Source of the DNA: Candidatus Woesearchaeota archaeon
GTDB taxonomy: Archaea; Nanobdellota; Nanobdellia; Woesearchaeales; JAZDKJ01
NCBI GenBank assembly: GCA_043803105.1
Contig: JAZDKJ010000010.1
Span: 47,052-111,051 of the forward strand
Length of the DNA stretch: 64,000 bases
Direction: 5' to 3'
The translations under genes were made by a program, and so were the position numbers. Shown here in pieces: positions 1 through 64,000 of the stretch (positions within the stretch are counted from its first letter, which is position 1; each line of letters begins with the position of its first letter). The notes beneath the pieces are model-generated. The model did no database searches. It was given only the letters and a program-made list of their open reading frames with translations, and had not been told where the DNA came from.

Positions 1-10
1 ATGGCTTATT

Positions 11-400
11 TTGGATGAATTGGAAGTAAAAAAAGTCCCCTCAAAACCAGGTGCTTATAAAATTAGCGTTTTTAAAGCCGATGGAACACCAATTAGAATT
101 AATCGTTTTCTTGGAGTTGATCCTGAAGGAGTAATAGATATAGGAGAATCAACCGATTTGCATGCTCGACTTCAGAATTTCAAGAGGAATATTGAAAAAG
201 GATCTGGCGGTCATATGGCCGGTTGGAGATTCCATTTTCTAAAGTTATATGAAAAGTTCAAAATTCTTAAATTCAGTTTTGAAGTTTGTGCCACAAAAGA
301 ACAGGCCTACAAAAAAGAATATGCTATGATGAAGAGGTATATTGATGAACACAAGGAACTACCTCCTCTGAATTATAAATACAATTGGTCAGAAGAGTAA
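11..400 (+). CDS. GIY-YIG-like nuclease domain protein (start uncertain, may be 5'-truncated by the window edge)
   Basis: PGAYKI...IDIGES-x-DLHARL...E pattern resembles the GIY-YIG core; stop lies just upstream of the UvrD gene. Confidence 0.6.
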   Translation: MDELEVKKVPSKPGAYKISVFKADGTPIRINRFLGVDPEGVIDIGESTDLHARLQNFKRNIEKGSGGHMAGWRFHFLKLYEKFKILKFSFEVCATKEQAYKKEYAMMKRYIDEHKELPPLNYKYNWSEE

Positions 401-424
401 TTTTTGACTTTTCACAACAATAAA

Positions 425-3400
425 ATGAAGAACAATCAGGAAGAAGCAATCGAAAAAACCACAGGCCCATGCCTTATCTTCGCAGGTCCTGGTACTGGCA
501 AGACTTATACTTTGGTTAAGAAGATTAAGCATTTGATTGATTCTAAGGAGTATGAGCCTTCTGAGATCCTGGCTTTGACTTTTTCTGTTGAGGCAACAAA
601 GAACCTTCGGGAAGAGGTTGAGAAGGAGGTTGGCGCAGCCAATCAGGTCATAATCCGTACATTTCACGGTTTTTGTGCTGATATTTTGAGGGTTGATGGC
701 TCAAAGATTGGTATTGATCCAGGCTTTGATATCCTTGAGCCTGATGACACTAAGATCTTCTTTCTGAAGTATCTTGACATCAAGCCTTATTACGCTGATC
801 TGTACAGTATGACTATCTCCACGGCAAAGGATTTGAGCATAAGCCTGGAAGAGATTGAAGCTTACACTCGTAGTCAAAAGGAGCAGCTGAAGCAGTATTG
901 TCCAGATTTAGGGAACCTTGACAAATATGTTGAACAGCAAAATATAGAGCTTAACACTCTTCATTTGAAATCACATGAAACTCCTACAGAAAAGGCACAG
1001 GTAAGAAAGGAAAAGGGCCTTATTGTCGATTTTCTTGAGAAATATGACTACTACAAGAAATACCAAGATTTGGTTGATGCTTGGAAAGCATACAATGAGC
1101 TAAAGAAGAAAAGAAACCTGATGGACTTCTCAGACCTAAATCTTTACGCTTTAGAATATTTCAAGAAATATGGTTCTAAGAAGTATTCTGAGCAGTACAA
1201 GTACATTCTTGTTGATGAGTTCCAGGATACGAATAAGGCCCAGTTCGACCTAATCAGCTTTCTTGCTATGGATCATAAGAACGTAACAATAGTAGGGGAC
1301 AGGAACCAATCTATCTATGGGTTTAGGGGCGCTTATCAGGAAAATGTTGCGCATTTCAAGGAAGATTTTGACGTGACTAAAAAGGATATTTTTGAGCTTG
1401 AGAAATCCAGAAGGAGTCCAAACACAGTTTTGAGAGTAAGCCACAAGCTTATACTTAACAATTACGACAAGCCTGAAGAATGCTTTCAGATATCTAATGC
1501 CTATGACCTTGAGGGTGTGAAAGTCCAAGTGTTTGAACTCTTGGATGAGGCAAGCGAGGCTGCTCATGTTGCAGAATTGGTCCAGGAACAATTGGACAAA
1601 GGTGTTCCTCATCATGAAATCTGCGTGTTATACAGAACCCACAAGCAGGGAGCAATCATAAGGCAGGCATTTGAGTCAAAGGCCATTCCTATTGTGACTG
1701 CTGGCAGCACTGACTTGTTGTCCAGGCCTGAAATCAAGACAGTTGTTAGCTACTTGGCTGTTGTCAACAATCTAAGGCAAAGGACTGGAACTGGAGAGCA
1801 AGCCTGGTGGAGCTTATTCCATTACAAGAATGACCTTTCACCTGAAGACAGCCTTAAGGTTGGAAGATTTCTGGCAGAACATAAGACAGAGTCTGTGGAT
1901 GCTGTCATATTAAACAATCTTGACAAGATTGGGCTGTCAACGCATGGCAAAGAGATTATCCTTAGGCTTATTAACAAGCTGAAGGAGTTGAGCCAGACTG
2001 CCAAAAAGTCATTACCCGAAATGATTTTTGATATCTATGAGCTTGTCGGTCTGAATAGGATGTTTTCCTATGAGAGGACTACAGCAAATATTGAATCCTT
2101 GCTCAACTTGAAAGAGTTTCTATCAGTTGCAGACTATTTTTCCAAGCTTCACAGCAGTGACTTACAGAGCTTTATTGAATATTTGGAATTGCTTGAGGAG
2201 GCTGGGGTGGAGAAGCGAAGTGAGAAAGTCATTCCAATGAATGCTGTCAGATTAATGACAATGCATTCCGTAAAGGGATTGCAGTTTGAGACAGTTATTG
2301 TTACCAACCTTGCTGAGGGCAGATTTCCTATTGTCAGAACCCCAAGGGATCCTCTTATTCCAAAAGAGCTTGTGCCCTACATCAAAAGGCATTTGGCAGG
2401 TAAAAATCTTAATCATAAGGAAAGGGAGAAGGAAATTAAGAAAATTGAGAAGGATATGATGCTTCTGGAAGAGAGACGGCTTTGTTATGTTTCCTTGACT
2501 AGGGCAAAGACGAATCTGATTCTGACTTTTGCTTCAGACTATGACAAGAAAGGAACTGGTGGAAAGTCAATATTCTTGCTTGAAATCTTAGACAAAGGCA
2601 ACTCAGACATTGAAGTTACGACAATCAGTGAGCAGAAAGGTACTGTAATCGCTCCTGATTCAAGATACGAGCGGATGAAAGCTTCTATTAAAGCACAATT
2701 TGTGCAGCACCTTGATTCTGATGACTTTCCTACACTGCTGCAGCGACTGCTGAGCTATCACAGCCTTCGGGAAGCAGATGTTGCTGATTACAAGACCCTG
2801 ATTGATGAGTCCTGGGACAAGATCTGGCATCCAGAACAGGTTAACTCAAACCTGGATATTGCCAAGCAGGAGATTTCCCGAATGAAGTTTGACAAGAATG
2901 AGATACGTTTCAGCTTTAGTACATTGGATACTTATGACCAGTGTCCAAAGAAGTATGAGCTGCGGCATTTGTTTCATATGCCTGAAAGAGGGGATTTTGA
3001 AGTTTCTGGAAAGAACTATGGAAGCTTTGTCCATGACCTTTTTGCAGATGGAGTAAAACAGAAGTTCAAAAACAAAAAGGAGTATATGGAGCATGCTGAA
3101 AATCTATTGAAACTTCCAAAATGGGAAGGACTTGACCTAAAGGATGTAATACCACTAATTGAAGTGTTCTGGGCTCGGAACAAGGACAAATATGATGAGA
3201 AAAGCGAGGTTGAGAAAGGTTTTGGCTTTGAGATTGATGGAATGAAATTCACAGGTTTTATTGATAGGATTGACGTGCTTAAAGGCAAAGAAATTGAGAT
3301 AGTTGACTACAAAAGTAATGCTCATGACATCCCAGTCAAGAAACGAGCCTGGCAAATGTCAATCTATGCTTATGCAGCAAAGAACAAACTTGGTTTGATT

Positions 3401-3649
3401 CCTAAGAAGATCACTCTTGACATGCTCAAACTAGAGAAGCCTTACGTGTATGAGCTTGACGCAGAAGGTAATGCAGTCGGAGAAGGAAAAACAAAAGACT
3501 TCAACATGAACACATCAATACAGGAAATGGTTGAAACTGCAAAGAAGATCATTCATGATTTTGAGCATGAATTCAAGACTACTGAAAATGACAATAACTG
3601 TAGGATGTGCGGGTATGGGTTTTATTGTCCGAAGCGCGAGTCGCCCTGA
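425..3649 (+). CDS. UvrD/PcrA-like SF1 helicase fused to C-terminal PD-(D/E)xK nuclease with Fe-S staple (AdnB/AddA-like)
   Basis: AGPGTGKT, LVDEFQD, VGDRNQSIYGFRGA, MTMHSVKGLQF, EERRLCYVSLTRAK; C-terminal GFIDRID...IVDYKS...Q-x3-Y and Cys pattern CP...CRMC-x5-CP; ATG at 425 chosen over TTG at 404. Confidence 0.93.
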   Translation: MKNNQEEAIEKTTGPCLIFAGPGTGKTYTLVKKIKHLIDSKEYEPSEILALTFSVEATKNLREEVEKEVGAANQVIIRTFHGFCADILRVDGSKIGIDPGFDILEPDDTKIFFLKYLDIKPYYADLYSMTISTAKDLSISLEEIEAYTRSQKEQLKQYCPDLGNLDKYVEQQNIELNTLHLKSHETPTEKAQVRKEKGLIVDFLEKYDYYKKYQDLVDAWKAYNELKKKRNLMDFSDLNLYALEYFKKYGSKKYSEQYKYILVDEFQDTNKAQFDLISFLAMDHKNVTIVGDRNQSIYGFRGAYQENVAHFKEDFDVTKKDIFELEKSRRSPNTVLRVSHKLILNNYDKPEECFQISNAYDLEGVKVQVFELLDEASEAAHVAELVQEQLDKGVPHHEICVLYRTHKQGAIIRQAFESKAIPIVTAGSTDLLSRPEIKTVVSYLAVVNNLRQRTGTGEQAWWSLFHYKNDLSPEDSLKVGRFLAEHKTESVDAVILNNLDKIGLSTHGKEIILRLINKLKELSQTAKKSLPEMIFDIYELVGLNRMFSYERTTANIESLLNLKEFLSVADYFSKLHSSDLQSFIEYLELLEEAGVEKRSEKVIPMNAVRLMTMHSVKGLQFETVIVTNLAEGRFPIVRTPRDPLIPKELVPYIKRHLAGKNLNHKEREKEIKKIEKDMMLLEERRLCYVSLTRAKTNLILTFASDYDKKGTGGKSIFLLEILDKGNSDIEVTTISEQKGTVIAPDSRYERMKASIKAQFVQHLDSDDFPTLLQRLLSYHSLREADVADYKTLIDESWDKIWHPEQVNSNLDIAKQEISRMKFDKNEIRFSFSTLDTYDQCPKKYELRHLFHMPERGDFEVSGKNYGSFVHDLFADGVKQKFKNKKEYMEHAENLLKLPKWEGLDLKDVIPLIEVFWARNKDKYDEKSEVEKGFGFEIDGMKFTGFIDRIDVLKGKEIEIVDYKSNAHDIPVKKRAWQMSIYAYAAKNKLGLIPKKITLDMLKLEKPYVYELDAEGNAVGEGKTKDFNMNTSIQEMVETAKKIIHDFEHEFKTTENDNNCRMCGYGFYCPKRESP

Positions 3650-3681
3650 GAGTTAAAGATGCAATTAATTTAGGCCACAAA

Positions 3682-4971
3682 ATGACAATTGAATACTTTA
3701 CATACAAACCAAAGGATATAGAAACTGAAAAGTGGCTAAAAAGGGAGAAGGAAGATTCAGAAAACTTTGCAAGAGAAGTAGGTGTGAGCATAGACAAAAT
3801 GGGAATTGTTGGTGAGGATCTATTTAGCCTGACTTTAGACAACCAAAGTGCCACTTTAGGGTATAGGTCCGTTTCAGTTGTTACAGGAGAGACAACGGCG
3901 AAAGGAATGCTAAACGCTCTATGCCCTGAACTAGAATGTTTTGTCACATTAGTAAATTGGATGGGAACTTCTGACCACCGTAAATCAAACAGAGTTACGT
4001 ACCATCATGAGTTAGATAATTTTGTGAGTACCGGAAATCCAAATCAAGTGTGCATCTTAAGCGGCAACTATCGGTTAAAGAACGACGAGTTTTCAACAAT
4101 AACCTTATTTAGGGCAAATGCGAAGATAACAACTAAAACTAAACGATTTTATGACTGGGAAAGAGTTCCTTTTCTGAAAAGGACTGGAGAAACTTTTGCA
4201 TATTACCCTTCACCCATCTTCATGCTGCCCGTTAAGAGCAGAGAAGAGAACGTGTCTGAAGATAAGGTTTATTATTTCACGGCCCCGTTTATGATCATTA
4301 AATTAAGTGCCACCCTATTAAAAATTGCTGTGATAAATGCGACAAATCCAAATCAAACAATAACTGAAGTCTGCGTTTATGACGGCAATTTAACGAATTT
4401 AGTGAGTTCAAAACTTGGTTCGCTTTATACTGGTTTATTTGAAGATAAAATCTACAGAAGGAAGGGACAGTTTGAGAGGGAAATTGTTCTGTTGAATATG
4501 TCTCAAGAGGAATTGGACGGCAATGATCTTGTGGGACATTTGATAACCCAAAGGATGTATTATCATTATCTCAAGACTAGGCTATTAAGAATCTGCTCAG
4601 ATTATGAATTTGAAGAGACATTAAAGACGATAATATCACAAACAGAAAGAGTATACGGAGTAAAGGTTACAATGAAATTAGAATTCTTTGAAAAAACCTA
4701 CCTCGATGCTTACTTCAAGAAGATAGATGGTGCTTGGTACTATAAACCATATATTCTAAATGAATTAAACGATGTTCAACTAATTGAGTTAATTGATCAG
4801 ATTCAAAACAAGGATGGCCAGGAATTAACTGTTGAAAGGCTAATAATGAAGGAAAAATATCGAAAGTACCAAAGTTACTTGGAATTTCTGAATTGTTATA
4901 ATCTCTATTCTAAAAGGATATTAATTAATATGGTCGCTTATAAAGAAGGACTTACAAAATGGCTGATATAA
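3682..4971 (+). CDS. Hypothetical protein (~430 aa), first gene of the coupled helicase unit
   Basis: Long ORF; ATG 3682 avoids overlap with the UvrD gene; 3' end overlaps the helicase start at 4959. Confidence 0.85.
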   Translation: MTIEYFTYKPKDIETEKWLKREKEDSENFAREVGVSIDKMGIVGEDLFSLTLDNQSATLGYRSVSVVTGETTAKGMLNALCPELECFVTLVNWMGTSDHRKSNRVTYHHELDNFVSTGNPNQVCILSGNYRLKNDEFSTITLFRANAKITTKTKRFYDWERVPFLKRTGETFAYYPSPIFMLPVKSREENVSEDKVYYFTAPFMIIKLSATLLKIAVINATNPNQTITEVCVYDGNLTNLVSSKLGSLYTGLFEDKIYRRKGQFEREIVLLNMSQEELDGNDLVGHLITQRMYYHYLKTRLLRICSDYEFEETLKTIISQTERVYGVKVTMKLEFFEKTYLDAYFKKIDGAWYYKPYILNELNDVQLIELIDQIQNKDGQELTVERLIMKEKYRKYQSYLEFLNCYNLYSKRILINMVAYKEGLTKWLI

Positions 4972-7900
4972 ACCCTAAGGGTATATTTGAAATCATAAAG
5001 AAGAATTATCTTTCCTTTATACTTACAACTGTATGTAGGGACAACAAAAAACTATACGAAGAGTTAAAAAATTTCTTCTTGGACAGCCCTGATTTACTAT
5101 GGAGAGACCTCATCATACAAGAAGTACCAAAATATAAGACAGTGACTACTGGAATAGCTGCTTTGAATTTTAGTGATGGGGTGAAAGAGTTAATTAGGGG
5201 TGAACTAAGAACACCTTATGTTCACCAAATACAAACATGGAAAAAAGCATTGGCAGGAGAAAATTGTGTTGTAGCTACCGGAACTGGAAGTGGAAAGACT
5301 GAAGCGTTTATTATGCCAATATTAGATTATTGTGCCACCAATTATACTAACGGGGTACAGGCGATAGTTATTTACCCAATGAAAGCTTTAGCTAACGACC
5401 AAGGAAAAAGAATAGGAGATCTTATTGATAAACTTAATGAGATAACCGGAAAGAAATTAACCTTTGCATTGTTGGATGGGGATACCGAAAAAAGATCTCC
5501 TTTGGGCGCAAAGTCTGAGATATTCACAAAAGAGGAGATAGCCAATAATCCACCAAATATATTATTGACAAATTATGTTATGTTAGAAAGGATTCTACTT
5601 TACCCTCAATATATAAGAGTTCTACAAAATAGTAAAATAAGGTATATAGTGCTAGATGAAATTCATTATTATCGTGGTGCTCAAGGTATTGATGTGTCTT
5701 TGCTTATGAGAAGGTTGCAATTCTATTTGAGGCTCAACAATAATCCCTTCATGCAGTATATAGGTACTAGCGCTACAATCTCTACAAGTATAGGGACAAA
5801 ATCTCAATATGTCGAAAATTTTCTATTTAAACTATTTAATGTAACATTTAAGAAAGACAATATAGTGTTACCTGTTTTTGATGAAAAATGTCTAATTGGC
5901 ACCTTATGTAAACCTATTTTTCTAAGTGACTTAAAAGAAAAACTTGATAATATTGAAATTAGAGCGCATGCCTTCTTCTGTGCTCCCCCATCCTTGTTTA
6001 GGTGCCTCAAATGTAACCATATACATGTGCTTGCTAAGGATAAATGCCAAAAATGTAGCTCAAAATTAGTTTTCGAAATCTCGACTTGCAGACAGTGTGG
6101 AAAGGAATATCTAGTTTATCCCTTTTTAAAAAATAAACAGTCGGATATCAATCTTAAAGATATAGACATCATCAAGGCAATAAAACCATTTAATGGTCAG
6201 GAGGTAGAATCAAGGGGAGAAATAGTTCTTAGTAAAGAACAGATTCAAGACAGTCAGGAAAAACTTAAACTCTGTGAAGATTGTTTAAGCATATACTCTG
6301 ATTCTTCTAGCATTCATTCCTGCCCCATTTGTGCTAGTGAAAAGTATATATATGTTTATCCTGTTGAAGAAGACAATGAGAAACCAACAATATTAACAAA
6401 AGAGAAAAATGACAAATTTTGTCCCTTCTGTAATTTTGAGGAATCAAGACAACCTTTAATCGTCCCAGTATCAAAAATATCTGATGAAAACACATCTCAT
6501 ATAATTTTCGACGAACTGTTTATGGCTTTGCCTAAGCAACGACAAAAACTATTGGTCTTCACCGATAACGTTCAAAGAACATCGAAGTTCGCAAGAGAAA
6601 TTGAGGAAACACACCTAAAGAACATTGCCAGGTCTTATTTGAATAAAAAAATAGAAGAGATTTCCAAGCCAGTGACAATTGATGATCTTATACATCAGGT
6701 CATGCGATATCTGAAACGTTACACCACCGTAACTGAATATTTGGAATTAAACTTAAAGAAAGAGTTATATGATGAGTTGTTGGGCAGTGGGAGAAAGGTC
6801 GCAAGCTTGGCAAATAGGGGAGTTTTCACTCTAGGTGTGGTAGATGTGGACAGCTTTCCAGAACAGGAGAGAATTAATGTTATTAAGGCGTTCGAAGTAT
6901 TTAAGGAAAAGAAGCAAGTACTAGACTATTACAAAATAGTTAATAGTGCGGGTATTCACGCATTTCAAGATTTCTTAGACAATTCTAAGTTAGTTGAAAG
7001 AGTCTTCAGAAACATGCGAGATTTAAGGAGAAAGAAAATAAAGAACATGAATTTAACAGAAGCAAAACAGGTTATTGAACTACTAAAGAAAAAACAGTAT
7101 CTAGATGAATTCGAAGGAAAATATTTTTTCAAAGAACAGTTTATGGAAGTGTGTGCAGGTAAAAGAGAAACAACCGATGTTCCGAATTATTACGACGAAT
7201 GGAAGAATAGAGACGAAATACCATTTATAAAAACTGAAATTTACACTGGAAAAACAGACGCGGAAAAAAGAACTAAGATAATATATGACTTTAAGACAAA
7301 TGATTCTATTAATTTTTTAGTTTCTACGACAACCCTAGAGTTGGGTATTGACATTAGCGACCTTGACGTAGTCGGATTGTTATACGCACCTCCGAGTCCC
7401 GCTCAATACACACAGAGAATTGGAAGGGCAGGAAGAAAGGGGCTATCTTCTTTTTCGGTAACTTTTCTGTCAAAAAGGACTCTTGATTCCATGTATTTTT
7501 ATAACCCCAAAGAGCTTGTATTAGGAGAAATAACACCCCCTATGTTTGATATTGATTTAGAGATCCCGATAAAAAAGTCACTTTTTTCAGTATACTTGTA
7601 TTTCCTTCTCAAGTGCACCGATTTTACCAAGAAGCAAGAATGTTTAGGATGGAACAAAATCAAGACTTGGGAATTATACTTCGATAAAATCAAAATCTAT
7701 CTTAAAGAGCATGAAAAGAATTTTATAGAATTCTTAACAAAATATTCTGAGATTAGTAAAATAAACATACAGAAAAATAACTTGGTTGATGAGTGGATAG
7801 AAAAGTTAGGAGATCATATCAATCTGCAGAAATCAATTAAAGCCAGTGACTTAAACCCAAACCAGAGTGTATTCAACTACTTCCAAGAGGCGGGTTTGTT

Positions 7901-8852
7901 ACCCGATTACGCATTCGGCAGTGGAGGAACTGTAGTCATTGTTCCTGGCAGGGATATGATTAAAGGATTTATGTTAAAGGAAGTTTGTCCGCCTTCAACT
8001 CTTGATTTTGAAAAGAATAGGTACAGTTGTGAAAAAATATCACTTAAACCTTACCACTTCAAGAAATTATCAAATAATTACAAGTATTGCGGTAATTGCA
8101 GAAGTGTAATAAGCTTAAAGGAAAGTGATAAAGAGTGCAACATCTGTACAACCACATTAATCCCGATTAACAATGAATTAATTGAACCAAAAGTCATAAA
8201 TGGAAGAAGATCTGCATTTTCTTTAACCCAAAAATATGTAAAATGGGATTTTTCTATTATTGATATACCCAAGGATATTATATATGTCAATGACATTGTT
8301 ACTAAACCATTTGCCAGCGACGTTGGTATGGTATTTAATTCCGTTATGGAAGGGGACACTAACATCCCCTACTTTATTTGTAAAGAATGTGGGTATTTAT
8401 ATTCTAAGAACACCAAAAGAAAGGATGAAAATCATGTCCATAAGGATGCTACATGGAAAATTGCATCTAAGTTCAAAACACAAGTAGTTATCTTGGATCT
8501 CACAGAATATAATATTAGAGACAAAACCACCTTGCTAAATGCGTTAATATCTGCTTCGGCAATTGAAGCTGGCTGTGAAGATGGAGAAATTGCTGGGTTT
8601 AGCCTGTTAAATGAAGGAAAATTCGTATTATTTGATAATGTGGAAGGTGGAGTCGGCTTCGTAAATGTACTGTCTGAAAAATTAATGAATGTCTTGAAGA
8701 ATGCAAGGGACCTATGTGGTCAAAGCTGTTGCGAAAATGGATGTATAAGATGTATAGGGTCTTTTTGGAGACAAAATGAATTGACATATTTAAGAAAAAG
8801 AGATATTATTCCTATTTTGGATGACTTGATTAAAGAATATGGCGACAGTTGA
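4959..8852 (+). CDS. DEAD/DEAH-box SF2 helicase with Zn-finger inserts and C-terminal DUF1998 (DruE/MrfA/DrmB-like)
   Basis: ATGTGSGKTEAF, IYPMKALANDQ, LLTNYVMLE, LDEIHYYRGAQG, TSAT, LLVFTDN, TTTLELGIDIS, YTQRIGRAGR; several CxxC pairs; C-terminal LFDNVEGGVGF...C-x3-C-x-x-C. Confidence 0.92.
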   Translation: MADINPKGIFEIIKKNYLSFILTTVCRDNKKLYEELKNFFLDSPDLLWRDLIIQEVPKYKTVTTGIAALNFSDGVKELIRGELRTPYVHQIQTWKKALAGENCVVATGTGSGKTEAFIMPILDYCATNYTNGVQAIVIYPMKALANDQGKRIGDLIDKLNEITGKKLTFALLDGDTEKRSPLGAKSEIFTKEEIANNPPNILLTNYVMLERILLYPQYIRVLQNSKIRYIVLDEIHYYRGAQGIDVSLLMRRLQFYLRLNNNPFMQYIGTSATISTSIGTKSQYVENFLFKLFNVTFKKDNIVLPVFDEKCLIGTLCKPIFLSDLKEKLDNIEIRAHAFFCAPPSLFRCLKCNHIHVLAKDKCQKCSSKLVFEISTCRQCGKEYLVYPFLKNKQSDINLKDIDIIKAIKPFNGQEVESRGEIVLSKEQIQDSQEKLKLCEDCLSIYSDSSSIHSCPICASEKYIYVYPVEEDNEKPTILTKEKNDKFCPFCNFEESRQPLIVPVSKISDENTSHIIFDELFMALPKQRQKLLVFTDNVQRTSKFAREIEETHLKNIARSYLNKKIEEISKPVTIDDLIHQVMRYLKRYTTVTEYLELNLKKELYDELLGSGRKVASLANRGVFTLGVVDVDSFPEQERINVIKAFEVFKEKKQVLDYYKIVNSAGIHAFQDFLDNSKLVERVFRNMRDLRRKKIKNMNLTEAKQVIELLKKKQYLDEFEGKYFFKEQFMEVCAGKRETTDVPNYYDEWKNRDEIPFIKTEIYTGKTDAEKRTKIIYDFKTNDSINFLVSTTTLELGIDISDLDVVGLLYAPPSPAQYTQRIGRAGRKGLSSFSVTFLSKRTLDSMYFYNPKELVLGEITPPMFDIDLEIPIKKSLFSVYLYFLLKCTDFTKKQECLGWNKIKTWELYFDKIKIYLKEHEKNFIEFLTKYSEISKINIQKNNLVDEWIEKLGDHINLQKSIKASDLNPNQSVFNYFQEAGLLPDYAFGSGGTVVIVPGRDMIKGFMLKEVCPPSTLDFEKNRYSCEKISLKPYHFKKLSNNYKYCGNCRSVISLKESDKECNICTTTLIPINNELIEPKVINGRRSAFSLTQKYVKWDFSIIDIPKDIIYVNDIVTKPFASDVGMVFNSVMEGDTNIPYFICKECGYLYSKNTKRKDENHVHKDATWKIASKFKTQVVILDLTEYNIRDKTTLLNALISASAIEAGCEDGEIAGFSLLNEGKFVLFDNVEGGVGFVNVLSEKLMNVLKNARDLCGQSCCENGCIRCIGSFWRQNELTYLRKRDIIPILDDLIKEYGDS

Positions 8853-9642
8853 TTTTCTCCGACAAGAAAAATTGAAGGTGGAGTTTGATAGAGTATTTAG
8901 TTTCCCTAGAATGAGGGAAAGGAAAGCTATCATAGCATCTCCTTTAACAACCAATTTTTCTTTGGTTGGAACAGCATTTGATTATTTATTGAGGTTTTAT
9001 GTTCAGAAAAACAATGTCAAAACCATAAGTAATGAATGGATTTCAACAAAACTTCTTAATTTTACAAAGTATATGGGCTCAACTGGTAAGGAAATAAGAA
9101 GTATGCTAAAACAGGCAAAGATTAATTACAAAGAATATCTTAAGAAAGATATTTCTGATGATCTTCTTAGATCATGTCTATTACTGGCAAAAATAGATAA
9201 TATTCAACGATCAGCTGGTGAATTACCTACTAGTTTTTTGGTTGACGAAAAAGATATGCAAGATTTAAAAAACTTGTACTATGCAATCCCAGACGAAGTA
9301 TTCAAATCTGATACGTGTGTTCTGAATCCAACCTTTGGTCCAGCCTCTATTATGTTAGGTGGAGCTGATGCCGATCTTATTATAGGAGACACTCTGGTAG
9401 ATATTAAGACGACAGTTGATTTTACATTCACAAAATCATACTTCCTTCAATTGGTTGGTTATTATATACTTAATAAAATAGGTAAGGTAGAGGGCAATGA
9501 TAAGAAGATTCAAGTAAATAATCTTGGAATATACTACTCTCGCTATGGATATTTATTCAAATTTGGGGTTAAAGAGGTTATCATAGGAGATGTTGACAAA
9601 TTCATCGAACTTTTCGTTGATGTGGCTCAGGGTTTTAAATAA
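8839..9642 (+). CDS. PD-(D/E)xK superfamily nuclease-like protein
   Basis: GGADADLIIGDTLVDIKT followed by QLVGY (RecB-like QxxxY); start overlaps the helicase stop. Confidence 0.75.
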   Translation: MATVDFLRQEKLKVEFDRVFSFPRMRERKAIIASPLTTNFSLVGTAFDYLLRFYVQKNNVKTISNEWISTKLLNFTKYMGSTGKEIRSMLKQAKINYKEYLKKDISDDLLRSCLLLAKIDNIQRSAGELPTSFLVDEKDMQDLKNLYYAIPDEVFKSDTCVLNPTFGPASIMLGGADADLIIGDTLVDIKTTVDFTFTKSYFLQLVGYYILNKIGKVEGNDKKIQVNNLGIYYSRYGYLFKFGVKEVIIGDVDKFIELFVDVAQGFK

Positions 9643-9682
9643 GAGAAGGTGAAAGGACTCAGGTTATGACAGAATCTCTATT

Positions 9683-12406
9683 TCAAATTTTCTTTTGATT
9701 ATTGCTAATGTATTTATCATATAGCTCAAAAAGGTATTCAACCCGTTCTAAATCAGATTTAAATGGCTTATTTCGATAACACTTATCAACTGATTTGTTT
9801 AATTTCTGGTGAGCTTGTAATAAATCTTTAGGCATAGTCAAAGGACCGTACAAGTCTGCAAGGGATGATTTATATTTTTTTCTTATTGTTAGAACAAATT
9901 CTGCTGCCTTTTCAACTTGCTTAGATTTATCAACGGGCACATTTTCAGGCCAAGGATAATTATTATAGACCAAGTCTTTGGAGTACCTATAATCACTCTT
10001 CATTCTTCCACAAACGGATTTTACCCAAGCCATATGCATTTCAGATGTCAGCATTCCGAAATGAAATAAATTGCCATCAGGAATTAGGTGGCAGCTATTA
10101 TTAGCGATGTCATTCTTTCCAAAGAAGCCAATCGGAATGTAACTTCTAGTTTCTGAAGTAGTGCTGGGAATTAAGATGTATCTTTCTGGTTGTTGTCTAT
10201 CCCTAAACAGTGTTGGGGTCGCTGCAAATTTTCTCGTTGATGGGGCCTCACTTTTTAAACGAAACTCCTTAACCATTTGAATTCGCTTCAATACTTCAGG
10301 CATTACTCGAAGTTCACTTGGGTTGGCATCAACCAACCATAAACACCAACGTTTCTCGCCATTTAGGTATTCACGGGCAGAAATTAATGGTTTAATATAA
10401 CTCAAAGCAGAAGGCTCCTTTAAAAGAAATTCTTTTTTTTCTTCATCTGAAAGCAATAAGTGACCACCATCTAAAGGCATATTACCAAACGACATTTCAG
10501 GTACGTTACAAAGAGGTTTATTCCTATCAAAAATAAACATGTTTTTTTGGTCTATTAAATATGAATTAATATTATTGGCTTTTATTTTTACTGGTTCAGA
10601 ATTTGGATCTTCGTAGTCATAAATATACTTATTTTTGTCTTCGATAATTGAGAATCCAATTATTACCACATGAACATGTGCCTTCCATCTGGCATCACTG
10701 CACCACGTAAAAGTTCTATGGGCAAAATTTATCTTGACACTCTTGGTGGTCATAAGAAAATCCCACAAGATACCTACTTGTTCTCCTTGAGTGATAGAGT
10801 TGGTAGATACTAACCCAACTTTAATATTCGTATCTTTGATATACTCTGCTGTTTTGATATACCAACATGAAACATAATCTAAAAGTTTGTAATTATTGAT
10901 AGACCCGCAAACCAGATCCATATCTGTTTTTTGTTCTTCATTTCGATTTTTTCTTGATATAAACGGAGGGTTTCCCAAAATGAAAATGGGCTCTCTTTTG
11001 GGAATGATCGTCTCCCAATCTAACCTCAGTGCATTCCCTATAATTATGTTTGCAGTCTTTTTTAAAGGCAACCTCTTGTAATACAAACCAAATTCTTTAG
11101 ATAGTTCACGATTAACCAGGTGATCTGTAAGCCATAAACCAACTTGAGCTATCCTTGCAGGAAATTCCAATATTTCAATTCCAAACATCGAATCAACATT
11201 CAAATCATTGTCAAATACAATATTTAGAACTCTTTGATGACTGTGGCCCTTTAATTTTCTTAGTCGTAGATGAATTTTGACTTGGAGCCTTCTTAATTCT
11301 CTATAAGCTATCATTAGAAAGTTACCACAGCCGCAGGCAGGATCAAATATTTTTATATTGCCTATGTTTTGTAACATAATTTCCAGATACCTTTTATTAT
11401 TTTTGTGAGATTCAAACTCACTTATCAATCCGTCCAAGAATAGAGCATTAATAGTTTTAAGAACATTTTTTTCAGTAGTATAATGACCTCCTAGGTCGTG
11501 CCTTTCATCTTGATTCATTACAGACTGGAATAAGGAACCAAAAACTGCTGGCGAGACTCGGCTCCAATCGAAGTGGCAGCACTCTAACAAAAATGACCTG
11601 GTTTCGCTGTCAAATGCTGGAATTGGTATTCTTTCACTAAAAAGGCTCCCATCTATGTATGGGAATATTGCCAGTCCTTCATCCAAATTTTTCTGTCTTT
11701 TGTCTTCATCCGTATTAAGCACCTCAAATAAAGTAATGATATTTTGTCCTGTGTCGCTGCCATCTACACTGGTTTTTGTTTCAACAAACTCTCTAAACCG
11801 GTTTGTTTCAAAAATATCTGTATCATCAGCAAACAAGCAAAACATAAGCCTAACTAGGAAGATCTCCAAGTTATGACCTGAATATCCATTATCCTTAAGG
11901 GAGTCATGCAGCTTCCCCATTAGCTGAGCTGCCTTAATGTTTACAGGGTCTTCATTTTCATAAATAATCCTTTCATGTCCCGAAATAAAATCAAATAGCG
12001 CAATATTATCAATTAAGTTGGAAATATCAAATTCCTTATGCGTACCATCGAGCTCATTGTACAATCTAAACTTCTTGAAATCTGTAACAATAACATATTT
12101 AGGTAATTCTTCATCTGATAACCCAACAAAATAATCTAAGGCCTGACCATATGCCTTGCTCAAATCCTTACCTGCAGATTTATGTTCTGCCACTAATTTG
12201 CCTTTCCAGAATACGTCTATATACCCGTTTCCATCAATTTTTTTGGAAGGTTCATCAAATTTGACATATCTTCGTCGGTCTATCCCAAAAACATTAAAAA
12301 ATTGATTCCAAAATGTTTGAGCCTCAGCACGTTCTCTAGTCTCATCTTTCCATTCATGAGAAAACTCCACAGCTCTTTTTCTAATTTCGTTTCTAGTTAT
12401 TACCAT
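9683..12406 (-). CDS. MmeI-family type IIL restriction-modification enzyme (fused REase/N6-adenine MTase/TRD)
   Basis: N-terminal ERAEAQTFWNQFFNVFG, YIDVFW...EHKS nuclease motif, GGHYT, DPACGCGNFL, GNPPF, TNSITQGEQV, GRMKSDYRYS; ATG at 12406 matches the family N-terminus. Confidence 0.93.
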   Translation of the reverse strand: MVITRNEIRKRAVEFSHEWKDETRERAEAQTFWNQFFNVFGIDRRRYVKFDEPSKKIDGNGYIDVFWKGKLVAEHKSAGKDLSKAYGQALDYFVGLSDEELPKYVIVTDFKKFRLYNELDGTHKEFDISNLIDNIALFDFISGHERIIYENEDPVNIKAAQLMGKLHDSLKDNGYSGHNLEIFLVRLMFCLFADDTDIFETNRFREFVETKTSVDGSDTGQNIITLFEVLNTDEDKRQKNLDEGLAIFPYIDGSLFSERIPIPAFDSETRSFLLECCHFDWSRVSPAVFGSLFQSVMNQDERHDLGGHYTTEKNVLKTINALFLDGLISEFESHKNNKRYLEIMLQNIGNIKIFDPACGCGNFLMIAYRELRRLQVKIHLRLRKLKGHSHQRVLNIVFDNDLNVDSMFGIEILEFPARIAQVGLWLTDHLVNRELSKEFGLYYKRLPLKKTANIIIGNALRLDWETIIPKREPIFILGNPPFISRKNRNEEQKTDMDLVCGSINNYKLLDYVSCWYIKTAEYIKDTNIKVGLVSTNSITQGEQVGILWDFLMTTKSVKINFAHRTFTWCSDARWKAHVHVVIIGFSIIEDKNKYIYDYEDPNSEPVKIKANNINSYLIDQKNMFIFDRNKPLCNVPEMSFGNMPLDGGHLLLSDEEKKEFLLKEPSALSYIKPLISAREYLNGEKRWCLWLVDANPSELRVMPEVLKRIQMVKEFRLKSEAPSTRKFAATPTLFRDRQQPERYILIPSTTSETRSYIPIGFFGKNDIANNSCHLIPDGNLFHFGMLTSEMHMAWVKSVCGRMKSDYRYSKDLVYNNYPWPENVPVDKSKQVEKAAEFVLTIRKKYKSSLADLYGPLTMPKDLLQAHQKLNKSVDKCYRNKPFKSDLERVEYLFELYDKYISNNQKKI

Positions 12407-12577
12407 CTTTTTTTTGTTTAATGAGAGACATTTGATATATAAATGTTCTTCTGACATATGGCAAAGAAGCAAAATATTTCTGGTTTTGTTTTCCGGGAAA
12501 ATAAATTCAAGGCCCATGGATGTAAATAGAACTAAAGGATTCTTATGTCTTTACTCTAGAAAACCGTTGATTTTTCG

Positions 12578-12610
12578 GTCCACTGGACATTTGCACACAA
12601 GCTTTTTAAG
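12578..12610 (+). promoter_or_regulatory. Pseudo-palindrome GTCCACTGGAC(ATT) plus TATA-like box upstream of the tcmP-like gene
   Basis: GTCCA-C-TGGAC at 12578-12588; TTTTTAAG at 12603-12610, 22 nt before the ATG; same 11-mer at 26472 and 55138. Confidence 0.55.
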
Positions 12611-12631
12611 AATGGCAGACATTATATCCCT

Positions 12632-13723
12632 ATGCAGCAGTCAAATTACCCTTTCAAGACTTGGCCGTATGAAAAGCAGACTGAAATGAAGCATTTGGTC
12701 TTTGAAGACTATTTTGACAAATGGGTTAAGATACTAGGAAAAAATCGAACTTTGAACTATATAGACTGCTATGGCGGCGCAGGGATCTATGAAAGAAATG
12801 GCGAGCTCTTTCCAGGTTCTCCAATCAGAGCTGCTCAGGTAATAGAGAAAAACCAACTGTCTCTCGCAAGGGATACCAGGATGGTCGTGATAGAAAAAAC
12901 CAAGTCGACGATTGACAATCTGCAGAAAGCATTTGAATATTTCAAAGTTGGTATCAAACCAATTTTCATTCAGGAAGATTTTGACGTAGCTGTTAACAAA
13001 CTTTTGGACTCACACCCCACTATTGCACCAACTTTCTTTTTGGTGGATCCATTTGGTTTCAAGGTTAAGTTAGCGACTATCAAAAGGATTATGCAAGTTC
13101 AAAAATCTGAGGTCTTGTTAAATTTTATGTATGATGGGATATGCAGAAATCTTTCGGTGAAGGAAGCCAAAAAGTCCTTAACTGACCTTTTTGGGACTGA
13201 ACATTGGCAAGACATTGACTTATGTAATCCAAACAAAGAGCATGAAATTGTCAGTCTTTTCCGTCAACAACTGAAAACCTTTTGTGATTATGTTTATCCC
13301 TATCGTGTGTGTCGACCAGATATGCAAGACAGAACATATTACTATTTGTTTCATCTCACAAACCATCATAAAGGATGTTCCATCATGAAGTCTTGTTTTG
13401 CCAAATATAATCTTGGCAGATTGGAATTTAACGACCAAATTAACACAAGGATGCGCAACCAGGCAACCTTATTTGATCCTAAGGAAGTAACTGCAAACAC
13501 AATCGGACAGTTATTGCTTGCCAAATACAAAGGTGTTTCAAAAAGCTATGAGGATATTATAAAAGAGTTCATTGATAGCACTCCATTCTTAGAATCAGAT
13601 TTTATCAGGACAATTAAGGCACTGGAGTCCGCTGGAAAAGTTCAGGTGCTTCGGAACCCAGATTTAACTGCCAAAGGTCATAAAAGGAAAAGTATATATC
13701 CTAAAGACTCTATTTCATTTTAA
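12632..13723 (+). CDS. tcmP: Three-Cys-motif partner protein (TcmP-like; methyltransferase-like fold + wHTH)
   Basis: QTEMKHLVFEDYFDKW, YIDCYGGAG, GSP, FFLVDPFG, SEVLLNFM, YYLFHLTNHHKG are typical TcmP motifs; adjacent radical SAM partner. Confidence 0.85.
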   Translation: MQQSNYPFKTWPYEKQTEMKHLVFEDYFDKWVKILGKNRTLNYIDCYGGAGIYERNGELFPGSPIRAAQVIEKNQLSLARDTRMVVIEKTKSTIDNLQKAFEYFKVGIKPIFIQEDFDVAVNKLLDSHPTIAPTFFLVDPFGFKVKLATIKRIMQVQKSEVLLNFMYDGICRNLSVKEAKKSLTDLFGTEHWQDIDLCNPNKEHEIVSLFRQQLKTFCDYVYPYRVCRPDMQDRTYYYLFHLTNHHKGCSIMKSCFAKYNLGRLEFNDQINTRMRNQATLFDPKEVTANTIGQLLLAKYKGVSKSYEDIIKEFIDSTPFLESDFIRTIKALESAGKVQVLRNPDLTAKGHKRKSIYPKDSISF

Positions 13724-13736
13724 AAAGAGGTAAGTC

Positions 13737-14582
13737 ATGCAACAGATAAAAAGGAAGAGTCTTCTCTACAAAAGCCAGGTTGAATACGCAGATTTCTGCA
13801 TTAACCATGTTGAAGGGTGCTCGCATGGATGTACTTTTCCATGTTACGCTTTCTTGATGGCCAAACGCTTTGGTAAAGCCAAGAACTATTCTGAGTGGAT
13901 TCAGCCGAAGCTTGTCTCAAATGCACTTGATCTTTTGGATAGAGAGATACCAAAGTACCGACAAGAAATAAAGTCCGTTCATTTATGTTTCACAACTGAT
14001 CCTTTTATGTACAGGCAGAAGGAAGTCGAGCAGATGACTTTGAAGATCATTGAAAAGCTGCACAAGGATAGAATTGTCTGTACCGTCCTAACAAAAGGGG
14101 TATACCCACAGATACTCGCTAACAAAAACATATTTGGAGACAATAAGTATGGCATCACCCTTGTTTCTTTGGATGATGGTTTCAAGAAAAGGTTTGAGCG
14201 GTACGCAGCACCGTATGATACAAGAATAGAGTCACTAAGAATGTTACACAAGAAAGGTCTCAGCACTTGGGTTAGCATGGAACCTTATCCAACTCCAAAC
14301 ATCGTAACTCAAAATCTTAAGAAGGTCTTGAACAAGATATCGTTTGTGGACAGGATTGTTTTCGGCAAACTGAATTATAATGTGACCACCAGTCTATTCG
14401 GTGAAAATAAGACTTTCTACAATGACTGCGCTGATCAGGTAGTCGATTTCTGTAAAGACAATGGCATCGAGTGGCATATAAAATATGGGACTGCAACTGA
14501 AGAATTAAGGCCGAAACTTGTTGTACCAGCAATTCAGAAAGCTGCAGATTTGAGACCATTTTTACGTACACAACCTGTATGA
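13737..14582 (+). CDS. Radical SAM protein (spore photoproduct lyase-like / TcmP partner)
   Basis: GCSHGCTFPCYA (CxxxCxxxC variant), TDPF, VLTK, TWVSMEP; 13 nt after tcmP with an AGAGGT SD-like site. Confidence 0.85.
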   Translation: MQQIKRKSLLYKSQVEYADFCINHVEGCSHGCTFPCYAFLMAKRFGKAKNYSEWIQPKLVSNALDLLDREIPKYRQEIKSVHLCFTTDPFMYRQKEVEQMTLKIIEKLHKDRIVCTVLTKGVYPQILANKNIFGDNKYGITLVSLDDGFKKRFERYAAPYDTRIESLRMLHKKGLSTWVSMEPYPTPNIVTQNLKKVLNKISFVDRIVFGKLNYNVTTSLFGENKTFYNDCADQVVDFCKDNGIEWHIKYGTATEELRPKLVVPAIQKAADLRPFLRTQPV

Positions 14583-14600
14583 TTCTGTCTCTGCTACTTA

Positions 14601-15077
14601 TTAAAAGTGGTCAGGTGTTTTTTGCTCTTCTTTGTAAGGCAGTGTATAATAGTTCTTCTTGCTGCCGTTGATATATGCCCTAACCAACTTCCTTTTTTGA
14701 AGCTCCTTCAAGCCTATTGACACAACAGCCACATTCAAACCTGTGGCTCTTGCAATACCCCTGACATGCCTCAAGGCTTTGTGTCCTTGCACCGAGCTAA
14801 GGTACTCGATGATCTTTTTTTGAGGGTTGGAGCATTCGTTTACTAGGGCTGCGCATTGCTTGGCTAGCTCCTGATTCCATCTCTCCGTCTGCCAGCGGCT
14901 GTTCCAATCCTCTAGAACAGCAATTCTCTTCTGAAGGGCTTCCTTCTCCTGCAGCAGCCTCTCAATTCGCTGATTCTTCGCCTCGAGTGTCATGCGCAAC
15001 TCGTAAGAAGTCATAAATCGCTCGGTTGGATTTTGCCTAATTATTCTTTTTTTGTGTATGTCCATTTTTCCTGACAT
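14601..15077 (-). CDS. Coiled-coil + winged-helix DNA-binding protein (start uncertain, 15077 or 15014)
   Basis: C-terminal QKKIIEYL...VRGIARATGLNVAVVSIGLKELQKRKLV wHTH pattern. Confidence 0.65.
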   Translation of the reverse strand: MSGKMDIHKKRIIRQNPTERFMTSYELRMTLEAKNQRIERLLQEKEALQKRIAVLEDWNSRWQTERWNQELAKQCAALVNECSNPQKKIIEYLSSVQGHKALRHVRGIARATGLNVAVVSIGLKELQKRKLVRAYINGSKKNYYTLPYKEEQKTPDHF

Positions 15078-15080
15078 TCC

Positions 15081-15114
15081 AAAAAACAAGTGGTAGGGGA
15101 CATTCACCCCTGCC
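15081..15114 (-). terminator. Hairpin with T-tract (possible terminator)
   Basis: TGGTAGGGG/CCCCTGCCA inverted repeat flanked by A-runs on + (T-runs on -), just after the 15151 stop. Confidence 0.45.
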
Positions 15115-15150
15115 AAAAAAAAATTCTAGCCCATCTTTGGTCAACGAAGT

Positions 15151-15549
15151 CTACTCTGTCGACTCTTGCTCGCCAATCAGTCTGATTGGCGTGCTTGGCT
15201 CCAGGGACAATTCCTGCATTTCTCCGTCAGAGTCTACTTTAATTCGTCCTTCATTCAGTCGCTGTCGCATGCCAACTTCTGGGACCAACTCGGCCTCTAC
15301 CTCTGCCTTATTTTCGTTTACCAGCCGCTGCAGTGTCTCTTCTGATTCGTCTCCAAAGAATCTCTTGAAGTCTGTCCACGTCAATGTCCCAGCATCTGAC
15401 AATTCCTTCAATTCTTCCATCTTTGTGTTGTTCTTCGCTGTCGTCGAAATCCCTTTTCGGGCTAGACTGTGCCGGATACTGTCCGCCGGCCTCGTGTTAC
15501 GCCATCCTTGCTTTCTTTCGTTTGTGTCGTGCACGTGCACCACCTCCAC
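15151..15549 (-). CDS. Hypothetical protein
   Basis: 132-aa ORF starting 6 nt after the ParB-like stop; basic N-terminus (GW...SIRHSLARKGI), acidic C-terminus. Confidence 0.65.
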   Translation of the reverse strand: MEVVHVHDTNERKQGWRNTRPADSIRHSLARKGISTTAKNNTKMEELKELSDAGTLTWTDFKRFFGDESEETLQRLVNENKAEVEAELVPEVGMRQRLNEGRIKVDSDGEMQELSLEPSTPIRLIGEQESTE

Positions 15550-15555
15550 AATTTC

Positions 15556-16479
15556 CTATGGCGCCTCATGATTCATGGGCGCCAGGATCAGGATAAAGTC
15601 AGGGCTCTCAAGCCACAGAGGATTTCCAGGCTTGGCCTTCAAAGTTATCTTTGGGTAATGTTTGGCCAGGTCAAGCAATTGCCGGAGGCTCTGAGGATCG
15701 ACATTTACTGCCAGTTCCTGGTCCATATGATCTGGGCCTACCTTGTAGTCATATTGGGGTACCGGAATTTCCACTGCATCAAAATGAGCCTTTATCACCT
15801 GGTGCGCCCCAATCGTCTTTGGTATGATTCCTGCCGGCCCGATGGAGTCCGAGTACAGGAATCTATCAGGCAGCTTTTCATCAGATCCCGCTGTAACCCC
15901 TAGCTGCCATAGTTTGCCAATGTTATTGAGGCTCAATGGCATTTTCTCCGGCTTTTGTGGCTCAGACTTTACCTTCCCATCCTCTTCCCTGAAAGCTCTC
16001 TTGATGTTGTCGTACGTCTTCCCGGATATGCCAAGCACCGCTGCGACCTTGTCCCTAGTCCTGCCTTGTTCATGCGGGTCACTAAGGCCCGTTTGGTATT
16101 CCTTGCTGCGATGGTCTCCTCCTCGCTTGGCAGGGTTAATTTTTTCCAGGACTTCTCCTGCCTTAAAGATCTCATATGGAGTCAACTCTCGTCTCAAAAT
16201 GTTATCTATTATCGCCTGCTCTGTCTGTTTTTCTTCTGTGTCAAGGTCATCCCTGACAATGCACGGGATCTTTGTCATCCCCAAAGCCCTGCAGGCCCTA
16301 ATCCTCTGGTGCCCGGTGATAATCACGTTCCCTATCGTGATCTCAGGGAGGTGCTGCAGTTTCCTCGCCTTAATGTCATCCTTCAGGGCAATAAACTTTT
16401 CATCTGTTAGGTCTTCAAAGATCCTCTTGCTCACTGGGTTGTCAATGAGCTCTTCTGGACTAACTTCCTTTGTTGCCAT
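15556..16479 (-). CDS. ParB/Srx N-terminal domain protein with HTH and C-terminal sliding-clamp-like segment
   Basis: IITGHQRIRACRALG, DNILRRELTPYE, RGGDHRS, TRDKVAAVLGISGKT; GGAGGGAG SD-like site upstream. Confidence 0.85.
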   Translation of the reverse strand: MATKEVSPEELIDNPVSKRIFEDLTDEKFIALKDDIKARKLQHLPEITIGNVIITGHQRIRACRALGMTKIPCIVRDDLDTEEKQTEQAIIDNILRRELTPYEIFKAGEVLEKINPAKRGGDHRSKEYQTGLSDPHEQGRTRDKVAAVLGISGKTYDNIKRAFREEDGKVKSEPQKPEKMPLSLNNIGKLWQLGVTAGSDEKLPDRFLYSDSIGPAGIIPKTIGAHQVIKAHFDAVEIPVPQYDYKVGPDHMDQELAVNVDPQSLRQLLDLAKHYPKITLKAKPGNPLWLESPDFILILAPMNHEAP

Positions 16480-16576
16480 CTTCTCCCTCCAATTTCTCCA
16501 AAAATAATCTCAGCAGCTGCAACTCCTCCGGGAGCTGCTGTTCCAGCTCTTCTGGCAATTTCCTAACTTTTACCAT
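16460..16576 (-). CDS. Small ORF (38 aa, MVKVRKLPEELEQQLPEELQLLRLFLEKLEGEDGNKGS), not in the ORF track
   Basis: ATG at 16576 downstream of AT-rich TATA-like DNA; overlaps the ParB-like start. Confidence 0.45.
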   Translation of the reverse strand: MVKVRKLPEELEQQLPEELQLLRLFLEKLEGEDGNKGS

Positions 16577-16745
16577 ATGAAACTATTATAGAAAGAACCT
16601 ATTTAAAGATGATATCCATTTTTTACCATAAAATGGGTAGAAAAAGTATATATTCGCCGTATAGAATATTTCTATGCATTAATTTATTGTAATATTATCC
16701 CTAACTATATAAATATTTTTATAGTGCAGCAGTTTACTTCTCCAT

Positions 16746-17549
16746 ATGGCCTCTGATGAAAGGAAGAACGATACGGCAAGGCAAGAGAGATACGACGTAA
16801 ATCTTACAGACACCCAGCTGAAGATTGTGATTAATATGTTGAATTATGCAGACGCATGGAAATCAACGCCGGCTAGGAACGGTCGCACCTGGGATCAGCT
16901 CCTGCGCAGCTACAAAAATGTTGAACTGGAATTCCTGCCAGGTGATGGCTGGCTGACCCACAACATAATTGAACATCAGGGCGTGGATTATACTTGGAGT
17001 AAGCGATCGTTACATCTTACGAATGAGCTCAACAAGAAAAAGAAACTTGTTGAAGCCAGTTGCTTCGAATATAAAAACAAAAATAACTTGATAGCCGGAA
17101 AGATGGTCTATCGGCTACGGAAGGGTGATAAGGCCTTTAAGAGACTATTTTATTCTCTGAGAAGCAAAGGGAAACTGAACGAGTTCTTGAAAAGCGATTA
17201 TTTCATGGACGCAAAGATTCCTGTCACCCTAAAGGAACTGTATTTTGCCAAGGGCAGGGATTTTCAAAAACTGAAAGAAGAAGATTATGCCTTATATTGT
17301 GAGGTGGTTGAAGAGTCTTTTGCCCTCGCTTACGCTCAACGTAAGCTTTATATTGTTCCTCCTTCTCTTATTATTGCTTACCTGGATGGTTATGACCTCC
17401 AGGCTGCAGTCAACGAATTTGGCATCAATACAATCCTCAAATCATGTTTTGTGTACGATCTGGTAATATGCAAGGACATAAAATGTCAGAAGCTTTACAT
17501 GGAAGCCCTGAAAAAATTAAACGAAATGGAGGTCAACAGTAAGAAATAG
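16746..17549 (+). CDS. Hypothetical protein, probable winged-helix regulator divergent from the ParB operon
   Basis: LTDTQLKIVINML...LNKKKKLVE...VYRL pattern; TATATAAA box ~35 nt upstream. Confidence 0.65.
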   Translation: MASDERKNDTARQERYDVNLTDTQLKIVINMLNYADAWKSTPARNGRTWDQLLRSYKNVELEFLPGDGWLTHNIIEHQGVDYTWSKRSLHLTNELNKKKKLVEASCFEYKNKNNLIAGKMVYRLRKGDKAFKRLFYSLRSKGKLNEFLKSDYFMDAKIPVTLKELYFAKGRDFQKLKEEDYALYCEVVEESFALAYAQRKLYIVPPSLIIAYLDGYDLQAAVNEFGINTILKSCFVYDLVICKDIKCQKLYMEALKKLNEMEVNSKK

Positions 17550-17595
17550 CAGGTGTTTACGCCCAGACGGTCCGATGCACAGCCTCGGCGTATTA
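17527..17595 (+). repeat. Dispersed intergenic repeat, copy 1 (full)
   Basis: TGGAGGTCAACAGTAAGAAATAGCAGG...TACGCC...TGCACAGCCTCGGCGTA; first 22 nt identical to 21623-21644. Confidence 0.8.
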
Positions 17596-17683
17596 CTTTT
17601 AGTTAAAGTCCGATAAAATGTATCTCTTCATCATTTTGGCAATAAACAGTTATCTTTAAAAGTCTCATGCCTATTTTTTGATT

Positions 17684-18568
17684 ATGAGTCTTCCAGCCCG
17701 CAGAGCGAGCACCTATCTTGCAGAAAAGCATCTCTCTCCACTGCAAATTAAAACCATCATGCAGACTATTTTGGGATCTACGCCAATCACGACAGTGGAT
17801 GAGGCACTTGATGGCTGCCCTTCCATGGACAAGATTCCTGTCTTGGATGACTTATTGTTCGACTTTCCTTTTGCTGTGCAACTGACTGACTTTGGCTTGG
17901 TTTACAGGTTTTTGGGCAATGAATCAGCAGGCCATCTGTTACATATCGCAACAAATATCTTTAATAACGGTCTCGAGCAAGGTTTCGGCCAAAGGCAAAA
18001 AGATTGCTGGGATGTAGTTTATTACATTGGAGATAAACTGCCGAAGGATGCGACCACTAAAAAGCCCGGATTCGCGGACAAATTGGTGAAGGGAGATGAA
18101 ATGTTTGAATTCCATTCAAAATTGCACCTTGGCCTAATTTCGCTTTCAGAAGGCTACTTTAAGGATGCACCTCATTTTACCGACGAACAAATTATGCGTA
18201 TGGAAAACGACATCTCCGGATTGCTAGGCTCCAAAGGTGGTGTATTGGATTACCTCACCATAAAGCAAAGCCAAATCTTGCTAGCGAGAGGCCAAGGTTT
18301 CGATAAGATTCACGGTGACCATCCGATGCGTAACATCGCGATTTATGGAAGGCCAATTAGGGACATTCCCCTTTATGAAAAGAGGCTTCCAGATTTAATA
18401 ATCAAGAAAGCTGATGGGTTGATAGATGCTTACAGGACTTGGGAAGACGATTTTTTGGCTGGCAAGCTCTCCAAGGAGCGGGTCAATGATTTCTATGAAA
18501 CTTGGTCGAGCACTCTGTCAGAGATTCTCGTTGACTGCCGAGATAGACTGCAGGCGAAATACCTGTAA
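17684..18568 (+). CDS. Hypothetical protein
   Basis: ~294-aa ORF behind a TTTAAA TATA-like box; no recognised motif. Confidence 0.75.
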   Translation: MSLPARRASTYLAEKHLSPLQIKTIMQTILGSTPITTVDEALDGCPSMDKIPVLDDLLFDFPFAVQLTDFGLVYRFLGNESAGHLLHIATNIFNNGLEQGFGQRQKDCWDVVYYIGDKLPKDATTKKPGFADKLVKGDEMFEFHSKLHLGLISLSEGYFKDAPHFTDEQIMRMENDISGLLGSKGGVLDYLTIKQSQILLARGQGFDKIHGDHPMRNIAIYGRPIRDIPLYEKRLPDLIIKKADGLIDAYRTWEDDFLAGKLSKERVNDFYETWSSTLSEILVDCRDRLQAKYL

Positions 18569-18575
18569 TTCTTCT

Positions 18576-18590
18576 CAGCCTCGGCGTATT
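18576..18590 (+). repeat. Dispersed intergenic repeat, copy 2 (3' part only)
   Basis: CAGCCTCGGCGTATT identical to 17580-17594. Confidence 0.65.
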
Positions 18591-19228
18591 TATTCTATGG
18601 CAAGTTTCTCGATAAAGTTTCTTCGGATATACCTATCCGTTTTCCTGAACAAGTCCTTAGAATAGGTCATGAAGCCAGGATTTTCTCTCATAAATGTTTC
18701 TGCTGCAATATAGCCCAGGATATTACTCTGAATTCTACTTTCCAACATGCTGCTTTGTAGTCGAAGAGTCAAAGGTAAATCCTTGCTACCTTGATTGTGA
18801 ACCGGTTTAGAATATGTAGGTTCTGGTCCTTTGAATAAATGATTATGTATGGTGTCTTTCAACAAAATCTCACAAATTGTCTGACCTAGCCTTCCGAAAA
18901 ATTCGTCAACGTCGGAATCCCATAAATTATCTTTATATTCTTTAATTATTGCCAAGGGTAAATACCGCCTAAAATTGTAAGGTCTCAAAGATTCTCTTAG
19001 AGAATGTGCCACTTCCTCGCCATAAACCCTGCCTTCGCCAAAATCTCGTTCCGTGATACAAATATTTCCTTTGAAGTCAATATAGCTTGATTCATATGAC
19101 GGTAGAATTTGAGGGATATGAACCTCAATATTGGGTTTCCTCGCTGACTTTGCTTTAAGAAAATGTGCAAATGTTTCCCAGCACAATTCTACCTCAGCAA
19201 TAACCTGTTCAGATGTAGTTTTTGCCAT
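18590..19228 (-). CDS. Hypothetical protein with zincin-like EExxH...E motif
   Basis: YGEEVAHSLRE followed by VDEFFG; ATG at 19228. Confidence 0.6.
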   Translation of the reverse strand: MAKTTSEQVIAEVELCWETFAHFLKAKSARKPNIEVHIPQILPSYESSYIDFKGNICITERDFGEGRVYGEEVAHSLRESLRPYNFRRYLPLAIIKEYKDNLWDSDVDEFFGRLGQTICEILLKDTIHNHLFKGPEPTYSKPVHNQGSKDLPLTLRLQSSMLESRIQSNILGYIAAETFMRENPGFMTYSKDLFRKTDRYIRRNFIEKLAIE

Positions 19229-19312
19229 CAGAATTGTGCAAATAACTATTCTACTTTTAAAGGTTACTTGGTTTATTTTAGGAGCAGTCTTCCTTAATAA
19301 AAGCAAAGAATA

Positions 19313-19365
19313 AAAGTAAGATGAGAAGGTTGGTACGCTCTGTAGCCCAGTTGCAAAGCCTGCGT
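19313..19365 (+). repeat. Dispersed intergenic repeat, copy 3 (diverged)
   Basis: AAGTAAGA..AGAAGGT..TACGC...TTGCAAAGCCTGCGT aligns with copies 1 and 4. Confidence 0.6.
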
Positions 19366-19368
19366 CTA

Positions 19369-20085
19369 TTACTTTATCTTCCCCTTCTGCACCAAAGCTA
19401 TGACCTCTCTTGCTGCCCTTTTTGTGTCTGGCTCTCCTTGCCTGAGTATCAGGTGCTTTTTCCTGGCAATCTCCTCCAGGGTCTCAAAGTGGTCCTCGCG
19501 CCTCTCTACAGAAAAGTGTCTCTCTACCCTACCTTGCATCTCTTCGATGATATTGATTGCCACCCCTTCAGGGTCTCGCATCTTGTGTGTGTCTATTGCT
19601 CCTACCATCTCAAGCATCGTAGCATCTGCGTCTTCTTCAATTACTCCCGGCGTATCGATAAGCATTATCTTCTTGCTTACAGCTATCTTCTGCACTCCGT
19701 GCGTGTAGCCGGATACGCTGCTTGTCGGAGCGCTGTGCCTGCCCTTGAGGCTGTTTATTAGCGTTGATTTTCCTGTGTTTGGATAGCCTACAACTCCAAC
19801 AGTTGCGCTCTTGCCCTTTGCAAGCTCCATAATCCTCTTGTAAAGCCTCATAGTCCCCATGTGCTTTTGGCTGCTGACCTGAATAGAGTTTGGTATGTGC
19901 AACCTTGCCTGCCCCTCTCTAGTAAGAAGATCCACTTTGTTTAGGACAAAGATGTGCTTCTTGCCAAATTCTTCTATTTTCTTGGCTATGTCCTGGTTTG
20001 CTCTGGGTTGCCGCGCGTCCAGGACAATGAGTACTATGTCTGATTCTTCTATTACCTTTTGCACCATTTCCGAGTATCTTTTCAT
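19369..20085 (-). CDS. Circularly permuted ribosome-biogenesis GTPase (RbgA/YlqF family)
   Basis: DAR, NKVD, GYPNTGKS, T, DTPG in G4-G5-G1-G2-G3 order. Confidence 0.93.
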   Translation of the reverse strand: MKRYSEMVQKVIEESDIVLIVLDARQPRANQDIAKKIEEFGKKHIFVLNKVDLLTREGQARLHIPNSIQVSSQKHMGTMRLYKRIMELAKGKSATVGVVGYPNTGKSTLINSLKGRHSAPTSSVSGYTHGVQKIAVSKKIMLIDTPGVIEEDADATMLEMVGAIDTHKMRDPEGVAINIIEEMQGRVERHFSVERREDHFETLEEIARKKHLILRQGEPDTKRAAREVIALVQKGKIK

Positions 20086-20224
20086 CTAGGAGTAAAGTGC
20101 TTTCAGTCTTTTAATAAGCTTCCTACATCACTCTTGGAGGGCAATCGATACAATAAAGAATTTGATACCTCACGCGCTTTGCAATCTGAAACTTGGCGGT
20201 TTTCAGGAGTAATTAGCAACAAAT

Positions 20225-20283
20225 TTGTCCTTAAAATAAGGAAAACTTTATATAATATTGTCCTTAAAATAAGGAAAACTTTA
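20225..20283 (+). promoter_or_regulatory. Tandem 26-bp duplication with palindromic operator-like core, each copy running into a TATA box
   Basis: TTGTCCTTAAAATAAGGAAAACTTTA at 20225-20250 and 20258-20283; core TCCTTA-AAA-TAAGGA. Confidence 0.75.
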
Positions 20284-20311
20284 AATAGAAGGAACCATTC
20301 CTGGGTCTTAT

Positions 20312-21616
20312 ATGAATCAGAAAGAAGTAGAACAATATCTAGTAGATTTCCAAAAAAGGGAATTCCCAAAATTAGTAGATAGGACTCTAAGAGTGTCTTT
20401 AGGGAAAAAGATAACTGCAATAATCGGTCCTAGAAGGGCTGGAAAAACTTCTTACCTTTATCAGATAATGCGAGAGGTGATGAAGGCAGGAAAAAATAAA
20501 GAGGATATTGTTTACCTGAACTTTGAGAGTACCAAATTATTTGACATTAACTTCAAAGATATAAAAGAAGTTGTCGCGATTCACAAAAGGTTATTCCCAA
20601 AAACAAAAAATCCTGTCTTATTTTTGGATGAGCCTCAAAACATACAAAATTGGGAAAAGGCTGTAAGAGAACTGGATGATGAAGGATACATGATATTCAT
20701 AACAGGTTCATCTTCTAAATTGTTAAGCAAAGAAATTGCCACCTCATTAAGGGGAAGAAGCATAAGCTATTTGTTACTGCCTTTCTCTTTCAGGGAATTC
20801 TTGGATCTGAAAGGATTTCCTGCCCCAAGATTGACAAGCTCTGAGGAAAAGACTAAGATACTTGCCTTCCTGGATGAATATCTTGAATTTGGAGGATTCC
20901 CGGAAGTTGTTCTGGAACAAGACAAAGATACTAAACTTAGGATAATAGAGAGCTACCTTGATCTTACAGTCTATAAGGACATAGTGGAAAGGCATGCAAT
21001 TAAGGACTCTATGCTCATAAAATGGCTTATTAAGTCTGTTGCCTCAAGTTACACTAAGGAGATTAGCATACTTAAGATATATGATACCCTAAAATCCCAA
21101 GGGAGGAGGACATCAAAAGATGAGTTGTATGCATATGCTTCTCTATTGAATGACTCTCTTTTTGCGTTGTACCTCCCTAAGTTTAGTTGGTCTGTAAGGA
21201 AGCGGGAGCCTGTCAATAAGGTGTTTCTTTGCGATACTGGTTTTGTAAAGATGATTGAGATCGGCAAGGATGTAGGAAAGAAAATGGAGAATGCCTTTTT
21301 CTTAGAGATGCTAAGGAGGAAAATGCCAACGATAGAATACTATTACTGGAAGAATGTCCAACATGAGGAAGTGGATTTACTTGTCAAAGAAGGGGCAAAG
21401 ATTACTAGCCTAATCCAAATTAGTAAGGAACTCGACAATCATGAAATAAGAGAAAGAGGGATCCGGTCATTGCTCAAAGCAAGCGCAGAACTCAAATGCG
21501 ATGAATTGATTATGATCACAGAAAATCATGAAGCAGTAGAGAAAGCTGAATGGCATGGAATTAAGGGGAAAATCAAATATATTCCATTATGGAAATGGTT
21601 GTTAATAGCAGGTTAG
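20312..21616 (+). CDS. AAA_14 / DUF4143 ATPase
   Basis: GPRRAGKT, FLDEPQ, ITGSSS, SLRGR, GGFPE, C-terminal EVDL and YIPLWKWLL. Confidence 0.92.
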   Translation: MNQKEVEQYLVDFQKREFPKLVDRTLRVSLGKKITAIIGPRRAGKTSYLYQIMREVMKAGKNKEDIVYLNFESTKLFDINFKDIKEVVAIHKRLFPKTKNPVLFLDEPQNIQNWEKAVRELDDEGYMIFITGSSSKLLSKEIATSLRGRSISYLLLPFSFREFLDLKGFPAPRLTSSEEKTKILAFLDEYLEFGGFPEVVLEQDKDTKLRIIESYLDLTVYKDIVERHAIKDSMLIKWLIKSVASSYTKEISILKIYDTLKSQGRRTSKDELYAYASLLNDSLFALYLPKFSWSVRKREPVNKVFLCDTGFVKMIEIGKDVGKKMENAFFLEMLRRKMPTIEYYYWKNVQHEEVDLLVKEGAKITSLIQISKELDNHEIRERGIRSLLKASAELKCDELIMITENHEAVEKAEWHGIKGKIKYIPLWKWLLIAG

Positions 21617-21622
21617 AACAAT

Positions 21623-21776
21623 TGGAGGTCAACAGTAAGAAATATAGTTGAAGTCATCGACTAATCATTTATGACTTCCACTATTAGGAGAAGAAATACA
21701 ATTCCTATTAAGGGGTTATTTCTTCGACTATAGCAGGGTTCTACGCCTTGAGTGTAAGTTGCACAGCCTTCGGCGT
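21623..21776 (+). repeat. Dispersed intergenic repeat, copy 4, interrupted by an insertion
   Basis: Matches copy 1 on both sides of an 86-bp insert. Confidence 0.8.
21645..21730. mobile_element. MITE/REP-like 86-bp insertion with TA target duplication
   Basis: Absent from copy 1; ends TAGTTGAAG / CTTCGACTA (inverted, 1 mismatch), flanked by TA; two internal hairpins. Confidence 0.6.
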
Positions 21777-21885
21777 TTCTTCTTGAAAAGTCTAAAGCTC
21801 TAGCAAACAGCTATCCTAAAAGTGTCATTCTGTGATGGAGAAGGTGCTACCTCATGCATTACAGAAATAATTAATACAACAAGCT

Positions 21886-21923
21886 TTAAAAAAAAATTAA
21901 TGGCCGGAGTTTGACACTCCGGC
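21886..21923 (-). terminator. Hairpin + T-tract terminator of the Cys-rich gene
   Basis: GCCGGAGT/ACTCCGGC stem at 21903-21923 followed on - strand by a long T-run. Confidence 0.6.
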
Positions 21924-21949
21924 AAGCTAAACTAACAATCGTTGTTCTT

Positions 21950-23362
21950 TCAGACGCACATGCAGCCCGAGCATCTCTCATTTGCGTCGCAGTCTGAGTC
22001 CTGTGAGCACTGTGCATCGCACTTGCCCTTAACGCACTTGAAATTGGTTGCAGATGTCTCGCTGCACAGGCACCCCGTAGTGCACTTGCCAAACTCGCTC
22101 CTTGTCCCCATCATGGTTCCTTTGCAAACCTCAGTGGACTGGCTGCAGTCAGTGTCTACAGCACACTGTGCATTGCATGCATCCTTCACGCACTTGGGCG
22201 TGCTAAACGAATATTCCTGGCAAATGCAGTTGTAATGGCACTCAGCATATGGCCCTCTGGTCGCGAGCTTTGTACCAAAGCATTTCTCAGTTGTTTGTGG
22301 GCAATCCTCTTTTGTTGCGCACTGTGCGCCGCATTCACCCACAACACAGGAGTACACCAAGGGTTTCTTGACGCACTGGCATTGAGAGTTGCAGTCGCCA
22401 AATGCTGTTCTCTCGCCGTGCATTAGTCCTTTGCACTCGTTCACAGATTCCAGGCAATAGTTGTTATCCAGCGTATTCGGAAATTCGCACTGCTCTCCCC
22501 TTCCAACAATGCCATCTCCGCATCTTGGTACAGGTGTGTGCTTGCATGTGCAATCATTTAGGCACTGGTCTTTTGTGTCTGGATTGTTATCATTACAATC
22601 AGTGTCTTTGCTGCAGACAGCCCCACACTGGTCTTTGACGCATTGGTATTTGAAAGCATCATACTGGCACATGCAATTCGTCTTGCACGTAGCGGTCCTA
22701 ATCCCGAGCTTATGGTTGCTGCCACAGGTTGTTAGGTCAGTACAATCGCTTTTTGTGCCGCACTCTGCATCACAGCTGTTGGCCACACATTTGTAGGTGA
22801 AAGGCGTTTCTTTACATTGACAGCTTGAGCTGCACTTGCCATCTACTGATCTGGTACCGGTCTTGGCCCCAAGGCAGGTCTCAGTTGATTGAGGGCAGTC
22901 ATAATCCTGGCTGCATGCCGCTCCGCACTCGTCCATGACACATTTCGCTGGTCCGAAAACAGTGTCCTGGCAATTGCAGTTGTAATGGCACATGCCAAAC
23001 TCAGGCCTGACCGAAAGCTTGTTTCCAACGCATTTATCTGTTGTTTGTGGGCAGTCCTCTTTTGTTGTGCACTGTGCACCGCACATGTCCTTGACGCAGG
23101 AATATGTAAAGGTGTCATAGTCACATTTGCATAGAGTGTTGCAGTCGCCAAACTCAGCTCTTTCCCCAGTCCTTTGACCAGAACATGTTGTAGCTGACTC
23201 TGGACAATACGAGTTGTCAGCAGTCCCAGGAGATTCGCATTTCTCTCCAAAATTGATTACTCCGTTGCCGCAATAACCGGTTGAAGCACCAGCTGCCACA
23301 GACCACGAAAGCATTGAACAAACCGACAGAAATAATATTGCTATCAATACATGCTTTTTCAA
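21950..23362 (-). CDS. Secreted cysteine-rich repeat protein
   Basis: Signal peptide; CGNGVINFGEKCE / CGDGIVGRGEQCE repeats and ~50-aa C-x-C...CGA-x-C-x4-DC units. Confidence 0.85.
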   Translation of the reverse strand: MKKHVLIAILFLSVCSMLSWSVAAGASTGYCGNGVINFGEKCESPGTADNSYCPESATTCSGQRTGERAEFGDCNTLCKCDYDTFTYSCVKDMCGAQCTTKEDCPQTTDKCVGNKLSVRPEFGMCHYNCNCQDTVFGPAKCVMDECGAACSQDYDCPQSTETCLGAKTGTRSVDGKCSSSCQCKETPFTYKCVANSCDAECGTKSDCTDLTTCGSNHKLGIRTATCKTNCMCQYDAFKYQCVKDQCGAVCSKDTDCNDNNPDTKDQCLNDCTCKHTPVPRCGDGIVGRGEQCEFPNTLDNNYCLESVNECKGLMHGERTAFGDCNSQCQCVKKPLVYSCVVGECGAQCATKEDCPQTTEKCFGTKLATRGPYAECHYNCICQEYSFSTPKCVKDACNAQCAVDTDCSQSTEVCKGTMMGTRSEFGKCTTGCLCSETSATNFKCVKGKCDAQCSQDSDCDANERCSGCMCV

Positions 23363-23628
23363 AATCTCGCCCCCTTGTTTATTTATTTGTTAAGTTGTTT
23401 CTGCAGATTATGGTGTCGTTGATTGAGATATCTTATCCAATTCCTTACTTTTAGGCCCTGGATTATATAAACTTGTGTTGTCCCAAAGTGCCGATGACAT
23501 AGGCTGATTTTCATTCACGCACAGGAAATCAGCTCCAACAAAATATTGGGGGTTCAGTTCCACAACCTCAGGGTATTTTTCTGAGCAAACGCCAAAATTT
23601 ATAAATCCCTGTTTCTCCGGCATGCAAT

Positions 23629-24060
23629 ATGGAATACTTGTGGTTAATATTCGCTCTTCTTTCCGCTTTTACAGCCAGCCTTGTGGCAATCTTTGGTAAG
23701 GTTGGTCTTGAGGGTATTGACTCCAATACTGCTACTGCAATAAGAGCTATAATTATGGCATTGCTCTTGGTAGGTGTCATAATTGTTCAGGGCAAGCTCG
23801 GCCAGATTTCAGAGATTTTGTCCAACAGCAAGGCATTGACCTTCATAGTCTTGAGCAGCATTGCTGGTGCATTGTCTTGGCTCTTCTTTTTCTTTGCGCT
23901 AAAAGTCGGCAAGGTCTCGCAGGTAGCACCCATAGATAAGCTCAGTGTGGTGTTTGCTGTTGTTTTCGCTCTTTTATTCTTGGGTGAAAAGCTTAGCCTA
24001 AGGGCAGGAATTGGAGCTGCATTGATCGCTGCAGGCGCAATTCTTGTGGCTGTTGGATAG
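23629..24060 (+). CDS. EamA/DMT family small transporter
   Basis: IFGKVGLEGIDSNTATAIR, ALKVGKVSQVAPIDKLSVV, LGEKL. Confidence 0.92.
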   Translation: MEYLWLIFALLSAFTASLVAIFGKVGLEGIDSNTATAIRAIIMALLLVGVIIVQGKLGQISEILSNSKALTFIVLSSIAGALSWLFFFFALKVGKVSQVAPIDKLSVVFAVVFALLFLGEKLSLRAGIGAALIAAGAILVAVG

Positions 24061-24111
24061 TTTCGCGGCCGGCAAACTCCTACAGCCTTACAATAGAAAT
24101 CTGTGGCATAA

Positions 24112-24360
24112 TCATTGCTCATCTTTGTGATATAAGTCCAACAAGACGACTTTCTGCTCTTTTTTTGAATATGAATAGGAGAGCCTAAAAGGATGAATAT
24201 GGAGTTCTCTTGTGCCTTTTCTTGCATACCTCGTCGGCTTACCCACTTCAGGATTGGCAGCAACTTTCAGAATCTGTTTTTTCAATTCGACCTTTAGCGC
24301 TTCGTTCTTTATCTTCTCTATTCTCTTTTTGATTGCCTGGTCAAAAACAATTGTTACCAT
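24112..24360 (-). CDS. RelE/ParE-family toxin
   Basis: 82 aa basic; NPEVGKP...RELHIHPFRLSY...LYHKD; overlaps the antitoxin stop. Confidence 0.85.
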   Translation of the reverse strand: MVTIVFDQAIKKRIEKIKNEALKVELKKQILKVAANPEVGKPTRYARKGTRELHIHPFRLSYSYSKKEQKVVLLDLYHKDEQ

Positions 24361-24614
24361 TTTTCCAGTTCTTTCTTAAATTCCTGCAAAGACATTTCCT
24401 TGAACAGCCCTTTGTCAAAGCGTTTTGCAGCCTCCTCTGTCCTCTTGGCAAATTCCAGGTCTTCTGCAAGCTTCATATCCGTTGCTTTCCTTAGTATCAA
24501 CTGGCCGTCGTTCTTTATTATCAACAACTTGTCACCCTCCTTCAGATCATGCCTCATCTCAGACGGGATCACAATCTGGCCTTTGGAGCTTATCCTTGTA
24601 ATAGCAATATCCAT
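24354..24614 (-). CDS. AbrB/MazE-family antitoxin
   Basis: ITRISSKGQIVIPSEMR...EGDKL. Confidence 0.9.
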   Translation of the reverse strand: MDIAITRISSKGQIVIPSEMRHDLKEGDKLLIIKNDGQLILRKATDMKLAEDLEFAKRTEEAAKRFDKGLFKEMSLQEFKKELEKW

Positions 24615-24625
24615 ATATCATCACC

Positions 24626-24655
24626 AGGTAAGATTAATCTTACCTAGTATATAAA
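24626..24655 (-). promoter_or_regulatory. Perfect 20-bp palindromic operator next to the TATA box of the TA operon
   Basis: AGGTAAGATTAATCTTACCT at 24626-24645; TTTATATA on - strand at 24655-24648. Confidence 0.8.
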
Positions 24656-24745
24656 GTTGATGTTTGTAGCTTAGAACAGGGCTTAAAATGCTTTTTGATT
24701 GAATTGTTGGAGGATTTTCGGCTTAACTGGAAATCAAAGTGCAAT

Positions 24746-25096
24746 GATACTTTGAGACGCTTAGCTTTAAAAAGAATAGAGGTATTTTCTTGCAAGGTGA
24801 GACATATGGACCTTTCCTATAAATGCAAAGAAACTGGAATTACTGGACAAGACCTTTTCACATTAGTGGATGCTGCAGCGCACGCAAAACTAAGTGGTTA
24901 TGATGCAGCCAAGGAGCTGATAGATGAGGCTGCCGGTTACCTAAAACAATATGGAAAAAACTGGGCTGAAGTTGCTGGATATTTTACTGAACATCTGGCA
25001 AAATGCCCTGAGTGCAAAAAGCAAATAAAATCTGATGCAGACATACACTTTGTGACAATCCAGGTGGGAAAAGAGCATCCAGAGATTTGGGATTAG
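24746..25096 (+). CDS. Hypothetical protein with HxxxCxxC (zf-HC2-like) motif
   Basis: EHLAKCPECKK; AGGTGA SD-like site before ATG 24746. Confidence 0.6.
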   Translation, partial: DTLRRLALKRIEVFSCKVRHMDLSYKCKETGITGQDLFTLVDAAAHAKLSGYDAAKELIDEAAGYLKQYGKNWAEVAGYFTEHLAKCPECKKQIKSDADIHFVTIQVGKEHPEIWD

Positions 25097-25243
25097 GCGC
25101 AGAGGAAAAAACACCTTACTCGAAGAAGTAATCTGGATTGAAAAGCATCAGCGTGGGTTAAAGAATGAACTCTACGTGCCTGCAATAAGAGACGCAACTA
25201 AAGTGCCTAAGACGTTTCCAGAATTAACTTAGACTGGATTTGG

Positions 25244-25741
25244 ATGAAATCACCCTTGGATGACCCGAAACTTTTGGAAGATTGGAAAGAGTTACATAGA
25301 TATAACACCCAAACACTCGGTCTTTCGAATCGCAGGTCATTCACACTTATCGGCCAAAAATATGGGTATTCACGAAGTGGAGTCCAATACTGGCTTGAGG
25401 AAAACAACCGAAAGCAGTCAATCCAAAGAAAAAAAGATAACCTGATTCCATATTCAATACATCCTCGCAAGCTGGAACGACGCGAACACGGCAGGATTTA
25501 CCAATATGTCCGCAGAAACCTTGATACGTACGTGAAACAAACTTATTCTGGGCATGATATAGCTCTGACTCTTGATCAATTAACATCCAATCTGTTCGAA
25601 CTGACAGGCATTTCTATGAGGAATAGCACATTTCTTAAGATTCTGTCAAAGTACGAACAGGAACAAGGAAAAATACTGCTCATCCCTATAGCAAACCATG
25701 AGCCAACCATCTATCGCTTGAACACGTTCACAATAAATTAG
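25244..25741 (+). CDS. Hypothetical HTH-containing protein
   Basis: SFTLIGQKYGYSRSGVQYWL HTH; C-terminal wHTH-like segment. Confidence 0.6.
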   Translation: MKSPLDDPKLLEDWKELHRYNTQTLGLSNRRSFTLIGQKYGYSRSGVQYWLEENNRKQSIQRKKDNLIPYSIHPRKLERREHGRIYQYVRRNLDTYVKQTYSGHDIALTLDQLTSNLFELTGISMRNSTFLKILSKYEQEQGKILLIPIANHEPTIYRLNTFTIN

Positions 25742-25891
25742 CCAGCTAATAAGCACTGTAAGCAATATGGAGAGCAAATGCTGCCTTACCAAGGCCATAA
25801 GCCCTGTTACCAAGATAGGCAATTTCTTGGATAGAACGGGACTGCATGAGTTCGGGGACTATTTCTGGAACAAGATTTTATTGCTATTTGA

Positions 25892-26406
25892 TTATAGAAA
25901 GTATATATCACCTACTTTATCTTCTCCCTTATCCTTTCTAACAAATCCGGCTTTCACTAGCTTCTGCAGAGCCTTGTGAGTATTTTCTCTGTGCTTATAG
26001 ATGCCTTCTTTCTCCAGGACTTTTCTAATTTCTTCGGTGACCATAGGCTTATTTGCCTTCTTAAGCAATAATAAAATCCTCAGATGGTTTGGATTTCCTA
26101 GCAAAAGAAATTTTTCACTTTTTGCAAATTGTACAGAGATGAATCCGATTTTAAAGTTGAGATAACTCCGGTATGAGTTACATTACGCGCGGTATCACCG
26201 TAAGAAGTGCTTCTTTCTTGTTTTAAAATACTTAACAATTTAAATCTCCTTTGCTCATTCAATTCCGGCATAATCTTCTCCCACACCGCCTCAAACACAG
26301 CATCTCTTTCGCAATCGTGTTTCTTTGCGCTCTCTGCTAGGAACTTCTCAAATTCCTCTTCCAGCTCCTGAAGGAAGATTAGGTAATCCGACTGCTCGAT
26401 GTCCAT
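25892..26406 (-). pseudogene. ArsR-like wHTH regulator split by a -1 frameshift (pseudogene, error or programmed shift)
   Basis: ORF 26406-26098 and ORF 26104-25892 join as ...VKNF/LLLGNPNHLRILLLL, a typical ArsR helix-1 pattern. Confidence 0.55.
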
Positions 26407-26523
26407 GGAAAGTTAAAAAGGCAAGGTTGTTATTAATAGTTTGTTTGGGAAAAGCGGAATTCCTTCGAAGCCACTGGACATTCATGGATAAGATTTTTTA
26501 AGAACGACGAGTATTTTTTGGGA

Positions 26524-27126
26524 ATGAAAGAATACCGGGGACTTATTCAGAAAATTGGAAGGCAGCTGGATGAAGCCAGGGGGCAAGCAGTCCGCGAAGT
26601 TAACAAAATAATGGTAAATACTTATTGGCTTATCGGCAAGGAAATAGTAGAATATGAGCAGAAAGGAAGCAAAAGGGCACAATATGGAACTAAATTACTA
26701 GAAAATATTTCCAGAGACCTAACAAAAATTTACGGCAAAGGATTTTCGGTTGACAACATCGAAAACATGCGGAGATTTTATCTTTGCTTCAAGAATTCCG
26801 AGACACTGTCTCGGAAATTATCATGGAGCGCTTATTGCCTTATCCTAAGGCTTGACAATCATCTTGCCAGGGAGTTTTACATCATCGAAGCAGAAAACTG
26901 GAGTGTAAGAGAACTTGAAAGGCAGATTAACTCCATGCTCTTTGAAAGAATATCAAAGGATTTGAAAGATAAGTGTGGCAAAGGATTCAGCAAAAGCAAC
27001 GTTTACCTCATGCGACAATTTTACCAAAAGTACCCAAAATTCCAGACAGTGTCTGGAAAATTAAGTTACAGTCACTATGCTGAATTACTATCTTTGGCCG
27101 CACACCTTAAGATATATTATCCTTAA
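26524..27126 (+). pseudogene. DUF1016 (YhcG) N-terminal domain with partial second copy, lacking the nuclease domain
   Basis: YWLIGKEIVEYEQ...YG...GKGFSVDNIENMRRFY...LSWS...WSVRELERQI, then GKGFS..N...MRQFY...LSYSHY again and an early stop. Confidence 0.7.
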
Positions 27127-27300
27127 TTCTTTTGTAATTTCTACAAATTAATCTTTGCTTGAATTTCCCTTCTCCTATATTTTGAGGACCACCATATTTC
27201 TGCCATTTATGGAAACCGAAAAATATGCTCTAGAAAGAAAGAATCTACGTTAAGATTCCCAAAACCTTTAAATATTACCTAGTCTTACTTAGTCTTACCC

Positions 27301-27546
27301 ATGGAATCGATAACGATAAAGGTCGAGGATGATTTTGCAAGACAGATAGAAAAAGCAATGAAGCCAATGTACACTACGAAGACAGAATTCATAAGGGAAG
27401 CTATAAGGGACAAGATCAGCGCACAAAGAGAACAAATACTCAGGAAATACCTTGGTATATCAAAGACTAAGACTACCTATGCGGAAGAGAAACGTATAAG
27501 AAGGAAAGTTGCTAAAAAATATCTTGCCAAATTTGGACTAAAGTAA
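27301..27546 (+). CDS. Ribbon-helix-helix (CopG-like) antitoxin/regulator
   Basis: MESITIKVEDDFARQIE...YTTKTEFIREAIRDKI; TAGTCTTAC direct repeats between TATA box and ATG. Confidence 0.85.
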   Translation: MESITIKVEDDFARQIEKAMKPMYTTKTEFIREAIRDKISAQREQILRKYLGISKTKTTYAEEKRIRRKVAKKYLAKFGLK

Positions 27547-27948
27547 ATCTTCTGGTTTGTGTATTTCTAAATAACTAGCACATTCATCAAAATCATGATC
27601 CCTTGTGATTAGTACACACCGGTTATCCGTTGCCACGATTAGGTGTACAGCATCACTATAGTGCACCCTGGACAATTTGCGAGCTCTCAGAATCTGCTTT
27701 TCATCAACGTTTACATATTTGACGTTAATTTCAAAATCCTTAACAACTTCATTTAATTTTGATGAAAAAGATCCAAGTTCATCTATGAGAACATCGGAAA
27801 TGATGATAATATCATTTTCGGCAGCTGCCTTCCTCAAGAACTCAAAAGCCCACTCGCCCAAAGGCCTGAACCTATCTACACGGTTCTCAAAATAGTCCCT
27901 CCATATACTGGAGTCCACATAGTATTTTTTTGGCACAGAACTGTCCAC
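27538..27948 (-). CDS. PIN-domain (VapC-like) ribonuclease
   Basis: YYVDSSIW...EL...SDAVH...LITRDHDF. Confidence 0.88.
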   Translation of the reverse strand: MDSSVPKKYYVDSSIWRDYFENRVDRFRPLGEWAFEFLRKAAAENDIIIISDVLIDELGSFSSKLNEVVKDFEINVKYVNVDEKQILRARKLSRVHYSDAVHLIVATDNRCVLITRDHDFDECASYLEIHKPEDLL

Positions 27949-28082
27949 ACAAACAAACCTAATATACCCTTGTCCAAGAAAAACAGCATTCTTTCAGAAA
28001 TAATGAAAAATCGGCAATTATGGACAAGCGTTGATTTGGTCTCCTCAAAACTTGCTATTAACAATCGAATTAAGTGAAGCAG

Positions 28083-28706
28083 CTAAGAAGTCCGCATAAC
28101 AACACTTTGCCTAATACTCCTATCATGTACTTTAGAGAACAACCCAACCGCTACTATCGCCCCAATCAGTGCAACCAGCATGTCCCATTGCGTGTCCCAG
28201 ACATCTCCCTGTGTGCCTAAAAAAGCCTCTGCTGCAGCACCTGTGCCAACACTCACTCCAAATTCGACCAGTTCATAAAGAGCGCTTATCGCCAATGCCA
28301 TTCCTATAGTAACAATCACAAGCCAAAATCCTTTCTTAAGTGCAGTTGTGCGCTTCAGCATCTCTCTTATAATCAAAGCAGGCACAAACCCTTGGAAAAA
28401 GTGTCCAACCCTATCGTAAATGTTCCTTCCAAAATACTGTCTTGTCCATTCAAAGAATGGCACTTGTGCATATGTATAGTGACCCCCGATCATCAGTACA
28501 ATCATATGCAAGCTAATGAGCACATAAACCATGTTGCTGAACCTGAACCTGTTGTAAGTAAAGGCAAGAACAATAAAACCAATTATTGCAGGCGCTACCT
28601 CAAGCATCCATGTGAAATAGTCATGCGGATTGATCAAAGACCAGATAAAGGCAGCAATTAGCACCAATATCAATATCAGATGAAGTCTTTCAACTTTAGC
28701 CATCAC
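28083..28706 (-). CDS. DUF2238 (YjdF-like) membrane protein
   Basis: GGHYTYAQVP, RNIYDRVGHFFQG, YELVE, FLGTQGDVWDTQWDM. Confidence 0.9.
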   Translation of the reverse strand: MMAKVERLHLILILVLIAAFIWSLINPHDYFTWMLEVAPAIIGFIVLAFTYNRFRFSNMVYVLISLHMIVLMIGGHYTYAQVPFFEWTRQYFGRNIYDRVGHFFQGFVPALIIREMLKRTTALKKGFWLVIVTIGMALAISALYELVEFGVSVGTGAAAEAFLGTQGDVWDTQWDMLVALIGAIVAVGLFSKVHDRSIRQSVVMRTS

Positions 28707-28773
28707 AAAAGCCTCAATATCCCGATAATATAAATCTATTCCTTGCTTAGATCATCTGTGTTATTGACAATAG

Positions 28774-29376
28774 TTATGTCTTGCCTGTTACGATGAAGTT
28801 TATCTGGTCAAAGCTTAGAGCTGCATTTGTCCAGGGAGCAGAGTTCTGGGTCACTATAACACTTATGTTCCTGTAAAAGCCTGGCGGCAAGGCAAGTGTT
28901 TGACTGCGATAAAACTTTAGGTTGCCCCATTTGTCAGTTGTGACTGTTCCCAAAACCACAAATCCCTTGCTTCCTCCCAGCTTGGGATAAGGCCAATATC
29001 CACACTGCCAGACAGCTCCGCCATTTGGAAACTGGCAGCTGTTAGCCAATGCATCTACTTCAAAAACTGAGTAGTTAGTGTCAAGCTTTATCTGGTATTC
29101 AGTCAACGGCTTAAGCTTGCTGGCATATAGGTTTGCTTTGGCATTGCTTGTTTCTCCCATCCTGAAACCATCTTCTGACACCATATAATAACTTATCAGG
29201 CCTATTCCCATGTTAGTGCAGACGTTCTCATTTGGCATACCAATTCCAGTGCCAGCCCCCTTGCACAAGTTCTGTCCAGTCTTAAGGCTATACAAAGCAC
29301 TAAAACCCTGGTTCTTCCCAACCACAAATGTACCGGCTAACAACAAAACTGCCAGAAATAAAAGTACTTTTTTCAT
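28774..29376 (-). CDS. Secreted hypothetical protein
   Basis: MKKVLLFLAVLLLAG signal peptide; GGGGGTGG SD-like site. Confidence 0.75.
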   Translation of the reverse strand: MKKVLLFLAVLLLAGTFVVGKNQGFSALYSLKTGQNLCKGAGTGIGMPNENVCTNMGIGLISYYMVSEDGFRMGETSNAKANLYASKLKPLTEYQIKLDTNYSVFEVDALANSCQFPNGGAVWQCGYWPYPKLGGSKGFVVLGTVTTDKWGNLKFYRSQTLALPPGFYRNISVIVTQNSAPWTNAALSFDQINFIVTGKT

Positions 29377-29507
29377 TGTTCCACCCCTTTTTGAATACTA
29401 CCTTCTCCAATATGTATAATGCAAAACCGAGTTTAAATATCTATCGTAGGTTTTGTTATTCAAGTATGGGGACAAAGATTGCCCAAAATTAACAGCCTTG
29501 CAAGAAT

Positions 29508-30983
29508 CTATTCCTCATCAGGGTCATCCAGCGGATGTTTCTTGGCATAATCCTCGTTATATGCCACTATGCTCTTGTTTATCTGCCCAATTGTCTGCAT
29601 GTTTTTGGCAACGATTTTCTTGTTGAAGTCAACCAGTTTTCCAGTGCCCTTCATAATATTCTTTTCCAGAGTGCCTATTTCTCTTATAAGACCCTCTGCC
29701 GCACCAGTTGTGCTTATCTTGAACAGCAAACTGTGATAAGCAATCGGCTCTACTGGCCTTACCTCCCTTAATTTTGGCACGAATATGAACGAAGCACAGT
29801 ATCTTATCAGCCCGCTCAAAAGGAATATCAGCATGTACTTTGACCAGAACACATGGTTGTACTTTACTATGAAGCTTCCGAACATCGCCCCTGTGAATAT
29901 TGCAATTCCGTTTAGTGCATTGTAATATGCCACACACGTTGCCCTTTTCTGAGGTGTTGTAGTGTCAAATGTGAAGTTGAAAGATGAAAGCTCAAATCCA
30001 GCCCACACAAACCCTGAGTATGCCTGTATGATGAGAAGGTACCACACTTTCGCTGAAAAAAGCCAAAGTATCGGAACTAGTGGCATCAGGAACCCGGTTA
30101 GGCTAAGTATTTTTCTTGTCCCAAACCGATCAGAGAATCTTCCCCATATCGGCATTGTCAGGTATTTTACAATGAGTGATGCAGCAGTAACTATTGTGAA
30201 CGTTAGATAATTCATTTTCAGGTCATAGAGCATATACGCAGTAAAGAACGGTGAGGAGGCATACACTGCAAAGTTCATCACGTTTAGATACAAAACAAAC
30301 CTTCCGTAATTCCGGCGCTTTGCCTGTTTGATAAACTCCCAGAGGCTGAACTGCTCTTCCTCAACAAGCTTGTATTCTGGCTCGAATTTCTTGGTCAGCA
30401 TTATTACCGATAATATTCTTGACCCCAAAGCCAGCCCAAAAAGCACAGCAAAGCCGATGTACTCCATTGTTTCGCTTGTGCTGAAAGCCTGTAGCAAGTA
30501 CCCTCCTGCAAGGAATGTGAAGAATGTTGTTAACCCTGCTATCTTGTTTCTTTTTCCAAAATATGCCCCTCTTTCCTTGTCAGATACAAGGTCTCCCATC
30601 CAGCTGCTCCACGCCGGATTTAGGATTAACCCCAGTGTCCAGTAGATGCATACAAAGAATATCAGGTAGTATATCCGAAATGTTCCGAGGAAGAATATCA
30701 ATGCTATCGGTATGTACATCAGCCCCTCAAGCAAAGCGCTGATGTAGACAAAGCGCTTCCTTGACTTGAAGTACTTTACAAGCCTGTTCGAAAATAGTTG
30801 CGATAATGAGCCAAGTGACTTTGGCAGCGCATCGAGCATGCCGAGCTGCACGCTCGTAGCTTTCATCATTACTGCAAATGCTGCAAAGAATGACTCTCCA
30901 AACCCGACCATTGCCGAGTAGAAGCTTCCGTCCAGTATGGAGTACCGAAGGCTTTTCTTTATTTTATCATCTTCTTCAGCCAA
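29508..30983 (-). CDS. MFS transporter
   Basis: About 12 hydrophobic segments; WGRFSDRFGTRK motif A; WMGDLV..ERGAYFGKR. Confidence 0.9.
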   Translation of the reverse strand: MAEEDDKIKKSLRYSILDGSFYSAMVGFGESFFAAFAVMMKATSVQLGMLDALPKSLGSLSQLFSNRLVKYFKSRKRFVYISALLEGLMYIPIALIFFLGTFRIYYLIFFVCIYWTLGLILNPAWSSWMGDLVSDKERGAYFGKRNKIAGLTTFFTFLAGGYLLQAFSTSETMEYIGFAVLFGLALGSRILSVIMLTKKFEPEYKLVEEEQFSLWEFIKQAKRRNYGRFVLYLNVMNFAVYASSPFFTAYMLYDLKMNYLTFTIVTAASLIVKYLTMPIWGRFSDRFGTRKILSLTGFLMPLVPILWLFSAKVWYLLIIQAYSGFVWAGFELSSFNFTFDTTTPQKRATCVAYYNALNGIAIFTGAMFGSFIVKYNHVFWSKYMLIFLLSGLIRYCASFIFVPKLREVRPVEPIAYHSLLFKISTTGAAEGLIREIGTLEKNIMKGTGKLVDFNKKIVAKNMQTIGQINKSIVAYNEDYAKKHPLDDPDEE

Positions 30984-31117
30984 AGAACACCTCTTTTCAT
31001 CTATTGCTATTTTTGTTCAATTTAAATTCTTTGCGATATATGTTATTGTAAACAAAAATATTTAAATACTTGTAGTAGCTCACACCTACTGCGCAAAAAT
31101 GCAAAGGCAGTTAATCA

Positions 31118-33448
31118 ATGAACGGTACTGAAAAGAAGAACTTTCTATTTGTATCCATCGACGCGCTCATAAGCGACATCGCATGGCAGGTCTTGAAAGA
31201 AGGCCACAATGTCAAGTACTTTATTGAGGATCCAACCCAAAAGGATATTGCAGACGGCTTTGTGCCCAAGACTGACAACTGGGAGAAAGAGGTCGATTGG
31301 GCTGATATAATTATTTTCGATGATGTTCTAGGCCAGGGAAAAAAGGCAGAGAAGCTAAAGGCACAGGGCAAGCTTGTTATCGGCGGCAGTTCTTATACTG
31401 ACATGCTTGAGGACGACCGCGCTTTTGGCCAGGAGGAATTAAAAAAGGCAGGTGTGCCGATTATTCCTTATGGTGACTTTACCTCTTTTGATGATGCCGT
31501 CGCCTTTGTCCAGGAGAGTCCTGGAAAATATGTCATCAAGCCAAGTGGAGAGGCTCAGAACATCAAGAGGCTGCTTTTTGTCGGTGAAGAAGAGGATGGC
31601 AAGGACGTTATTCAGGTCTTGGAAGCCTACAAGCGCGCGTGGAGCAAGGAAGTCAAGGTCTTCCAGCTGCAAAGGAAGGTTACTGGTGTTGAGGTTGCTG
31701 TCGGCGCCTTCTTTAACGGCAACGAATTCATCAACCCTATTAATGTGAATTTCGAGCACAAGAAGCTTTTTCCAGGAAATATCGGACCTTCGACTGGCGA
31801 GATGGGCTGTTATGATGAAAAAACAGAAGTCTTAACCAGGAGAGGTTGGAAATTCTTCAGGCAAGCCAGCAAGAATGATGAATTCATTACTCTAAACAAG
31901 AAAGGCATTATCGAATACCAAAAGCCAACTGACATTGTTGTGATGGACACCCACAAGGAGCTTCTTATAATCAGTAATCAGACAGTCGATATTGCTGTTA
32001 CTTTGAACCATAACATGTATGGCATTGAAGCAAATGAGTACAGGAAAGGCAAAAGGAGCTTTGGCTTCGTCCAGGCAAAGAACATGCCAAGCCAGTTTGT
32101 TGTTCCTAGGACTGCTGATTGGTTTGGTATTGAGGAAAAATCCTTTGTCCTCAAATCTATCGGGATTGGCCACAGGTCAGGAACTAAGGTTGTTGAAAAA
32201 GATTCAGGCAATTTGCAGATTAAGATGGACGACTGGCTGAAGTTCCTCGGTTTTTACATTGCTGAAGGAAGCTGCTCTGTTGGCTACAAAGTCAGCATTG
32301 CCTGCGAGAAGAATAAGGAGCAAGTCAGGCAAATGCTTGCAAAGATGCCCTTTAAGTTCTCCCATGGCGGGTCTGAGTTCTATGTTTATCATAAGCAGCT
32401 TTGGTCTTACCTGAACAAATTAGGCAAGGCAGACAAGAAGCATGTTCCAAGTTTTGTCAAGGACCTTTCAAAGAGGCAAATTTCCATTTTCCTGGATTGG
32501 TATGGTTTTGGTGATGCCAACCTGAATAATGGTTTTAGGATTTTCTATACCTCATCCAAAAAGCTTGCTGATGACGTGCAGGAGCTTCTGCTGAAGATAG
32601 GAAGGGTTGGTATAATCAAGGTAAGGAGAAGAAAAGGTAAGGTCTGGATAAAAGACCACTGGGCAAATATCAACTATCCGCAGTATGAGGTTCTTGAGCG
32701 CATAAAAAAGACTGTATCCTGGCTTGACAAGCGTGATATGGAGATTGTCCCTTATGATAAGTCGGTTTATTGCGTGACTGTTCCCAATCACACCTTATAT
32801 GTCAGGCGCAACGGAAAGCCCTTATTCTGCGGTAACACCGCGATGTTCTGGTCTATGCCTAACAAGATCTTCAACGCCACCCTAAAAAAGATGGAGGCCA
32901 AGCTTGCGGAAGAGAAATACACAGGATACATTGACATCAATTGCATAGTGAACAATAATGGAATTTATCCCTTGGAGTGGACTTCCCGCTTTGGCTATCC
33001 TGCGATCAGCATCCAGCAAGAAGGAATCCTTAATCCTATGGGTGAATTTATGCTTGACCTTGCCAAAGGCAATTCACCAAAGCTCAAGACAAAGAGCGGT
33101 TTCCAGATAGGAATAAGGATTGTAGTGCCTCCCTTTCCTTTCAACGACAACCCAACCTTTGATGCGTACTCCAGAGAGGCTGCAATCATTTTCAAGAAGC
33201 CAAACCTTGATGGTGTGCACATAGAGGATGTGAAAAAGATTAACGGTGATTGGCTTGTTACCGGAACTGCTGGTGTTGCGCTCATCGTTGTCGGCACTGG
33301 TCAGACCATGAAGCAGGCCCAGAACCAGGTTTACAGCCGTGTAAATAATATTCTCATCCCTAACATGTACTACAGGACCGATATCGGTAATCGCTGGTTT
33401 GAGGACTCTGACCGCCTGCATAACTGGGGTTATTTAAGAGAGCTCTGA
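31118..33448 (+). CDS. purD: Phosphoribosylamine-glycine ligase-like ATP-grasp enzyme containing an intein
   Basis: LEDDRAFGQ, YVIKPSG, FEHKKLF..NIGPSTGEMG, LEWTSRFGYP, MYYRTDIG; 433 aa after intein removal. Confidence 0.75.
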   Translation: MNGTEKKNFLFVSIDALISDIAWQVLKEGHNVKYFIEDPTQKDIADGFVPKTDNWEKEVDWADIIIFDDVLGQGKKAEKLKAQGKLVIGGSSYTDMLEDDRAFGQEELKKAGVPIIPYGDFTSFDDAVAFVQESPGKYVIKPSGEAQNIKRLLFVGEEEDGKDVIQVLEAYKRAWSKEVKVFQLQRKVTGVEVAVGAFFNGNEFINPINVNFEHKKLFPGNIGPSTGEMGCYDEKTEVLTRRGWKFFRQASKNDEFITLNKKGIIEYQKPTDIVVMDTHKELLIISNQTVDIAVTLNHNMYGIEANEYRKGKRSFGFVQAKNMPSQFVVPRTADWFGIEEKSFVLKSIGIGHRSGTKVVEKDSGNLQIKMDDWLKFLGFYIAEGSCSVGYKVSIACEKNKEQVRQMLAKMPFKFSHGGSEFYVYHKQLWSYLNKLGKADKKHVPSFVKDLSKRQISIFLDWYGFGDANLNNGFRIFYTSSKKLADDVQELLLKIGRVGIIKVRRRKGKVWIKDHWANINYPQYEVLERIKKTVSWLDKRDMEIVPYDKSVYCVTVPNHTLYVRRNGKPLFCGNTAMFWSMPNKIFNATLKKMEAKLAEEKYTGYIDINCIVNNNGIYPLEWTSRFGYPAISIQQEGILNPMGEFMLDLAKGNSPKLKTKSGFQIGIRIVVPPFPFNDNPTFDAYSREAAIIFKKPNLDGVHIEDVKKINGDWLVTGTAGVALIVVGTGQTMKQAQNQVYSRVNNILIPNMYYRTDIGNRWFEDSDRLHNWGYLREL
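31808..32836 (+). mobile_element. Intein with LAGLIDADG homing endonuclease (343 aa)
   Basis: Block A CYDEKTEVLT, block B TLNH, FLGFYIAEG, TSSKKLADDVQELLLKIG, C-terminal VYCVTVPNHTLYVRRNGKPLFCGN followed by Thr. Confidence 0.93.
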
Positions 33449-33489
33449 TTATCGAAATGTTTTTAATGCCACTCCTGTGAGTACCACTA

Positions 33490-35430
33490 ATGCGCAAGGC
33501 TTGCCCTCTCCTTTTATTTTTCATACTGCTTCCTGCAGTATTTTCCTCAGAGGACTGGCTCTACAAGAGCAATCAGGCAAAATTCGTTGTTGAAGTCTCT
33601 CAAGACGCTAAAGTAATCAGGTTTGATGACCCACTTCTTGAGTCTGCAACTGCTATCTTAGATTTTTTTCCCAGGGATGATAGCAGGCAGAAAGTGACTA
33701 CCCTTATCACCTTCCCAGAATCGACTGCTTCCTTTGATACCATAGTTTACCAATGGAGCAAGCCCAAGGAAGATGTCCTGACTTTCTCCCTTTACAGCCA
33801 TGTTGTAACCACAAGTAAATTCTTTCCCATTAACCAAAAGGTGGATTTTCCTATCCTTTACAGTGGCCCAGAACTGGAGAAGTTCTTGGCCCAAACCCTT
33901 TACATTGATTTCTCCAACCCTAAGATTCGCGAGCTTGCAGATGAGCTCTCTAAGGATGAGGATGACCTTTTTGATGTCTGTTTTAGTCTTGCTGAATGGG
34001 TGCATGCCAACATCCAGTACGAGCCAACGCCCGAGACTGTGAATTTTGCCCAGAAGGCTTCCTGGGTTCTCGAACAAAGGAAAGGCGTCTGTGATGAGAT
34101 GACCACACTTTTTATCGCTCTTGCAAGAAGCCTCGGCATTCCTGCAAAGTTCGTTAGCGGATTGGCTTTAGGTGGCAACGGAGAATTTGCCACTCATGCT
34201 TGGCCTGAGGTCTATTTCCAGGGCTTTGGCTGGATCCCTTTTGATGTGACCAATCGGGAGTATGGTTATCTCGATGTTTCTCACATTAAACTGAGAGAGT
34301 CTGTAGATGCTGATGTTCCATCTTCGCGTTTTGAGTGGGTTGGCCAAGATGTTGATCTTGACCGTTCAGAGCTTAAAGTAGATGCTGATGCTCTCCAAAC
34401 GCAAGGTGATTTGCAGCCACGCGTTTCTGTCCAGCTCCTGCCTGTCTTTTCTCAGCTTGGTGAAAGTTCTTTGGGGCTTGTGCAGGCCAGCCTCATGAAT
34501 GAGAATCCATACTATGTTGTTTTGGTTCTAAGGGCTTCTTCTATGCTTGATGTATTGCAGCCTGAACAGGCTGTGCTCCTTCATCCAAACGAGAAAAAGA
34601 CTGTCTTCTGGGTTGTGCAAGCCCCCGAGTTTGTCAATGGCAAAGCTTCTTTTTCTGTGTTTGTCAACGACAATTTCAACTTTACAGCATTTCTCGAGCT
34701 TGGCTCTGATTTCAAGGTTTTTTCAGAGCAGGAAGTTTATCAGGAGATGGACAACCGGAAGGGAAATGACAAGCTGCCTGACCGCTCTAGGATTCAGATG
34801 CAATGTATTCCTGCCTCTCCAGAGTTCTATCCTGACGAAAGATTTGTCGTTAATTGTATTGTCAATAACCCTTCCAATGAGCCTATGCAGGCTGTTCTTG
34901 TCTGCCTTGAACAGGATTGCCATAATCTTTCTCTTGAGCCCAAAGAGAGGAAGTCCTCCGCTTTTGAGGTCAAAGAATCTCAGCTTCTCTTCACTGCGTC
35001 TTTTGGCAGCGCTTCCAGAGAGAACAATCTTACTCTCAGAGTGCTTGACCTGCCTTCCTTGAGAATCATGAACATTTCATATCCTGAAAGAGTGCAGTTT
35101 GGCAAGGATTATTCAATCGGGTTTTCCCTCAAAAAGACCTCGCATGATAATCCGAGGAATGTGCTCGTAATCGTGGACAGTGCTGGTGAGACCAGGAGTT
35201 TTGAGCTAAAGGAGTTGAACAGCACCAGGGATTATTTTGTCCAGATGAAAGGGAATTCTTTGCTCGATCAGCCAGGTGACTTCAAGATTGTGGCAAGTTA
35301 TTATGACTTGCACAATCGCCGTTACGAGGATGAAAAGTCATTTTCCCTAAAGCTTGAAGGCCTTTCCTTCTCTCAAAGGATTCGCGTCCTTTATCTTAAG
35401 GCGATAAGCAAGCTTTCTTCTTTTTTTTGA
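33490..35430 (+). CDS. Secreted transglutaminase-like domain protein
   Basis: Signal peptide; GVCDE...RSLGIPAKFVSG...HAWPEVY...WIPFD catalytic C-H-D triad. Confidence 0.9.
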   Translation: MRKACPLLLFFILLPAVFSSEDWLYKSNQAKFVVEVSQDAKVIRFDDPLLESATAILDFFPRDDSRQKVTTLITFPESTASFDTIVYQWSKPKEDVLTFSLYSHVVTTSKFFPINQKVDFPILYSGPELEKFLAQTLYIDFSNPKIRELADELSKDEDDLFDVCFSLAEWVHANIQYEPTPETVNFAQKASWVLEQRKGVCDEMTTLFIALARSLGIPAKFVSGLALGGNGEFATHAWPEVYFQGFGWIPFDVTNREYGYLDVSHIKLRESVDADVPSSRFEWVGQDVDLDRSELKVDADALQTQGDLQPRVSVQLLPVFSQLGESSLGLVQASLMNENPYYVVLVLRASSMLDVLQPEQAVLLHPNEKKTVFWVVQAPEFVNGKASFSVFVNDNFNFTAFLELGSDFKVFSEQEVYQEMDNRKGNDKLPDRSRIQMQCIPASPEFYPDERFVVNCIVNNPSNEPMQAVLVCLEQDCHNLSLEPKERKSSAFEVKESQLLFTASFGSASRENNLTLRVLDLPSLRIMNISYPERVQFGKDYSIGFSLKKTSHDNPRNVLVIVDSAGETRSFELKELNSTRDYFVQMKGNSLLDQPGDFKIVASYYDLHNRRYEDEKSFSLKLEGLSFSQRIRVLYLKAISKLSSFF

Positions 35431-35470
35431 AAACAAAAGAATTATATAATGACTGGTCTTCTGTTGTTGT

Positions 35471-37276
35471 ATGAAAATCGAGCGCTTGGTTCCCGATACC
35501 TCAATTATTATAGAGGGTATTTGCTCGCAGAAGATTGCAAATGACGAGTTTAAGCCTGACAAGATCATCATCCATGAGGCTGTGCTCTCAGAGCTCGAGC
35601 ATCAGGCAAATCTTAACAAGGCTATTGGCTTTCTTGGTTTAGAAGAGCTTCAGAAACTGAGGCAGCTCTCTAAGTCAAAGGGTTTTGAGCTTGTTTTCTC
35701 TGGAAGAAAACCCACTCCGGCAGAGATGAAGTTCTCAAATCTTGGTGAGATTGATTCCATGATTAGGGACCTTGCCTTTGAAGAGGATGCAACACTTATC
35801 ACTGCTGACAAGATTCAGGCAAGGGCTGCAGAAATAAAAGGAATCAAGGTCATTCTCCAGACATTAAGTGATGTCAGAAAAAAGCTCAAGTTAGAATCAT
35901 TTTTCGACGATACCACCATGAGTGTCCATTTGCGCGAGAACATTGAGCCCTTTGCAAAGAAGGGTGTTCCAGGCAACTGGAAGTTTGTGTCTGTCCGCTC
36001 CAAAATATTGTCAAGGGAAGAGGTCCAGGACATCTCAAGGGAGATTATTGAAGAGGCAGGAGTAAGGCGAGATGGCTTTATCGAGATTGAGCGGCCAGGT
36101 TCAACAATTGTTCAACTGGGTGTTTACCGCACCGTCATCACCAAGCCTCCATTCTCTGACGGTTGGGAGATTACTGCAGTTAGGCCTGTTAAGCGCCTCA
36201 CACTGGATGATTACAAGCTTTCCCAGAAGCTTGCTGATAGGATTAAGAGTCACGCAGAAGGTATTCTGATTGCAGGCGCTCCCGGTATGGGAAAATCAAC
36301 CTTTGCCCAGGCCCTAGCAGAGTTTTACGCTGACCAGGGTAAGATTGTTAAGACTGTTGAGGCTCCTCGCGACTTAATCCTCAAAGATAATGTTACGCAA
36401 TACGCCATTTCTCATGGCGATGCCCAGGAGATCCATGATGTCCTTCTTTTGTCAAGGCCTGACAATACTATTTTTGATGAGATGCGCAACACTGATGATT
36501 TTCGTCTTTTTGCTGACTTGAGGCTTGCTGGCATCGGCCTCGCCGGAGTTGTCCATGCAACTAATCCTATTGATGCAATCCAGCGCTTTGTAGGCAGGAT
36601 TGAGCTTGGAGTCATTCCACAGGTCATAGACACAGTGATTTTCATTAAGAATGGTGCTGTTGGCAAGGTCTTGAGCCTGCAGATGGTTGTCAAGGTTCCT
36701 TCTGGAATGACAGAAGCTGATTTGGCAAGGCCTGTCGTTGTTGTTAACGACTTTGAGACCAATAAACTTGAGTATGAGCTTTATTCTTATGGCGAAGAGA
36801 CTGTTGTAGTTCCTGTTAGAGAGTCGTTTAAGCCAGCAGCTCATAAGCTTGCTTCTCAGACAATCGAGCGTGAACTTAAAAAGTATTGTACTGCTTGTGA
36901 GGTTGAGCTCGTCTCTGACCAAAAGTGCATTGTCCGCGCTCCCAAGAATGAGATTGCCCAGTTGATCGGTAAGCAGGGAAAGACCATTGACCAGATAGAG
37001 AAGACCTTAGGCATCTCCATTGACGTGCAGGAGCTTGGCGAATCAGCTAAGAGCGACCCTATAGAATTCCATGCCCAGATAACAAAGAAGGCAGTGGAGC
37101 TTTTCCTTAACTCCAAGTATCAATCCAAGGATGTTGACATCCATGTAGGTGGTGATTATCTTCTCTCAGCAAAAGTCGGAAAATCCGGTGTGCTTAAGAT
37201 TGCCAAGGACAATAAGATTGGAAGGATCCTTGTTGATGCAATCAATTCTGGAGAGAAGGTTGAGATTCTTATTTAG
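35471..37276 (+). CDS. PIN domain + PilT/VirB11-like ATPase + KH domain (PINA-type)
   Basis: VPDTS, TLITAD, GAPGMGKST, VEAPRDL, FDEMR, VHA, LIGKQGKTI KH motif. Confidence 0.92.
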   Translation: MKIERLVPDTSIIIEGICSQKIANDEFKPDKIIIHEAVLSELEHQANLNKAIGFLGLEELQKLRQLSKSKGFELVFSGRKPTPAEMKFSNLGEIDSMIRDLAFEEDATLITADKIQARAAEIKGIKVILQTLSDVRKKLKLESFFDDTTMSVHLRENIEPFAKKGVPGNWKFVSVRSKILSREEVQDISREIIEEAGVRRDGFIEIERPGSTIVQLGVYRTVITKPPFSDGWEITAVRPVKRLTLDDYKLSQKLADRIKSHAEGILIAGAPGMGKSTFAQALAEFYADQGKIVKTVEAPRDLILKDNVTQYAISHGDAQEIHDVLLLSRPDNTIFDEMRNTDDFRLFADLRLAGIGLAGVVHATNPIDAIQRFVGRIELGVIPQVIDTVIFIKNGAVGKVLSLQMVVKVPSGMTEADLARPVVVVNDFETNKLEYELYSYGEETVVVPVRESFKPAAHKLASQTIERELKKYCTACEVELVSDQKCIVRAPKNEIAQLIGKQGKTIDQIEKTLGISIDVQELGESAKSDPIEFHAQITKKAVELFLNSKYQSKDVDIHVGGDYLLSAKVGKSGVLKIAKDNKIGRILVDAINSGEKVEILI

Positions 37277-38762
37277 GCAGGATTATCCTGTATTCTACGC
37301 TCTTTTCTTGGGGTTTCACCTCAACGAATCCCTTGTGGGCCTGCACATATTTGTCTGCCTTTGGAATATTCCATATCTTTTGAGCCATTTTGTCTGCCAG
37401 CGGGTCCATTTCATCTGCGAGAGGATTGAAGAGAAGCTCTGCCGATTTCTTAGTCATTGTCATACTTAGATTAACAACAGAAACTTCAACATAAGAGCAT
37501 ATTGATGTTCCATTGTGTCTGAAATTCTGTCCCTCTTTTGTGGATATTAAAATCTCACCACCATTGCCATTGAGCCAGTAGGTAGCATCAGATATCACAT
37601 TGTATATTGCCAACTCAAGCTTCTGGCCATCTGCTCTTATTCTCGGCAGTTCTCTGCTGTACTCTATCAACACCTTGATGTTTGCGGGCAGATTTGCAAG
37701 CTTGACAGCAGTTGCCACGCTTTGATTAATGTCAACGTCTGCAAAATCAAGACTAATTGGATTGGACAGCTCGCGAATATTGTTTATCAGTTCTTCTAAT
37801 TTCTTTTCCTCGTTGAGAATCGTTCTGCAGTATTGGCTTACTGACCCTCCTGAAAGAATGTTCATGCTTCCAATATCGTTGATGATTGCATCCCTCCCAA
37901 TTGAAGCATCTGCCGCTGCTTTGGTAAGGTAGTCTGCCAGTTTTTGTGAATGCGTTGTTACCAGTGTGTCCAGTCTTCTGGCAAAACCGCCAATGCTGAC
38001 TATAGGGTTCCTGATGTAATGGGCAATTCCGTTGCTCATAAGTTGCTCGCGCTGCTTGATTTCTTTCTCCTTTTGGTTTTGTTGCTCCAGGAACTGCATC
38101 AGCACGATTCTAGCTAGGCCTATGTCTTTGAAGGATTCCTCGCTAAATTCTCTTCCAGAGTAAAGGTTTGTAAAACCCACGATCGCGCATACGTCTTTTG
38201 AGCACGGCAAGCCAAAGAAGGCATCCTGCCTTTTCATTCCTTGTTCTTGCTCATTTGGCAGGCCGCCGAATATGGCATTCAACTTCCTGTCCCATTCAGT
38301 TCTGTAGTCGGAGGCATTGTAGATTCTTGGTGCGGTAACGCATGCTGTAGTTTCATCCAATTCTCTCAACGCTCTGACTAAAACAGAATCAACATGCTTT
38401 CCCTCTTGGAAAATGGGAATGCTCCAAGGTCCTATCCTTTTTTGTAGTGTCTCAGACACACTGTCTGATTCCTTGATATGCTGCTCGTTGAGCCAGATTC
38501 TGTAAAGAAATTCAAGGGTTTTGTCGTGCGATTCCAGATTAAGATATTTCTCTAGCGAACGTGACCCTATTGACCGTAGCAATTCAATCTTGTTCTCAGC
38601 TTTGTCAGCCAGGAACAACCCTGAGATAGTTGTCTGCTGCCTAAAGTTGGTATCTGTCAGGATAATGTAAAGCTTCTGCCAATCTGTATAGTTGTTTCGC
38701 AAGAAATGGCCAAAAAACTCTTGGAAGAGTTCCAGTTCTGATTCCATTGTAACCTGTCTTTG
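37269..38762 (-). CDS. Histidine kinase-like protein with degenerate ATPase domain (start uncertain, 38762-38789 region)
   Basis: H-box GIAHYIRNPIVSIGGFA; ADGQKLELAIYNVISDA; G1/G2 glycine boxes absent. Confidence 0.7.
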   Translation of the reverse strand, partial: QRQVTMESELELFQEFFGHFLRNNYTDWQKLYIILTDTNFRQQTTISGLFLADKAENKIELLRSIGSRSLEKYLNLESHDKTLEFLYRIWLNEQHIKESDSVSETLQKRIGPWSIPIFQEGKHVDSVLVRALRELDETTACVTAPRIYNASDYRTEWDRKLNAIFGGLPNEQEQGMKRQDAFFGLPCSKDVCAIVGFTNLYSGREFSEESFKDIGLARIVLMQFLEQQNQKEKEIKQREQLMSNGIAHYIRNPIVSIGGFARRLDTLVTTHSQKLADYLTKAAADASIGRDAIINDIGSMNILSGGSVSQYCRTILNEEKKLEELINNIRELSNPISLDFADVDINQSVATAVKLANLPANIKVLIEYSRELPRIRADGQKLELAIYNVISDATYWLNGNGGEILISTKEGQNFRHNGTSICSYVEVSVVNLSMTMTKKSAELLFNPLADEMDPLADKMAQKIWNIPKADKYVQAHKGFVEVKPQEKSVEYRIILPK

Positions 38763-38993
38763 GGGCATCATAAGACTTGTCACTATCAATTAATAGTGAA
38801 TTACATATATAAACCTTTCTCTTTCTGCCCATAGTCTTTACTAAAATAAATTGCAGAAAGTCCTACGAATCTCTTAATCCTGCGCGACATGTACTCTGGT
38901 TGCCCCTTCTTATCATACCTTATCATACCATGCTTAAATACTTTTCGTTTGCTTGTGAAATATTTATATATCTAATGGCTTCCACTTACTCTC

Positions 38994-40271
38994 ATGCTCG
39001 ATATAAAGCTTATTCGCGAGAATCCTGAGCTTGTAAGGCTTGATTTGAAGAAGAGAAACGATCCTGAAAAGCTTAAGTGGCTTGATGATTTGATAATAAG
39101 AGATCTCGAGTATCGAAAGCTCCTTCAGCAGGCACAGGCATTGAGGTCTGAGAGAAACAAGATTGCAGAGAACATCAACCAATTAAAAAAGCAGGGAAAA
39201 GATATATCCAAGCTCTTGAAAGACGTAAAAGAAATACCCTCGCGCATTGCTGAAATAGAAAAAAAATCAGCTAAATTGAAGGAGAAGGTTGATTTCTACT
39301 TGATGCGCCTTCCGAATATTCTTCATTCCTCAGTTCCTTTTGGCAAGGATGATTCTGAAAATGTGGAGGTGCATAGGTTTGGCTCTCCTCCAAAGTTTGA
39401 TTTCACCCCAAAAAACCATGTAGAGATTGCCGAAGGCCTTGGCTTGATTGATTTTGAGCGTGCTGCAAAGGTTTCTGGTTCTGGCTTCTTTTATCTTAAG
39501 GGAAACCTTGCAAGGCTTGATATGGCCCTGCAGCATTTTGCCATCGACCATCTTTCAAGCAAGGGTTTTGTGGCTATTGAGCCTCCATTGATGCTGAAGC
39601 GCAAGCCTTACGAAGGCGTTACAGATCTTGCTGATTTTGAGTCTGTGATGTATAAGATTGAGAATGATGACCTCTATCTTATAGCCACTTCTGAGCATCC
39701 TATGGCTTCTATGTATATGGATGATATTCTTGATAAGAAGGACTTGCCTTTGAAGTTGTGCGGCCTGTCCCCTTGCTTTAGGCGTGAAGTGGGCACTCAT
39801 GGAAAATACACCAAAGGCCTTTTCAGGGTGCATAATTTCAATAAGGTCGAGCAGTTCATCTTCTGCCTTCCTGAAGAGTCCTGGCAGTTGCATGAGGAGA
39901 TCCAGAAGAATTCTGAGGAGCTCTACCAGAAGCTTGGGCTTCATTACCGTGTTGTTAACATCTGTACTGGTGACATCGGCAGCATTGCTGCAAAAAAGTA
40001 TGATATTGAGGTCTGGATGGCTGATGGTAAGTTTAGGGAGTCTGGTTCAAACTCTAACTGCACTGATTACCAGGCTAGAAGGCTTAATATCCGTTTCAGG
40101 GAAAAGGAAGGCCTTGTGCCCATAGGCCCTGTCCACACATTGAACAATACTGCTATTGCCACTAGCAGGATTATGATTGCAATTCTTGAGCAGTTCCAGC
40201 AAAAGGACGGTTCTGTTGTTATTCCCAAGGTCCTTCAGCCCTACATGAATGGCTTGAAGGTGCTAAAATGA
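38994..40271 (+). CDS. serS: Serine--tRNA ligase
   Basis: MLDIKLIRENP, LIATSEH, CFRRE, GLFRVHNFNKVEQ, NCTDYQARRL, HTLNNTAIATSR. Confidence 0.98.
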   Translation: MLDIKLIRENPELVRLDLKKRNDPEKLKWLDDLIIRDLEYRKLLQQAQALRSERNKIAENINQLKKQGKDISKLLKDVKEIPSRIAEIEKKSAKLKEKVDFYLMRLPNILHSSVPFGKDDSENVEVHRFGSPPKFDFTPKNHVEIAEGLGLIDFERAAKVSGSGFFYLKGNLARLDMALQHFAIDHLSSKGFVAIEPPLMLKRKPYEGVTDLADFESVMYKIENDDLYLIATSEHPMASMYMDDILDKKDLPLKLCGLSPCFRREVGTHGKYTKGLFRVHNFNKVEQFIFCLPEESWQLHEEIQKNSEELYQKLGLHYRVVNICTGDIGSIAAKKYDIEVWMADGKFRESGSNSNCTDYQARRLNIRFREKEGLVPIGPVHTLNNTAIATSRIMIAILEQFQQKDGSVVIPKVLQPYMNGLKVLK

Positions 40272-40585
40272 AGATTCACGGTTTTTTTTATGTAATTGTC
40301 GGAACTACTGTCGCTGTCATCTCAAAGATAATAAACTCTCCAAAGCTGATGATTTTTTTCTATGCCGGAATTCTGTTCGGCTTTTTCGGCATTGCCAAGA
40401 TGCTTCTGCAGTCGAGAAAAGATAAGAGCCCTAAGCCTGTTCACGAGAATCACTATGTTTCCCGCCATCATCGGGTTACCAGAGAACAGAGCTTCTCAGC
40501 CCACTATTGCCATCGCTGCGGTTTCGAGTTCGGCCATTATGACAATTTTTGTTCTAGGTGCGGCCAGCGCAAGCAAAACTTATAA
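40268..40585 (+). CDS. Small membrane protein with zinc ribbon
   Basis: Two TM segments; CHRCG...NFCSRCG. Confidence 0.75.
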   Translation: MKIHGFFYVIVGTTVAVISKIINSPKLMIFFYAGILFGFFGIAKMLLQSRKDKSPKPVHENHYVSRHHRVTREQSFSAHYCHRCGFEFGHYDNFCSRCGQRKQNL

Positions 40586-40610
40586 ATATCGTTCAACCTT
40601 CTTGATGTCA

Positions 40611-41681
40611 ATGGCTCTTTTCAAGGACATGCTTGGTTCTGGGGACACCCTGTTCAAGAATGAGATGGCTCTCGATTTTGATTTTGTCCCTAAGCTTATG
40701 CCCTTCCGCGAGAACCAGCAGCACTATATTGCAGATTGCATAAAGCCTCTTTTCAAGGGTCATTCTGGAAGGAATATTTTCATCTGCGGCGCTCCGGGCA
40801 TTGGCAAGACTGCTGCTGTAAAATGGGTTTTCCGTGACCTCGAGAACGAAAGCGATGACGTTATACCTATTTACGTCAATTGCTGGCAGAAGAATACGAC
40901 TTACAAGGTTGCCCTGGAAATCTGTGAAGCGATCGGTTACAGGCTTACTCAGAACAAGAAGACTGACGAATTGTTCAGGGTTATCCGTGATATCCTGAAC
41001 AAGAAAGCTGTTGTTTTTGCCTTTGACGAGGCAGATAAGCTCGAAGATTTTGATTTCCTTTACACTCTATTGGAGGATATCTACAAGCGCTCAATTTTTC
41101 TCATTACAAACCATAAGGAATGGCTCGCTGAAATCGACCAGCGCATAAAGTCGAGGCTTACACCAGATCTTCTCGAGTTCAACCAATACAATTTGAAGGA
41201 GACGACAGGCATCCTAAAGGAGCGCATCGACTATGCCTTTTTCGATAGTGCCTGGTCTGAAGTGGCCCTTAATTTTGTTGTTCAGAAGACCTTTGATGCA
41301 AAAGACATAAGGACTGGCTTGTTCCTTTTGAAAGAGTCTGGTCTGGCTGCAGAAGATCGTTCCAGCAAAAAAATCCTGCCTGAGGACGCAAGCCTTGCCA
41401 TAAAGAAGCTTGCTGATTTTACAATAAAGAAGTCAACTGACCTGGAAGATGACACAAGGCTCATACTCTCGATTATAAAAGAGCATTCTGGCAAGAAGAT
41501 TGGTGATTTGTTCAATGTTTACAAGGAAAAGAAGGGCAGGAATACATATAAGACCTTCCAGAGAAAGATTGATAGCCTTGAGAAGAACAAGTTCATCACA
41601 GTCAACAAGATTTCTGGTGGAAAGGAAGGCTCTACCTCGATTATTTCTTTTCGTGATGAGAGGAAATTGACTGATTTTTGA
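40611..41681 (+). CDS. cdc6: Cdc6/Orc1 family AAA+ ATPase
   Basis: LDFDFVP..MPFRE, GAPGIGKT, YVNCW, FDEAD, IKSRL; ATG 40605/40611 after TTATAAA box. Confidence 0.9.
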   Translation: MALFKDMLGSGDTLFKNEMALDFDFVPKLMPFRENQQHYIADCIKPLFKGHSGRNIFICGAPGIGKTAAVKWVFRDLENESDDVIPIYVNCWQKNTTYKVALEICEAIGYRLTQNKKTDELFRVIRDILNKKAVVFAFDEADKLEDFDFLYTLLEDIYKRSIFLITNHKEWLAEIDQRIKSRLTPDLLEFNQYNLKETTGILKERIDYAFFDSAWSEVALNFVVQKTFDAKDIRTGLFLLKESGLAAEDRSSKKILPEDASLAIKKLADFTIKKSTDLEDDTRLILSIIKEHSGKKIGDLFNVYKEKKGRNTYKTFQRKIDSLEKNKFITVNKISGGKEGSTSIISFRDERKLTDF

Positions 41682-41955
41682 TTTCTATCCAGAACCTTGG
41701 CTCAGTTATGTCTTCCATTTTGCATTTTGGGCATCTTGATGGCCTTGTGATTCTTGTCCTCTCTTTGTAAATGTAGCCGCAATGCCTGCACACTGGGATT
41801 TCCATCTTGAGTTCCATTTCAGGCTGTATGCTTTTTGCAATGTGCACCAGGTCTTTGCCAGTGTCTTTCATAGTTGACTTGAACTGTATTGCAAGCTCTC
41901 GTAACGTCATCCTTTTCTCTTGCAATAGCTCAATCATTCCCTTTCTTACAGTCAT
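41641..41955 (-). CDS. HTH + Zn-ribbon transcriptional regulator (archaeal)
   Basis: DLVHIAKS...CRHCGY...PSRCPKCK..I.EPRF. Confidence 0.85.
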   Translation of the reverse strand: MTVRKGMIELLQEKRMTLRELAIQFKSTMKDTGKDLVHIAKSIQPEMELKMEIPVCRHCGYIYKERTRITRPSRCPKCKMEDITEPRFWIEIKNQSISSHHEKK

Positions 41956-42677
41956 TTGAATATCTTGTTTAGTGAGTCTATCGTGTAAAGTATTATTGCC
42001 ATTGTCTGTTCCTTGCTCGGATAGAATGCCTCTTTTTTCTTGTGCACAGAAAATATCCTCATCTGGTTGATAAGGTGTATTTGTTGCGTTAACCCTGGGT
42101 CAAGCTTTACGTTTTTCTCTGCTAGTTTCGCTATGAGGTTGCCCAGGCCTATGCCCGGATTTTTCTCAAGGATGTCAAAGTCTGTCGCCTCAAAGTATTT
42201 TCTGTGTAGCGCTATCTCGAGCAGCCTCCCGCATAGTATTATTGAGCTTCTGTAGCATCCATTTGCAAAGCATTTCTCAAGCTCTTGCAGGTCTGCATTG
42301 ACATCCGGTTCTATCTCCTCAGGTATTCTCTTGTGGATTTTGAAGCTTATTCCACCCGTTTCAGTTGGCAATTCATCAGCAAGCAATATAAGTTGGTCCA
42401 CAGTTCTTCTTAGTTGCTCCGCATCCTTGCTTTCAAGCGTTTCAGCTAAAGAAACTATTTTGTTAACAACGCTCTTAGGCATCTTGCTTGAACTTAACTT
42501 TAATGCCTCTTCTTTTACTTTCTTTTTCGCATTCTCAAACTCTATTAGTATGATTTTCTCTTTTCCTTTCCTGTAATCAGCTAGTTTGTCGTCTCTGACT
42601 AATTTCAGGTCTATCGTTTCCTTTGCTATCTGCTTTAGCGCAATATCAAGTTTTTTTATCGATTCCTTTAGCATCAT
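41952..42677 (-). CDS. DUF4145/HEPN-like domain protein
   Basis: DLQELEKCF...YRSSIILCGRLLE...RIFSVH (Rx4H). Confidence 0.7.
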   Translation of the reverse strand: MMLKESIKKLDIALKQIAKETIDLKLVRDDKLADYRKGKEKIILIEFENAKKKVKEEALKLSSSKMPKSVVNKIVSLAETLESKDAEQLRRTVDQLILLADELPTETGGISFKIHKRIPEEIEPDVNADLQELEKCFANGCYRSSIILCGRLLEIALHRKYFEATDFDILEKNPGIGLGNLIAKLAEKNVKLDPGLTQQIHLINQMRIFSVHKKKEAFYPSKEQTMAIILYTIDSLNKIFK

Positions 42678-42715
42678 TCAACAAAATTCTTGAATTCTTT
42701 TATATTTTTCTCTTA

Positions 42716-43939
42716 TTACATGAAGCTTGAAAGTTTGGACTGCGCCTTTATCTCCTTGAGGAGCTTACTCTCGTTTAGTATCTTTTCTATGTCACAGCCA
42801 AACTTTCTGATGGCTAATGCCCTGATATACCTTAACATTGTGTTCCTTTCGTCAAAAAATATCGGCTTGTTTGCCATTGCCTTTCTTGTTGCTTCCCTGC
42901 ACACCCACACTCCAAGAGGCGCTGCATACTCTCCTGTGATAAACCTGAGGCACAACACGCTTGACTGCTTTTTCAGCTCTGCAAGTCTTTCTGTTATTGC
43001 AAGCCTCGCAGCATAATAGCCCCCGGCGCAGTTCTCAGCATAGCTCTTTCTTCCGGCATAGTTTTCATTGTCTGTGCTGTATTGTAGCTCAGTGGAGATG
43101 TTCCAGCTTGCTTTGGGCATGTAGGATTCAAACAGCTCATAGCTCCATTTTTCAGGGAACATTAAGGCATAATAGTAATTTCCCATGAAATCCCCCTGGT
43201 ACAGGCAGTGTTCGTATGCTTCATGCTGCTTGATTTCCTTTATCGCCTGCTTTCCCAAAAAGTCGTCCACCGCTGTTATCGACCACCTTGTTGGCACCAA
43301 TTTTCTCTGCATCTTTATTCCTATTGTGCCTACTGACAGCAGTTTGGAAAGGTAGTTCTCATCATGCCCTTTGCCGTGAAGATAAAGCAATGCCTCTTGC
43401 GCCTTCAGGTCAACATCGCTGGTGGCTTTTTCCACCTCTCTAGGTATCTTTGGGTTTGATGTTATCTCTGCTTTCTTGAGCTTGGCATTAGGCCCCATTG
43501 GAGCCATTGATGCATCATAATTGGTATGAAATACTGGTTTGTCTTCCAGGTGTATCTCAAGTTCAACAGGCTTTGATGCCATTCCTATTTCTCTGCTGAT
43601 TTCCAATAGCTTGTCCTGCGCTCTGATGTGTGACACAAACCTTGAATTGACGAGTGACGTCCTTAGTTCAATCACTCGTGAGATACTGTACCCTTCTCTT
43701 GCCCAGTGTCTTGGAGCATCATACTCCCATGCGTTTTCCTCTCTCTCAGGAGGGCTTAAAATGCCTACGTTTAGAAATGGATAGCCTACCCGTCCAACAA
43801 ACGGTGCCGGGCTTGACGAAAGGAATTCTTCCTTTACCTGCCTTTGCACTTTAAATGCTGCTTGCGCCTTTGCATATACCGGGCAGAACTCTTTCCCGCA
43901 AAAGCCCCTGCCCTTGCATTTGATGCATTGTACCTGCAT
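42716..43939 (-). CDS. nreA: Nre family DNA repair protein
   Basis: CIKCKGRGFCG..CP, FVGRVGYP, RKLVPTRWSITAVD, GGYYAAR, PLGVWVCRE, C-terminal PIP box QSKLSSFM. Confidence 0.93.
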   Translation of the reverse strand: MQVQCIKCKGRGFCGKEFCPVYAKAQAAFKVQRQVKEEFLSSSPAPFVGRVGYPFLNVGILSPPEREENAWEYDAPRHWAREGYSISRVIELRTSLVNSRFVSHIRAQDKLLEISREIGMASKPVELEIHLEDKPVFHTNYDASMAPMGPNAKLKKAEITSNPKIPREVEKATSDVDLKAQEALLYLHGKGHDENYLSKLLSVGTIGIKMQRKLVPTRWSITAVDDFLGKQAIKEIKQHEAYEHCLYQGDFMGNYYYALMFPEKWSYELFESYMPKASWNISTELQYSTDNENYAGRKSYAENCAGGYYAARLAITERLAELKKQSSVLCLRFITGEYAAPLGVWVCREATRKAMANKPIFFDERNTMLRYIRALAIRKFGCDIEKILNESKLLKEIKAQSKLSSFM

Positions 43940-43959
43940 AGTATTGCAAAGCCTTCTGC

Positions 43960-44652
43960 CTATTTATGCTTAACTTTTTTATGTTTAAATTGTTTGCGTT
44001 GCGTAAAGGTTAGAACTAGTCCTGCTGCGATTATGATCGCGATTGCGATCCCGCCTATTACCCCAAGGTTGTAAGTGCATTTCTGCCCTTTAGCCATCTG
44101 TAGTGCATTGCAGCTTAAGTCTTCGCATTGGTGACGTATGGCACTTTGGTTGTCCAGGCAATTCAGCGGCCTGCATTTGTACAGGCTGTTTGTGTTGCAG
44201 TAATAGTCTTCTTCGCATTCCAGGTCTGTCCTGCACTCCACTTTGCTTAAGGGTATCACAGTCAGCGCCTTTATTGTCTTTCCGCACATAGTCCTTGCAG
44301 CAACCACACCACTGTCATTGAATGCCTGCACCTGGAAGCAAGGTACATAGTAGAACGTGTATCCATTTTGGGGTGCCAGTATCGTGCTCAGAATAATAAA
44401 ATCTTGTGTTACTCCCGGAAGGATTATTTTTGATTTCCTCAGGTCTATTGCTAGTATTTTGGAAGTCTCAAGGTCTTTTATATAGATATCGTCCACAACA
44501 AGGTTTTCCTTTAGGTTGTTGTATATCACCACTGTGAAATTCACTGCAGTTCCTTCAATGCATGCCTTGTTTTCGCACTGGTGTGAGCTGTCTATAGCTG
44601 CCCCTACGAACGGTATTGCCAGCAAGACTATCGCAAGGACCAGGTATTTCAT
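43960..44652 (-). CDS. Membrane-anchored Cys-containing hypothetical protein
   Basis: Signal peptide, Cys-rich segment, C-terminal TM + basic tail. Confidence 0.8.
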   Translation of the reverse strand: MKYLVLAIVLLAIPFVGAAIDSSHQCENKACIEGTAVNFTVVIYNNLKENLVVDDIYIKDLETSKILAIDLRKSKIILPGVTQDFIILSTILAPQNGYTFYYVPCFQVQAFNDSGVVAARTMCGKTIKALTVIPLSKVECRTDLECEEDYYCNTNSLYKCRPLNCLDNQSAIRHQCEDLSCNALQMAKGQKCTYNLGVIGGIAIAIIIAAGLVLTFTQRKQFKHKKVKHK

Positions 44653-44691
44653 CGTGTATCAAGACTTGTTTATGATATAAAAACCTTGTGA

Positions 44692-45240
44692 TTATTTTAT
44701 CACAGCAACAAAAGGTAATGTCCTGAACTTCTCATCACAGTCAAGTCCATAACCCACAATGAACTCATCAGGAACAATGAAACCAAGATAGTCAATCCGA
44801 ACATCCACCTCTCTCCTGTCAGGCTTTGAGAGCATGCTCGCGACCCTTACCCTTTTGGCCCCAAGGTCTTTGCAGTGTCTAATAAGGAATTCTATTGTAT
44901 ATCCCTTATCAACAATGTCTTCCACAATCAGTACATTCCTTCCATTGAGAGGTTTTGTGAGCGGCTTCACTATTATAGGGGTTCTTGAGCTGTTTTTTCC
45001 AGAATAGCTCTTTACCTGCACTGTGTCAAATGTGCAGTTTATCTGCCTCATTAAATCTGCAGCAAAGAAGACTGCTCCGTTTAATACCACTACGCAATGC
45101 CACTCACCCTTGCCTATTTTGCGTCCTAGCTCCTTCACCTTTTTGCTGATTTCAGCTTCAGTTATGAGCATTCCCTTCAGTTCTTTGTTCTTGTAAGGTG
45201 CAGGCACTGCAACTAGCTTTCTCTTTCTTAGGTCTTCCAT
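44692..45240 (-). CDS. hpt: Hypoxanthine phosphoribosyltransferase
   Basis: VLNGAVFFAADL, VLIVEDIVDKGYT, FIVGYGLD..EKFRTLP; start at 45240. Confidence 0.92.
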   Translation of the reverse strand: MEDLRKRKLVAVPAPYKNKELKGMLITEAEISKKVKELGRKIGKGEWHCVVVLNGAVFFAADLMRQINCTFDTVQVKSYSGKNSSRTPIIVKPLTKPLNGRNVLIVEDIVDKGYTIEFLIRHCKDLGAKRVRVASMLSKPDRREVDVRIDYLGFIVPDEFIVGYGLDCDEKFRTLPFVAVIK

Positions 45241-45317
45241 TATACTATGCTTCTTGTCTGCCTTTATATTTTTTTCCAAGAACAAATCTTTAAAAACAAG
45301 CCTATGAATCCGGACGC

Positions 45318-45935
45318 ATGAAAGGTCTTTTGCTGATTTCAGGAGGTATTGACAGCCCTGTTGCAGGCTATAAGATGCTGAAGCTCGGATGCGAGCTTTC
45401 AGTTGTTCATTTCTGCAATGCTGATACAATTGACGGGCGTGCCCTGCGCTTGACTACTCTTCTTGCAGAAAACTTTGGAAGGCTCTGCTTTTTCTCTGTT
45501 CCCCATAGGCTTGCCCAGGAGAGTTTCGCTCATCATTGCAATCGCCGCTTTCAATGTCTTCTGTGCAAGCGCATGATGTACATGGTGTCTGAGAGGCTTG
45601 CCCTGAAGCATGGCATGGAATTCCTGCTTACAGGAGAAAACCTTGGCCAGGTTGCCTCGCAGACCTTGGAGAATATGTCAGTTATCGACTCTGCTGTAAA
45701 GATTCCTGTGCTAAGGCCTCTTTTGTGCGCTGAGAAGGCAGAGACAATCAATCTTGCTAAGTCGATAGGCACATTCCAGATTTCAAGCCTTGCTGCAGAA
45801 TCATGCCCTTTTGTCCCAAGGCATCCTTTGACAAAGGCTCGTCTTGACCAGTTGTTGAATGAGGAAAAGCGTGTTGACGTTCAATCCATAATCGAACAGC
45901 TTATTAAGGGAACAAAAACAACCTGGTGTGGTTAG
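45318..45935 (+). CDS. thiI: ThiI-like tRNA sulfurtransferase, catalytic domain only
   Basis: SGGIDSPVA PP-loop, CLLCKRMM, TGENLGQVASQTLEN, VLRPL, CPF. Confidence 0.8.
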   Translation: MKGLLLISGGIDSPVAGYKMLKLGCELSVVHFCNADTIDGRALRLTTLLAENFGRLCFFSVPHRLAQESFAHHCNRRFQCLLCKRMMYMVSERLALKHGMEFLLTGENLGQVASQTLENMSVIDSAVKIPVLRPLLCAEKAETINLAKSIGTFQISSLAAESCPFVPRHPLTKARLDQLLNEEKRVDVQSIIEQLIKGTKTTWCG

Positions 45936-46950
45936 ATTGGATTTCGGCAAATTAAGCAAGGAACTTGATTGTGCCAGGCCTCTCTTGTTCTTCCATGACG
46001 ACCCTGACGGCCTTGCATCCTTCCTCTTGCTCTATCGGAAATTGAAGGAAGGCAAGGGTATTGTTGTTAAAAGCCATCCTGAGGTTGACGAGAAGTTTGT
46101 CCATATTGTGGATGAATATCAGCCTGACAAGATTTTTGTCCTTGATTTGGCACTTGTTAATGATTCCTTTCTTCACCGGATCAAAACCCCAGTTGTCTGG
46201 ATAGACCATCATAAGCCTCAGGAGCCAAGGGGTACTCATTACTTTAATCCCCAGCATTCGATTGGCAATGTTCCCTGCGCACTTGTTTGCTATGAGGCAG
46301 TGCGCCAGGATTTGTGGATTGCCATGACCGGGATTGTTGGCGACTGGTATTATCCAGAGCTTGCCAAGGAGTTTAGGGAAAAATACCCTAAATTGCTTCC
46401 AATTTCATCAAAAGACCCTGGCGTTGTCCTCTTTGAAACTCCTATAGGAAAGCTTGCAAGGGTATTCTCTTTCATTCTCAAAGGAACAACTCAGGACGCT
46501 ATGAAATGCGTCAAGATTCTCACTAGGATTGAATCTCCTGAAGAGATTCTTGACAGGACTACCCCCCGAGGAATGCTTCTCTATAAGAAGTTTGAGAAGA
46601 TAAACAAGGACTATGAGAGGCTCCTACACATGGCAGAATCCCAATTTTCTGATGACCCCTTGCTTGTCTTTGTTTATCCTGGCACAGAGATGTCTTTTAC
46701 AGGAGACCTTTCAAACGAGCTTCTCCACAAGTTCCACAACAAGATAATCATAGTGGGCCGCGACAAGTCAGACGAAGTCAAATGCAGCCTCCGTTCAAGC
46801 TCAAAGGTGAATCTTCACTCATTACTCCAAAAGTCACTTTCGGGAGTGCAAGGCTATGGCGGGGGCCATGATCAGGCCTGCGGCGCAGTTATCAAGAAAG
46901 AGGATTTTCCAAGGTTCATTGACAATCTACGAGAGCATCTCAAGGCCTAA
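45928..46950 (+). CDS. DHH/DHHA1 family phosphoesterase
   Basis: HDDPDG, VLD, IDHH, SLRS, GGGH..ACG. Confidence 0.9.
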   Translation: MVRLDFGKLSKELDCARPLLFFHDDPDGLASFLLLYRKLKEGKGIVVKSHPEVDEKFVHIVDEYQPDKIFVLDLALVNDSFLHRIKTPVVWIDHHKPQEPRGTHYFNPQHSIGNVPCALVCYEAVRQDLWIAMTGIVGDWYYPELAKEFREKYPKLLPISSKDPGVVLFETPIGKLARVFSFILKGTTQDAMKCVKILTRIESPEEILDRTTPRGMLLYKKFEKINKDYERLLHMAESQFSDDPLLVFVYPGTEMSFTGDLSNELLHKFHNKIIIVGRDKSDEVKCSLRSSSKVNLHSLLQKSLSGVQGYGGGHDQACGAVIKKEDFPRFIDNLREHLKA

Positions 46951-47126
46951 TCTTTGCAGGCAATAGATTTCTGCTTCAGGCAGTTCTGTCATTAGAAAGG
47001 ACATCAGTCAAGGCTATTCAAAGCTAATAGCAAATGTGTATATTGATTCAGCAAAATCAAAGGCGCTCTTTAACTCAATTAAAATCCTAAAGCTTTATAA
47101 ATTGTTTTTCCACCCTCTTGCATAGT

Positions 47127-47214
47127 GCGTCGGTGGTCTAATGGCTATGACAATGGCCTTCCAAGCCATTTATCCGGGTTCAAAATGTTTTGCATGAAAT
47201 TCCCGGCCGACGCA
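47127..47214 (+). tRNA. tRNA-Gly(TCC) with 16-nt intron at 59/60 (47185-47200)
   Basis: Acceptor GCGTCGG/CCGACGC; anticodon arm ATGGC-CTTCCAA-GCCAT; T-stem CCGGG/CCCGG; BHB TTCA/TGAA with AAA and ATT bulges. Confidence 0.92.
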
Positions 47215-47264
47215 TTCTTTATACTACGAAAACTATTTAACCCCTTCACTCCTTTCTGCATAGC

Positions 47265-47906
47265 ATGAAGCCTGAGACCATTCTTTTCCTGTGTGCCCAC
47301 AATGATGACCATCTGATTGGCGGTGGAGGCACTATTGCCAAGTACTTGCAGCAGGGTAAGCATGTCCATACATTGATTTTTGCTTACGGTGAGAGCTCAC
47401 ACCCTCACTTCAGGCGCCAAGTTGCTGTAGAGATGCGTGTCAAGGAGTCCAAGAATGCACAAAGGATACTTGGCGCAAATCCCACAAGTTATCTTGGTTG
47501 GAAAGAAGGCCATTTTGCTGAAGAGGCAAAGAGAAGGAAAGCCTCTTTGGAGAAGTTTGTGCGCGACAGGAATCCGTCAAAGATCTTTACCCATTCGGTT
47601 GATGACCCCCACCCTGACCACCAGGCAGTTTATTATATAGTCACCAAGCTCCTGGATAAGATGAATTGCAAGGCTGATGTCTATTGCTTTGATGTCTGGA
47701 ATCCTATCAATGTTGCCACTCGCAGCATGCCAAAGCTTGTCGTTGATGTCTCTGAAACATTTGGCACAAAGCTTCGTGCCTTGTCCGCCCATAAGAGCCA
47801 GCGCCTTGCAAGGTTGTCAGTTTCTTGGAATGTGTATGCCAAGGCCTTCCTTAATGGCTTGAGGTATAAGGTGCGTTATGCAGAGGTTTTTTACAAGATA
47901 AGATGA
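47265..47906 (+). CDS. PIG-L/LmbE family N-deacetylase
   Basis: AHNDD..IG.GGTI, R..E, HPDH, AHKSQ. Confidence 0.9.
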   Translation: MKPETILFLCAHNDDHLIGGGGTIAKYLQQGKHVHTLIFAYGESSHPHFRRQVAVEMRVKESKNAQRILGANPTSYLGWKEGHFAEEAKRRKASLEKFVRDRNPSKIFTHSVDDPHPDHQAVYYIVTKLLDKMNCKADVYCFDVWNPINVATRSMPKLVVDVSETFGTKLRALSAHKSQRLARLSVSWNVYAKAFLNGLRYKVRYAEVFYKIR

Positions 47907-49030
47907 ACAAAAGACTGTTGATAGCCACTGATTCCTTCCTTCCCAGGTGGGATGGCATTTCCAGGTTCTTGTCAGAAATCATCCCAGAGCTTAAAAGCTC
48001 CTTCTCTATTACTGTTGTCGCACCAAAGTTTCCTGGAAAAGTTCCTAACATTGAAGGCGTGCAGATTGTGACTGTTCCAACTTTCAAATTCCGGATAGGT
48101 GATTATAACCCTCCAAGGTTTGCAACGCAATTGATAGATGAGCTGGTCAGCAACTCTGACCTGGTCTGGGTCCACTCTATTGGCCCGATTGGAGGCACTG
48201 CCTTGCGTTGCGCAAACAAGCATTCTGTTAAGGCAGTCTCTTTTGTGCACTCGCTTGAATGGGAGCTTGTGCCAAAGAGCCTTCCCAGGGCGCCCCTCCT
48301 CAAAATTCCGACTTACATAATTATGAAGTATATTGCCAGGAACCTTTACAACAAGGCTGACCTTATTATGGCCCCCTCAGATGATGTTTTGAGCATTCTG
48401 GAGTCTAACAGGATAAAGCCCAAGAAGGTGGTGGTTCCGGTTGGGGTTTGCGTGAAAAAGTTTTTCCCTCCGGAAAGCAAGGCAAAGGCAAAACGAAGGC
48501 TTGGTCTTGACCCGCACACCTTTGTCATAGGCTTTTGCGGTAGGGTTGCGCGCGAGAAAAACATTCCAACCCTATTCAAGGCTTTTCTGCAGGTCAATCA
48601 TGATTTTCCCCAATCAAGGCTGATGATTGTTGGTGCGGGGGTCCCGGCTTTGAATAAAAAGTTGTCTCATCCAAACGTTATCCAGGTTGGGTCAACTAAT
48701 AATGTCCTTAAATATCTTCAAGCCATGGACGTCTACGTCCTTCCAAGCCTCACAGAGACCTCCTCCCTGTCAACTATGGAGGCTATGGCGTGCGGACTAC
48801 CGGTTATTGTCACGCCTGTCGGCAGTATGAAGTTCTACATAGACGATGGCAAGAACGGCTTTTTCTTCCCAAAGCGCGATAGCCAAGCCTTGAGGCAACG
48901 CATCGAGGCCCTTATGCTCAAGCCTGGCTTGAGGAAGCGCTCAGGTGCTGCTGCACGGTATACAATTGAGAGCCATCACCTTTGGGAGCACACATCAAGA
49001 CAGATTAAGAGGATTCTTTTAGATCTTTAG
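47903..49030 (+). CDS. GT4 family glycosyltransferase
   Basis: GRVAREKN, DVYVLPSLTET.....MEAMACGLPVI. Confidence 0.92.
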   Translation: MNKRLLIATDSFLPRWDGISRFLSEIIPELKSSFSITVVAPKFPGKVPNIEGVQIVTVPTFKFRIGDYNPPRFATQLIDELVSNSDLVWVHSIGPIGGTALRCANKHSVKAVSFVHSLEWELVPKSLPRAPLLKIPTYIIMKYIARNLYNKADLIMAPSDDVLSILESNRIKPKKVVVPVGVCVKKFFPPESKAKAKRRLGLDPHTFVIGFCGRVAREKNIPTLFKAFLQVNHDFPQSRLMIVGAGVPALNKKLSHPNVIQVGSTNNVLKYLQAMDVYVLPSLTETSSLSTMEAMACGLPVIVTPVGSMKFYIDDGKNGFFFPKRDSQALRQRIEALMLKPGLRKRSGAAARYTIESHHLWEHTSRQIKRILLDL

Positions 49031-52000
49031 GCTTACCACATTGCTTATCCCGTGCTCGTTCATCGACACCCCGTAAAGTGAGTCAGCCTCTGAGACTACT
49101 GAATCGTTGTGGGATATTATAATGTATTGCGCCTTCTCAGCGTATTTTCTGATGAGCTTTGCGAATTTCTCTGAGTTGTGCTTGTCTAGCGCTGCATCAA
49201 CCTCATCAAGGACATAGAACGAAGCAGGCTCGTATTCCTGTATCGCAAATATGAATGCAAGTGCAGTCATTGTCTTTTCTCCGCCTGAGAGTGACCTTAT
49301 GTCCATGAACTTGTTGCCTGTCAGCCTAACCCGAAACTGCACCCCCGCCTCGAACGGTTTGTCAGTGTTCTCAAGGTCAAGGTACGCTTCGCCTTTAACA
49401 GACAGTTGCAGGAATATCTGTTTGAAGTGCTCGTTTATGTTATCGAAGTTTTTCATGAACAGATCTATCTTTCTTGATTCTATCTCTGTCATCATTGCCA
49501 TTACGTCTTTTTGTTCTTTTTGCAGGCTCTCTTTTTTCTCCATCAGGATGTTGAATTCTTTTTCCACTGCGTCATAGATGTCAAGCGCCCTTAGGTTTAC
49601 GCTGCCTATGTTCTCCTTCATCTTTTCATATTCCCTGATCTCTTTCTTTAGCTCCTGCTCGCTCTTTGTTAGGTCAAGTTGCACTCCATCGTACTGTGCG
49701 AACTCCTCGCTGAATCCTGCGAGTTCTGCTTTTATTCTCGCGAGCTCTAGTGAGGCGCTGTTCATCTCGTATTCGTCCTTTCTGCTTTTTTCGATGAGCT
49801 CTTCTATACTCTGCTCAATCCTTGTTATTTCCTCATTGAGCCTTGCCCTTCGTGCATAGATTTCCTTGAATTTGACATATGATTTTTCCTGGAGCTCTTC
49901 CCTTTCTTTGAGCGTGATTGCTTCCTGTTTGGCTTTAGCCTGCAACTGGCTCGTCTCTTCTTGGAACTGGCCCTGTTCTTTGTCAAGCTCTTTTAATATC
50001 TTGCCTGTGTTTTCAAGGTCTCTTCCCAGTATCTCGTTTATCTGCATGTTTATGCCCTTTGCCTCTGTGTTTATTGCTGAGAGCCTTTCAGCTAGCTCTC
50101 TGTGCTTTTGCTCAAATGCGCTCAATTCTGCGAGTATGCTTGGGCTTCTTAGCTTGCTTATCCTCTCCTTTATGGCTGAGCGCTCCACCTTCATTTCAGT
50201 GAGCTTCTTGTTCTTGCCAGTTATCTCTTCTCCAAGCTCTCCGATTTTCTTGTTTGTCTCTTTTCCCTCTGCCTCAAGCTGTTCCTTGTATTGCTTTGAT
50301 GCATCAAAGTCCTCTGATTTGAGATGTAACCCTTTTTCTGTCTTTATTATCTCTCCCTCAAGCCCTGCCTTTGCCACTCGTAGCTTGACAATCCTTTCTT
50401 CTGTCTCGTCTTGTTTTTGCCTCAGCACTGCTGCCTCTCCCTGCATCCTTGCTATCTCTTTCTCAAGCTTGGTGATGTCTGCTGATACGTCTTCCTCCTG
50501 GAATGCACCCTTCTTCTCCCTAAAGCCGCCTTGCATTGCCCCGCTCAGTTCTATCAGGTCTCCGGTGAGCGTGCACATCCTTGCGCTCCCTATACCTATC
50601 CTTCTAGCAACCTCGATGTCATCTATTATGAGAGTGCTCCCGAACACGTACTGGAATGCCTTCTCGAATTGTGAATCGAAATGTATCAACTCTACTGCCA
50701 GCCCATGCACTCCTTTCTCTTTCTTGAGTTTGTGCAGTTGCTGGTCTATTGGAGCTGGTCTGAGTTTGTTTAACGGCAGGAAGGTCGCTATGCCCAGCCT
50801 GTTCCGTTTAAGATAATCTATGCATTTTGATGCCACAGAATCATTTTCCACTATTATGTTGTTTATCCTCGCCCCGCCCGCAACCTCGAGCGCTTGCGTG
50901 TACTTTGATTGCGCTTTGCCTAGCTGCGCCACTGTTCCGAACACAAGCCCGAATTGTTTTTTCTCTTCCAGTATTTTCTTGACCGCAAGGCTTCCTGCCT
51001 TCCTTTCATATACCCTTGTCTGCTGCAGGCTTAGTTTTTCAAGCGCTTCTTTTCTTGTGAATAGCTCCCTTCCAAGCTCCTGAAGCTCTCTTGCTGTCTT
51101 TGAGCTTTCCTCCAGGTGCCTGTTTAATTCCTTTACTGTGTTTTTGAATTCCTCCCTTTTGAGTTTCAGCTCATCCAGCTCTTTTTTGTGCTCCCTTTCC
51201 ACTTCCTGGAGCTTTGCTATCTGGTTGTCAATTGTCTGCAGCTGGAATTCTGTCTTGTCTTTTTTCCTGAGAGATTCCTGCTGCTCTTCCCTGAGTTTCT
51301 GCACCTCTCTTTGCAGTTCCTCTGAATCCCTGTCAAGCTGTTCCATCCTCTGCTCTATCTGGGCAGTGTCCTTGTCTATGTTGTGCTTCTGTTTGAATGC
51401 GTCGATTTTTTGTGTTATTCCCTTCTGCTCTGATTCTATTGCTTCCCTCTCTTTTTCTATTGCCTGCAATTGTGCTTTTAGTTCTGCAATCTTCGTCTTT
51501 ATCTCTTGCACGTTTTTCTGCAGCTGCTCCTTTCTCTGTTTTATCCTTGCTGCCTCATTCTCTAGTGAGCTTAGCCTTGTTTTTGCTGTCGCTATGTTGA
51601 CCCTTGTTTGTTCTATCTCTTTTTGCAGCGCTATCTGCTCCTTCTCTCCTTTCTCTTCTACCTCTTTTGTTAACGTTTGTATCTCTGCTCTGTTTTTCTC
51701 TATTTCCTGTTTGTGCTGCTTTATTTTTTCCAGTTTTTTATCGAGCACCTGCTTGTTTTTCTCATGCGCCTCGTCAGTCTTTTTCTTTTCTTCTTCCTTC
51801 TTGTTGATCTGCAGTTTCAGGTATGATGCCTTGTTCTGGGTTATCCGGTCGTTTACCTCCTTGTACTTTAGCGCCTGGTCCCTGTCTTCCTTTAGTTCCT
51901 TTAGGTAGGTCTTCCTTTCCTTGAGTATTATTTCAGCCTCTCCGAGTTTGCCGTCGACTTTCTCTAGTTCCTTTAGAGCCTTTTGCTTCTTGTCTTCATA

Positions 52001-52510
52001 TATGCCTATTCCCGCAATCTCCTCTATTATCATTCTTCGCTCTATGGTGGACATCTCCACAAACCTTACTATATCTCCTTGCAGTATTATGTTGTATCCC
52101 TCAGGGTCAATCTTTGCGGCTGACAATAGGTCAAGCACCTGTTGTCGCGTCCTTGGCTTGTCGTTTATCCTGTACTTGCTTTGCCCCTTGTCTGTTATTG
52201 TCCTGGTGATCTTGATTGCTGGCTCCTCAGTTGGGAATGCTTTCTTTGCGTTGTCAAAGTATATGCTTACCTCTCCCTCCTTTGCAGCTTTTTTTGTCTT
52301 GCCCCCGTTGTATATGAGGTTGGATGATTTCTCAGCCCTGAGCCCTTTGGCTGAGCTTTTTCCAAGAACAAAGCATACAGCATCGAGAACGTTAGATTTC
52401 CCAGAACCATTTGGTCCTAGGACACAGTTGTAGTGGTCAGAAAAGATGAGCTCAGTTCTCTTTGCAAAGCTCTTGAATCCTTGCATCACTATCTTGTTGA
52501 TTTTGGTCAT
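49019..52510 (-). CDS. smc: Chromosome segregation protein SMC
   Basis: GFKSF, GPNGSGKSN, coiled coils, hinge (GIATFLPL; GDLIELSGAMQGG), LSGGE, LDEVDAALD. Confidence 0.97.
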   Translation of the reverse strand: MTKINKIVMQGFKSFAKRTELIFSDHYNCVLGPNGSGKSNVLDAVCFVLGKSSAKGLRAEKSSNLIYNGGKTKKAAKEGEVSIYFDNAKKAFPTEEPAIKITRTITDKGQSKYRINDKPRTRQQVLDLLSAAKIDPEGYNIILQGDIVRFVEMSTIERRMIIEEIAGIGIYEDKKQKALKELEKVDGKLGEAEIILKERKTYLKELKEDRDQALKYKEVNDRITQNKASYLKLQINKKEEEKKKTDEAHEKNKQVLDKKLEKIKQHKQEIEKNRAEIQTLTKEVEEKGEKEQIALQKEIEQTRVNIATAKTRLSSLENEAARIKQRKEQLQKNVQEIKTKIAELKAQLQAIEKEREAIESEQKGITQKIDAFKQKHNIDKDTAQIEQRMEQLDRDSEELQREVQKLREEQQESLRKKDKTEFQLQTIDNQIAKLQEVEREHKKELDELKLKREEFKNTVKELNRHLEESSKTARELQELGRELFTRKEALEKLSLQQTRVYERKAGSLAVKKILEEKKQFGLVFGTVAQLGKAQSKYTQALEVAGGARINNIIVENDSVASKCIDYLKRNRLGIATFLPLNKLRPAPIDQQLHKLKKEKGVHGLAVELIHFDSQFEKAFQYVFGSTLIIDDIEVARRIGIGSARMCTLTGDLIELSGAMQGGFREKKGAFQEEDVSADITKLEKEIARMQGEAAVLRQKQDETEERIVKLRVAKAGLEGEIIKTEKGLHLKSEDFDASKQYKEQLEAEGKETNKKIGELGEEITGKNKKLTEMKVERSAIKERISKLRSPSILAELSAFEQKHRELAERLSAINTEAKGINMQINEILGRDLENTGKILKELDKEQGQFQEETSQLQAKAKQEAITLKEREELQEKSYVKFKEIYARRARLNEEITRIEQSIEELIEKSRKDEYEMNSASLELARIKAELAGFSEEFAQYDGVQLDLTKSEQELKKEIREYEKMKENIGSVNLRALDIYDAVEKEFNILMEKKESLQKEQKDVMAMMTEIESRKIDLFMKNFDNINEHFKQIFLQLSVKGEAYLDLENTDKPFEAGVQFRVRLTGNKFMDIRSLSGGEKTMTALAFIFAIQEYEPASFYVLDEVDAALDKHNSEKFAKLIRKYAEKAQYIIISHNDSVVSEADSLYGVSMNEHGISNVVSLKI

Positions 52511-52594
52511 GAATCCTGTCTGTTTGAAACCTGGTGGCTATTTAAAACTTTTGTGCTACAAACATTTATATAACAACTGCCCTGCCATAAACCT

Positions 52595-52918
52595 ATGGTT
52601 AGCGAAATCAATGATGAGACCTTTGATTCAAAGGTCATAAAGTCTTCGATGCACACCCCTGTTGTTGTTGATTTCTGGGCTCCCTGGTGCAGTCCCTGCC
52701 TTGCCTTGGGCCCTGTTCTTGAGAAGCTTGAGAAGGATTATCGTGGCAAGTTCTTTTTGGCCAAGATAAACGTTGACAGCAACCCCAAGAAGTCCCAACA
52801 GCTTGGGATTCGCGGAATCCCTGCTGTGAAGATGTTCAAGAACGGCAAGATTACCGCTGAGTTTGTCGGCACTATGCCTGAGCTCTCTGTCAAGGCCTGG
52901 CTTGACAAAAACTTGTGA
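52595..52918 (+). CDS. trxA: Thioredoxin
   Basis: VVVDFWAPWCSPC, GIRGIP. Confidence 0.93.
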   Translation: MVSEINDETFDSKVIKSSMHTPVVVDFWAPWCSPCLALGPVLEKLEKDYRGKFFLAKINVDSNPKKSQQLGIRGIPAVKMFKNGKITAEFVGTMPELSVKAWLDKNL

Positions 52919-52922
52919 GAAC

Positions 52923-53666
52923 ATGGGTATCCTTTTCTGGATTCTGCTTGCGACCCTGGTCAACGGTGCTGTTGGCCTTATAGGCATTTTTTCCCTTTTC
53001 ATGTCGCAAAGATTCTTAAAAAAGATTCTTATGGTGCTTGTCGCTTTCTCTGCTGGCGCCCTGCTTAGTGGTGCCTTGTTTCATTTGCTTGGCGAGGCCC
53101 TTTCAGTCCTTGATGTGACGACTGTCTTTGTCATCTTTCTCATCGGTTTTGTTCTCTTTTTCCTTGTTGAACGCTTTCTTCACTGGCACCACTGTCATGA
53201 CGGCAAGTGTGAAGTGCATCCCTTCAATTATCTTGTCCTTTTCGGTGATGGAGTACACAATTTTATTGATGGCGTTGTTATAGCAGCAAGTTTTTTTGTG
53301 GGCATCCCCTTTGGCTTTGTCACAACACTGCTCATCATTGCGCACGAGGTGCCTCAAGAGCTCGGTAACTTCGGAATCCTGATTTACGGCGGCTTTGGCA
53401 AGCTAAAGGCTGTATTCTACAGTTTCATCGCCCAGCTGACTTGTGTTCTTGGGGGTCTGATCGGATATATCCTGTCAGGTTCTGCCAAAGGCTTGTCTGC
53501 CTACGTGCTTCCCTTTGCTGCAGGTGGTTTTGTCTACATTGCAGCTTCAGACCTTGTGCCTGAACTTCACAAGGAACCGAAGATGAAGAAGTCCATGATT
53601 TCCTTCTCCTTTTTTGTCTTGGGTATTGTCTTCATCTGGTTGGTCAAGGTTTTTCTTGAGCCTTAG
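52923..53666 (+). CDS. ZIP family metal transporter
   Basis: HWHHCH, GDGVHNFIDG, HEVPQELG, DLVPELH. Confidence 0.93.
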   Translation: MGILFWILLATLVNGAVGLIGIFSLFMSQRFLKKILMVLVAFSAGALLSGALFHLLGEALSVLDVTTVFVIFLIGFVLFFLVERFLHWHHCHDGKCEVHPFNYLVLFGDGVHNFIDGVVIAASFFVGIPFGFVTTLLIIAHEVPQELGNFGILIYGGFGKLKAVFYSFIAQLTCVLGGLIGYILSGSAKGLSAYVLPFAAGGFVYIAASDLVPELHKEPKMKKSMISFSFFVLGIVFIWLVKVFLEP

Positions 53667-54319
53667 AACTCGCCTAGTTTTTTCTGTTTCTTGGTGTTTA
53701 CCATATCCTTGTAAGTTGCCCAGCTCTTTCTGTAGATTTCGGGGTTTTTTCTATGGTCTTGCTTGAGAAATTCCTGGGTTACCGGGTCTGCTGGATAGCC
53801 TGAGCCAATCCTTTGCCCGATCATTTCCTCGATTTTCTTTATCTCTCTGTCCCTTGTCACTTTTGCTATAATAGATGCAGCAGAAACAACTGGGTATTTT
53901 GCGTCAGCCTTGTGCTCAGCAACTATTTTGCACTTATGCAGCGTTCTTGACTCAATATAGCTGACAAATGCCTTGATATTATTGCTTGGGCAATCAATCT
54001 GCACCTCATTAGGTTTAAGTTCGTCAATTGCTTCAACCGCTTTTTGTGCTTCCAGCCAATTTAGGTTAAGCCCTTCTTTTCCATTTACTGCATCATCTAT
54101 CTCTTTTGGTGAGATTATGAAAATTTTCCGGGACTTTGATATCTTCAAGATGGTTTCATACAAGCCTTCTCTTTGTCGTGGTGTGAGCATCTTGGAGTCT
54201 TTTGCTCCTATATTTTTGAGCCTTTGCTCATCTTTGCTGTCAACTAGAAGTCCAACTACCACAAGAGGACCGATTACTGGCCCTCTTCCTGCTTCTTCTA
54301 TGCCGAGGGTTAGTGCCAT
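53663..54319 (-). CDS. rnhB: Ribonuclease HII
   Basis: GIEEAGRGPVIGP, DSK, EHKAD, VSAASIIAKVTRD, GSGYPADP, PIP box QKKLGEF. Confidence 0.93.
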   Translation of the reverse strand: MALTLGIEEAGRGPVIGPLVVVGLLVDSKDEQRLKNIGAKDSKMLTPRQREGLYETILKISKSRKIFIISPKEIDDAVNGKEGLNLNWLEAQKAVEAIDELKPNEVQIDCPSNNIKAFVSYIESRTLHKCKIVAEHKADAKYPVVSAASIIAKVTRDREIKKIEEMIGQRIGSGYPADPVTQEFLKQDHRKNPEIYRKSWATYKDMVNTKKQKKLGEF

Positions 54320-54344
54320 TAAGAAATGTTTGTTTACCGAATTA

Positions 54345-55088
54345 TTAAAGGTTTGGTTTATTGTTGAACGATATCCTGCAAGCTTTATCAAGGTGCCTTT
54401 TGTTCAAGAAACCAATCACTTTCATCCATAATTCGTAATTCATATGGCCGCAGAGTTCAATTCGGTTAATGATGAAATAACCTTTTACAAATCTCTTATC
54501 GGGCTGTTTGAGGTGAAAATACTTTGTTACTTTAAATCCAAGGTGCTCAAGCTCTTGCGCCACTTCATGCATAAATTCAAATGATTTGGAGGAACCTACA
54601 ATAATAGGGTAAAGCGGCTTCTTCATGCTTCCTCGTTTTAACCCCAAATAAAAATCAGTATCGGCCAGCCCTCTTAGGAAAGCTATAGTCAATTCCTTTT
54701 CCCCTTTGAATATTGAAGGTATCCTAAGTTTATCATATTTCTTGCCGCAAGGTAAGCCAATAACTCGTGTTAGGTACTCCAACAATCCCTTAGAATAAAC
54801 TACAAAACCGTAAGTCTCGCCAGAATCTTGAACACCAACTTTCAGGTCAATGTTGAATAACCTCTTAACCATCGGTTCAATTACATAATCATAGAAATGT
54901 TGCTCACTTTTAGGGTCTCCGACACATTTGATTATATAATCATGTTTCGTTAACCGGGTGTAAACGCTACCATCCCCTGCTATAAAACCACAAAAGTATG
55001 CCAATTCTCTTGACAATTCGACGGGCAAGACCAAACCTTTGATCACGTCTTTGTTACTAATTTCAACTTGTGACAGATCTAAACACAT
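54345..55088 (-). CDS. Free-standing double-motif LAGLIDADG endonuclease-like protein
   Basis: LAYFCGFIAGDGS and FLRGLADTDF; no intein splicing blocks; ATG at 55088. Confidence 0.87.
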   Translation of the reverse strand: MCLDLSQVEISNKDVIKGLVLPVELSRELAYFCGFIAGDGSVYTRLTKHDYIIKCVGDPKSEQHFYDYVIEPMVKRLFNIDLKVGVQDSGETYGFVVYSKGLLEYLTRVIGLPCGKKYDKLRIPSIFKGEKELTIAFLRGLADTDFYLGLKRGSMKKPLYPIIVGSSKSFEFMHEVAQELEHLGFKVTKYFHLKQPDKRFVKGYFIINRIELCGHMNYELWMKVIGFLNKRHLDKACRISFNNKPNL

Positions 55089-55212
55089 CTTTACTTCCCA
55101 TTTGGGTTCACGATTGCTTATATATCTGACGCTGGAGAATGTCCAGTGCCAAGTCTGTCGTCTTGAAAGAATTACCAAAGTCCTGTGCTAAAATTCGAGA
55201 AAATGAGATGAA

Positions 55213-55393
55213 TAGCGGGGGATGGACATTCAGAATCTTGGCAAATCCAAGATTTCGTTTGAACCATCGACCTTTATCCTTAGCTTTTTAGGCTAATATG
55301 GGTGTCTAGAGCTTTGAGAGCCTTATGAGCCTTCCGTGACTGCTTCATCTAAGGAGCAATCTCATCGGGCACTCCTGACTGCCCTACCCCGCT
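55213..55393 (-). tRNA. Initiator tRNA-Met(CAT) with four introns
   Basis: Exons 55393-55363, 55331-55324, 55303-55298, 55273-55258 and 55226-55213 join into a 75-nt cloverleaf with A1-U72 and GGG/CCC anticodon stem. Confidence 0.88.
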
Positions 55394-55485
55394 GTTGTAT
55401 CTTTGAGAAGAATAGTTAATTTATAAGTCTTTTGCATGTTTTTTAGAGCAAAAAATTTAAGTAGCCCTGCCACTGATAATCGTCT

Positions 55486-55833
55486 GTGATATCAAACCTT
55501 ACTCGAAAAACCATCCTGGCAAAGGAGCACACAATATGCAATACCCTACACAGCAAAGCCAAAGGCCTTATGTTTTCCCCAAAGCCAAGAGCTCTGATAA
55601 TGCTCTTTCGCCCAGCTCAGCCTGTTTCGCTTCACATGTGGTTTGTTTTCTTTCCGATCGATGTCTTGTTTCTGGATTCCCATCAGAAAGTGATTTGTAT
55701 GAAGCAAAGTTTCATGCCGTTCTCCTTTTTCAAATGCAAGGAAAAAGCGATGTATGTGATTGAGCTAAAGAAAGGATCGATTGCAAAGTCCAGGACACGG
55801 ATAGGCGACAAGCTTTATTTTAACTTGGCATAA
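55486..55833 (+). CDS. DUF192 family protein
   Basis: KGLMF, LHMWFVFFPIDVLFLD, YVIEL. Confidence 0.9.
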   Translation: MISNLTRKTILAKEHTICNTLHSKAKGLMFSPKPRALIMLFRPAQPVSLHMWFVFFPIDVLFLDSHQKVICMKQSFMPFSFFKCKEKAMYVIELKKGSIAKSRTRIGDKLYFNLA

Positions 55834-55868
55834 TGTTTATAAACCAATCAAAAAGTCTATCCCCCTGT

Positions 55869-56041
55869 GGGGATGTAGTATAACTTGGCTAGAATAACTG
55901 GCTCCAGTAAAATGGAGCGATGAGCTGCAGAAATGCGGCGATGATTAGATAGCCGGTCTGTTGAAGGCATTGCTTCAATGAAGAGACCAGTTGATCTGGG
56001 TCCGAAAAGTAATCTTTGCTTCGGAAGTCCCAGCATCCCCA
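55869..56041 (+). tRNA. tRNA-Trp(CCA) with 78-nt intron at 37/38 (55908-55985) and 21-nt intron at 59/60 (56007-56027)
   Basis: Acceptor GGGGATG/CATCCCC; ACTGG-CTCCAG|A-CCAGT; T-stem CTGGG/CCCAG; 74 nt after removing both introns. Confidence 0.87.
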
Positions 56042-56075
56042 CTTCTTCAGATAATTAATTTCAGAAAAACCTAGC

Positions 56076-58916
56076 TTATTTCTTCTTTTTCTGCGAATCA
56101 GGTTTTTTTCTTTCTGCTATGCTTATGCCTATTATGAATCCTATCAGTATGACAAAGCCTGCTATGATGTATGCATAGTAAGCTCTCACATAGGCTTTTA
56201 TCTTCTGATACAAGCCTTGTGCTTTGGTTGCAGCAGTTGCCTTGCTGACGCATATAGTCAATTCACCGCTGCTTGCGCTTCCTCCCTTTGTGTCCTCTAC
56301 AAAGAACTCGATTTTGTCAGTGCCTGTAAAGCCCTTTTCTGGTATGAGTGTTGCTGTCTCGCCTGCTATCATTGCAGTTATGTGTGCAGGTTGTGTAGAG
56401 CTGAAGGATAGTATGTCCATATCAGGGTCTGTGAATGCCTTTGATAGGTTGACCTTAAGCTCACTGTCTTGAATCACCTTTATTGTGCAGTTTGCCAAAG
56501 GAGTTTCCGGTACCCCATAGCTTACCCGCTTTAGTGCCTCTATTGTCAGGTTAAGCTCTAATTCTGTTATGTTTGTCCTGGAGATTATGAGTTGCTTATT
56601 TTCTTCTAACAATCGTATGAAGTCTTTGTTGGCAACGAGTTCTCCTGTTTGTATGTTCACTATGTTGCCTGTCTTGTTGTATCCGTACGTGCCGTTGGCA
56701 AGTATTTGCAGGAGCTTGTCCTGCTCGTAGACTTCTTTTACCTCTTCCTGTGTGATATTTTTCAAGGGCTGTTCTTCAGGCTTTGCTGTAAACCTTGGCT
56801 TGTACTTTATGTATCCGAACACTAGGATGGCTATCAGCAGCACTAAGATTATCCATGCAAACAGTCTTTTCTTATGCTCCACTTTTGATGCTAATAGGAG
56901 CAGGACTATCAGTACAAGGATGCTTCCTGCGATGATTAGGTAGGTCTTGTAAGTCCGTGCAAATTCGCGTAATCTTGTTGTAATTGGTATGGTTGCTTGA
57001 GGCTGTGCTGTCTCATTCTCAGGTTGTGATATGTTGAATGTTGGATGTGCTCCTGTTGGTACAGTTTCTTCCTGTGCCCTTTCCTTGTAAATCTTGTAGC
57101 TGTAGTACCCGATTCCAGCTAGCGCTGCTATCACGAATAGTATGAATATCCACGTTACCCATTTTGGTTTTCTTCTCTTTTTTTCCTCAGTTACCCTTGC
57201 TTTTTGCAGTTGCTTTATTTTTCGTTCCTGTTCGCGCTCCTGTTTCTTCAGGTCCTGCATCCTGGTCTTATGTTCTTGTTTTATCTCAGTGAGCCTTTCC
57301 CTTCTTAGTTTTTCCAGCGCACCCATCTCCTCTCGTACAGGTTCCCGTTCCTTCACAGGCTCCCTTGCAGGCCCTTCTGCCTTGATGCGCTCTTTTGGTT
57401 TCTCTTCAGCTCTTGGCCTCCTTCTTGCTACGATTGTTGCAACTGTAAACAAAACAAGCAGGAGTAATATTCCGCCAATTAGGTACCATTGATACTGGAG
57501 GAACGTCGATAGTGCACCCGACAATCCGCTCCGCCCTAGCATTATGTCAAGTTGCTCTGTGTACACAGCATTCTCTGTTGCTGCTACTAATGTTGCCTTA
57601 TAGTCTCCAGAGCTAATCTCGCTTGTTGGGCTTGTGCTTACCGCGAATTCTGCGGTCTGCCCTGCATCTAAGGTTATGCTTCGAGGCGAAATTTCTGCCC
57701 AGTTTATTCCGTAAATACTGAGCCTGTATGTGGTTTTCTTTGTTCCTGTATTCTGTATCTGCAAAGCATTGATTTGTGAACTGTAATTTACCTGTAGCTG
57801 CCTCAAGAAGAATTTTGGTGTTCCGCAGTTCTCAACGCTTACAGGTATGCTTACCTCGCTCTGGATCTGCCCTACCAGGGTGTTCACGTCGAGCTTTAGC
57901 ACTGTTGAACTCGCTTGGCTAGGGTTAAGGTTGATGAACAAAAGTATTGACTGGTTTTTTGCAAGCGTTATCGAATTGGTGTTCAATCGCGCCCATGACT
58001 CATCTCTAAGGTTTATGGTGTAAGTATTCTGCATTTCTGCAGTGTTCTTGAATATCAAAGGTATGTTTTGCACAGTTCCCTGGCAGACTCTGTAGCTTTC
58101 TGTCTGTGGCTTGAAGGTTGTGCTGTTTTGTGGTGTAAGCTCTCCGAGCTGCACATGGTACTGATAGCAAGGAGCTATTGACAGGTAGTATGGTGTTTGT
58201 GCGCTAAGCTGATTGTTTATTGCTGTTATTTTGAGGTTGCCTTTGAAGCTGCCATATCTTTCGCACGGTGTCAGTGTGAACAGGTACACTGTTCTTGTTT
58301 CTCCTGGTGCCAGTGTTACAGGGTTTTCGCTTGCGCGCGTATATTGGGGGAAAAGGTCAGTTGCTATGTCATATTGTTCTGTGAATGAGCCTGTGTTTTT
58401 TATCTCATACTGAAACATTGCGCTTGTGCATGGGCATATGCTCGCGCTATTCACCCTTGGTATCAACCTAAGGTTTTGTGACCTCATTATGTTTAGTTGG
58501 ACTTTGAATGCTTCGCTTAGTCCGTTGTCTGTCTGGACAGTTATGACTAGTTTTTTTGTTCCGCTGACCTCGCAGGGTATTGTCATGAACAACTCTATTT
58601 TCTGCTCCTGCCCGCTGCTTGACGCAAATCTGCTTGGCGCTGCAGCCACCCATTTGCTTGCCTCTCCAGACACTGTTATGGTGTACGAGCTCGTTGTCGG
58701 TATCTGCGCTTCCTGCTCTGTATTCTGGTTGTTCACAGTGTAAGTTGCAGTCATTACCGGTGGATTGTTGTTTATTATTGTGAATTGTGCGCTTGTGCTT
58801 GCGCAGCTGTATGCGTTTATTGTGCTTGCCGCGCTGATTGAGAAGGATTCGATTGCCGTGCAGGGCGCTAAGAATGCGATGAATATCAGGATGGCTAAAA
58901 TTGCTCGCTTTGTCAT
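56076..58916 (-). CDS. Large cell-surface protein with Ig-like/CARDB-like repeats and several TM segments
   Basis: Signal peptide; repeated IxNTG...Y.I...TL.PGE beta domains; AFTDPDMDILSF cadherin-like motif; multiple TM helices. Confidence 0.85.
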   Translation of the reverse strand: MTKRAILAILIFIAFLAPCTAIESFSISAASTINAYSCASTSAQFTIINNNPPVMTATYTVNNQNTEQEAQIPTTSSYTITVSGEASKWVAAAPSRFASSSGQEQKIELFMTIPCEVSGTKKLVITVQTDNGLSEAFKVQLNIMRSQNLRLIPRVNSASICPCTSAMFQYEIKNTGSFTEQYDIATDLFPQYTRASENPVTLAPGETRTVYLFTLTPCERYGSFKGNLKITAINNQLSAQTPYYLSIAPCYQYHVQLGELTPQNSTTFKPQTESYRVCQGTVQNIPLIFKNTAEMQNTYTINLRDESWARLNTNSITLAKNQSILLFINLNPSQASSTVLKLDVNTLVGQIQSEVSIPVSVENCGTPKFFLRQLQVNYSSQINALQIQNTGTKKTTYRLSIYGINWAEISPRSITLDAGQTAEFAVSTSPTSEISSGDYKATLVAATENAVYTEQLDIMLGRSGLSGALSTFLQYQWYLIGGILLLLVLFTVATIVARRRPRAEEKPKERIKAEGPAREPVKEREPVREEMGALEKLRRERLTEIKQEHKTRMQDLKKQEREQERKIKQLQKARVTEEKKRRKPKWVTWIFILFVIAALAGIGYYSYKIYKERAQEETVPTGAHPTFNISQPENETAQPQATIPITTRLREFARTYKTYLIIAGSILVLIVLLLLASKVEHKKRLFAWIILVLLIAILVFGYIKYKPRFTAKPEEQPLKNITQEEVKEVYEQDKLLQILANGTYGYNKTGNIVNIQTGELVANKDFIRLLEENKQLIISRTNITELELNLTIEALKRVSYGVPETPLANCTIKVIQDSELKVNLSKAFTDPDMDILSFSSTQPAHITAMIAGETATLIPEKGFTGTDKIEFFVEDTKGGSASSGELTICVSKATAATKAQGLYQKIKAYVRAYYAYIIAGFVILIGFIIGISIAERKKPDSQKKKK

Positions 58917-58988
58917 CTGTTTTGCTCCAAAGTCGGTGTAGTGGTAACCGATAGCAATAAAAACAAAAAAAAATAAGAAGAAAATAAG

Positions 58989-60299
58989 TTAATAATAACT
59001 TTTTTCTTTCTCTTCAGTTGATCCCTCTCCTGAACCTCTCAACTTATTGAAGCCGATTATTAGGCCGAGGATCACCAAGATTACGATTAGCACCACTAGC
59101 CCGATTTCAAGGACCTGCTTCACTTTGTTCCAATCCATTGTGCTCGATGCCTGTGTAGCCCCTACAACATTTGCAGTCATTGGTATCTGTTTGAGTGTGT
59201 CTGCCCCGGAGCTTACTGTGACGCTGAACATTCTCTGTCCTGCTGGTGTGTTCGAGTTTGCTGCGACATAGATGAATGCTGCTTTTGTCTCTCCTGGACC
59301 GATGATGAGGGTGTTGCTTGGGCTCACTCTTGCATCTGCCCATCCTGTTGTTCCGTCGATGCTCAGCATGTATGTCTTGCTGCTCTGTCCGTTATTGGTT
59401 AGTGTTAAGGGATAAATGACCCCGCCAGCGCCTGCTGTCACATCTTGTGTGGTTGCTCCAACACTTATGATTGTTTGGGGTGTAGAAGGTTGTGTCTGCC
59501 CCCCTGGTGTGATTGGAGTTGCTGGTTTGCAAAGGTCTCCGTCTGTTAAGAGGATGCTTGTCTCAGCAGTGTCTTGCTTGTGCCCGTCATCATACTCAAC
59601 CACTACCTCAATCTTGTAGATTCCAGGTGTGGCGCAGTTGGGTATTCTCAGGTAAAGCTCTTCTGAGCTTGTTGATTCGTCTGCCTCGAGGGTGTCAATA
59701 TAGTCTGACGCGGATATCCCTAAGGCTGGAATGCTTACCTGTATCTTTATTCCCTCCTCGTCCTTCTCCCCATAGTTCTTGATTCTTACTGTTGTAAGTA
59801 GTGCTCTTCCTGCCTGCACATTGTTCTCTGGAGAAAGTACTATGTCCCTGATTGTTAGCTGGTGCCTTGCACCTTGGAGATTGAGGGCATATCTTCCTTC
59901 GAATGATGCTCCTCTTCGTGATCCGACCCTTACTCTCAGGTCATACCTGTCTTTTTCTGCGTTTTCAGGTATTTGCACCTGTAGTGTTTTATACACAGTA
60001 TCATTAGCATCCATGTCAAATGGCTCTGTGGACTCTGATATCTTTTCCACATCATTGTACTCATAGCCCAGGATGTCTGCAGCAACTTCGACATTCTCTT
60101 CATTTTGGCTTGCCAATAGCTTGACCCTGATGTCAAGGATATCGCCCCTCTCGACCACAAGTTGGTCTCCTGATTCAAAGACGTCTCCGTTAATCTTTAC
60201 ATAATCAACAGTTGGTAAGGCATAAACTGCCCCGCATGCGAGGAGAAGTCCAATCAAAAGTGCTGCCCATGTTGCTTGTTTCATTTCTTTTACCCCCAA
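58989..60299 (-). CDS. CARDB/Ig-like membrane-anchored surface (S-layer-associated) protein
   Basis: Signal peptide; VRIKNYG.KDEE, LTNNG domains; PT-rich linker; C-terminal TM. Confidence 0.85.
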   Translation of the reverse strand: MGVKEMKQATWAALLIGLLLACGAVYALPTVDYVKINGDVFESGDQLVVERGDILDIRVKLLASQNEENVEVAADILGYEYNDVEKISESTEPFDMDANDTVYKTLQVQIPENAEKDRYDLRVRVGSRRGASFEGRYALNLQGARHQLTIRDIVLSPENNVQAGRALLTTVRIKNYGEKDEEGIKIQVSIPALGISASDYIDTLEADESTSSEELYLRIPNCATPGIYKIEVVVEYDDGHKQDTAETSILLTDGDLCKPATPITPGGQTQPSTPQTIISVGATTQDVTAGAGGVIYPLTLTNNGQSSKTYMLSIDGTTGWADARVSPSNTLIIGPGETKAAFIYVAANSNTPAGQRMFSVTVSSGADTLKQIPMTANVVGATQASSTMDWNKVKQVLEIGLVVLIVILVILGLIIGFNKLRGSGEGSTEEKEKSYY

Positions 60300-60483
60300 A
60301 CTTGATTTTAGACTATGAACAATGTGTTCTTGGTATTTACTATCGTGTAGTTACCTGTAATCCCAAACCACTATTTAAAACTTTGTGTTTTTTTCATAAA
60401 ATAGTAGTTATTATGTTTGACTATTCTATAGTAATCACAACTTATATTTAAATATTATTATGGTTGTCAATATAAGTTAGTCG

Positions 60484-63400
60484 CTATATGATGCGAAGGT
60501 CCCGATGCCTTACCCTCTGCAGTCCATCGTCTGTTGTTAAGGTTACCCTCAATGTATAGACTCCTGGCTTTGTATCACCTGGAATGTCAAGCAAGAGGCC
60601 CTTGTGCATTACATCATTTACTTCAGGTCCGTCAAAAGGTCCGATTTTTGTTGAGATCCCCATTGCCTCGATTGTCACTCTTATCGTTGCCCTCTTGATG
60701 TCTGTAACGCCCATGTTCTCGAAATTTAGGTCCACCCATATCTGGTCTCCTGCCCTGACGAGCGCGTATTCTTCACTGTCCATCCTTATTGTGTCAATGT
60801 GTATCTTTCTTCTCGGGTAAATGTCGACTTTCGGCACCCTCACTAGTATGTTAAACGACTGTGAGTCAGACAATTCACCGTCAGAGACCACCACTGTTAC
60901 GCTGTTGTTTCCGATTTGGTTTTTCGTCGGCTTCCATTCTATTAGCCCGCTCGTTGGGTTTATCGTCATCCCTGCTGGCGCATGTTTCAGTAGGTAGGTC
61001 AATGTGTCTCCGTCAGGGTCTATCGCAACAACCTGGTATCTGTATAATGCATCAAACTGGCCTGCGCTCTTTTCCACTACCTCTGTTGTTGGTGTCGAGA
61101 CTATCTGTGGTGCATTGTTCTCATGCCCAACTGTGACTGCCACAGTTTGCTGCGCTGTTGCTCCGTCCAAGTCTCTTAGTATCATCGTGATGGTTTTGCC
61201 TCCGACCTTGTTATGCGCTGGTGTGATTGTTAGCAAGTGCTGCCAATCGACCGCTGCATTAAACAGGCTTTGGTTCACGTTTGCCGCTATCCAAGTGAGC
61301 GCGTTTCCATGGTCCTCAACATCAAACTCAAACCTGGTGAGGTTGACTCGAAGCACAGTATTCTTTTCAGTGAATAATGGGCCGATGTTGCCGATGATTC
61401 TTGGTAGGTTGTTGTGTATCGAGAGGTTGACAGTCTTCTCTCCACCGCTATGGTCTGAAAAGTTGAATGCAAATGTGAATACCTGGCTTAGTCCAAGGAA
61501 GTCGTGTGTTGGTGGGATTGGCCTTAATTCGTAATAATACCAGTTGTTGCCTGATTGTAGCTCAGTCAGGTCTGCCCTTCCCCCTGGTGGGCTGACAAGC
61601 GTTGCCCTCGTTATTATCGAAGGTACCAGTGTCCCTTGATTACTTAGATCTATTACCTGGAATTTCACAAACATATCCTCTGCCCTTAGGAAATCATAAT
61701 CTTGCATAGAGAATCCTGAGTTGTTGAATACTCTCAGATTTATTATGTCGTAACGGTGGTCAAGCACTTCGTAGCTAAAGGTTGGTCTTCTGTCAAAGTC
61801 TCCTATGCTCCCTTCCTTTTCAGCAGTTGCATATACTATGTAGTTTCCGTCTTCTCCTGCGTTGTATTTTATCTCGCAGCCACCGCTAATTTGGTCGGTT
61901 GTGCACCTGCCAAATAGTTCGTCTGTGTGCAGGTTGAAAAGTTTGATTGTAACCTCCCCCGCCGCTCCTGTTTGAGTTCTGGCTCTCACACTGCATGACT
62001 GATCGTTGTTCTCTATGACATATTCAAAGCATTGTAATGAGCTTACATTCAGTCTTAATGCCCTGCATACTCTACTGCAGCCGTCAGTTCCTGCCGTAAC
62101 TCCATTGCACACTGGATCAGCAGTGCATCCTGTGAACCTCGAATCGCAGATTTCGCTGTCCACAAACTGGCAGTTGTGGTTGCACTCATCCCTGAGGAAA
62201 GTCTCCCCTATTTTGTTGCATGAAAAGAATAATGTGTCCGGTGGCAGTCCCTCGCATCCCCTGGATGCTCCGCATGCCTCCTTGCATTCATCTGCGTGAA
62301 TATACATGTTATCTTCGCATTGCTCAAATGTACCGTCAGGATTGCATTTGAACTCATGTCCGTCACCAAACTGTCCATCTGTAATGCAAACGCTTGGTTG
62401 CTCATGAACACACATGCATTCATTGTCGCACGTATCCATGGTCCATTCGTTCTGGTCTTCACAGTCTTCATCTGTTGCACACTCTGCCCCGCACTCTCCC
62501 TCGGTGCATGAGAATGAGTAAGCTGTTTCCGTGCAACCGCATTCAGAATTGCAGTTACCAAATTCAGGCCTTGTGCCTAGCTTTGTGCCAAAGCATTTCT
62601 CTGGGCATTGTGGGCAGAAGTCATTGTTGGTTGTTCCTGGTAGCTCGCACTGTTCTCCTGGTTGGATGATATTATCTCCGCAATGGGGTATCGGAATGTG
62701 CTGGCACAGACAATTATCAAGGCAGCTGTCGGTTGTGTGAGGATTGCCGTCGTCGCAGTCAGCGTTTGTAGAGCATTGCGCGCCACAACTGTTCTTAACG
62801 CAGGAATAAACAAAATTGTCAGGAACGCAACCACACAGGCCATCACAGTTGCCAAAAGCATCACGCGAACCAGTAGAATGATTCAAACAAGTTGAAACAC
62901 TCTGGGAACAAAAAACATTATTGTTAGTATTCGGAAGCTCGCACTGCTCTCCAGCACCAACAATATTGTCGCCGCAATAAGGAATCGGAATATACCTGCA
63001 AGAACAGCCACCAAGTTCACAAACATCAGTTGTATGCGGATTCTGGTCATCACAATCAGAGTTTGTTAAGCACTGTGCGCCACAACTGTCTTTTACGCAT
63101 GAATATACAAATTGGTCTGGAACGCAGCCGCATTGGGCATCACAGTTCCCAAAAGCATCCCTAGTACCAGTCTTATTACCCTGACAAGCAGAAGTCGACT
63201 GACCACAATAAGCATTATTGTTAGTGTTCGGCAACTCACAAGTCTCGCCAGAACCAACAATGTTGTCGCCGCAGTAAGGTATCGGAATATGCTGGCAAGA
63301 ACAATTGTCAAGACAGCTATCCGTCGTATGAACATTACCATCATCACAATCAGCATTCACAGAACACTGAGCGCCACAACTATTCTTAACACAAGCAAAA

Positions 63401-64000
63401 GTGAAAGGCTTATTCACGCAAGCACACTCCCCATTACAGTCACCAAAAGCAGGCCTCGTGCCTGTAGTAAGATTCACACAAGTGGAAGTACTCTCAGCAC
63501 AATTCACGTTATTAGGATTATTAGGAGGCTCACACTGCTCGCCAAACTGAATAATATAATCCCCACAATAAGGTACCGGAATATGTTGGCAAGAACAATT
63601 AGCCAAACAAGTGTCAGTTGTAAAAGGATTCTGGTCATCACAATCAGCATTCACAGAACACTGAGCGCCACAACTATTCTTCACGCAAGAATAAACAAAC
63701 TGGTCAGGAACACAACCGCACTGCCCATTGCAGTTACCCAAAGAATCCCTCACACCAAGCTTAGTATCAAGACACACATTAGTACTCTGGGAACAATAAA
63801 CATTATTATTCGTGTTCGGCAACTCACACTGCTCCCCAGCACCAACAGCCCCATCTCCACAGTACGGAATCGGTATGTGCTCGCAAAGGCAGTTTGCCAG
63901 GCAGTTGTCAGTTGTATAAGGATTGCCGTCGCTGCAGTCAGCGCTTGTAGAGCATTGCGCGCCACAATTATTTTTTACGCACGAATAAACAAACTGGTCA
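60484..64000 (-). CDS. Large Cys-rich repeat surface protein with Ig/cadherin-like and CARDB-like C-terminus (5' end beyond window)
   Basis: Frame is open to the window edge; ~100-aa repeats CGDNIV..GEQCE.P...CDD.NP.T.D.C; NNAPQI...DPDGDTLTY...PAGMTIN..SGLIEW.P. Confidence 0.88.
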   Translation of the reverse strand, partial: DQFVYSCVKNNCGAQCSTSADCSDGNPYTTDNCLANCLCEHIPIPYCGDGAVGAGEQCELPNTNNNVYCSQSTNVCLDTKLGVRDSLGNCNGQCGCVPDQFVYSCVKNSCGAQCSVNADCDDQNPFTTDTCLANCSCQHIPVPYCGDYIIQFGEQCEPPNNPNNVNCAESTSTCVNLTTGTRPAFGDCNGECACVNKPFTFACVKNSCGAQCSVNADCDDGNVHTTDSCLDNCSCQHIPIPYCGDNIVGSGETCELPNTNNNAYCGQSTSACQGNKTGTRDAFGNCDAQCGCVPDQFVYSCVKDSCGAQCLTNSDCDDQNPHTTDVCELGGCSCRYIPIPYCGDNIVGAGEQCELPNTNNNVFCSQSVSTCLNHSTGSRDAFGNCDGLCGCVPDNFVYSCVKNSCGAQCSTNADCDDGNPHTTDSCLDNCLCQHIPIPHCGDNIIQPGEQCELPGTTNNDFCPQCPEKCFGTKLGTRPEFGNCNSECGCTETAYSFSCTEGECGAECATDEDCEDQNEWTMDTCDNECMCVHEQPSVCITDGQFGDGHEFKCNPDGTFEQCEDNMYIHADECKEACGASRGCEGLPPDTLFFSCNKIGETFLRDECNHNCQFVDSEICDSRFTGCTADPVCNGVTAGTDGCSRVCRALRLNVSSLQCFEYVIENNDQSCSVRARTQTGAAGEVTIKLFNLHTDELFGRCTTDQISGGCEIKYNAGEDGNYIVYATAEKEGSIGDFDRRPTFSYEVLDHRYDIINLRVFNNSGFSMQDYDFLRAEDMFVKFQVIDLSNQGTLVPSIITRATLVSPPGGRADLTELQSGNNWYYYELRPIPPTHDFLGLSQVFTFAFNFSDHSGGEKTVNLSIHNNLPRIIGNIGPLFTEKNTVLRVNLTRFEFDVEDHGNALTWIAANVNQSLFNAAVDWQHLLTITPAHNKVGGKTITMILRDLDGATAQQTVAVTVGHENNAPQIVSTPTTEVVEKSAGQFDALYRYQVVAIDPDGDTLTYLLKHAPAGMTINPTSGLIEWKPTKNQIGNNSVTVVVSDGELSDSQSFNILVRVPKVDIYPRRKIHIDTIRMDSEEYALVRAGDQIWVDLNFENMGVTDIKRATIRVTIEAMGISTKIGPFDGPEVNDVMHKGLLLDIPGDTKPGVYTLRVTLTTDDGLQRVRHRDLRII

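Follow-up and report, generated by a model that had tools for sequence, protein, structure and literature searches.

An initiator tRNA-Met gene with four introns in a woesearchaeal archaeon and the interruption of tRNA genes in its order

The window analyzed in this study (the whole stretch of 64,000 nt from a Candidatus Woesearchaeota contig) contains on its minus strand an initiator tRNA-Met gene that is broken into five exons by four introns. We consider it very likely from its sequence that this gene is functional and probably the sole initiator tRNA-Met gene of the organism, with all four introns being excised by the endonuclease EndA and the exons being joined by the ligase RtcB.

Gene Structure and Spliced Product

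The gene and its parts, together with two elements flanking it, are given below.

55393-55213, minus strand: initiator tRNA-Met(CAT) gene, five exons and four introns, read from the sequence
55418-55427, minus strand: TATA-like box CTTATAAATT with a purine-rich stretch before it and its center ~29 nt upstream from position 1 of the tRNA
55363-55393, minus strand: exon 1 (31 nt), 5' strand of the acceptor stem, D-arm and tRNA positions 26-29
55332-55362, minus strand: intron 1 (31 nt) at site 29/30, central helix 3/4 pairs, inner helix 7 bp
55324-55331, minus strand: exon 2 (8 nt), positions 30-37, including the anticodon CAT
55304-55323, minus strand: intron 2 (20 nt) at the canonical site 37/38, central helix 2/4 pairs, inner helix 4 bp (one G-U)
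55298-55303, minus strand: exon 3 (6 nt), positions 38-43
55274-55297, minus strand: intron 3 (24 nt) at site 43/44, central helix 3/4 pairs, inner helix 5 bp
55258-55273, minus strand: exon 4 (16 nt), variable loop, 5' strand of the T-stem and T-loop up to position 59
55227-55257, minus strand: intron 4 (31 nt) at site 59/60, strict motif, central helix 4/4 pairs
55213-55226, minus strand: exon 5 (14 nt), position 60, 3' strands of the T-stem and acceptor stem and discriminator A
55190-55203, minus strand: two T4 runs, 10-23 nt beyond the 3' end of the gene, read from the sequence

The exons were joined by script from these coordinates, and the resulting 75-nt product was passed to ARAGORN and to folding. 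ARAGORN identified it as tRNA-Met(CAT) with all stems paired and an acceptor stem of 7 bp, and the cloverleaf is also the unconstrained MFE fold of the product (-33.5 kcal/mol). Hallmarks of archaeal initiator tRNA-Met are the CAT anticodon, a terminal A1:U72 pair and an anticodon stem closed by three G:C pairs in a row. The cloverleaf drawn by ARAGORN has the A1:U72 pair and three G:C pairs at 29-31:39-41. An earlier reading of this DNA, made from its letters without database searches (the sequence-only reading), had taken the product for a canonical archaeal initiator, and the ARAGORN call, the MFE cloverleaf and these marks bear it out. The coordinates, the lengths of introns and exons, the insertion sites and the spliced product that it gave were all reproduced exactly on re-derivation. 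Left unspliced, the window yields no gene with ARAGORN and no Rfam family at gathering score, so that the initiator gene is invisible to standard tools.

Exon 5 encodes no CCA. The CTTATAAATT box is, from its position, a candidate archaeal promoter, and the L109 and L113 orthologues are preceded by similar boxes (TTTATAAATAA). The T4 runs downstream of the gene may represent a possible oligo-T terminator. A split or permuted tRNA gene, as known from the trans-spliced halves of Nanoarchaeum equitans, was excluded, since the five exons are collinear within 181 nt of one strand.

Splice Motifs at the Four Junctions

The bulge-helix-bulge (BHB) motif is defined by two 3-nt bulges around a 4-bp helix, with cleavage within each bulge (PMC5829648). 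The register used here was derived from the canonical 37/38 case: each of the two 3-nt bulges lies 3' of its own strand of the 4-bp helix and the cut is placed after the second bulge nucleotide, while one bulge was allowed in counting inner helices. This register is satisfied at all four junctions, of which one is strict (intron 4) and three are relaxed (introns 1-3). The sequence-only reading had reported one strict BHB and one or two mismatches in the others, which agrees with the central pairs counted here (3/4, 2/4, 3/4, and 4/4 for introns 1-4). In intron 4, the T-stem forms the outer helix (5 bp) and the inner hairpin has 9 bp (3+6) with one bulged A, scored as 8.

As a control for chance, the same intron lengths were placed at random sites in the non-ORF DNA of this genome. 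Support equal to or better than that of introns 1, 2, 3, and 4 was found 135, 2166, 641, and 13 times, respectively, per 200000 random site-length pairs. Because the boundaries were set independently by the orthologous mature sequence, the four junctions taken together are far beyond chance. In addition, a BHB-aware spliced aligner, in which the intron penalty is scaled by BHB support, recovered all four intron boundaries when these were withheld from it.

Two further searches concerned the content of the introns. Inspection by eye revealed no convincing box pair of a C/D-box guide in the four introns, and a search of the genome for paralogues of these introns returned only self-matches and chance matches of at most 17 nt.

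Orthologues and Distribution in the Order

Interruption this heavy, although striking, is common in this lineage, and the gene is not exceptional in it. In a DNA search of 41 related genomes, many proved to contain exon 1 at 93-100% identity. The match in genome G010 skips intron 1, and the stretch from exon 2 through exon 4, including introns 2 and 3, is 77% identical. Intron 2 is homologous to a 21-nt intron of G010, and both genomes have the 37/38 and 43/44 introns in common. Spliced alignment of 19 such loci gave no intron in eight loci, one intron in ten and two introns in one (G010, at 37/38 and 43/44).

At 48 loci in other genomes (8 of them intron-free), the orthologues, which have the same initiator marks, are identical to the spliced product at 61-72 of its 75 positions, and most of the differences are compensated within stems, where both partners of a pair have changed; this level of identity with paired stem changes indicates that the initiator gene model is right. 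All 49 spliced products were called Met-CAT over positions 1-75 by ARAGORN, partly by construction since the loci had been aligned to the product of the window. Anticodon loops with a C at position 33 were seen in the initiator genes L008 and L019 (genomes G011 and G019, respectively). U33 is almost universal in tRNA.

To survey the order, a pattern was used with exon 1 and exon 2 as anchors and a gap of 11-41 nt, corresponding to the 29/30 intron of the initiator gene. Of the 401 genomes taken as a sample of the order, 33 matched it, and none matched the reversed control pattern. Thirty of the 33 loci were examined (G050, G149, and G129 were left out), and their initiator genes contain two (9 loci), three (10 loci), four (9 loci, including the window), or five introns (2 loci). 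The five-intron genes, L109 (G236) and L113 (G209), have six exons of 7-16 nt, with introns at 7/8, in the D-loop and at 29/30, 45/46, and 59/60, all with BHB support. Their extra 7/8 intron, with a full central helix (4/4) and 8-9 inner pairs, was revealed because the 5' end found in the first pass was unable to pair with the 3' acceptor strand. Across the 49 loci, introns occupy 7/8, two or three sites in the D-loop, 29/30, 37/38, 43/44, 45/46, 53/54, and 59/60. Among the 47 orthologous loci counted, 33 have an intron at 37/38 and seven each have one at 43/44 and at 59/60.

A MAG of the same genus (G001, 84% complete) gave no match to the locus, the 29/30 pattern, the D-arm exon, or a 12-nt exon word. 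An exact match of a 19-nt junction word in the metagenome contig L144 was rejected as chance: its spliced-alignment score was -17, and BLAST detected no similarity between the contig and the window.

The central and inner helices covary among these loci. In the counts that follow, L113 and L122 were left out (their genomes are flagged as unpublished), and the register of the alignment was set by the BHB-aware aligner, which leans towards structure. The 29/30 introns compared are 19-34 nt long; their central pairs H1-H3 are formed in all 28 loci and H4, which shows four pair types, in 21 of these. The first four pairs of the inner helix are formed in all 28, each position showing 5-6 pair types. 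The 43/44 intron is paired in seven of seven loci, with three pair types. Intron 1 of the window is the sole one with an A·A at H4 (1/28 loci) and its intron 3 has the sole H2 mismatch (‘CA’, 1/7 loci), which places the motifs of this genome at the relaxed end of the family. Given these sole mismatches and the central helix of intron 2, with two of its four pairs, the efficiency of cleavage is uncertain.

Copy Number and Functionality

The genome of this archaeon (G000) comprises 1.56 Mb in 13 contigs, has a G+C content of 43% and is 96.5% complete. When the mature sequence was compared with both strands of all contigs in an intron-tolerant way, this locus scored 130 and the next best 73, a score that represents the background of such permissive scoring. 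A BHB-aware scan with initiator queries also returned this locus only. The sequence-only reading had called for a check for another tRNA-iMet; none was found in the assembly, and the initiator gene is probably the only copy, within the completeness given above.

That the locus might instead be a decaying, non-functional copy, with the working initiator residing in an unassembled part of the genome or arising from split genes, is in our view very improbable. The incomplete assembly in 13 contigs would leave room for such a second gene, and the weak central helix of intron 2, together with the fact that the central helices of this genome are the most degenerate among the orthologues, would fit decay; however, the exons are intact and give a product with a complete acceptor stem and all other stems paired, a TATA-like box is in place upstream, no other initiator-like sequence occurs on either strand of the 1.56 Mb, and in ten other genomes of the order the pattern match is likewise an initiator gene with four or five introns.

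Predicted Splicing Pathway

If the gene is functional, as we consider very likely, its transcript would be a precursor of some 181 nt, extended by a leader and a trailer. EndA would then cut in both 3-nt bulges of each BHB (eight cuts in total) and RtcB would join the five exons in four ligations. The ends would be trimmed by RNase P and RNase Z, after which CCA would be added. A single alpha4-like EndA would presumably accept the relaxed motifs, and would then be the relaxed-specificity endonuclease that the sequence-only reading had postulated.

The sequence-only reading had proposed that overlapping BHB folds force an ordered splicing. The motifs themselves do not support this, because the cores of the four BHBs can coexist in one fold: their central and inner helices use disjoint nucleotides and form one nested structure together with the acceptor and T stems. 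This all-BHB fold has an energy of -39.9 kcal/mol as drawn and of -44.7 kcal/mol with the rest free to fold, and the MFE of the precursor is -62.0 kcal/mol. A conflict does exist for the outer helix of intron 2, the anticodon stem: intron 1 interrupts it, and the central helix of intron 3 takes up its 3' strand. With introns 1, 3, and 4 deleted in silico, the MFE fold of the precursor is the cloverleaf with an extension formed by intron 2. Because this outer helix alone requires the prior loss of introns 1 and 3, it is plausible from these folds, though not forced, that intron 2 is spliced last. In the predicted order, introns 1, 3, and 4 would be removed in any sequence and the weak canonical intron 2 would follow.

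Even less probable than a decayed copy is that the introns are real but not all removed by EndA through BHB motifs, for example because another activity excises one or more of them or because alternative products are made. Such a scheme could appeal to the mismatches in three of the four central helices and to the difference between the full-precursor MFE and either energy of the all-BHB fold, yet all four junctions have the register of 3-nt bulge, 4-position helix and 3-nt bulge with an inner hairpin, and this register is held, with covariation, in the orthologous introns. Self-splicing introns have a ribozyme core of hundreds of nucleotides. Group I and group II introns were rejected here, as the window has no match to any Rfam family, these included, at gathering score and introns of 20-31 nt are far too short for self-splicing. 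EndA-dependent excision of all four introns thus remains the preferred reading.

The tRNA Gene Set of the Genome

Standard detection recovers few tRNA genes in this genome: six Rfam tRNA matches, four ARAGORN genes without introns and nine when one intron is allowed. A plain spliced aligner with cheap introns over-fitted (5-13 ‘introns’) and was replaced by the BHB-aware aligner. With the latter, 98 mature tRNAs, drawn from the initiator loci and from two relatives whose sets are mostly intact, were aligned to those 347 kb of the genome that lie outside long ORFs. Decoy searches against reversed sequence gave a best score of at most 14 for 22 queries, compared with up to 137 for real loci.

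We found 36 distinct tRNA loci at a score of at least 33 (after one duplicate row of the Leu-TAA locus had been dropped), containing no intron (2 loci), one (7 loci), two (18 loci), three (7 loci), or four introns (2 loci), 72 introns in total; the lowest-scoring calls (33-45) are less certain and several isoacceptors are still missing from this reconstruction. With two intron-free genes detected by ARAGORN only, the set of this genome amounts to ~38 tRNA genes and ~72 introns, or ~1.9 introns per gene. The second four-intron gene, located outside the window (G000:C12:60689-60895, minus strand), encodes tRNA-Leu(CAA). Its introns are 29, 30, 44, and 20 nt long with BHB support of (3,9), (4,8), (4,2), and (4,1), respectively, and ARAGORN gives the spliced product a good type-II cloverleaf.

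Long introns (30-150 nt) at a T-loop site of the 59/60 type have segments of 18-47 nt in common at 88-100% identity. They occur in the genes for Gln-CTG, Ser-GGA, Glu-TTC, Glu-CTC, Phe-GAA, Pro-CGG, Leu-TAA, and Ser-TGA, and these similarities suggest that the T-loop introns of at least eight tRNA genes form one family that has spread among genes. The four introns of the initiator gene fall outside this family.

Splicing Machinery

The genome encodes one detectable EndA, located as follows.

L101 1474-2085 (G000:C4:37117-37725), minus strand: EndA gene, beside the gene for RNase Z

The 203-aa ORF matches the N- and C-terminal EndA domains (PF01974, E 9.6e-28, and PF02778, E 2.6e-15, respectively). 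Its closest relatives (65-86% identity) are from Candidatus Woesearchaeota/Nanoarchaeota MAG records, and the best solved relatives are the catalytic alpha subunit of N. equitans (3IEY_A, E 8e-40) and the alpha4 enzyme of M. jannaschii (1A79, E 1.5e-35). Compared with the latter, the protein has no insertion of more than two residues in the printed alignment. A Lys-rich insertion of 6 residues, which precedes the catalytic His in the N. equitans alpha subunit, is missing as well. An N-terminal extension of about 35 residues, rich in Lys and Glu, is absent from the solved homologues that were aligned. No EndA beta subunit was found in the genome with PF01974 (E <= 0.001), NF007085 (E <= 10), or the alpha protein as query (E <= 10). 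From this gene complement, a single detectable alpha4-like EndA appears to handle the relaxed, non-canonical introns. According to PMC5829648, cutting of relaxed motifs has been shown only for (alpha-beta)2 and epsilon2 enzymes.

RtcB is encoded as well (PF01139, E 1.5e-165). Its gene carries, outside the window (G000:C6:11275-11304, minus strand), a 30-nt, stop-containing BHB intron with a full central helix (4/4) and an inner helix of 10 bp. The intron lies inside the conserved His-x-Gly-Tyr-Gly motif, and its removal in silico restores both motif and frame. Among 41 relatives, the in-frame stop in rtcB is found in this genome only, and it implies that a functional RtcB requires splicing. 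In three genomes (G001:C198, G012:C5, and G016:C10), the rtcB matches are split (profile 1-50 and ~49-426) within single frames of 818-1006 aa, a pattern suggestive of an intein-like insertion that occupies one common position in all three.

Comparison With Known Systems

Reviews of 2014 (PMC4033280) and 2021 (PMC8450103) give three introns as the maximum per archaeal tRNA gene. The statement in the sequence-only reading that such genes usually contain up to three introns is in line with these reviews but is now outdated: an October 2026 preprint on Asgard archaea reports 2.20 intervening sequences per gene and a maximum of five in its focal families (doi 10.64898/2026.10.13.758758), and the present survey adds eight further four-intron and two five-intron initiator genes. 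The gene in the window exceeds the older published limit of three introns, not the current one. Our literature searches found no report of four- or five-intron tRNA genes for DPANN.

The closest parallel is offered by the Asgard archaea. Valentin-Alvarado et al. [quoted passage not shown] Both systems have most tRNA genes interrupted, often at non-canonical sites, with several introns in over half of them, and in both many introns are missed by standard annotation. The intron load is likewise comparable, with 2.20 per gene and at most five in Asgard and ~1.9 per gene here, four in the gene of the window and five in two orthologues. In contrast, the lineage differs (DPANN/Woesearchaeota here, the word ‘DPANN’ occurring zero times in the preprint), as does the endonuclease complement, which is limited here to one detectable alpha-type EndA gene.

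Multiple-intron tRNA genes are also known from Thermoproteales (Sugahara 2007/2008, as cited in PMC4033280), and Pyrobaculum calidifontis contains 71 introns in 46 tRNA genes, or 1.54 per gene (PMC8450103). The two systems are alike in having BHB and relaxed-BHB introns in the D-arm, anticodon stem, variable region, and T-loop, in having introns so close that one has to be removed before the full motif of its neighbor forms (in genes with two or three introns; PMC8450103), and in having intron families common to different tRNA genes, here among the T-loop introns. They differ in the number of introns, with a stated maximum of three per gene there versus four here, and in the endonuclease, which is (alpha-beta)2 with a Crenarchaea-specific loop there, whereas no beta subunit was found here.

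Within DPANN, Kaneta et al. (2018) associated an alpha4-type EndA with an ‘L3’ loop with tRNA gene disruption, and they regarded DPANN tRNA sets as not fully predictable and called for manual curation (PMC5829648). A single alpha-type EndA along with many disrupted tRNA genes is what that account and the present genome share. The EndA of ARMAN-2 is an epsilon2 enzyme (PMC3239211). For 208 complete Nanobdellota genomes, tRNAscan-SE gave 26-54 tRNAs each, and missing tRNAs were treated there as possible split genes or detection failures (doi 10.64898/2026.05.13.725050). The failure of standard tools described above bears on these incomplete DPANN tRNA sets (PMC5829648; doi 10.64898/2026.05.13.725050).

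Significance

Taken alone, the gene in the window is one more archaeal multi-intron tRNA gene, and the remaining interest lies at the level of the lineage, where an order of DPANN archaea bears an intron burden like that of Asgard, with as many as five introns in the initiator gene, and apparently has a single alpha-type endonuclease. At the level of the organism, an apparently sole initiator tRNA would be obtained only after eight cuts by the endonuclease and four ligations, and two of its exons are micro-exons of 8 and 6 nt.

Tentatively, and with a confidence that we would place just short of an even chance, the Woesearchaeales may represent a second heavily interrupted lineage that is independent of Asgard, served by one alpha4-like EndA and by an rtcB gene that itself needs splicing. 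Under this reading, the tRNA genes would be interrupted as heavily as anywhere known, with about two introns each, as many as five in the initiator gene and no fewer than nine sites of insertion, and all of these introns would be processed by an EndA without a detectable beta subunit or known specificity insert. If true, the EndA of Woesearchaeales would have a broad BHB specificity with an unrecognized structural basis, and the ‘missing’ tRNAs of complete Nanobdellota genomes would mostly be undetected multi-intron genes and not split or lost ones. The organism would be a good test case for the determinants of EndA specificity.

Neighboring Genes

The other strand carries, some 475 nt away from the initiator gene (55869-56043, plus strand), a putative tRNA-Trp(CCA) gene with two introns, one of 78 nt near 37/38 and one of 21 nt at ~59/60. 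Its alignment score is modest (41), and both ARAGORN and Rfam missed it. This interrupted gene bears on the tRNA-Trp that was scored as ‘missing’ in 30 of 123 Woesearchaeales (doi 10.64898/2026.05.13.725050). On the same strand as the initiator tRNA and starting 35 nt downstream of it, a 277-aa ORF (54345-55178, minus strand) contains a LAGLIDADG_3 homing-endonuclease-like domain (E 7.5e-7) and is followed by a gene for RNase HII (53663-54391).
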